From Minisyncoccota bacterium (GTDB taxonomy: Bacteria; Patescibacteriota; Minisyncoccia; Phycocordibacterales; UBA9973), in assembly GCA_036169935.1 (NCBI GenBank), contig JAVHOH010000060.1, positions 1 to 31,073 on the forward strand: a DNA stretch of 31,073 bases, given 5' to 3'. Every line of letters starts with the position of its first letter. Position 1 is the first letter of the stretch. Positions 1 through 31,073 of this stretch are shown in pieces. Position numbers and translations under genes: made by a program. The notes under the pieces are model-generated. The model saw only the letters and a program-made list of their open reading frames with translations. It was not told the DNA's origin and did no database searches.

Positions 1-2
1 CA

Positions 3-233
3 GTGGCAATGGTCCAACAGATCGCAAGTCATTTAGGTGTTAATGAAACACTTCTTATTTGTCCAAAAAAGTTTGAGCCTGGATGTGAGAAAGTAGATGC
101 TCGTATAACTATTAAAAAAATACCGCAATCAGTCTTAAAAGCTTGCCAATTTGGAAAGAAAGAATATTTACTTCCTATCAAGGAAAGAGCTATGGAAGAA
201 ATTGACGAAGAAGAAAACGAATCTGAAGAATAA
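3..233 (+). CDS. 3' end (partial) of probable type III restriction-modification methyltransferase (Mod)
   Basis: Frame is open from the window edge. LLICPKKF...ITIKKIPQSVLKACQFGKKEYLL resembles type III Mod C-termini. Stop is 4 nt before the Res ATG. Catalytic motifs lie outside the window. Confidence 0.6.
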   Translation: MAMVQQIASHLGVNETLLICPKKFEPGCEKVDARITIKKIPQSVLKACQFGKKEYLLPIKERAMEEIDEEENESEE

Positions 234-237
234 CACT

Positions 238-3051
238 ATGAAAAAAGAACAAGCCCTACAATATATAACTAATACAATGAGCCTCCGAACTCCACAAGAA
301 AAGAGTTTAGTGCTTTTTGCTGATTATCTAGAGAGTGATGCTGGCAGAAAGGTATTGGAGAGGATGAAGAATAAAAATAGAAAAAGTACTAATGATATTG
401 AAGATTCAACAAAAGATTATACAGAAAAAATACCAGAACTGAAACAGTTTCAAGCTTTTGAAAGAACTTTCCCAGCATATACATTTGCCCTAGCTACTGG
501 GGTAGGAAAAACTCGCCTTATGGGTGCTTTTGTCACTTATCTTTACCTTGTCTATGGCGTACAGCATTTTATGATTGTTGCCCCAGGTAATACTATTTAT
601 CGTAAATTAGTGGATGATTTTAGTAAATCAAATAATCCAAAATATGTTTTTCGAGGAATTGAAGAGCTGAATCCATCTACCGTCGGTGTTATAACTAAAG
701 AAAATTATGGTAGTAATAAGTTCAATGCGGATTTTTTAAAAAGTTTTTATCCAAATAAAATAGAAATAAATATATTTAATATTCAGCAGTTTGCGCAGAA
801 AGACATAGACAAAGAAAAAGGTATTACAAAATTTAGCGAAACACTCGGGGAATCCTATTTTGAATATCTAAGTTCTCTAGATGACCTTGTTATCCTTATG
901 GATGAATCACATCACTATCATGCTGATGCGGCCATGAGTTCCTTGGACCGTATAGGACCTTTATTTGGGCTTGAGTTCACCGCTACGCCTTATACAGGGA
1001 ATATGATAGGTAAAGGCAGAGATAAGCACCTAGAAGCAAAGAAGAATATTTTTTACTCATATAATCTTGGTAATGCTATTCGTGATGGTTATGTTAAAGA
1101 TCCATGGGTAGGTACCGAAGCAGATGTTGATTTTAGTCAGTTTGATAAAGATTCAATAGACACCGATGCACGTAAATTACAATTGGCTGCCTTTTTCCAC
1201 GAACGTGCAAAGATAGCATTAGAAGAATATGCATCTGAAAATAATAAAGAAAAGGTAAAGCCTGTAATGTTGGTTGTGGCTAAAGATACTACTCACGCGA
1301 ATGAATTGTTTGATTTAATTGATAGTGATAAATTTAGAGGTGGAGTTTATAAGGGGAAGGTTATAAAAGTTCATACAAAAACAACAGGAGAAGAAACTGA
1401 TGAAAACATAGAGAAATTAATTTCACTCGAACATCCAGACAATATTGTGGAAATAGTTATTCACGTGAATATGCTTAAGGAAGGTTGGGATGTTACAAAT
1501 ATTTATACTATTGCACCCATACGATCTTCTGCATCAGAGATATTAACAGAACAAACAATTGGCCGAGGACTTCGTTTGCCTTATGGAGAAAAAACTGGAA
1601 ATAAGAACGTTGATCACGTTATGATTGTTGCTCATGATAACTATGCGAAAGTTATTGAAGAAGCAAGACATTCTAATCTTATTCAGCCATCAAATATTGA
1701 AAGTATTTCTACACAAGAAATAAAAGTAGTTAGAGAAGTTGTCGAAGTACAGTCAATATTTGTAACTAATATTCAAGAGCAGATTAAAGCTAGCCCAGCA
1801 ATAATGCAGGAAATTGAAGAACGTGCTAAACAAGCAACGAATTCTGTAATTCTAGAAGATACACCAGAAGATGTTAAAGCAACAACTATACAGAATAAAG
1901 TAATTGAAATTTTAGAAGCAACCGCGAAGAATGAAGCAAATAAAATAGGAGCTAGTAAAGATATTCCATACGTAGAGGGTTCATTATTTAATCCACTTAG
2001 CGAGAATGCTATAAAAGAAATGGAAAATATTAGGCGTATTTCTAAACAAACGATTGAAGTTCGTAATATTCCAATTCCAAGATTAATACTTACACCAGAT
2101 CATGGGGAGCTTATTATTCATAATTTTGATTTAGATATAAAAAAATTAAGTAAATTTGCTGCAGATACTTTTATTCTTGAACAATCCTTACAAGGACAAG
2201 AAGAAAAAGATTTATTTGGTGTGGCTCATCAAGGAAACAGTGAAGTTGAGATCACTCGTGTCTCAAGTTTAGGAGAAGGACGTACTCAAAGTCCAGAAAG
2301 TACTATTATTTCTGCTCTTGTAGAAGAACCTCTTGTTGATTATGACGATCCAAATCAAACAGAATTATTACGTAAACTTTCCAATCAAGCAGTAATACAC
2401 TATAAGTCATTTGTAAGCGATGATAATGCCTTAAAAATGATGGTTGAAAACAACTATCGTCAAATTGCCAAAGAGATATACGATCAGATATTAATTCATA
2501 AGGAATACAAGCTAGAGAATTATTCAGATTCTGGCATTCGTGAGTCAAAACCTTACTTAGAGCAATATAATATTTCTCGAAGTTTTGATGAAAAACCCGT
2601 CACGCTAGAATCACAACTTGCCAATTTATCAAAAGATAAAATCTATACTGGGTTTAAGAAAGCTTGTCACTCAATGTATAAATTTGATTCTTCTGATGAA
2701 GCACGAATGGCATATCTTTTAGACAGAGAGAAAGAAGTAGAAGATTGGCTTAGACCCGCACCAAATCAATTTGAAGGTTTATACTGGCGTGATGAATTTG
2801 GTAATTCACAACATCGCTATGAACCAGATTTTGTAGTTGAATTTTTGAATGAAATAGTAATGATTGAAGTAAAGCCAGAATTGGAAATAAGTAATTTAGA
2901 CGTACAAGAGAAAAAGAAAACTGCAGATAAGTATTGCGAATTAGTTTCAAAAAATATTGGAAAGTATGGAATAGTAAAACCTTGGCGGTATGTAATTATA
3001 CCAACAGAAAAAATAACTATTAGCTCAACGATTAATAATCTTTTAAGATAA
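238..3051 (+). CDS. Type III restriction enzyme Res subunit (SF2 helicase/ATPase plus C-terminal PD-(D/E)xK nuclease), 937 aa
   Basis: Walker A FALATGVGKT, motif II ILMDESHH, III EFTATP, V LKEGWDV, VI EQTIGRGLRLP; C-terminal YEPDFVVE...MIEVK. ATG 238 preferred over the track start 151, which overlaps mod. Confidence 0.9.
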   Translation: MKKEQALQYITNTMSLRTPQEKSLVLFADYLESDAGRKVLERMKNKNRKSTNDIEDSTKDYTEKIPELKQFQAFERTFPAYTFALATGVGKTRLMGAFVTYLYLVYGVQHFMIVAPGNTIYRKLVDDFSKSNNPKYVFRGIEELNPSTVGVITKENYGSNKFNADFLKSFYPNKIEINIFNIQQFAQKDIDKEKGITKFSETLGESYFEYLSSLDDLVILMDESHHYHADAAMSSLDRIGPLFGLEFTATPYTGNMIGKGRDKHLEAKKNIFYSYNLGNAIRDGYVKDPWVGTEADVDFSQFDKDSIDTDARKLQLAAFFHERAKIALEEYASENNKEKVKPVMLVVAKDTTHANELFDLIDSDKFRGGVYKGKVIKVHTKTTGEETDENIEKLISLEHPDNIVEIVIHVNMLKEGWDVTNIYTIAPIRSSASEILTEQTIGRGLRLPYGEKTGNKNVDHVMIVAHDNYAKVIEEARHSNLIQPSNIESISTQEIKVVREVVEVQSIFVTNIQEQIKASPAIMQEIEERAKQATNSVILEDTPEDVKATTIQNKVIEILEATAKNEANKIGASKDIPYVEGSLFNPLSENAIKEMENIRRISKQTIEVRNIPIPRLILTPDHGELIIHNFDLDIKKLSKFAADTFILEQSLQGQEEKDLFGVAHQGNSEVEITRVSSLGEGRTQSPESTIISALVEEPLVDYDDPNQTELLRKLSNQAVIHYKSFVSDDNALKMMVENNYRQIAKEIYDQILIHKEYKLENYSDSGIRESKPYLEQYNISRSFDEKPVTLESQLANLSKDKIYTGFKKACHSMYKFDSSDEARMAYLLDREKEVEDWLRPAPNQFEGLYWRDEFGNSQHRYEPDFVVEFLNEIVMIEVKPELEISNLDVQEKKKTADKYCELVSKNIGKYGIVKPWRYVIIPTEKITISSTINNLLR

Positions 3052-3056
3052 ACAAC

Positions 3057-3809
3057 ATGTCTGAATTTTACAAAGCAAATAGAATAAAAAATATATATAA
3101 TCCAAACTCAACGGAGCCTTTTAAACTTTCTCGTTCAAAGATAGAAAATTTTATGCATTGTCCGAAGTGCTTTTACTTGGACCGTAGGTTAGGAATAGGG
3201 CAACCACCAGGATATCCTTTTAACCTAAACACAGCAGTAGATACCTTACTCAAGAAAGAATTTGATATACATAGAGCAAAACACAAAACACACCCTTTAA
3301 TGAAGGCCTATGGGCTTAATGCAGTGCCTTTTAGTCATGAAATGATGGATGAATGGAGAGAGAACTTTAAAGGAGTGCAGTACCTCCACGAGCCTACTAA
3401 TTTTATTATTACTGGAGCTGTGGATGATTTATGGCAAGGTGAAAATGGAGAAATTATTGTTGCAGACTATAAAGCTACAAGTAAAACTTCACAGGTAACG
3501 CTTGATGCCGACTGGCAAGATGGATATAAAAGACAGATGGAAATATATCAATGGTTGCTTCGTCATAATGGATTGAAAGTTTCAAATACTGGATATTTTG
3601 TCTATTGTAATGGAAAGACGGATAGAGAAGCATTTGATGGAAAGTTAGAATTTGATATCGACCTATTGCCATACATAGGAGATGATTCTTGGGTAGAAGG
3701 AACGCTTAATGAGATTAAAGAATGTCTTGATGGAGAAATGCCTAAAGCAAGCGCAGAATGTGATTATTGTAACTATAGGAAAGCAGTAAATGAAGTGGAA
3801 GAAAAATAA
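3057..3809 (+). CDS. Cas4-like/RecB-family PD-(D/E)xK nuclease with four Cys
   Basis: LSRSKIENFMHCPKCFY; GAVDDLW...IVADYKAT; YKRQMEIYQWLL (QxxxY); C-terminal CDYCNY. Confidence 0.8.
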   Translation: MSEFYKANRIKNIYNPNSTEPFKLSRSKIENFMHCPKCFYLDRRLGIGQPPGYPFNLNTAVDTLLKKEFDIHRAKHKTHPLMKAYGLNAVPFSHEMMDEWRENFKGVQYLHEPTNFIITGAVDDLWQGENGEIIVADYKATSKTSQVTLDADWQDGYKRQMEIYQWLLRHNGLKVSNTGYFVYCNGKTDREAFDGKLEFDIDLLPYIGDDSWVEGTLNEIKECLDGEMPKASAECDYCNYRKAVNEVEEK

Positions 3810-3810
3810 T

Positions 3811-3942
3811 ATGGATGAAGAAACATTCGAAGTTGCTAAAGAAAACGATTTAAGCTTTGAAGAGGCAGAACAGCTTCAAGAAGTTATTGACGACACTGGA
3901 CTTGATGCAGAAGATGCCTTAGAGATTTCGCAGGATTTATAA
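3811..3942 (+). CDS. Highly acidic 43-aa microprotein (below the ORF-track cutoff)
   Basis: MDEETFEVAKENDLSFEEAEQLQEVIDDTGLDAEDALEISQDL*. ATG is 1 nt after the nuclease stop and the ORF fills the gap to the Nudix gene. 17 D/E versus 1 K. Confidence 0.6.
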   Translation: MDEETFEVAKENDLSFEEAEQLQEVIDDTGLDAEDALEISQDL

Positions 3943-3959
3943 AGTAGTATAATAAATAT

Positions 3960-4406
3960 ATGGATAAAGATAAAAAATTTGTTGTTAGAACAAGGGGTAT
4001 TATTGTTCACGAAGGCAAGCTTTTGGGTGTAAAGCATCCACATGATACGAGTTTCTGTGCCTTGCCTGGAGGTCATTTGGAGTGGGGAGAAGATATAAAG
4101 GAATGTTTAAGGCGTGAAATGGTTGAAGAGCTTGGAGTTGCTCCCGAAATAGGCAGATTACTCTATGTTAATAATTTTATGGATGGAGATATCAGACAAT
4201 CAATAGAATTTTTCTTTGAAATTACTAATTCGCAAGATTATTTAAATATCGGGCATCTTAAAACTACACATGCACATGAAATTGCAGAAGTGTGTTGGCT
4301 TGAGCCAACTGGCACAATACCTTTCAAACCTAATCGTTTATGGGAAGATTTAAAAAAGGGAGAAATTCTTTCTGATCAAGTTAGATATATAGATATGCAC
4401 AATTAA
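3960..4406 (+). CDS. Nudix hydrolase
   Basis: Nudix box GGHLEWGEDIKECLRREMVEELG. Confidence 0.9.
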   Translation: MDKDKKFVVRTRGIIVHEGKLLGVKHPHDTSFCALPGGHLEWGEDIKECLRREMVEELGVAPEIGRLLYVNNFMDGDIRQSIEFFFEITNSQDYLNIGHLKTTHAHEIAEVCWLEPTGTIPFKPNRLWEDLKKGEILSDQVRYIDMHN

Positions 4407-4409
4407 AAT

Positions 4410-4847
4410 ATGAAAACAATAATTAACAAATGGCATTCAATTTTAGATATGCCAATAAAAGATTATTATTGGCATCAAGCTGATGTTTTGGAAGAGTTGC
4501 GAGAACTTGAAGAAGCGGAGGGTTTAATCAATAAATGGAGTGAATTGTCAGATGTTGCTTATACTTACACACGAGCACACTGGTCTGGACATACAGATAT
4601 AAAGTATCCACTTAGTAAGACTAATTTTTACATGGGACTTTTATATATGTTTCCTAAATATTCTTTGCGTTATGGATTTTATAGAGTTTTGGGAAGAAAA
4701 ATTGATAAAAATGTAAAACTGAAAGAGGTTCGTAATCCTAAAAAAATAGAGAAATTAAAATATATTGCATCAAAATATAATCTTGACCCTGATAAATTTA
4801 CAAAAGAGGCAAAGAAATTAATGAAGATATGGGTATTTTTAAAATAA
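4410..4847 (+). CDS. Hypothetical protein with a MazG-like (all-alpha NTP pyrophosphatase) N-terminal motif
   Basis: LEELRELEEAEGLINKWSELSDV fits EExxE...ExxD. Basic C-terminal half not recognised. Confidence 0.5.
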   Translation: MKTIINKWHSILDMPIKDYYWHQADVLEELRELEEAEGLINKWSELSDVAYTYTRAHWSGHTDIKYPLSKTNFYMGLLYMFPKYSLRYGFYRVLGRKIDKNVKLKEVRNPKKIEKLKYIASKYNLDPDKFTKEAKKLMKIWVFLK

Positions 4848-4854
4848 AAAAAAT

Positions 4855-5721
4855 ATGGGAAAAAGAAAATTATTAAGTAAAATACGCAAAGAATTTCCGA
4901 GTTTAAAGTGGAAAAAAGCAGAACATAATATTGAGGGATGGGATCATTTTGTAATTATTTTAGATAATAAATATGTTTTTCGTTTTCCTAGAACCAAGCA
5001 ATATTTAAAGGCATTAAAAAATGAGATACTTCTGCTTGAATATTTGAAGGATAAAGTTAATATTCTTATTCCTCAATATGCTTATATTGCGAAAGATAAA
5101 AGTTTTGCTGGGTATTCTTTGATTCCGGGGACACAATTAAGGAAAAAAGTATTTAAATTGGTGTCCAACAAAGCAAAGCATACACTTGCGAAACAAATTG
5201 CAGATTTTCTTTCTTCTTTGCATAAAATATCCCAAAAGGATGTTGAGAAATATGGTGTGAAAATAGTTAATACTCAAAAACAATATAAAGAATTAATAAT
5301 CAATACAAATAAATATATTTTTCCGAGAGTCTCAAAAAAAGATCAGCTTTTGATAAATAACTACTTGAAAGAATTCAAAAATTATTTAAAATTTCCCAAG
5401 AAAGTTCTTGCTCACAATGATCTTTATTCCAAACATATACTTTTGGGAGAAAATAAAAAACATATTTCGGGAATTATAGATTTTTCTGATAGAAAGATAG
5501 ATGACCCAGCGAGAGATTTTACTGAAATGTGGGATTATGGAGAAAAATTCACACTAGAAGTATATAAACATTATAAGGGTCCCAAAGACAAAGATTTTTT
5601 AAAGCGGTCAATGATGTATTATAAAAGAATCCCTCTTTGGACGATGATTTCTCCGTTTCAAGGTGGGCGTGGAAAGTTTAAAAAGGGATATAAAATGTTT
5701 AAGGAATTGTTTTATGGATGA
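4855..5721 (+). CDS. Aminoglycoside phosphotransferase (APH)/kinase-like family protein
   Basis: YVFRFP; Brenner motif LAHNDLYSKHIL; GIIDFSD...DDPARDF. Confidence 0.85.
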   Translation: MGKRKLLSKIRKEFPSLKWKKAEHNIEGWDHFVIILDNKYVFRFPRTKQYLKALKNEILLLEYLKDKVNILIPQYAYIAKDKSFAGYSLIPGTQLRKKVFKLVSNKAKHTLAKQIADFLSSLHKISQKDVEKYGVKIVNTQKQYKELIINTNKYIFPRVSKKDQLLINNYLKEFKNYLKFPKKVLAHNDLYSKHILLGENKKHISGIIDFSDRKIDDPARDFTEMWDYGEKFTLEVYKHYKGPKDKDFLKRSMMYYKRIPLWTMISPFQGGRGKFKKGYKMFKELFYG

Positions 5722-6175
5722 ATTTTTAGTTAAAATTTTAGAAATACTTAAAGAATTAAAAATAAAACCAGTAATTTATGGTTCGTTTGGGGTGGCTAAT
5801 TATTTAGGCGATTTTAAAGATTTTGAGGACATTGATATCTTGATAGAAGATGAGTTTATTAATAATAGATGGGAAGAATTTAGAAAATTATTTAAATCTA
5901 GGGAATTTAATTTGGTAAATGAAAAAGAACATGAGTTTGAATTTAATGGTAAAAAAGTTGGATTTGCTTCAAAAAATATTTTAATAAGAGATAAAATAAT
6001 TAATAATTTTTCAGAATTAGTTCAGTATAAAAACAATAAAGGTATATTTATTTTAACGCCAGAAAGTTTTTTTAAAGCATATAGGTTTAGTGTAAAAGAT
6101 GGATATAGAATCAATACAAGAGGGAAGAAAGATGTGGATATTATTGAGAAGCTAGAGGTATATATTAGAAGATAA
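5714..6175 (+). CDS. Pol-beta-superfamily nucleotidyltransferase (ANT(2'')/Lnu-like size)
   Basis: IYGSFG...DFEDIDILI (GS...DxD). ATG 5714 overlaps the APH stop by 8 nt and is preferred to 5663. Confidence 0.7.
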   Translation: MDEFLVKILEILKELKIKPVIYGSFGVANYLGDFKDFEDIDILIEDEFINNRWEEFRKLFKSREFNLVNEKEHEFEFNGKKVGFASKNILIRDKIINNFSELVQYKNNKGIFILTPESFFKAYRFSVKDGYRINTRGKKDVDIIEKLEVYIRR

Positions 6176-6244
6176 TATATACCTCGCAATGATCATTCTT
6201 GTAAATACAAATTGTTAACCAAGGTGGAATGTTAAAAGGCTTTA

Positions 6245-6253
6245 TGGTAAAAT
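6245..6253 (+). promoter_or_regulatory. Extended -10 promoter (TG-G-TAAAAT), leaderless spacing
   Basis: 7 nt upstream of ATG 6261. Confidence 0.5.
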
Positions 6254-6260
6254 AAACTCT

Positions 6261-6890
6261 ATGAAACTATATCTTTCATCATATAAATTTGGTAACCATC
6301 CCGAGCAATTGACTGAATTAGCTGGGAATAATAAAAAAGCTGCGGTTATAATGAACGCTGTAGATTTTGGTGATAAGGAACGTCAAAATAATAATTTACT
6401 TGCACAGATTGAAAAGTTAAAAGAACTTGGTTTTGAAGCTGAAGGATTGGATTTGCGAAATTATTTCGGTAAAAAAGATGAACTCAAAGAGTATTTAAAA
6501 GGTATCGGAATGGTTTGGATACATGGTGGCAATGCTTTTATTCTCAAAAGAGCTTTTGAACAAAGTGGTTTTGAAACCCTCATAAAAGAATTCGTTAAAA
6601 ATGATCAGATCGTATATGCCGGTTTTAGTGCGGCAGTTTGCGTGGCTGCACCTACCCTACGTAGCACGGAATTAGTTGATGATCCTAATATAGTTCCAGA
6701 AGGATATAATGCCAATTTTGATTGGAGTGGTTTAGGTTTTATTCCATATAGTGTCGCAGTTCACTATCAATCAAATCACCCCGAATCGGGATTGATCGAA
6801 AAAGAAGTTGAATATTTTAAGGAAAAAAGTATGCCATATAAGACACTTCAAGATGGCGAAGTAATTGTTGTAGTAGAAAATGTTAAATAA
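6261..6890 (+). CDS. Peptidase E (family S51, class I glutamine amidotransferase-like fold)
   Basis: IHGGNAFIL; nucleophile elbow GFSAA; VAVHY. Confidence 0.8.
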   Translation: MKLYLSSYKFGNHPEQLTELAGNNKKAAVIMNAVDFGDKERQNNNLLAQIEKLKELGFEAEGLDLRNYFGKKDELKEYLKGIGMVWIHGGNAFILKRAFEQSGFETLIKEFVKNDQIVYAGFSAAVCVAAPTLRSTELVDDPNIVPEGYNANFDWSGLGFIPYSVAVHYQSNHPESGLIEKEVEYFKEKSMPYKTLQDGEVIVVVENVK

Positions 6891-7052
6891 AATAGACAAA
6901 AACATAGATACACCCGTTTCCCTCAATAATGATAATCCTCGAAATGAGCCCTATTTCTACCCCTAGCCCCGAGGAATCGAAACCCGAGGAATTGCCAACT
7001 GAAGGCAGAAAAACTGAAGAAATTTCTGAGCCAGCGCAAACTTCCGAATTCC

Positions 7053-7419
7053 GAACGGCTCATTCACTGGTATTTGAGCCGTTCAACTTTCTGCTTGCCC
7101 GCTCATAGGCATCTAGGCACTCGTAGCCCTAGCGGAAATGCCTGAGGTGGATGGCCGAGGATGCACCCCAAAACTTTGCGTAATCACAGAAAAACAAACA
7201 TGGTATAATGCCCGAGACAATGTTTTTAATTTTTGATTTTGAATTTCTCCTGCGGGCAGAACCTAATCCCGCCGAATTTAAGAAAATATTAGCAGAGGTT
7301 TTGCGAATCATTTTCCCAAAGAATCTTTGTTTTCGCAAAACCGAGTCCGCTTTTAGATTTGGCGTTTCTCCTCTATTTTTGCTAAAGTAGGTTCGAGCGG
7401 AGTTTAATAAGCACTCCGC
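7053..7419. repeat. Cluster of GC-richer inverted repeats (palindromic element or structured RNA)
   Basis: Stems 7053-7062/7075-7084 (10 bp), 7107-7112/7138-7143 enclosing 7113-7117/7128-7132, 7252-7256/7268-7272, 7297-7307/7332-7342 (11 bp), 7397-7403/7413-7419 (7 bp). Confidence 0.55.
7201..7209 (+). promoter_or_regulatory. Extended -10 promoter TG-G-TATAAT
   Basis: Perfect TGnTATAAT about 220 nt upstream of tRNA-Thr. Confidence 0.5.
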
Positions 7420-7432
7420 AATTAAAGAATAT

Positions 7433-7505
7433 GCCGTTGTAGCTCAGGTAGTAGAGCACCAATTTCGTAAATTGGGGGTCGAAAGTGCAAATCTTTCCAA
7501 CGGCT
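7433..7505 (+). tRNA. tRNA-Thr(CGT)
   Basis: Acceptor GCCGTTG/CAACGGC, D GCTC/GAGC, anticodon stem CCAAT/ATTGG with loop TT-CGT-AA, T stem GAAAG/CTTTC with atypical loop TGCAAAT. Discriminator T; CCA not encoded. Confidence 0.9.
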
Positions 7506-7506
7506 C

Positions 7507-8391
7507 ATGAAAGATACAAGAGATATAGAAAGTGAAATAGAAAAATTGGAAGGGCAAATGCAGGCTTCGGATTTTTGGAATGATAAAAATAAAGCGCAAC
7601 AAGTTTTAAAAGAGTTCACAGAATTGAAAGAAAAAAAGGAAGGAGTAGGTAAGTATGACAAGGGTAACGCAATAGTCACGATAATCTCTGGTGCAGGCGG
7701 GGAAGATGCGGAAGATTTCGGCGCGATGCTCTTTTCTATGTATGTAAAGTATGCGGGCAAAAGGGGTTGGAAAGTTTTTTTAATTCATGAAAATAAAAAT
7801 AATAGTGGGGGATACAGAAATGTTTCTTTTGAAGTTCAGGGTAAAAATTCTTATGGTATTTTAAAAAATGAAGGAGGGGTTCATAGGCTTGTGCGTATTT
7901 CACCCTTTGATGCAAAAAAATTACGCCACACTTCATTTTCGATGGTGGAAGTTTTGCCTAAATTTTCAAAATTGGAAGAAAAAGATTTTATCATCCCTGA
8001 AGCTGACCTCCGAATAGAATATTCTAAATCAGGCGGTCCTGGGGGGCAGAATGTAAACAAAAGGGAGACTGCCGTCAGACTCGTTCATATTCCTACAGGC
8101 ATCGCAGTACATGCTTCAAACGAGCGTTCTCAAGAGCAAAATCGGGAAAGGGCCATGGCTATTTTACTTGCGAAAATATTCAAAAAAGCGCAAGAAGACA
8201 AAAAAAGTATGGAAGAAAGTCTAAAATCGACCAAAAATACTGAAATAGAATGGGGGAATCAGATTCGCTCATACGTGCTTCATCCATATAAAATGGTGAA
8301 AGACCACAGAACTAATATAGAAACTTCAAATATTGATGGGGTTTTAAATGGTGATCTGGATATTTTTATTGAGGCGGAGAAAAATTTGTGA
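7507..8391 (+). CDS. prfB: Peptide chain release factor 2, shortened domain 1
   Basis: SPF specificity motif (RISPFD), GGPGGQNVNK, EWGNQIRSYVLHPY. 294 aa; no frameshift site. Confidence 0.9.
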   Translation: MKDTRDIESEIEKLEGQMQASDFWNDKNKAQQVLKEFTELKEKKEGVGKYDKGNAIVTIISGAGGEDAEDFGAMLFSMYVKYAGKRGWKVFLIHENKNNSGGYRNVSFEVQGKNSYGILKNEGGVHRLVRISPFDAKKLRHTSFSMVEVLPKFSKLEEKDFIIPEADLRIEYSKSGGPGGQNVNKRETAVRLVHIPTGIAVHASNERSQEQNRERAMAILLAKIFKKAQEDKKSMEESLKSTKNTEIEWGNQIRSYVLHPYKMVKDHRTNIETSNIDGVLNGDLDIFIEAEKNL

Positions 8392-8407
8392 TAAGATAGA
8401 ATAAAGA

Positions 8408-9076
8408 ATGATTTATTTCAACAACGTTTCAAAAATTTATAAAGATGTATCCGCGCTTTTAGATGTCACTTTTACAGTTGAGACTGGAGAATTTGTTTCT
8501 ATTGTTGGGCATTCTGGCGCTGGAAAGACAACTCTCACAAAAATGATTTTAGCAGAAGAAAACCCGTCTGATGGGACGATATTTTTTGAATCACTCAATA
8601 TAAATAAGTTAAAAAGTAAAGATTTAACCAAACTTCGTCGTCGGATCGGTGTCGTATTTCAAGATTATAAACTTCTTTCCAATAAAACCGCTTATGAGAA
8701 TATTGCTTTTGCTATGGAGGCGGTCGGCAAGACCGAAGAAGAGATACGGAGCGATGTTCCGCATGTTTTAGAACTCGTTGATTTGAGCCACCGGATAAGC
8801 CATTTTCCAAACCAAATGTCTGGCGGTGAACAACAGCGTTTGGCGATAGCGCGGGCTATCATAAACCAGCCTGATCTTATCATTGCTGATGAGCCGACGG
8901 GCAATCTGGATCCTGTCAATACTCATGAAATAGTTCAAATTTTAAAAAAGATAAATGATCTCGGCACGACAGTCATCCTAACGACACACAATAGAGGAGT
9001 TATCGAATCTGTCGGGAAAAGAGTAATTACGATGGAGAATGGAAAAATTATTAGAGATACAAAAAATGGCAAGTAG
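8408..9076 (+). CDS. ftsE: Cell division ATP-binding protein FtsE
   Basis: [36 protein letters not shown]; directly upstream of an FtsX-like permease. Confidence 0.85.
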
Positions 9077-9098
9077 GTAGGGCCACATGTCAGACTTG

Positions 9099-9107
9099 TG
9101 GTACAAT
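9099..9107 (+). promoter_or_regulatory. Extended -10 promoter (TG-G-TACAAT), leaderless spacing
   Basis: 7 nt upstream of ftsX ATG 9115. Confidence 0.45.
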
Positions 9108-9114
9108 TAAAATC

Positions 9115-10038
9115 ATGACGATAACCACATTTAAAAGAATAATAAAAGCTGGATTTTTAAACTTTAAGAGAGGCGGGTTAGTTTCCTGGGCGGCTGTTTT
9201 AGTGGTGACAATTACTCTTTCGGTTATCACTTTTATTATTTTTTTACAAGCAGTTTTATATTTCTCACTTACTCAAATCAAAGATAAAGTGGATGTGACG
9301 ATTTATTTTACAACTAGTGCGCCAGAAGACAAAATTATCTCTCTCAAATCTTCCTTGGAACAATTACCAGAAGTAGCGAGCGTGTCTTATACCAGCGCGG
9401 AGGAATCATTGAAAATTTTTCGAGATCGTCATCAAAATGATTACCCGACGATTCAAGCTCTAGATGAAATAGGCAATAATCCATTAGGCGGTCATCTTAA
9501 TATTAAAGCCAAAGAAGTTTCTCAATATGAAAGTATCGTTAATTTTTTGAAATCAGATGACTCATTAATTCTCGGATCTTCTTCTATCGTAGATAAGGTA
9601 AATTATTATCAAAATAAATCCGTTATCGATAAGTTGAATGCCATCATATCCGGCGCGCAAAAACTTGGTTTTCTCGTTACTTTGCTTTTAGTAATTATTT
9701 CTATCATTATTACTTTTAATACTATCAGATTGACTATTTTTATCTCTAAAGAGGAAATTGGCGTGATGCGTCTCGTGGGTGCTTCAAAAATGCATGTACG
9801 GGGACCTTTTATGATTGAAGGAACGATTTATGGCATTATTGCGACGTTAATTACCCTAATTCTTTTTTGGCCGATAACGGCCTGGCTCGGACGCAATATG
9901 ACCAGTTTTTTAGGAATCGATATGTATAATTATTACATTTCAAACTTCTTTCGAATTTTTGCAATTCTTTTATTATCAGGTATAATCTTAGGTATTGTTT
10001 CCAGTTTTCTGGCAATTAGAAAATATTTAGATAAATGA
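9115..10038 (+). CDS. ftsX: Cell division permease FtsX
   Basis: One TM, large extracytoplasmic domain, then three TMs; FNTIRLTI...EEIGVMRLVGAS...VRGPFMIEG. Confidence 0.85.
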   Translation: MTITTFKRIIKAGFLNFKRGGLVSWAAVLVVTITLSVITFIIFLQAVLYFSLTQIKDKVDVTIYFTTSAPEDKIISLKSSLEQLPEVASVSYTSAEESLKIFRDRHQNDYPTIQALDEIGNNPLGGHLNIKAKEVSQYESIVNFLKSDDSLILGSSSIVDKVNYYQNKSVIDKLNAIISGAQKLGFLVTLLLVIISIIITFNTIRLTIFISKEEIGVMRLVGASKMHVRGPFMIEGTIYGIIATLITLILFWPITAWLGRNMTSFLGIDMYNYYISNFFRIFAILLLSGIILGIVSSFLAIRKYLDK

Positions 10039-10076
10039 GAAAGCTCCTATGCTGGACGTAGGGAGTATGTTGTATT

Positions 10077-11729
10077 ATGAAAAAAAATAATCCAAAATAT
10101 ATTTTTGTAGTGGGAGGTGTGATTTCCGGCGTAGGAAAAGGTATTACCGCCTCCTCTATCGGACTCATCTTAAAGAACCGCAGATTTAATGTCACTTCTG
10201 TAAAGATAGATCCATACGTAAATGTTGACGCCGGCACCATGAACCCCACCGAACACGGTGAGGTTTTTGTTTTGTTCGATGGAGACGAGACGGATCAGGA
10301 TATGGGAAATTATGAAAGATTTATGGACTTAAATTTGACTCGAGTAAATTATATGACGACTGGCCGAGTGTATAAATCGGTTATAGAAAAAGAAAGAAAT
10401 CTGGAATACAAAGGCAGGTGCGTAGAAGTCGTTCCACATATACCACTTGAAGTTATAAGCAGAATAAAAAGCGCGAGCACAAACGCAAACGCGGACGTGA
10501 CTATTATAGAGATAGGCGGAACCATCGGAGAATATCAGAATATCTTGTTTTTGGAAGCAGCTCGAATGATGAAAATTAAAAATCCGAAGGACGTTATTTT
10601 CGTAATGGTTTCTTACTTGCCGACTCCGGGAAAGATTGGAGAAATGAAAACGAAACCCACTCAATACGCCGTGCGTACCTTGAACTCTTCCGGTATTTCT
10701 CCTGATATGCTCGTGGCCAGAGCGGATACCGTTCTTGATGAAAAAAGAAAAGAAAAACTTTCTATGTTTTGTAATATTTTAGCAGATCGCATAATATCTG
10801 CTCCAGATGTAGAAAGTATTTATGATATTCCGCTTAACTTTGAAAAAGAAAAATTGTCAGAAAAGATTTGTGATATTTTAAGTTTACCCAAGAAAAAGCC
10901 AGATGCTAGAGCTTGGAGTGCTTGGAAAAATTTCGCTAAACATTCTCATAATGGCAAACAAACCGTAAAGATAGCCATGGTGGGTAAATATTTTGAGTCG
11001 GGGGATTTTATGTTGTCGGATTCTTATCTTTCGGTTATTGAAGCGCTCAAATATTCTTCTTATAAAGAAGATAGGAAGCCGGTAATTTCTTGGCTTAATT
11101 CTGGAGACTTTGAAGAACATCCGGAGAAATTAAAAGAACTCAAAAAGTATGATGGAATTATCGTGCCGGGCGGTTTTGGAAAAAGGGGAGTAGAGGGAAA
11201 TCTAAGCGCGATAAAATTTGCTCGAGAAAATAAAATCCCATATTTTGGACTTTGCTATGGCATGCAGATGATGGTGATAGAATACGCGCGAAATATTTTA
11301 GGTCTCAAAGATGCGAATACTAGAGAAGTCAATCCAAATTCCAAAAATATGGTTATAGACGTGATGGAATCACAAAAAGAAATTTTAAAGAATAATCTAT
11401 ATGGCGGATCTATGCGCCTAGGAGCCTACAAAGCAATTTTGCGCGAAGGTACGATTGCCAGAAATAGTTATAACAAGAAGGAGATAGTTGAAAGACATCG
11501 TCACCGCTATGAGGTTAACCCTGCATTTGTTGCAGATTTAGAGGCAAAAGGTCTAGTCTTTTCTGGGCGTTCTCCAGATGGACATTTGATGGAGATAGCT
11601 GAATTGCCGAAGAGCAAACATCCGTTTTTTCTGGGTACCCAATTTCATCCGGAATTTCTAGCACATCCGCTTTCCCCACATCCGCTTTTTACAGCTTTTA
11701 TAAAAGCTTGTATAAATAAGAAAAAATAA
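10077..11729 (+). CDS. pyrG: CTP synthase
   Basis: GGVISGVGKG, KIDPYVNVDAGTMNPTEHGEV, VPGGFG, GLCYGMQ (catalytic Cys), ERHRHRYEVN, QFHPEF. Confidence 0.97.
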   Translation: MKKNNPKYIFVVGGVISGVGKGITASSIGLILKNRRFNVTSVKIDPYVNVDAGTMNPTEHGEVFVLFDGDETDQDMGNYERFMDLNLTRVNYMTTGRVYKSVIEKERNLEYKGRCVEVVPHIPLEVISRIKSASTNANADVTIIEIGGTIGEYQNILFLEAARMMKIKNPKDVIFVMVSYLPTPGKIGEMKTKPTQYAVRTLNSSGISPDMLVARADTVLDEKRKEKLSMFCNILADRIISAPDVESIYDIPLNFEKEKLSEKICDILSLPKKKPDARAWSAWKNFAKHSHNGKQTVKIAMVGKYFESGDFMLSDSYLSVIEALKYSSYKEDRKPVISWLNSGDFEEHPEKLKELKKYDGIIVPGGFGKRGVEGNLSAIKFARENKIPYFGLCYGMQMMVIEYARNILGLKDANTREVNPNSKNMVIDVMESQKEILKNNLYGGSMRLGAYKAILREGTIARNSYNKKEIVERHRHRYEVNPAFVADLEAKGLVFSGRSPDGHLMEIAELPKSKHPFFLGTQFHPEFLAHPLSPHPLFTAFIKACINKKK

Positions 11730-11786
11730 GGTTTTTCTTGTAAAATATTTTTTTTTAAGCTAATCTATTAAAGTAAATAGAAATTT

Positions 11787-11857
11787 TACGGGATCGTCTA
11801 ATGGTAGGACCCATCCCTCTGGAGGATGTGATCTTGGTTCGAGTCCAAGTCCCGTAG
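11787..11857 (+). tRNA. tRNA-Gln(CTG)
   Basis: Acceptor TACGGGA/TCCCGTA (U1-A72), D GTC/GAC, anticodon stem CATCC/GGATG with loop CT-CTG-GA, T arm CTTGG-TTCGAGT-CCAAG. Discriminator G; no CCA. Confidence 0.95.
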
Positions 11858-11879
11858 CACGATGTTTGAGTATTTAATA

Positions 11880-11888
11880 TGATAGAAT
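11880..11888 (+). promoter_or_regulatory. Extended -10 promoter (TG-A-TAGAAT), leaderless spacing
   Basis: 6 nt upstream of ATG 11895. Confidence 0.45.
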
Positions 11889-11894
11889 CTAAAT

Positions 11895-12713
11895 ATGGAA
11901 TTAACTGATTCTGAAAAAATACTGTGTGATGAAGCATGTCAATTCGTAAGTTCAAGACAGAAAGAACTAATCGATTCTTTTGTAATAAAAAAGAATCCCT
12001 TAAGGTTAGGTTTCATAACTATTTTTATGGCTGGTTCACCAGGTGCTGGAAAAACTGAGTTTTCTAAAAGATATATGCCTTTGATCATTAATAAAAAAGA
12101 TGAAAAACTTATAAAATTTTTAAATCAAAAAGGTATAGATATTAGTTCAATTGAAACGTTATTTATTCGTATTGATGTTGATGAAATACGAGAATTTTTA
12201 CCACAATATCAAAAAACTAACATGGAAAATGGAGCAAGGGGTAATGCTCATGTTGTTCAAAAAGCTGCAAATAAAGGATTAGATATTTTACGTGACTATT
12301 GTCTTTCAAATGAAATCTCTTTTCTACACGACGGAACGTTTGGTAATCATAGTACAATGAAAGAAATAATCAAAAAATCTATCAACGTTGGAAGAGAGGT
12401 GCAGATTTATTATATTTATCTCGATCCACTTGTTGCATGGGAATTCACCAAGGCACGAGAGTATTTTGAAGGTAGAAATATCATAAAAGAGAAATTTATT
12501 GAGCAGTATTTTCATTCTCGAGAAAATGTTGATAGGATAAAACAGGAATTTGGAGATAAAGTTAAAATTCATTGTATTTTAAAGAATAAAGAAAATAAAG
12601 TAGAAGAAATAGTATTAAATCAGCCTAGTATTGACTTATACTTACAATCTAAGTACAATAGCAATATTATTAGGAGATATTCTCCAGAAGAATTGTCGGA
12701 TCTTCTTAGCTAA
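11895..12713 (+). CDS. Zeta-toxin-family P-loop kinase
   Basis: MAGSPGAGKTEF; IDVDEIRE; FLHDGTF; YIYLDPLVAWEFTKARE. Confidence 0.8.
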   Translation: MELTDSEKILCDEACQFVSSRQKELIDSFVIKKNPLRLGFITIFMAGSPGAGKTEFSKRYMPLIINKKDEKLIKFLNQKGIDISSIETLFIRIDVDEIREFLPQYQKTNMENGARGNAHVVQKAANKGLDILRDYCLSNEISFLHDGTFGNHSTMKEIIKKSINVGREVQIYYIYLDPLVAWEFTKAREYFEGRNIIKEKFIEQYFHSRENVDRIKQEFGDKVKIHCILKNKENKVEEIVLNQPSIDLYLQSKYNSNIIRRYSPEELSDLLS

Positions 12714-12898
12714 TGTATAATAGCAATATGTTTGATTTTGTAAAAAAGAGCAAAAAAACACAAGATGCAAAAAAGTTAATTTTGAAAGAATATTTTAATT
12801 CAGGTAATCAAAAGAAAGTTATTACGCAAGCAGCCAGGAAATCAGCAGAGGACCAGAACATACTTCTTACTAAATACCAAAAATTAGCTAATCCTTAG
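12713..12898 (+). CDS. Small basic helical protein, putative partner/antitoxin of the zeta-like kinase
   Basis: TAATG stop-start overlap; followed by a terminator. Start could be the second Met at 12728. Confidence 0.55.
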   Translation: MYNSNMFDFVKKSKKTQDAKKLILKEYFNSGNQKKVITQAARKSAEDQNILLTKYQKLANP

Positions 12899-12905
12899 GT
12901 TTTAT

Positions 12906-12936
12906 AAAAATATCACCAAATTTAGGTGGTGTTTTT
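12906..12936 (+). terminator. Probable intrinsic terminator
   Basis: AAAAATATCACC-AAATTTA-GGTGGTGTTTTT stem with G-U pairs and a U tract, just after the small gene. Confidence 0.6.
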
Positions 12937-13011
12937 ATTTGAATTTTCTAATTAAAGTTCCAGCTTCGCACCAAGTCTCGCAACAAGCACTTTTTGTGAT
13001 AATATAAAAAT

Positions 13012-14022
13012 ATGGAAGGTACAGCTAACCTAGAAAATAATAATCTTGAACAACTTCTTGGAAAAGCTATTGTTTGGGCGCAAGAACAGTCACAAGTTGC
13101 ACTTGAGATGGGTACACCGCTTAACGAGCTAGAGTCTGAACTTGCCCGAGCTGTTGGGGTAGAGCACTGGGAACTCGTCCGTATTCTTGAAGTTGATGAA
13201 ATTCCTGTTCCGATTGATCCGGAATTAAAAGCAAAAGCCGAAGAAGCAGGCCTCTTCGGACCCAGTATCGCCGGAATTACCTTTGATCATGGTATTTATA
13301 TTAAGAAGGGACATAGAACTGAGAGGCTCGTATCACACGAACTTCACCATGTACATCAATATGAACAAGCTAAATCAATCCGTAATTTTCTTCAGAATTA
13401 CATTCCACAACTTCTTTCTGTGGGATATGCCAATGCTCCGCTAGAATTGGATGCACAAAATCATAAAAATAATCTAAAAAAATTTAATCCTGACAAGATA
13501 GCAGAATTAGATTTAAATATGTGGCAGGCATATTATAGTCATAATTTTTTTAAATTATTTATTTTACTTTTACATCTAAACCACGAATTTTTTGGGTTAG
13601 ACTATTTTCATACTTTACAGGCTGCATATTATTCTGCTTCAGCTGCGATTAATTTTCGTTTAAATAGAGGAAAAGAAAATCATGAGCTAATAATAACAAA
13701 GCTAACAAAATTTTTAAAAATAATATCGGATAATAATATTGAAAAATTTAATTACAAAAATGTAGCTGAATTAGAATTTAAGTGGTGGATGATTGATCGC
13801 TATCCAAAACCTTACCAGACTTCACGGGAAGAGGGACTCGCGCGTGCTATGGCCGCAATATATAACACTGATTATGTAAAACTCACAGAATACGCAAATT
13901 ACCGAGCTCAAGCCATGACATTACAAGATGAAGCAAAAACTGTCGGTCAAGAAGCAGATTGGGAGAAAATCGGATCTTTATTAAAACAATCTTTTAATTC
14001 ACTTTATCAAAATATTCAATAA
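13012..14022 (+). CDS. Two-domain hypothetical protein: N-terminal HExxH zincin-like domain plus C-terminal all-helical domain
   Basis: AGITFDHGIYI...LVSHELHHVHQYEQ...APLELDA, then FNPDKIAELDLNMWQAYY...ELEFKWW...YRAQA. Confidence 0.7.
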   Translation: MEGTANLENNNLEQLLGKAIVWAQEQSQVALEMGTPLNELESELARAVGVEHWELVRILEVDEIPVPIDPELKAKAEEAGLFGPSIAGITFDHGIYIKKGHRTERLVSHELHHVHQYEQAKSIRNFLQNYIPQLLSVGYANAPLELDAQNHKNNLKKFNPDKIAELDLNMWQAYYSHNFFKLFILLLHLNHEFFGLDYFHTLQAAYYSASAAINFRLNRGKENHELIITKLTKFLKIISDNNIEKFNYKNVAELEFKWWMIDRYPKPYQTSREEGLARAMAAIYNTDYVKLTEYANYRAQAMTLQDEAKTVGQEADWEKIGSLLKQSFNSLYQNIQ

Positions 14023-14050
14023 TGGTTCCAACGTCGTACCAGATATCCAG

Positions 14051-14752
14051 CTAAATTTCAGAATTTGTTTTTTTAAATGTTTTTCCTACCACAGTTCCTA
14101 TGACTGTTCCGATAATTGCTCCAGCGACAAAATCTGAAAACCAATGAATAGTCATTGATATTCCGAGCCCGATATATAATGCATACGCGAGAGCAAGTAT
14201 TTTCACTGTTTTATTTTTTGAATACAATGCCCATAAAGTGAATGCCATGGCAAAAGCAATAGTAGTGTGTGAAGATGGCCAACCCCAGAATATTCCTCCA
14301 CGAAATAATCCGAAATTAAATACATGCGTGATATCGATAGTGGTTAGCGTGTGAAAAGAGTCTTTGGCTCCAGAGATTAAATAAGTTAGAGAGTGAACTG
14401 AATCAGGGTGCGCTCGACCGGTAAACATTTTGTAAAAAGAAGAGATGAAAGCGCCCAAAATGGCCGCTTGGCCAAGAGCAAAACCGGTATTTAAAAGTGC
14501 AATGTTTTTACGAATTTTTCCGTATATCAATATGATAATTGGTATAAGGATAGGGAAGAGACCGCCGACAATCGCAGCAGAAAATAAAATATAAGATAAC
14601 CGGCTGTCTTTGAAAAACAGGAAATATTTGAAATCAAAACCGGAAACAACAATAATATAGGTACTTAAAATGGCAATGAGATGCCACGCAAAATTACGCC
14701 CCCTAAAAGAATCAATGATATTTTTCCAAAATTTATAAAAAAGTATTTTCAT
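14051..14752 (-). CDS. PAP2-family membrane phosphatase
   Basis: C1 KMFTGRAHP, C2 WPSSHT, C3 IHWFSDFVAG; multiple TM helices. Confidence 0.85.
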   Translation of the reverse strand: MKILFYKFWKNIIDSFRGRNFAWHLIAILSTYIIVVSGFDFKYFLFFKDSRLSYILFSAAIVGGLFPILIPIIILIYGKIRKNIALLNTGFALGQAAILGAFISSFYKMFTGRAHPDSVHSLTYLISGAKDSFHTLTTIDITHVFNFGLFRGGIFWGWPSSHTTIAFAMAFTLWALYSKNKTVKILALAYALYIGLGISMTIHWFSDFVAGAIIGTVIGTVVGKTFKKTNSEI

Positions 14753-14804
14753 ATTAAATTTAAGTATAACATAGTCATCAAGATTTAATTTTTAAAATAT
14801 TTTC

Positions 14805-14813
14805 TGTTATACT
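14805..14813 (+). promoter_or_regulatory. Extended -10 promoter (TG-T-TATACT), leaderless spacing
   Basis: 6 nt upstream of ATG 14820. Confidence 0.5.
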
Positions 14814-14819
14814 TACAAG

Positions 14820-15686
14820 ATGAATAGAAAAGAGACGGCGGTTAAAACAATATACTGGAGTATTTTTGGAAGCGTGGGACTCGCCATTATCAAATGGTTG
14901 GGGGGAGTCTTTGGGCATTCATATGCCTTAATCGCGGATGCCATCGAATCAACTACTGATATATTTTCTTCTATTTTGGTTCTATTTGGAATTAAATATT
15001 CAAGCCGGCCGGCCGACAAAGAACATCCCTATGGGCATGGCCGAGCCGAACCACTCATAACATTCATCGTGGTTGGTTTTTTGATTGCTTCTGCTTCAAT
15101 TATTACTTATCAGGGTATTAAAAATATCAAAACACCTCATACCATGCCAGAATCTTGGACGCTTATTTTTCTTGCTTTGATAATTATTTGGAAAGAAATT
15201 TCTTATCGTTTAGTATTAAAAAAAAGCAAAGAGACGGGGAGCTCCTCTCTTAAAGCGGATGCCTGGCATCATAGAAGCGATGCCATCACCTCTGTCGCCG
15301 CATTTATAGGGATTGGGGTAGCTTTAATCTTAGGAAAAGGCTATGAGTCTGCAGACGATTGGGCAGCCCTTTTTGCCGCTGGATTTATTTTATATAACAG
15401 CTATTTAATTTTTAGACCAGCCTTGGGAGAAGTTATGGATGAATATTCGCATGATAGTTTGGAAGCAGAAATTAGAAAAGTGGCGCTTAGCGTCGATGGA
15501 ATAATAAACACTGAAAAATGTTTTATTCGTAAGATGGGGATGCTATACCATATTGATCTTCATGCAATTGTAGATGAAAATATGACGGTTAGACAAGGAC
15601 ACGAATTAGCGCATAAATTAAAGAATACTTTATTAAAAAAAATTGACTGTATCGGCAATGTTTTGATACATATCGAACCTAATTAA
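14820..15686 (+). CDS. Cation diffusion facilitator (FieF-like) transporter
   Basis: SYALIADAIES..D; RPADKEHPYGHGRAE; LKADAWHHRSD; C-terminal IHIEP. Confidence 0.92.
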   Translation: MNRKETAVKTIYWSIFGSVGLAIIKWLGGVFGHSYALIADAIESTTDIFSSILVLFGIKYSSRPADKEHPYGHGRAEPLITFIVVGFLIASASIITYQGIKNIKTPHTMPESWTLIFLALIIIWKEISYRLVLKKSKETGSSSLKADAWHHRSDAITSVAAFIGIGVALILGKGYESADDWAALFAAGFILYNSYLIFRPALGEVMDEYSHDSLEAEIRKVALSVDGIINTEKCFIRKMGMLYHIDLHAIVDENMTVRQGHELAHKLKNTLLKKIDCIGNVLIHIEPN

Positions 15687-15728
15687 GTCGCAATAATAAT
15701 ATATTTTTCTCTGTTATTTCTTTATCTT

Positions 15729-16277
15729 ATGCAAAAAATTAAAAATATAGAAAAAGATATTTTAATTCGTGCCCAAACGGGGGATCTGGACGTTTTTGAG
15801 TATATTTTGTCTTTTTATGAAAAGGCGATTTACAACTACTGTCTGCATATTTTAAAAAATACACAAAATGCAAAAGATGTCACTCAAGAAACTTTTATAA
15901 AAGTCTATATTCATCGCAAGGAGATAGATCCGGAGAAAAATATTAAAACTTGGATATTTACTATTGCCACGAATACCACCTATGATTTTCTGCGGGGGAA
16001 AAAGCGCAAAAATGAAATAAGCCTTGACGAAGAAAATGAAACAATTTCCAGTACTGAAACGTATTATCCACAAGAGTGTTTGGTATCTGATGTCGATAAA
16101 GCACTTTCGCAGATAAATCCGGAATATAAAAGAGCGCTTTTATTATTTTATCAGCAGGGTTTTGATTATAAAGAAATAGCGGAGATATTGGAGATGCCTC
16201 TAAATACAGTCAAAACACATATAAGCCGAGGGAAAGAACAATTAAAAGAAATTCTTCAAGAATATGGAAAAAATTGA
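15729..16277 (+). CDS. ECF RNA polymerase sigma-70 factor (SigW-like)
   Basis: Sigma2 AKDVTQETFIKVY...TWIFTIATN...DFLR; sigma4 YKEIAEILEMPLNTVKTHISRGK. Confidence 0.93.
   Translation: MQKIKNIEKDILIRAQTGDLDVFEYILSFYEKAIYNYCLHILKNTQNAKDVTQETFIKVYIHRKEIDPEKNIKTWIFTIATNTTYDFLRGKKRKNEISLDEENETISSTETYYPQECLVSDVDKALSQINPEYKRALLLFYQQGFDYKEIAEILEMPLNTVKTHISRGKEQLKEILQEYGKN
16037..16063 (+). promoter_or_regulatory. Putative ECF promoter TGAAAC-N17-CGTA inside the sigma gene, upstream of the anti-sigma gene
   Basis: TGAAAC 16037-16042, CGTA 16060-16063; same boxes and spacing as the site at 17230-17256. Confidence 0.55.
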
Positions 16278-16635
16278 TGAACAATTAAATAACCTGTTCA
16301 AGGTGGAAGTTCCGACTGGAGTACATCAGTCTGTAATGCGGAAGGTTAATTACCAAAAGATGAAGCCGGTATTTTTTGTCGCTTTTGCTTTACTCTTGTT
16401 TAATTTTTTAGTGATTGCGTGGCACATTGACGCGAAATTAATTGATGCGGAGTTTTTGGATATGACGCAAGACTTTTTGGAAGTTTTTAATTTTAATTTT
16501 TCTTTTATCAGCACGATTTGGGCAAGTTTTTTTGAAATTATTTCTCCAGCGCTTTTCTTATCTGCCACCCTAAGCTTTGCTGGGGCAATATATATTGGAA
16601 AGAAAATAACTGTGTATCAGTTTAGCAGAATATAA
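16264..16635 (+). CDS. Putative membrane anti-sigma factor
   Basis: Overlaps the ECF sigma stop by 14 nt; short cytoplasmic N-terminus (VPTGVHQSVMRKV) followed by hydrophobic segments. Confidence 0.6.
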   Translation: MEKIDEQLNNLFKVEVPTGVHQSVMRKVNYQKMKPVFFVAFALLLFNFLVIAWHIDAKLIDAEFLDMTQDFLEVFNFNFSFISTIWASFFEIISPALFLSATLSFAGAIYIGKKITVYQFSRI

Positions 16636-16646
16636 AATAATTAAAT

Positions 16647-16680
16647 AAAAAACACTCCGATCTAGGCCGGAGTGTTTTTT
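16647..16680. terminator. Bidirectional intrinsic terminator
   Basis: AAAAAACACTCCG-ATCTAGGC-CGGAGTGTTTTTT, a perfect 13-bp stem between convergent genes. Confidence 0.85.
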
Positions 16681-16693
16681 ATTTATCTCTGTC

Positions 16694-17173
16694 TTATTGT
16701 TTCTTTGGGCAAGCTTTGACAGCCGTTGCGTAATCGCTCCAGGCAGTCTTAACTGATGCCGCTTGAGTTGCTAGAATACCCTTGATGGATGCTTTATAAG
16801 CAGTATTGGCAGTTTTTACCGCAGCCGCATAATCCGCTCGGGCCACTTTTGCCGCCGCTTTTCCCGCAACCTTGTCAGTATTTGCTTTTGCTGCAACAAG
16901 AGCAGCATCTCTCCCAGTTTTTGCCGCCGTTAGATCTGTGCTTCTGGTTGTCTTTGCATCTGCACGGGCTGTTTTTGCAGTATCGGAAGCGGATTTTACC
17001 GCTGCAACACGAGCAGTCTTGGCACTTGCCAAACATACCTTTCGAGCATTAACAGTAGCAGATGTCGGTGCTGGGTTTCCCGCAGTCATATCTTGCGCGA
17101 AAACTGGCGCAGAAACACCAACTAAAATGGCAAGAGTTAAAACAGAAACGCCAAATTTCATTTTATTTGTCAT
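16694..17173 (-). CDS. Secreted Ala/Lys/Thr-rich helical protein with 11-residue repeats and two Cys
   Basis: Signal peptide ending VFA-Q; repeats such as ARADYAAAVKT, ANTAYKASIKG, AWSDYATAVKA. Confidence 0.75.
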   Translation of the reverse strand: MTNKMKFGVSVLTLAILVGVSAPVFAQDMTAGNPAPTSATVNARKVCLASAKTARVAAVKSASDTAKTARADAKTTRSTDLTAAKTGRDAALVAAKANTDKVAGKAAAKVARADYAAAVKTANTAYKASIKGILATQAASVKTAWSDYATAVKACPKKQ

Positions 17174-17229
17174 AATTTTAATTTTTTAAATTAATTAATA
17201 TTTTATAATTCGACCTTATATACAAGTAG

Positions 17230-17256
17230 TACGCCAAGCATTGATGATTTGTTTCA
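17230..17256 (-). promoter_or_regulatory. Putative ECF promoter TGAAAC-N17-CGTA for the Ala-rich secreted protein
   Basis: Minus strand TGAAAC 17256-17251, CGTA 17233-17230, 56 nt upstream of ATG 17173. B. subtilis SigW consensus is TGAAAC-N16-CGTA. Confidence 0.65.
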
Positions 17257-17303
17257 AAATTATTGCTATAACACCCTTTTTACTTTATACTGTTATTATA
17301 CCG

Positions 17304-18458
17304 ATGAAAAATAAAAGAATTCTGATTTTTTTAATAGTTGCAACAGTTTTCTTCGCCTCATTTTTTGTGTTTCCGGAATTTTTTAGTAGCGCTACCTCTT
17401 ACAAAAAAACTGATCAGATGGTAGAGGTGAACATTGCGCAATCTGAAGTGAAGCCAGTATCGGTCATTATGCCGTTTGATGTCGCTCTTTATGATAAAAA
17501 ATTAAATGAAATAGCCAATAATCCTCCGGACCCCATAGTTTATAACACCATTAAAACTATCACTGGAAAAGACAAAAAAGGCAAGCCTATAACTAAAATT
17601 ACCAAAGTTCCTATTTCTCCCCAACCCGTCCGAACGCATCTCTGGCCAGCGAAAACTGTGTATCCGAATGCTGGTGCTATTCTACCATTTTCTCGCATTA
17701 TCGCTTATTACGGAAATTTGTATTCGACGAAAATGGGAGTGCTCGGGCAATATCCAGAAGCAGAGATGTTGCAAAAATTAAATGCAGAAGTAAAAAAATG
17801 GGAAGAAGCTGATCCTGCCACGCCGGTAATTCCAGCGCTTCATTATATCGCAGTCGTGGCGCAAGGGAGCGCTGGGGATAATGGCGACTATAATTCGAGA
17901 ATGCCTAGTTCTGAGATAGATAAAGTTTTAGCGATGGCGGCAAAAATAAACGCGATTGTTTTTTTGGATATTCAAGTCGGTTTTTCCAATGTGCAGACGG
18001 AAATTCCATTATTGGAGAAATATTTGAAAATGCCCCAAGTCCACTTGGCTCTTGATCCGGAGTTTTCCATGAAAGGCAAATATCCTCCTGGCAAAGTTGT
18101 CGGCACCATGGATGCGACTGACATAAATTTTGCGTCAAATTATTTAGCAAATCTTGTACGGGAAAATAATCTCTCCCCCAAGGTTCTTATCGTTCATCGC
18201 TATACGCAAAAAATGGTTACTAATTACAAACAAATTAAGACTTTGCCGGAAGTACAAATATTAATGAATATGGATGGTTGGGGAGGTAAGGCCAAAAAAA
18301 TTGGGACTTATAAGAATTTTATTTATCCAGAGCCAGTCCAATTTGCTGGGTTTAAATTGTTCTATAAAAATGATATCAAAGAAGCCGGAACTGCTCTCTT
18401 TACTCCTTCAGAATTATTAAAATTAAACCCACGGCCGATATATATACAATATCAGTAA
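17304..18458 (+). CDS. Conserved membrane-anchored/exported hypothetical protein (possible TIM-barrel hydrolase-like domain)
   Basis: N-terminal hydrophobic anchor, Pro/Lys linker, globular domain with IIAYYG, FLDIQVG, HLALDPEF, MNMDGWG, GFKLFY. ATG 17304 preferred to 17241. Confidence 0.7.
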   Translation: MKNKRILIFLIVATVFFASFFVFPEFFSSATSYKKTDQMVEVNIAQSEVKPVSVIMPFDVALYDKKLNEIANNPPDPIVYNTIKTITGKDKKGKPITKITKVPISPQPVRTHLWPAKTVYPNAGAILPFSRIIAYYGNLYSTKMGVLGQYPEAEMLQKLNAEVKKWEEADPATPVIPALHYIAVVAQGSAGDNGDYNSRMPSSEIDKVLAMAAKINAIVFLDIQVGFSNVQTEIPLLEKYLKMPQVHLALDPEFSMKGKYPPGKVVGTMDATDINFASNYLANLVRENNLSPKVLIVHRYTQKMVTNYKQIKTLPEVQILMNMDGWGGKAKKIGTYKNFIYPEPVQFAGFKLFYKNDIKEAGTALFTPSELLKLNPRPIYIQYQ

Positions 18459-18464
18459 GATATA

Positions 18465-18473
18465 TGATATAAT
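18465..18473 (+). promoter_or_regulatory. Extended -10 promoter TG-A-TATAAT, leaderless spacing
   Basis: 8 nt upstream of ATG 18482. Confidence 0.5.
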
Positions 18474-18481
18474 TTAAATAT

Positions 18482-18673
18482 ATGAAACAGATGGATTTAG
18501 AATTTGGTCCAAAAATACCAACAAGAGAGGAGTTGGTGGCTAGTATTCATGCCAAAAATGCGAACCAATCTATGACAGGCAAGGTCCCAGTATTTACCCC
18601 AGAAGAAACAGCTTTTATTGAAGCAGAAAGAGAAGAATTACGTGGGGATAGTCAGCCACAATATAGGCGCTAA
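18482..18673 (+). CDS. Hypothetical protein, 63 aa
   Basis: Fills the gap, has a promoter motif, and ends 6 nt before the dgkA-like gene. Confidence 0.55.
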   Translation: MKQMDLEFGPKIPTREELVASIHAKNANQSMTGKVPVFTPEETAFIEAEREELRGDSQPQYRR

Positions 18674-18679
18674 AATTTT

Positions 18680-19060
18680 ATGGATTCTCAAAAAGAAAAA
18701 AAAGCATGGCGGGAAGTAAAATATAAACAGAAATTTTTTAATGCTTTTCGCGGAATGTATGTTGCTTTTAAAGTGACTAATCATGCATTTATACATATTA
18801 TTGCAACTATAATTGTAATATTTTTTGGATTTTATTTTCATGTTTCTAACATTGAATGGATTGCGTTAGTTTTTGCTGTTGGCTTTGTAATAGTTTCAGA
18901 AATGATTAATACAGCTATTGAGATAGATATAGATTTAACTTCACCAGATTATCATCCTTATGCTAGAGATACAAAAGATGTTGCTGCTGGAGCTGTGTTG
19001 TTGTCTCTTTTTACTGCAGTTATTGTTGGACTTATTATTTTCTTGCCAAAGATCTTTTAA
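18680..19060 (+). CDS. dgkA: Diacylglycerol/undecaprenol kinase (DgkA family)
   Basis: FFNAFRGM; SEMINTAIE; ARDTKDVAAGAVLL; three TMs. Confidence 0.85.
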   Translation: MDSQKEKKAWREVKYKQKFFNAFRGMYVAFKVTNHAFIHIIATIIVIFFGFYFHVSNIEWIALVFAVGFVIVSEMINTAIEIDIDLTSPDYHPYARDTKDVAAGAVLLSLFTAVIVGLIIFLPKIF

Positions 19061-19062
19061 AC

Positions 19063-19071
19063 TGATAAAAT
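19063..19071 (+). promoter_or_regulatory. Extended -10 promoter (TG-A-TAAAAT), leaderless spacing
   Basis: 6 nt upstream of ATG 19078. Confidence 0.45.
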
Positions 19072-19077
19072 TAAACT

Positions 19078-19485
19078 ATGAATAAAAATGCAAAAATATT
19101 TATTTTAATAATTGGTCTTTTAATTTTAGGCACTGTCGCTACAGTGTTGCTTCAGTCCAATAGCACGCCAGCTGGACCCGGCAAGTATGATACTTTCGCA
19201 CAGTGCTTGAAGGATAAAGGTGCGGTTTTTTACGGAGCCTTTTGGTGTCCGCATTGCCAAGCACAGAAAAAGCTTTTTGGATCTTCTGCTAAACTTTTGC
19301 CCTACGTTGAATGTTCTACGGCTGATGGGACTGGGCAATTACAAGTATGCAAAGATAAAAATATTACGGGTTACCCGACCTGGATATTGGCAGATGGTAC
19401 GCTAGTTCCCGATGATTCTCCGGATGGAGCTGGGGTGAAGCTTGAAACCTTGGCTGCGAAAACTTCTTGTGTTTTACTTCAATAA
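19078..19485 (+). CDS. Membrane-anchored thioredoxin-like oxidase (VKOR-partner type)
   Basis: N-terminal TM; FYGAFWCPHCQAQK; YVEC...C...ITGYPTW. Confidence 0.8.
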   Translation: MNKNAKIFILIIGLLILGTVATVLLQSNSTPAGPGKYDTFAQCLKDKGAVFYGAFWCPHCQAQKKLFGSSAKLLPYVECSTADGTGQLQVCKDKNITGYPTWILADGTLVPDDSPDGAGVKLETLAAKTSCVLLQ

Positions 19486-19490
19486 CTTTA

Positions 19491-20045
19491 ATGAATTTAA
19501 ACGCTATTTATTTTCTAAATCTGTTTCTCGGCTCGGGGGCGATTCTTCTCCAGATTTTTTCTGTTGTAGCGCTTTTCTTGCTTTTTTTTAGAAATAAAGA
19601 AAATAGTAGAAATTTTTATTTAGACTTTGTTGATAAACATTTTCTGCCGATTAGTTTTTTGCTTGCCTTATTTGCTTCAATTTTTCCTTTGGTTTACTCT
19701 GAAATTATCCATTTTCCTCCGTGTGTCTTATGCTGGTGGCAAAGAGTTTTTATGTTTCCTTTAGTCTTGATGTTCGGTGTTGCTCTTTGGGATAAAGATA
19801 GGAGGGTAATTCGTTATGTGTTGCCTTTGCTTTGTGCCGGTTTTCTCGTTTCTGTTTATCAAAACTTTTTCTATTACTTCGGAGAAAAATCAAATGTACC
19901 TTGCGATGCGTCTGGTGTATCTTGCTATCAGCATTTAGTTTCTGTCTTTGGCGGATATATCTCAATCCCAATGCTCGCGCTCACGGTCTTTTTTGTTCTT
20001 TTGACTTTGCTGGCTGTGGCTCATTTTTACAAAAAAGAAGTATAA
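19491..20045 (+). CDS. dsbB: Disulfide bond formation protein B (DsbB/BdbC family)
   Basis: PPCVLCWWQRVFMFP; second Cys pair PCDASGVSC; GYISIPML. ATG 19491 preferred to TTG 19467. Confidence 0.85.
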   Translation: MNLNAIYFLNLFLGSGAILLQIFSVVALFLLFFRNKENSRNFYLDFVDKHFLPISFLLALFASIFPLVYSEIIHFPPCVLCWWQRVFMFPLVLMFGVALWDKDRRVIRYVLPLLCAGFLVSVYQNFFYYFGEKSNVPCDASGVSCYQHLVSVFGGYISIPMLALTVFFVLLTLLAVAHFYKKEV

Positions 20046-20052
20046 TAAGAAT

Positions 20053-20268
20053 ATGGATCAAGAATTACAAAATTTACAAAAGAAAATAGAGGAGCAAGGA
20101 GTGAAGATGGATGCGATTTATAAGTCAGTGGAAAAAACTAGAAGATATTTCTTGATGATAATTTGGGTTACTGTTATTGCCATTGTGTTGCCACTAATTG
20201 GCATGATTTTTGTTTTACCATCATTTGTTAGCAATTACACGAGTACTTTAAACGATTTAGGTTATTAA
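20053..20268 (+). CDS. Small single-pass membrane hypothetical protein
   Basis: Coiled-coil N-terminus plus one TM; TATAAT (20041-20046) 6 nt upstream. Confidence 0.65.
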   Translation: MDQELQNLQKKIEEQGVKMDAIYKSVEKTRRYFLMIIWVTVIAIVLPLIGMIFVLPSFVSNYTSTLNDLGY

Positions 20269-20296
20269 GTTTTATTATTAATTAATTTTTAATCAT

Positions 20297-20362
20297 ATGG
20301 GAAAAGGAAACAACGCATATCGAAAGGATGTGAAGAAACCAAAAAAGGCCAAGAAGAAATAA
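20297..20362 (+). CDS. Putative 21-aa Lys-rich microprotein
   Basis: MGKGNNAYRKDVKKPKKAKKK*; stop is 3 nt before the next ATG. Confidence 0.45.
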   Translation: MGKGNNAYRKDVKKPKKAKKK

Positions 20363-20365
20363 AGA

Positions 20366-20974
20366 ATGCTTGGTTTTACCAAAAAAGAAAAAAAGTTATT
20401 GCAAAAACTAAATACTCCCGCCAAGGTGCAGGATTTTATCAATGGAATTCCTTTTAATTTTGAGAAAAATGGAGAAACGTTAAAATCGCCGATTTTAACG
20501 TTAAGAGCACAAAATGTCCATTGTTTTGAAGGAGCGCTTCTGGGGGCTTATATGCTTTCTTTGCACGGTTTTATGCCTTATGTGATGCACTTAAAGGCGA
20601 CAAAGGGGGATTATGATCATGTCATAGCTCCGTTCAAAATTGGTAAATTTTGGGGTGCGCTTTCCAAGACCAATCATGCAGTTCTGCGCTATCGTGAGCC
20701 GGTTTATAAAGATATTCACGAGCTTGCATTATCTTATTTTCATGAATATTTTTTAGATAATGGACAGAAAACCTTACGGCAATATTCCAAACTTCTTAAT
20801 TTAAATACTTTTGAAAATTGGGCGACCCAAGAAGGCAACCTATGGGAGATAGATAAAAAATTAGATAAAGTAAAACATTACGATATCGTACCTAAAACGC
20901 ATATCAAGAATCTTCGCAAGGCCGATAAGATAGAAATAGAAGCTGGTAAGATTGTTGAATTTAAAAGATACTAA
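20366..20974 (+). CDS. Conserved hypothetical protein, possible transglutaminase/papain-like Cys-His fold
   Basis: LNTPAKVQDF; HCFEGALL; DHVIAPF; WGALSKTN; LRYREPVY; SYFHEY. Confidence 0.7.
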   Translation: MLGFTKKEKKLLQKLNTPAKVQDFINGIPFNFEKNGETLKSPILTLRAQNVHCFEGALLGAYMLSLHGFMPYVMHLKATKGDYDHVIAPFKIGKFWGALSKTNHAVLRYREPVYKDIHELALSYFHEYFLDNGQKTLRQYSKLLNLNTFENWATQEGNLWEIDKKLDKVKHYDIVPKTHIKNLRKADKIEIEAGKIVEFKRY

Positions 20975-22739
20975 ATATTTTATCCCAAAATTTACTCCAC
21001 CAATTTTTCTTTGGAGTTTCTGGCTTGATTTTTGTCGGAGAGGGGATGATAGCATTTATCACTGATGCCGTGTTTTGATTGGTTAAGTTTTCTAATTTTG
21101 GTTTTGTTTTTATTGCAATTTTTTGTGCAGATTTTTTTTGTATTACAGCCATAACAGGCATTATAGGTTTTTCAAACTTTTGCATTATTTGATTCCAGGT
21201 TTTTTCAGATAAGGCTGAGATGACATACGCAGTTTCCCAAATTTTATTGTTCAAAATTTCATTTTTTATTCCGCCGTCAGTGTCCTGCATTGTTGTTAAG
21301 TAATCAAGAGGAGTATTCTCACCCTTTTTCCAATCTTCTGTTTTTTCGCCTAATGCTCTAATGCCTTCTAATGCCCAAGCGGTAGACGATGTGTTGCTCC
21401 AACCACCATTATCTTTTTGATTTTGTTTTAAATAATTTTTTGCTTTTATCAAATTTTCCCGTACCCCTGGAATACGGGAAAAATCCGATAAAGATTCTAT
21501 AGCGGCGCCAGTCATATCCGCAGACTCATCCCAAGAACCATTATCTTTTTGTTTGCTTAAAATAAAAGAGGTATCATCTTTTATTATTTTATCGTCTTGT
21601 GTGTATCCTGCGTTTTGGAGAACTATTAGGGCAAAAATATCATCATTATCTTCATTTATATCACCAAATTGTTTGTCGTCAAAGGTGCTTGTAATTTTTT
21701 TAATATAATTTACGCCGTTAGCATCATCATACGGATTAATTCCCAGAGTCATTAATGTCATTGCATGTCTTTCGTAGTCCGTCAAAAGAGCGCTGGGTGT
21801 GTTAGATCCTTCGAAATATTTAATCAATTTTTGCATACTATCCGGATAACCTCCGGAGGCTAACGCTATCGCTGTCCAGTCGGTATAAAGATTTTCACCA
21901 AAAGAACCATCACTTTTTTGTTGCGCAATTAAAAAATCAAAAGCTTTTTTTAAATCAAATTTTGCTTTTATTGCAGGAATGATTGGGGGAACATAATATG
22001 ATCCACCATGTCCGCTATCGGTCACTGGCGCTGGTGGGGGAGTGGGAAGAGGTGAAACCTCTATACTCACACTGTTTGATGGAACATATAATGTTTTATT
22101 TCCGACAGCAGTAAGTGACCCTGAAGTATCCAAAACAATGGAACAAGTTCCGTCGGTAATAGTCGTGCAAGATTGAGCTCCTAGCGTGATTATAGTCCCT
22201 AGTGATGGTGTCCAAATCATATTATAATTTGCATCAAAAGTACTTTCTTCTTCTGCGGTAAATGTTATTGTATCGCCTATTGTGCCAGAATTTTTTGAAG
22301 CCGAGATTCGTAATGGATAAGAATTATAAGTTAAAAGAAGTTCGTCGTTTGCAGATGGTTGATATTGATTAAGCGCATCGCTTCCATGTCCGTAAGTTAA
22401 ATTAACAAAATAACCCCAAGATTTTGAAAAATCGGGAGTAGTTTTATATCCGCCCAATTCATCTAACCAGCCACTTGGCGTATATTTCCATGTCCATGTA
22501 TTTGATAACTTGGATTGTTCAACGGCACACTTGCCATTTATAGTAAATTGTAGAGGATCAACTATTTCTGGAGACCCAGCGCAAGCTGTAATTATTTCAG
22601 GACCATTAAATAAAACAGTATCACCAGCATAAATTTTTAGGTTTATGGATACAGAGCTTGGTGTATCTGCGTACGCAATGTTTTTTATGCCTATTAATAA
22701 TAGTGACAAAACAAATAAAATTTTAATAACTTTTTTCAT
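20961..22739 (-). CDS. Exported multidomain protein: DUF4430-like beta domain, Ig-like domain, Pro linker, alpha/alpha-toroid (prenyltransferase-like QxxDGxW repeats), aromatic amphipathic tail; 592 aa
   Basis: Signal peptide AYA-D; SWGYFVN...DALNQY...DELLLTY; QQKSDGSFG, KQKDNGSW, NQKDNGGW, MQDTDGG; tail NWWSKFWDKIFSIF. ATG 22739 preferred to 22763. Confidence 0.8.
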   Translation of the reverse strand: MKKVIKILFVLSLLLIGIKNIAYADTPSSVSINLKIYAGDTVLFNGPEIITACAGSPEIVDPLQFTINGKCAVEQSKLSNTWTWKYTPSGWLDELGGYKTTPDFSKSWGYFVNLTYGHGSDALNQYQPSANDELLLTYNSYPLRISASKNSGTIGDTITFTAEEESTFDANYNMIWTPSLGTIITLGAQSCTTITDGTCSIVLDTSGSLTAVGNKTLYVPSNSVSIEVSPLPTPPPAPVTDSGHGGSYYVPPIIPAIKAKFDLKKAFDFLIAQQKSDGSFGENLYTDWTAIALASGGYPDSMQKLIKYFEGSNTPSALLTDYERHAMTLMTLGINPYDDANGVNYIKKITSTFDDKQFGDINEDNDDIFALIVLQNAGYTQDDKIIKDDTSFILSKQKDNGSWDESADMTGAAIESLSDFSRIPGVRENLIKAKNYLKQNQKDNGGWSNTSSTAWALEGIRALGEKTEDWKKGENTPLDYLTTMQDTDGGIKNEILNNKIWETAYVISALSEKTWNQIMQKFEKPIMPVMAVIQKKSAQKIAIKTKPKLENLTNQNTASVINAIIPSPTKIKPETPKKNWWSKFWDKIFSIF

Positions 22740-23103
22740 ATTTCCAGGAGACAACATCTCCAACTTTTATTTTATAATTTGAAACGCCGACTTGCGCCTC
22801 AACACCATTCACATAATAAATCCAATTTTCATTTCCATTATTTTTTATTCCGTTTATTGAATCAATAAATTTTCCCATTCCCGCATAATTTTTTTCTGTA
22901 AAATTTATTTTCCCTTCACTCTGCAGTTTACTCATAAAATCATAAACACTCGTTTCACCTACAATTGTATTTTTATACTCAATATTGTTTATAAGTTTTG
23001 GTACAGAAGCATGAGGAATTAGAAAAATAGTACCCAAGATAGCTATAAAAATTAATACGAATATACTTATTATTTTTTTGTTTTTAAATATAAATTTAGA
23101 CAT
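22723..23103 (-). CDS. Membrane-anchored DUF4430 (transcobalamin beta-domain-like) protein
   Basis: N-terminal TM; GMGKFIDSINGIKN...NWIYYVNGVEAQVGVSNYKIKVGDVVSWKYE. Confidence 0.85.
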   Translation of the reverse strand: MSKFIFKNKKIISIFVLIFIAILGTIFLIPHASVPKLINNIEYKNTIVGETSVYDFMSKLQSEGKINFTEKNYAGMGKFIDSINGIKNNGNENWIYYVNGVEAQVGVSNYKIKVGDVVSWKYEKSY

Positions 23104-23184
23104 AAAAAAATCCTACTTTTAGAGCAGAATTTGTGGGTCCCCAAAAATAAGAATAAGGGGAGGGATCCTGCTCGGGAAATGCGT

Positions 23185-23298
23185 GAAATGATTGGTATTC
23201 GGACTTGTCTCTGACTTTGCGTCAGAGCTTACCGTAGCGGCACTGTACTGGAATCTAACCAGTTTCCCCAATCACTTCTTTTAATTTTTAAAAGGAAC
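23185..23298 (-). ncRNA. Cobalamin riboswitch
   Basis: Minus strand reads TGATTGG-GGAA-ACTGG-TTAGATT-CCAGT-ACAGTGCCGCTACGGTAAG-CTCTGAC-GCAAA-GTCAGAG-ACAAGTCCGAATA-CCAATCA: GGGAA, T-loop P4, P5 CCGC loop, P6 and B12-box-like strand. Located upstream of a DUF4430 gene. Confidence 0.9.
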
Positions 23299-23304
23299 TT
23301 TCTT

Positions 23305-23332
23305 AGTATATACTTACTTTATATTATGTCAA
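23305..23332 (-). promoter_or_regulatory. Sigma70 promoter of the riboswitch operon
   Basis: TTGACA (23332-23327), 16 nt, TATACT (23310-23305); predicted start near 23298, at the aptamer 5' end. Confidence 0.7.
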
Positions 23333-23350
23333 AAAATGGTGTGGATAAAA

Positions 23351-23400
23351 ACTTACAGGCAAGACCTGTCTCAGGAATATTACAGGTCTTGCCTGTAAGT
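23351..23400. repeat. REP doublet (REPIN-like): perfect 19-bp inverted repeat with 12-nt spacer
   Basis: ACTTACAGGCAAGACCTGT (23351-23369) and ACAGGTCTTGCCTGTAAGT (23382-23400); each arm is itself an ACAGG-N5-CCTGT hairpin. Confidence 0.85.
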
Positions 23401-24039
23401 GAGCCATTCAAATATATCATCTTCAAAAAATTCTTTAGTTGGAAAATAATTCGGGAACATTTCACGATTTAGAATTATTTTTTCCTCTCGGTTAATACCA
23501 AGATAGTCTTGATAACTTGAGTATTTATAATCTCTTAAAAAAGCGATAGCTTGTTTCTTATTTTTTATTCCGTTTTCTTTCCACTTTGAATCTATAAGTT
23601 TGATTGGATTTAAGTGTATATAAGAAAATAAATACTTTAAATATGTATCTTTATAGGCATATTCAGATTTAAATTTTCCCTCAAATAAACTGCCAGTTCT
23701 TTTATATTTATTATTATAATACATGGAATATGCGGTAGTAAGTTTTTGCATAAATTTACTAATACTTCCATCTTCAGTTTGTGTTAAAAGAAGATGAAAA
23801 TGATTTGGCATTAAACAATATGATCCAATACCAACTAGCAGCTTTCCTCTTTTGCAATCGTATACATTATTTTTTCCAATGAATTGAATTTTAAAATTTT
23901 TCTGTCCATTTGAAATATAAAGCAGTTTTATAAAACGTTCATAATCTTTTGGGTCACGGAAAATTATTTGCTTGCTGTTTCCACGATTATAAATATGGTA
24001 ATATTCATTTGGCACGAAAGATGTTTTTCTTAAAGACAT
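23380..24039 (-). mobile_element. REP-associated tyrosine transposase (RAYT, Y1 HUH family), 219 aa
   Basis: YYHIYNRGN; YCLMPNHFHLLL (HUH); FMQKL...Y...YN.KY.RTGSLFEGKFKS; YIHLNP; YKYSSY. ATG 24039 preferred to the track start 24294, which overlaps the next gene. Confidence 0.9.
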
Positions 24040-24045
24040 TTGTTT

Positions 24046-24074
24046 ATTATATAAAAGTACAACTTTACAGGCAA
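24046..24074 (-). promoter_or_regulatory. Putative leaderless RAYT promoter whose -35 lies in the REP
   Basis: TTGCCT (24074-24069), 17 nt, TATAAT (24051-24046), 6 nt, ATG 24039. Confidence 0.55.
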
Positions 24075-24083
24075 GACCTGTAA
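24065..24083 (+). repeat. REP copy upstream of the RAYT
   Basis: TTACAGGCAAGACCTGTAA, 19/19 identical to the reverse complement of 23380-23398. Confidence 0.85.
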
Positions 24084-24091
24084 TAATTGTT

Positions 24092-24511
24092 ATGAAGAAA
24101 ACAAAAATAATGGTCTTTGGAACCTTTGATGGTTTACACAAGGGACATATAAATTTTTTTAAACAGGCAAAAAAATTCATGAAGAGTTCATTTTTAATTG
24201 TTTCAATAGCTAGAGATAAGAATGTTCTTCGTCTAAAAGGGAAATATCCGGACAAAAATGAGCAAACGAGGATGATTTTGGTAAAAAAATGCAAGTTAGT
24301 TGATAAAGTGGTTCTTTCGGGTATAAAAAATCATCTTCCTCATATTATAAAAATGTGTCCGGATATTATTGCCCTTGGTTATGACCAAAAAGCTTATGTA
24401 AAAAATTTAAAAAAAGACTTGAAAAATAAAGGTATTCTAGTTAAAGTCGTACGTTTAAAACCATATAAAGAAAAAATTTACAAAAATTACTTGCTAAAAA
24501 AGAAAAGATAA
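24092..24511 (+). CDS. Cytidylyltransferase-family nucleotidyltransferase (RibL-type FAD synthase-like)
   Basis: MVFGTFDGLHKGH (HxGH); IARD; PDIIALGYDQ. Confidence 0.8.
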   Translation: MKKTKIMVFGTFDGLHKGHINFFKQAKKFMKSSFLIVSIARDKNVLRLKGKYPDKNEQTRMILVKKCKLVDKVVLSGIKNHLPHIIKMCPDIIALGYDQKAYVKNLKKDLKNKGILVKVVRLKPYKEKIYKNYLLKKKR

Positions 24512-24526
24512 ATATAATAAGTTATT

Positions 24527-25831
24527 ATGCAAGAAATAAATATAATAAAAATTATTAAAAGAAATTTTGCCAATAAAAATTTTGCTTTTGTTTTTTTTAC
24601 CAGTTTATTATCTTTTTTAATTATTGTTTTGGTCGGGTTTGGTTTGGTTTGGCATTATCGGGCGAATATTTTTGGATATTTTGCTAAAGAATATTTAACG
24701 GAAGAGAAAGTCGGGAGTAATAATATAAAAGATGCTACTGGGCAAATTATTGAGAAACAATCAATTTTTTCTCAGGATTTTGTTGTGATTGATGCGGTTA
24801 AAAAAACTAATCCAGCTGTTATCTCTATAATTATCTCTCAAAATGTTCCAAAATACGAAACCTATGTTGATCCAAATCAACAAACAAATCCATTTGGTGA
24901 CTTATTTCCGGGTTTTAATTTTAATATTCCGCAATATCGCCAAAATGGCACAGAAAAGAAAGATATTGGTGGCGGGTCTGGGTTTTTTGTTGGGAGTGAC
25001 GGTTTAATTGTTACCAATAAACATGTCGTTGATCAGAAAAATGCAGAATATACGGTATTTACCAATGATGGGAAGAAACATGCTGCAAAAGTTGTTGCCC
25101 GTGATCCGGTTTTGGACATTGCTCTTATCAAGATTGATGGTTCAGGTTATCCATTTCTTACTCTGGGTAATTCTGATTCTTTGGATGTCGGACAAAGCGT
25201 GATCGCTATTGGTAATGCGCTTGGAGAATATAGAAATACTGTTTCGGTTGGCGTAGTTTCCGGACTTTCGCGTTCAATAACAGCAGGAGATAATTCCGGC
25301 AATACGGAAGTTCTTGACCATGTAATTCAAACTGACGCGGCGATTAATCCGGGAAATTCCGGAGGACCCTTACTTAATCTTAAAGGGGAAGTAATTGGTG
25401 TAAATGTCGCTATTGCGCAAGGTTCTCAAAATGTCGGTTTTGCGCTTCCAATCAATAGTATTAAAGGTGTGGTGGAATCAGTAAAATCTACCGGGAAAAT
25501 TGTTCGTCCATATTTGGGTATTCGTTACGTGGCGATAAATGCAGAAATGAAAGATAAAAATAATTTAACCGTGGATTATGGAGTCCTGGTGAAAGTGGGG
25601 GAGACTGCGAATGATTTGGCGGTTATTCCGGGTTCTCCAGCGGACAAGGCGGGTATAGTAGAGAATGATATTATTTTAGAAATTGACGGGGTAAAATTGG
25701 ATGACAAAGTAAATTTTTCTTCTCTTATTCGCGATAAAAAAATAGGGCAAGTAATCAATCTAAAAGTTCTTCACAAAGGAGTGGAAAAAAATGTTCAGGT
25801 AACCCTAGAAGCCGCACCGAATGGGCAGTGA
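24527..25831 (+). CDS. htrA: HtrA/DegP-family serine protease (TM, trypsin domain, PDZ)
   Basis: GSGFFV, VTNKHVV (His), DIALIKI (Asp), TDAAINPGNSGGPL (Ser), PDZ GSPADKAGI...DII. Confidence 0.93.
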   Translation: MQEINIIKIIKRNFANKNFAFVFFTSLLSFLIIVLVGFGLVWHYRANIFGYFAKEYLTEEKVGSNNIKDATGQIIEKQSIFSQDFVVIDAVKKTNPAVISIIISQNVPKYETYVDPNQQTNPFGDLFPGFNFNIPQYRQNGTEKKDIGGGSGFFVGSDGLIVTNKHVVDQKNAEYTVFTNDGKKHAAKVVARDPVLDIALIKIDGSGYPFLTLGNSDSLDVGQSVIAIGNALGEYRNTVSVGVVSGLSRSITAGDNSGNTEVLDHVIQTDAAINPGNSGGPLLNLKGEVIGVNVAIAQGSQNVGFALPINSIKGVVESVKSTGKIVRPYLGIRYVAINAEMKDKNNLTVDYGVLVKVGETANDLAVIPGSPADKAGIVENDIILEIDGVKLDDKVNFSSLIRDKKIGQVINLKVLHKGVEKNVQVTLEAAPNGQ

Positions 25832-26983
25832 TTATATATCACTTTTCTTTATTGTCGAAGACAGATAAACTCCATAAAGCATCAGAGCACCAAGAATAAG
25901 AAAAATATAATTAAAAGACGGAACAAAAACAAAAACAATAAAAGTAGCGGCTGGACCTAAAATATAAGCAATAGGGGAAGAGGTGCGGTAAACTCCCACG
26001 AGTTCTTCATTTTCCGGTTTTATGTGTTTGAAAAAATGAACATCGATCATAAGTTCAATCATTGCAGCGCCAATTCTGGTAATAAATAACAGCACTGCCC
26101 ATATCCATACAGAATGTTCTTTTATAAAAAATAGCGATAGAGTCGCAAGGGAGGTTATACCAAATCCAAACATCAACATTTTTCTTTCACCAGCTTTGTC
26201 TGAATGCTTGCCTAACGGGGATTGAATCAATACAAATGGCAAAAGCATCACAGTAAATATTATGCCAATTTCCTTCCAACTAAATCCTAAATGCGCATGC
26301 AAATACATCGGCGTGTAAATAACCATAGAACAGAAAAAAAACTGAAGCAAAAAACTTATACCATATGCGCGGAAAAGATTTTTATTTTTAAAAAATTCCT
26401 TTATATATTTTAGAGATTTTATTTTATCGTATTTTGGGTCTGGTGTGTTTTTCAAATTCAAAAATGATATCAATAAAAATAACATCATTACGCAAAAACT
26501 GACAAAGTAAATTGTACTAAAAGAAAATCCTCCTAGAATTGTTCCAGAGGCTAATTGGGCTAAAATCCAAGCCAAGTTGCAGATAGTTAAATAAATGCCT
26601 CTAATTTTTCCGGTTGCCGGATCTTTAGAAAATATTTTTAAGATTTCGTCTAGGGAAAAAATTATCAAAGTGTTCATAGAGAAGCCCAAAATGAACATAA
26701 AAATTATACTCCAGACATTTTTTGTCAGAGCCAGCGCCAGAAAAGAAAAAGCGTCCAAAAAAATTATGGAAAGTAAAAATTTGTATCCGCCTATTCTTCT
26801 AAATATTTTTGGAGCTAATAGTAATGCCAAAATAGAACTAGCTGAGCCTAAAACATAAATAATACTCACGAACTTTTCGCCAACAAAAGAAGAAACAAAG
26901 CTGGAGTTTATATATGAAGCTAGGGCGATAGGAATGGAAAAAAGAAACCCAGCCAAGTATATTATTTTTCTGTTATGGCGCAT
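25832..26983 (-). CDS. Major facilitator superfamily transporter
   Basis: About 12 hydrophobic helices; loop motif PLGKHSDKAGERKML. Confidence 0.9.
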   Translation of the reverse strand: MRHNRKIIYLAGFLFSIPIALASYINSSFVSSFVGEKFVSIIYVLGSASSILALLLAPKIFRRIGGYKFLLSIIFLDAFSFLALALTKNVWSIIFMFILGFSMNTLIIFSLDEILKIFSKDPATGKIRGIYLTICNLAWILAQLASGTILGGFSFSTIYFVSFCVMMLFLLISFLNLKNTPDPKYDKIKSLKYIKEFFKNKNLFRAYGISFLLQFFFCSMVIYTPMYLHAHLGFSWKEIGIIFTVMLLPFVLIQSPLGKHSDKAGERKMLMFGFGITSLATLSLFFIKEHSVWIWAVLLFITRIGAAMIELMIDVHFFKHIKPENEELVGVYRTSSPIAYILGPAATFIVFVFVPSFNYIFLILGALMLYGVYLSSTIKKSDI

Positions 26984-27001
26984 AAATTAGTTATTTTTGC
27001 A

Positions 27002-28936
27002 TTATACACTTAAAATTACCGGAATAACCAAAGGTCTTTTGGCTGTTTTTTGATATAAGAATTTTGAGATATTTTCTCCTAAAGAGGCTTTAATATAGTC
27101 AAAATTTGTCGGATTACTGCTTAAATTATTACCTGATCGGACAGACATTTTTACGCTTGCGTCTTCTACTGATTTTTTAATAATAATTCTTACTTGACGC
27201 AGAAGTTCCTGATTTTCTTTTAGGTAGACAAATCCGCGAGAAATTAAATCTGGGGATTTTTTTAATTTTCCGGTTTTTTGATCCAGAAGTGCGATGACAA
27301 CAAACATTCCATCTTGAGAAAGCATTTGTCGGTCACGAATGACGATGTCTTGCGTGTCGCTAACAGAAGTCCCGTCTACCATCATCGGGTTTGAAGGTGC
27401 GCGTTCTTTGCGAGCCACTATCTTTTGCCCATCGGCGGATATTTCAATGATGGAACCATTGTCCGGAACGACAATATTTTCCTCCGGCATACCGAGTTCT
27501 ATCGCGAGCTCTTTATGTCGCACCAACATAGAGTGATGACCGTGAATAGGGATAAAGAATTTTGGATGAGTTTTCTTGTGGAGCCACTTGATGTCTTCTT
27601 GGTTGCCGTGTCCAGTCGCGTGCACAAAATCTTCACCGCCGGTGCGGTAACTTATAATACGTACGCCTTGTCTAGTGAGGCTATCCTTCATTTTTTGCAC
27701 TTGTAGTTCGTTGCCCGGCACGATAGAAGCCGAGAGGATGATGGTATCGCCCTTATGCAGAGCAAACTTTGTGTTGGATTTATTGGCTGCGCGGCTGAGA
27801 GCGGCGAATTCTTCTCCTTGCGCGCCGGTCATCAACACGACTACTTTGTTTGGAGGATAATTCTCTGCTTCTTCTAGTGGAATAATGGTTCCTTTCTTGG
27901 GGGTAAAGAATCCAGCTTCTATTGCCACATCAATGTTTGTCTTCATAGAGCGTCCATCAATAGCTATTTTCTTACCCAAGGCATCTGCTACTTTCACGAT
28001 ATGGGCCAGTCTCGTGATGTGTGAAGCGAAAGCTGCAATGATTATTCTTCCATTTATTTTTTTTATCAAATTTTCCAGTCCTTGATGTACTTTTATTTCT
28101 GGCAAAGAAAATCCCTCATTTTCAATGTTGGTGGAGTCGGTCATGAGTAAAAGTACCTTCGCTTTATCAAAGATAGAATATTCTTTTTCTTCTTCTTTAG
28201 AAACAATTCCGTCCACTTGATCAAGTTTGTAATCTCCCGGAGTAACAATCCATCCATGTTCGGTTTCTACTATTATTCCGAGCGAGTCGGGGATGGTGTG
28301 AGTGACACCGAAAAATTTTACTTTTATTTTTCCACAGGTTATAACAGAATCCGTTTCCACAATGTTTTCTTTCATTGGGGCTAGGTGTGGGAATTCCGCT
28401 TGGCGCTTTCTCATCAAGAGAATGGAAAATTTCCTGGAGTAAACAGGCGGGTTCCCGATACGGGAAAGTACCAAGGGTACGCCTCCGATGTGGTCCAGGT
28501 GTCCGTGGGTAATGAACAATGCTCGGATTTTATCCTTGCGTTCTTCTAAATAAGTTGTATTTGGAATAACATAATCAACTCCCGGAGTCGCTTCGGTGGA
28601 GAAATGCATACCAGCATCAATTACAATAATATCATCACCGATTTCTATTGCAGTCATATTTTTTCCTATTTCTTCCACTCCACCGAGCGGAATAATACGA
28701 ATTACCCCCGATTCTACCGGAGGAATTTTTTGATTCTTTTGATTTTTAGAATCAAAAGAACGAGGTCCTTTATTTTGTCCAAATCTTTTTTTGGTGTATT
28801 GGTAGGTAGAATTTTTAGCTATTCTTTTTCTCTCAGGAGAAGTCGGATGTCTGGATTCCAGATGCCCAACTACCGGCTTAGGTTTTTCATTTTCTATTTT
28901 GAGTGAAGAAAAAGGTAATCTTGTTTTTTTTGTCAT
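27002..28936 (-). CDS. rnj: Ribonuclease J
   Basis: IIPLGGVEEIGKNMT; THGHLDHIGG; THTIPD; GAQGE; HATGH; FIPIHG; DLISRGFVY. Confidence 0.95.
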   Translation of the reverse strand: MTKKTRLPFSSLKIENEKPKPVVGHLESRHPTSPERKRIAKNSTYQYTKKRFGQNKGPRSFDSKNQKNQKIPPVESGVIRIIPLGGVEEIGKNMTAIEIGDDIIVIDAGMHFSTEATPGVDYVIPNTTYLEERKDKIRALFITHGHLDHIGGVPLVLSRIGNPPVYSRKFSILLMRKRQAEFPHLAPMKENIVETDSVITCGKIKVKFFGVTHTIPDSLGIIVETEHGWIVTPGDYKLDQVDGIVSKEEEKEYSIFDKAKVLLLMTDSTNIENEGFSLPEIKVHQGLENLIKKINGRIIIAAFASHITRLAHIVKVADALGKKIAIDGRSMKTNIDVAIEAGFFTPKKGTIIPLEEAENYPPNKVVVLMTGAQGEEFAALSRAANKSNTKFALHKGDTIILSASIVPGNELQVQKMKDSLTRQGVRIISYRTGGEDFVHATGHGNQEDIKWLHKKTHPKFFIPIHGHHSMLVRHKELAIELGMPEENIVVPDNGSIIEISADGQKIVARKERAPSNPMMVDGTSVSDTQDIVIRDRQMLSQDGMFVVIALLDQKTGKLKKSPDLISRGFVYLKENQELLRQVRIIIKKSVEDASVKMSVRSGNNLSSNPTNFDYIKASLGENISKFLYQKTAKRPLVIPVILSV

Positions 28937-28966
28937 AATTATTTTTTAATCCCTAATGGGACAAGT

Positions 28967-30733
28967 TTATTTATTAAATATTTTCCAAATATTTTCTGTT
29001 TCGGTATACCATGAATATATATTTGAAAAACGATCTGCCGGAGTGATGATGTGGTTTATGGAAAGCCCCATTAAATTCTTAGATATCACATATATGAAAT
29101 TAGGACTATATAAAAAGACTGCAGGCATATCTTTTTTAATTTCAGCCTCGAATTGGGCGTATCTTTTAATTCTTTGTTGTTCTTCAATAGTGGTTGAGGC
29201 ATCTTCTAAAATTTTATCCACTTTTACGTTAGTATACATGGCGACATTAAATCCCGGATCTTTTCTTTGAGATGAGTGCCAAAAAGCATATAAGTCAGAT
29301 TCGTGGTTAATTATTTGTCCGAACAACAGAGCGTCATATTCACGAGGACGGATTACGCTTTGATTTAAATTGCCAACTTCAAAAGTTTTTATATCAACTT
29401 TTATTCCGACCGCGAGTAAGTCTTGTTTTATTAATTCTGCAGTTTTTGTAAGGTCTGGGGCATTTCCAGTTGAAATAGAAAATTGGAGGATAGTATTTGT
29501 TTTCTTTTTATTTTTATCAATGATTGTTTTTTGTAAAAATCCATCTGCATTTTTTGACCAACCATCTTTTTTTAAATTATTTTGTACATTTTTTAATATT
29601 TCTTCGCGGGAAGTATTACTGCTTACATTTAATTTTTGATATGAAATCATATTGGGTGGTATTGGGTCATCAATAGCGATTCCGTATCCAAAAAGCACTT
29701 CACGAATTATTTTATCTTTATCTATTGCTTGGTCGATAGCCTTGACGATGACTTTATCAGTAAAAAGATAATTTTTATTTTGGTTGAAAAAAAGTCCGAA
29801 TATTCGAGGAAGTACTGAAGATCCTATCTCATAATTTCTTTCTTTTAAAATGTCCGCATTTAAAGGAGTGATAGAACTTATTTGATTTACTTCTCCATTT
29901 TCAAGTGCTTTAATAAGGTCATCTTCATTTGAATAAAAATGCAAGTTTATTGTTTTAATATATGGTTCGCCTAAGGTGAATTTTTCGAATGATGTTAATT
30001 CGTAAGAGTTTATTGCTCCTGAAGATTCTTTTATCACACTTTTTATCATATAAGGTCCCGAACCGACCGGGGCAGTATTCGCGTTATTGAGTTCTATGGG
30101 AGAATTATTCCATAAAGATTGAGGCATTATTCCGAGCGTGGCGTTTTCTAAAAATGAAGGGTAGGGTTGTTTTAAAGTAAATTCTATTGTTTTATCATTT
30201 ATTTTTGTAACAGTTATTCCGTCCCAATCTATTTTGTGTAAACTTTTAATAATTGAATCCTTGACTCTATTTATGGTAAAAATCACATCTTCTGTGGTAA
30301 TTGGTTCTCCGTTTTGAAAATATATTTTGTCTTTTAAAGTAAAAGTATAAATCAATCCATTCTTGGACATTTCATATTTTTCTGCTAAATCAGGGATAAG
30401 GGTTCCATCTGGATTTTTTCTCATTAAACCGGAATAAATGAGAGTAGTCATATCTTGATCAACCGGAGAATTTGCCAGAATTGGATTTATAAAACGCGGA
30501 GTGCCGATAATGCCGACAGAGATAGATCCTCCATGAAAAGGCACTTTTACCATTAAGGATTTATTGATACTCTCAAGAATTGAGAGGGTACTAATCAGAA
30601 GCGTCAGAAGCAAGATAATAAAAACCATCTTTTCTTTTTTTGAGAAGAGATGAAAAACAGAATTAATTTGATCTTTTGTAGGCAATTTGCCAGCAATTTT
30701 TGACTGGCGTATCCGACTATAAAATTTTTCCAT
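28967..30733 (-). CDS. ABC transporter substrate-binding protein, family 5 (peptide/nickel), N-terminally anchored
   Basis: PRFINP; LIYSGLM; PDLAEKY; YTFTLK...FQNGEPITTEDVIFT; PVGSGPY; VKAIDQAIDK. No permease in the window. Confidence 0.9.
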   Translation of the reverse strand: MEKFYSRIRQSKIAGKLPTKDQINSVFHLFSKKEKMVFIILLLTLLISTLSILESINKSLMVKVPFHGGSISVGIIGTPRFINPILANSPVDQDMTTLIYSGLMRKNPDGTLIPDLAEKYEMSKNGLIYTFTLKDKIYFQNGEPITTEDVIFTINRVKDSIIKSLHKIDWDGITVTKINDKTIEFTLKQPYPSFLENATLGIMPQSLWNNSPIELNNANTAPVGSGPYMIKSVIKESSGAINSYELTSFEKFTLGEPYIKTINLHFYSNEDDLIKALENGEVNQISSITPLNADILKERNYEIGSSVLPRIFGLFFNQNKNYLFTDKVIVKAIDQAIDKDKIIREVLFGYGIAIDDPIPPNMISYQKLNVSSNTSREEILKNVQNNLKKDGWSKNADGFLQKTIIDKNKKKTNTILQFSISTGNAPDLTKTAELIKQDLLAVGIKVDIKTFEVGNLNQSVIRPREYDALLFGQIINHESDLYAFWHSSQRKDPGFNVAMYTNVKVDKILEDASTTIEEQQRIKRYAQFEAEIKKDMPAVFLYSPNFIYVISKNLMGLSINHIITPADRFSNIYSWYTETENIWKIFNK

Positions 30734-30743
30734 AATAAGAAAT

Positions 30744-30986
30744 TTAGAAACGAGCTTTTATTATTATACTGAGAAATGCAAATAAAGCAAAAAGAATTCC
30801 ACAAACGATGGACAAATAAAAAAGAAACTTTTCAAAGCCTCGACGGGTGTGGTGGAAAGAGTCGCTATCACTTCCGCCCAAAGCACCACCTAAACCGGCA
30901 GCAGATTGCTGAAGTAAGATAGCGGCTATCAATATTACTGAAAGGATAATCTGCGCATAGGGCAGAATTTTAACTACTAAATTCAT
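30744..30986 (-). CDS. secG: Preprotein translocase subunit SecG
   Basis: QIILSVILIAAILLQQ...GLGGALGG...TRRGFEKFL; two TMs. Confidence 0.9.
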   Translation of the reverse strand: MNLVVKILPYAQIILSVILIAAILLQQSAAGLGGALGGSDSDSFHHTRRGFEKFLFYLSIVCGILFALFAFLSIIIKARF

Positions 30987-31073
30987 AGGGCTATTATTAC
31001 ATAATAAAGCCCAAAACGCAAATAGTATTTTTCCGGTATTGTCTTTTTTGTTAAATATTTTATATAATACATA

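Follow-up and report, generated by a model that had tools for sequence, protein, structure and literature searches.

A two-gene operon behind a cobalamin riboswitch in a Patescibacterium, with a probable role in surface capture of B12

The operon described here lies at positions 20961–23332 of the window (the whole stretch of DNA that was analysed, 31,073 nucleotides). A promoter, a cobalamin riboswitch aptamer, and an expression platform precede a gene for a membrane-anchored DUF4430 protein (ORF A) and one for a larger secreted protein (ORF B), with riboswitch, platform, and both genes on the minus strand throughout. The operon consists of these two genes only, ORF A then ORF B, which overlap by 17 nt, and a convergent 202-aa open reading frame (20366–20974) overlaps the operon end by 14 nt. 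The original prediction had named the promoter, aptamer, platform hairpin, anchored DUF4430 protein, overlapping exported protein, and convergent gene, and we confirmed each of them. Its assignment of the host to the CPR is consistent with the 746.5-kb genome and with homologues named as Paceibacterota or Nomurabacteria. The features are as follows:

23305–23332, minus strand: sigma-70-type promoter, TTGACA-16 nt-TATACT, matching 11 of 12 consensus positions
23173–23316, minus strand: cobalamin riboswitch aptamer (RF00174), compact, with the peripheral P6 extension cut to a 12-nt insert
23122–23173, minus strand: long platform hairpin GAGCAG/CUGCUC in the minimum-energy fold, probable anti-terminator or anti-sequestrator
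23104–23132, minus strand: alternative short hairpin (23108–23132) with a U7 tract (23104–23110), probable terminator or sequestrator
22723–23103, minus strand: ORF A, 126 aa, with a membrane anchor (aa 11–29) and an extracytoplasmic DUF4430 domain
20961–22739, minus strand: ORF B, 592 aa, a secreted transcobalamin-like protein with start ATG at 22739
22344–22667, minus strand: ORF B aa 25–132, a divergent DUF4430/SLBB-like beta domain (profile-level likeness)
22044–22343, minus strand: ORF B aa 133–232, an all-beta sandwich spacer (Ig-like)
21165–21977, minus strand: ORF B aa 255–525, a single (alpha/alpha)6 barrel (Pfam, AlphaFold2, and structure alignment)
20964–21164, minus strand: ORF B aa 526–592, a disordered K/P/T-rich linker and a conserved C-terminal amphipathic helix (AlphaFold2 and alignment)

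The riboswitch leader

The promoter was the top site within the scanned interval (20300–23500), and its -10 region is invariant across three related leaders. A terminator-like hairpin belonging to the upstream gene (23369–23355) lies directly ahead of it. An Rfam search with the cobalamin models matched the aptamer to RF00174 over the full model (1–189) at 39.9 bits, above the gathering score of 31.5 (E 6.3e-7), and this is the sole copy in the genome. The aptamer core is invariant among relatives and the peripheral hairpin covaries; in a comparison of four close sequences only, pairing in the peripheral hairpin and the platform stem is kept through double changes. Of 20 related loci, 17 have a cobalamin-clan (CL00101) aptamer immediately before the homologous gene or genes, 8 of them reaching the gathering score and another 9 matching at E 1e-5 to 0.02. 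By its sequence the aptamer belongs genuinely to the cobalamin clan of riboswitches, and it is predicted to bind a corrinoid.

The expression platform contains two mutually exclusive hairpins that are conserved among relatives and have AUUCUGCU in common. The long hairpin (-20.6 kcal/mol, z -2.3), which had been predicted, is kept in the three related leaders (L004, L008, and L009), where the outer stem is invariant and pairing of the inner stem is preserved via double changes. The short hairpin (-8.0 kcal/mol, z -3.5, with 0 of 200 shuffles as good) buries the AGGA Shine–Dalgarno (23111–23114), and an equivalent hairpin with U7–8 is present in the folds of L004 and L009 and by eye in L008. 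Because the short hairpin and its U-tract bury the ribosome-binding site, the long hairpin is probably the anti-terminator. We suggest that B12 favours the short form: at low intracellular cobalamin the leader would fold into the long form, with transcription and translation of both genes, and cobalamin on the aptamer would bring about the short hairpin and U-tract, stopping transcription, hiding the ribosome-binding site, or both. P1 and the long hairpin are able to coexist in the minimum-energy fold, a point against this scheme, which does not account for how ligand binding reaches the platform.

The exported proteins

The DUF4430 domain of ORF A matched PF14478 at 52.8 bits against a cut-off of 23.8, over profile positions 5–72 of 72 (Pfam), and by this match it is assigned to the transcobalamin-type beta-grasp (SLBB) fold. 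All 348 homologues of ORF A carry PF14478 and nearly all are from Patescibacteria, and a small ORF A-like gene stands ahead of the barrel gene in seven related loci (L004, L005, L008, L009, L011, L012, and L013). ORF B, for which we found 445 homologues, has an open frame that extends up to TTG 22763 and a signal peptide, MKKVIKILFVLSLLLIGIKNIAYA, with cleavage between AYA and D. Its AlphaFold2 model has a mean pLDDT of 83. A second DUF4430-like domain had been predicted at the start of this protein, and the likeness is seen only at profile level: hhalign paired the N-terminal domain profile with that of the ORF A family at a probability of 93.6% (E 2.2e-7) across no more than 43 columns, and 19 of 50 ORF B family members have a PF14478 match at E <= 0.01 (best 5e-7), but the copy in this genome has no Pfam match of its own. 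Both transcobalamin domain types are present in ORF A and ORF B, as had been proposed, in proteins that are exported or anchored, and a secreted fusion of an SLBB-like domain to a toroid shares one operon with a second SLBB protein.

The spacer that follows the N-terminal domain was modelled with strands at aa 133–229 (pLDDT about 90) and has weak profile matches to cohesin and Ig-like chains (E 0.07–0.24); relatives have extra Big/DUF5011 Ig-like domains at the same position. At the other end of the protein, the tail has pLDDT <50 at aa 528–578 and a helix at 580–589 (KKNWWSKFWDKIFSIF). W580 is invariant, and most of the 50 family members share the tail motif KK[NS]WF.[RK][LF]L[DE]KIF[SN][IV]F. 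Secreted ORF B is probably retained at the cell through this amphipathic tail.

Between spacer and tail, the barrel superposed (VIA-align) on the full alpha domain of the animal B12 carriers over 235–243 residues, with Z scores of 21.1 for intrinsic factor and 19.1 for both transcobalamin and haptocorrin, in line with the predicted resemblance. We detected no Cobalamin_bind (PF01122) match in the ORF B sequence itself with Pfam, and 15 of 50 family members have one at E <= 0.01 (best 8.1e-7). The fold is generic, as GH76 enzymes reach Z 18–19 and terpene cyclases Z 21–24 (best 23.8, above intrinsic factor), and in the model the likeness to the Cobalamin_bind family holds at fold level, in common with other (alpha/alpha)6 barrels. 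The riboswitch in 17 of 20 loci, the relatives with Cobalamin_bind and DUF4430 matches, and the intrinsic factor Z of 21 support the reading proposed from the sequence, and riboswitch-controlled surface capture of B12, with ORF A and ORF B as putative B12 binders, is the probable function of the operon.

B12 use and import elsewhere in the genome

The operon contains no ECF, BtuCD/F, or BtuM gene, and a search of the genome found no EcfT/CbiQ, FecCD/BtuC, or BacA-type importer. The predicted absence of a transporter therefore held for the operon, but not for the genome, where a protein with the S-component fold (hereafter S-like) is encoded beside a ribonucleotide reductase (RNR) and PduO on another contig (C27):

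C27 8475–9029: S-like membrane protein, first of three adjacent genes and immediately upstream of the RNR
C27 9037–11328: RTPR-like, probable class II (AdoCbl) RNR, the middle gene
C27 11357–11863: PduO adenosyltransferase, immediately downstream of the RNR

The PduO gene matched PF01923 at 149.6 bits (cut-off 24) and TIGR00636 at 128.8 (cut-off 108.45). The RNR matched TIGR02505 at 280.5 bits (E 2.5e-83), which is under the equivalog cut-off of 340, and PF21995 (RNR-II_ins_dom) at 30.5 against 27, and its ATP-cone and RNR_Alpha matches exceed their cut-offs. A class II RNR had been named as the obvious user of B12, and this RTPR-like gene fits that expectation: it is the only RNR found in the genome, where searches returned no class I or class III RNR and no B12-binding domain, and the only B12 enzyme found among those looked for. 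The genome search also returned no CobA, CobS, or CbiC. With these three not found and the only RNR dependent on AdoCbl, the host appears to be auxotrophic for B12.

The S-like protein is not under the riboswitch, and the capture operon is regulated separately from the C27 cluster. The model of the S-like protein (pLDDT 86, pTM 0.80) has ECF S-components as all of its top 23 PDB matches (Foldseek). The protein has no Pfam or NCBIfam match, and members of its family (n = 35) match PF07155 (22), PF20221 (DUF6580; 9), and PF12822 (1). Among 301 sampled genomes belonging to the class, we detected the barrel gene in 19, an S-like gene in 13, and both in 9 against 0.8 expected by chance, though these are related genomes and the counts are not independent. 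The S-like gene adjoins the RNR in 10 of 10 genomes with both, and in GCA_041671665.1 the RNR, S-like gene, riboswitch, DUF4430 gene, and barrel gene are all contiguous in that order.

The surface module may have been read correctly and the importer be another protein, with the C27 protein serving a different substrate near the RNR or acting as a receptor, a role in which the S-component fold is also known (PMC11109136). A riboflavin S-component model, and no B12 family, is the best Pfam match of the S-like family (22 of 35), and the S-like model resembles BtuM and CbrT less than it does RibU, FolT, and ThiT, which with PanT are its best structural matches. Moreover, 10 of the 19 barrel-gene genomes have no S-like homologue detectable by this query (7 of 19 are without this RNR), and of the 71 genomes that encode this RNR, 61 have no S-like gene. 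Against this stand the place of the S-like gene beside an AdoCbl-dependent RNR in all 10 genomes with both, PduO next door in this genome, contiguity with the riboswitch operon in GCA_041671665.1, and a genome search that turned up no B12 importer of any other known type; S-components also diverge too far for their fold to reveal the substrate. We consider another importer unlikely, and lean slightly towards the S-like protein of C27 as the B12 import step.

Two known systems bear on this choice. In Lactobacillus delbrueckii, a B12 auxotroph, the passage on ECF-CbrT (PMC5997447) describes an nrdJ-cbrS-cbrT-pduO cluster in which a small S-component-fold membrane protein likewise accompanies an AdoCbl-dependent RNR and PduO, and the same logic was used there to assign CbrT. 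Unlike the S-like protein, whose model compares poorly with it (TM 0.45/0.51), CbrT uses an ECF module, of which we found none here, and that passage does not describe surface transcobalamin-like proteins. BtuM of Thiobacillus denitrificans is a solitary S-component-type B12 transporter whose homologues are mostly proteobacterial (PMC6072759), and like the S-like protein it pairs this fold with a genome lacking an ECF module (TM-score 0.59/0.60). We detected no sequence similarity between the two, and, unlike BtuM, in which Cys80 is an essential cobalt ligand (PMC6072759), the 35 S-like family members have no invariant or nearly invariant Cys.

Alternatives and a model for B12 scavenging

Capture need not feed import, as the module may sequester or store corrinoids at the surface, either to compete with neighbours or with the host cell, or as a buffer. 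The lack of a transporter gene in the operon and its regulation apart from C27 would suit such a role, and other bacteria have surface proteins that bind B12 with very high affinity (BtuG, PMC6143338). Repression by B12 suits acquisition, however, and a replete cell would have no obvious reason to switch off a store or weapon; the sole RNR found needs B12 in an organism that cannot make it, and the operon is contiguous with genes for use and import in the relative GCA_041671665.1. A pure store or weapon is thus improbable.

The ligand could instead be a non-cobalamin corrinoid (cobinamide or another cobamide) or another tetrapyrrole, with the riboswitch sensing only the end product. Burroughs et al. 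allowed for either B12 or its precursors (PMC1796856), and cobinamide is also carried by ECF-CbrT according to the passage on that transporter (PMC5997447). The aptamers of related loci are spread over three Rfam models (RF00174, RF01482, and RF01689), so ligand preference may vary among them. We give a different ligand little credence here, since neither CobS nor CbiC was found in the genome, so that the cell has no way to finish cobinamide and has to import a ready-made cobamide for the AdoCbl-dependent RNR.

An enzymatic barrel (terpene cyclase/prenyltransferase-like, or a glycan-active (alpha/alpha)6 enzyme) with an indirect corrinoid link is scarcely credible, even though SQHop_cyclase_C is the strongest Pfam match of all 50 ORF B family members (32.6 bits for ORF B itself), class II terpene cyclases head the structural matches (Z 23–24), and the strongly conserved acidic residues D364-N-D-D367 resemble the DxDD general acid. 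The barrel is joined to a transcobalamin-type beta-grasp domain in a secreted protein, and 17 of 20 loci place it under a B12 riboswitch. We rejected a class II terpene cyclase, which requires a two-barrel beta-gamma unit, as ORF B has a single barrel (aa 255–525), and in the profile alignment the SHC catalytic DVDDTA aligns (weakly) with the repeat "svDmTgA" and not with DNDD, which lies in another repeat; the D..T.A...L pattern recurs in every barrel repeat. The protein prenyltransferase beta subunit binds zinc through Asp/Cys/His, and it was rejected too, since the barrel lacks a conserved Cys and H325 is its only frequent His (38 of 50 members), so this site is not kept.

Surface capture of B12 also has precedents. 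Extracellular bacterial proteins combining SLBB domains with alpha/alpha toroids were predicted in 2007 to scavenge B12 (Burroughs, Balaji, Iyer & Aravind, PMC1796856), and the operon is a well-supported example of that system, not a new kind. The beta-then-alpha order and the second beta-domain protein, presented as new in the original prediction, are both in that paper. ORF B shares with those proteins a signal peptide, an SLBB-like domain fused to a toroid that comes last, like the one in their Bacillus protein, Ig-fold insertions, and a host without B12 synthesis. Unlike the 2007 operons, which generally hold CbiO/CbiQ (ECF module), this one has neither and its genome no EcfT; the host belongs to Patescibacteria and not to low-GC Gram-positives, riboswitch control is absent from their description, and an amphipathic tail takes the place of an LPXTG-type anchor.

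The animal proteins transcobalamin, intrinsic factor, and haptocorrin (PDB 2bb6, 2pmv, and 4kkj) have the same two domain types, though in alpha-beta order against beta-(Ig)-alpha in ORF B and without a separately encoded, membrane-anchored beta domain such as ORF A; identity to ORF B is 10–16%, and no alignment of the ligand-contact residues was obtained. The BtuG protein of Bacteroides is a beta-propeller, a fold unrelated to ORF A and ORF B. It offers a functional analogy in cell-surface B12 capture and riboswitch-linked uptake loci (PMC6143338), and unlike ORF A and ORF B it partners an outer-membrane transporter, BtuB.

We suggest that ORF A, tethered at the membrane by its N-terminal helix, would display one transcobalamin-type beta-grasp domain, and that ORF B would present its own beta-grasp, beta-sandwich spacer, and barrel. 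As in transcobalamin, the mouth of the barrel and a beta-grasp domain would together clamp a corrinoid, with either the ORF A or the ORF B domain as candidate for closing the barrel. The hand-off of B12 between the two proteins that had been proposed is speculative. Captured B12 may then pass to the solitary S-component-fold protein of C27, in a genome without EcfT, and in the cytoplasm it would be adenosylated by the neighbouring PduO-type enzyme and used by the neighbouring class II RNR. The operon would thus provide the surface-capture half of B12 scavenging in a B12-auxotrophic Patescibacterium.

Leader and expression platform

The operon, which runs on the minus strand from 23332 to 20961, was originally predicted to place a split, surface-exposed, transcobalamin-like B12 capture pair under the control of a cobalamin riboswitch, and this core reading is supported by its riboswitch, its protein domains and its export signals. 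The promoter and aptamer of the original prediction were both recovered, as was its platform hairpin, which lies in the minimum-energy fold and is also paired in relatives.

Features of the leader
23369-23355, minus strand: terminator-like hairpin of the upstream gene, just before the promoter
23332-23305, minus strand: promoter TTGACA-16-TATACT, 11 of 12 consensus positions, the top site of the region
23173-23316, minus strand: full-length cobalamin riboswitch aptamer (RF00174; Infernal 39.9 bits; gathering score 31.5)
23122-23173, minus strand: long platform hairpin in the minimum-energy fold (-20.6 kcal/mol, z -2.3)
23108-23132, minus strand: short alternative hairpin of 10 bp (-8.0 kcal/mol, z -3.5; 0 of 200 shuffles as good)
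23104-23110, minus strand: U7 tract at the end of the short hairpin, running on from it

This is the sole cobalamin riboswitch of the 746.5-kb, 117-contig genome (estimated completeness 100%, contamination 2.7%), and it is compact, with 12 nt in place of a peripheral extension of 59 model positions. When the leader was aligned with those of three related loci (L004, L008 and L009), no variation was seen in the -10 box or the aptamer core, and a peripheral hairpin of the aptamer preserved its pairing despite sequence differences. By eye, we saw no kissing-loop partner in the platform loops for aptamer loop L5 (GCCGCU). Upstream of the operon, at 23380-24294 on the minus strand, we also observed a gene for a 304-aa IS200/Y1-type protein resembling REP-associated tyrosine transposases (PF01797, 36.4 bits; NF047646, 38.7 bits, under the cut-off of that model).

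The inner stem of the long hairpin carries double changes in relatives that retain pairing, and the hairpin is compatible with P1 within the same fold. A second hairpin had been overlooked: AUUCUGCU, which makes up the 3' arm of the long hairpin, can also pair with AGUAGGAU immediately downstream, forming the short hairpin that covers the AGGA Shine-Dalgarno sequence (23111-23114) directly 5' of the ORF A ATG at 23103, and related leaders carry counterpart hairpins followed by U7-8. Because the two hairpins share this arm, and because the short one buries the Shine-Dalgarno sequence and ends in U7, the modeled platform looks like a competition between an anti-terminator (the long hairpin) and a terminator or sequestrator (the short hairpin). 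Following the usual OFF logic, the B12-bound aptamer would favour the short hairpin.

Operon proteins and related loci

The leader is followed by two overlapping genes, ORF A and ORF B (592 aa), and the domain boundaries of ORF B were taken from an AlphaFold2 model that used 50 homologues (mean pLDDT 83).

Features of the two proteins
22723-23103, minus strand: ORF A, 126 aa, with a basic N-terminus, a 19-residue hydrophobic segment and DUF4430 (PF14478, 52.8 bits)
22739, minus strand: most likely ATG start of ORF B, 17 nt before the ORF A stop, with a signal peptide ending in AYA and followed by D
ORF B aa 25-132: beta domain
ORF B aa 133-232: beta-sandwich
ORF B aa 240-254: flexible linker
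ORF B aa 255-525: (alpha/alpha)6 barrel
ORF B aa 528-578: disordered stretch
ORF B aa 580-589: short C-terminal helix

All 348 homologues detected for ORF A contain PF14478, and wherever a source is named it is Patescibacteria. The second DUF4430-like domain that was predicted in ORF B stands in the family profile (hhalign of the ORF B family against the ORF A family: 93.6%, E 2.2e-7, spanning 43 columns), and PF14478 matched 19 of 50 ORF B relatives, but a Pfam search gave no such match in the N-terminal domain of the window's own copy, so this domain is DUF4430-like at the profile level only. When ORF B (aa 25-525) and the ectodomain of ORF A (aa 38-126) were modeled as a complex, the score was 0.00, which is uninformative on pairing. 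At its C-terminus (aa 578-592; 20964-21008), ORF B and most of the 50 relatives carry a conserved amphipathic motif, KK[NS]WF.[RK][LF]L[DE]KIF[SN][IV]F, in which the Trp is invariant and which comes after a disordered K/P/T-rich linker of ~50 residues. The motif is shorter than a normal transmembrane helix, and the tail may anchor the protein in the plane of the membrane or serve as a docking peptide.

The predicted likeness of the barrel to transcobalamin proteins holds structurally and is not specific. In an exhaustive VIA-align comparison the barrel matched intrinsic factor with Z 21.1 over the entire alpha domain, and transcobalamin and haptocorrin with Z 19.1 each, but the scores were Z 21-24 for class II terpene cyclases and Z 18-19 for many glycoside hydrolases that share this fold. 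Foldseek against the PDB with the whole ORF B model placed complement TED domains and terpene cyclases on top and transcobalamin no higher than rank 40; whole-model Foldseek is uninformative for a multidomain protein such as ORF B, and VIA-align, though more useful, still reports a generic fold. Among barrel relatives, SQHop_cyclase_C matched 50 of 50 and Cobalamin_bind (PF01122) 15 of 50, and a sequence-profile search of the PDB with ORF B returned squalene-hopene cyclases only, with no cobalamin binders. Judged from the model, the barrel fold by itself assigns no function; we assign ORF B to B12 capture because of its fused transcobalamin-type beta-grasp domains, its export signals and the riboswitch.

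The barrel could instead be an enzyme, given that a strongly conserved D364-N-D-D367 motif at the beginning of one inner helix of the barrel (21639-21650; its residues conserved in 43, 49, 49 and 50 of 50 members) resembles the DxDD motif that class II terpene cyclases carry. Those cyclases, however, require two barrels, whereas ORF B has a single one and is a secreted protein. In profile alignment, moreover, the DVDDTA of squalene-hopene cyclase falls opposite another repeat (svDmTgA), and a D..T.A...L pattern is present in every repeat; we therefore rejected a catalytic role for D-N-D-D as a DxDD motif. The zinc site of prenyltransferases is likewise not preserved, since the barrel has no conserved Cys and its only frequent His occurs in 38 of 50 members. 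An enzymatic barrel is thus unlikely, and under the B12-capture assignment the D-N-D-D motif is a candidate corrinoid-contact site.

Of 301 sampled genomes of the same class, 19 yielded the barrel protein; the genomes are mutually related, so that counts are not independent, and the 19 include all 5 other sampled members of the window's family, with a scattered distribution elsewhere. Two architectures occur: the split one of the window, with a small anchored DUF4430 gene and a beta-Ig-barrel gene, and, in more distant lineages, one fused DUF4430-barrel protein. A cobalamin-clan aptamer directly upstream on the coding strand reached the gathering score at 8 of 20 loci and matched with E between 1e-5 and 0.02 at 9 more, so the association of riboswitch and genes is near-universal in this sample; of the remaining three, one is cut by a contig end, L025 matched weakly (E 0.075) and L021 gave no match. 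The window (19078-20045, plus strand), L004 and L005 also share a neighbourhood encoding a secreted thioredoxin-like protein with a CPHC motif and then a DsbB-like membrane protein, a pair that fits disulfide bonding of exported proteins.

B12 use and possible entry

The last 14 nt of the operon overlap a convergent gene, and, as predicted, the operon contains no transporter. At the genome level this absence does not extend: another contig, C27, encodes a membrane protein with an ECF S-component fold (the S-like protein) beside a class II ribonucleotide reductase (RNR), the B12 user that had been proposed, and a third gene on the same strand.

Features of contig C27 (one strand)
8475-9029: S-like membrane protein, 185 aa
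9037-11328: RTPR-type class II RNR (TIGR02505 E 2.5e-83, below the equivalog cut-off)
11357-11863: PduO-type adenosyltransferase (PF01923, 149.6 bits; TIGR00636, 128.8 against 108.45)

The ATP-cone, RNR_Alpha and class II insertion domains of the RNR all exceed their cut-offs, and neither a class III RNR nor a further RNR barrel was found in the genome. Searches of the genome for CobA, CobS, CbiC and the B12-binding domain PF02310 found none, nor did those for transporters (EcfT/CbiQ, FecCD/BtuC and the BacA-type ABC membrane domain). Because the only RNR found needs adenosylcobalamin, which the genome cannot make, DNA synthesis hangs on a B12 uptake route. Divergent from the cluster and upstream of it (C27 7808-8302; L006 798-1292, minus strand) lies a gene for a membrane protein of 164 aa that resembles DoxD/DoxX (E 7e-4, short of the Pfam cut-off).

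The S-like model has six helices (pLDDT 86, pTM 0.80), and its top 23 PDB matches are all ECF S-components, with TM up to 0.65/0.73 (BtuM 0.59/0.60, CbrT 0.45/0.51). PF07155 matched 22 and DUF6580 9 of the 35 family members, and neither matched the genome's own copy; searching the genome with the Pfam DUF6580 model was uninformative, as neither it nor the control genomes gave a match. In the class sample, with the same non-independence, 13 genomes carry the S-like gene, 9 of them together with the barrel gene against ~0.8 expected by chance, and in all 10 genomes with both the S-like gene and the RNR the two are adjacent. In GCA_041671665.1 the order RNR, S-like gene, riboswitch, DUF4430 and barrel is contiguous. 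Among barrel-gene genomes, 10 have no detectable S-like gene, and 7 (G047, G067, G203, G224, G238, G282 and G294) gave no RTPR-type RNR with the query used. In five genomes (G093, G132, G260, G274 and G046) the class II RNR matched in two pieces within one frame of 1,120-1,300 aa, split near query residue 460, as would be expected from an insertion such as an intein. One relative, G314, carries a gene for CobS (cobalamin-5'-phosphate synthase; C1 68338-69027, same order, 159 bits), whereas searches of 20 other relatives found none; G314 may therefore be able to complete cobinamide.

Known systems and a possible uptake relay

Burroughs et al. 2007 (PMC1796856) defined a transcobalamin-like SLBB clade in hosts without B12 synthesis, predicted that it scavenges B12 or its precursors, generally beside CbiO/CbiQ genes, and proposed a bacterial origin for animal transcobalamin. 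The novelty first claimed for the present operon was thus overstated: by its sequence it is a further example of the scavenging kind predicted in 2007, and it fits those operons, except that an ECF module is absent from both operon and genome. In L. delbrueckii, an nrdJ-cbrS-cbrT-pduO cluster, which the C27 cluster parallels, led to the assignment of CbrT (PMC5997447). BtuM (PMC6072759) is a second parallel, being a solitary S-component that lacks an ECF module, but no cysteine is conserved in the S-like family, and the S-like protein is therefore not a BtuM member. Our literature searches found no experimental study of bacterial transcobalamin-like proteins and, for DUF6580 and for cobalamin and RNR in Patescibacteria, no experimental work on the S-like or operon proteins.

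We tentatively suggest, as a joint reading that we consider possible though rather doubtful as a whole, that in this group of Patescibacteria these parts form a complete, ATP-independent relay from a surface clamp through an anchored beta-grasp protein to a solitary importer. The secreted beta-Ig-alpha clamp would catch corrinoid and dock via its conserved C-terminal amphipathic tail, and the beta-grasp protein, encoded by its own gene and anchored in the membrane, would pass the ligand on to the S-component-fold importer, which would belong to a solitary, DUF6580-related family with no cysteine ligand. In the same reading, the bacterial clamp lineage would be the source of animal transcobalamin. 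We know of no cultured organism with a complete ATP-independent B12 uptake relay of this type.

CPR bacteria are very abundant and uncultured, and the operon and the C27 cluster bear on how they acquire cofactors. The S-like protein is, on its modeled fold, a candidate third type of solitary vitamin importer. As bacterial counterparts of the B12 carriers of humans, the operon proteins bear on the 2007 proposal that transcobalamin passed from bacteria to animals.
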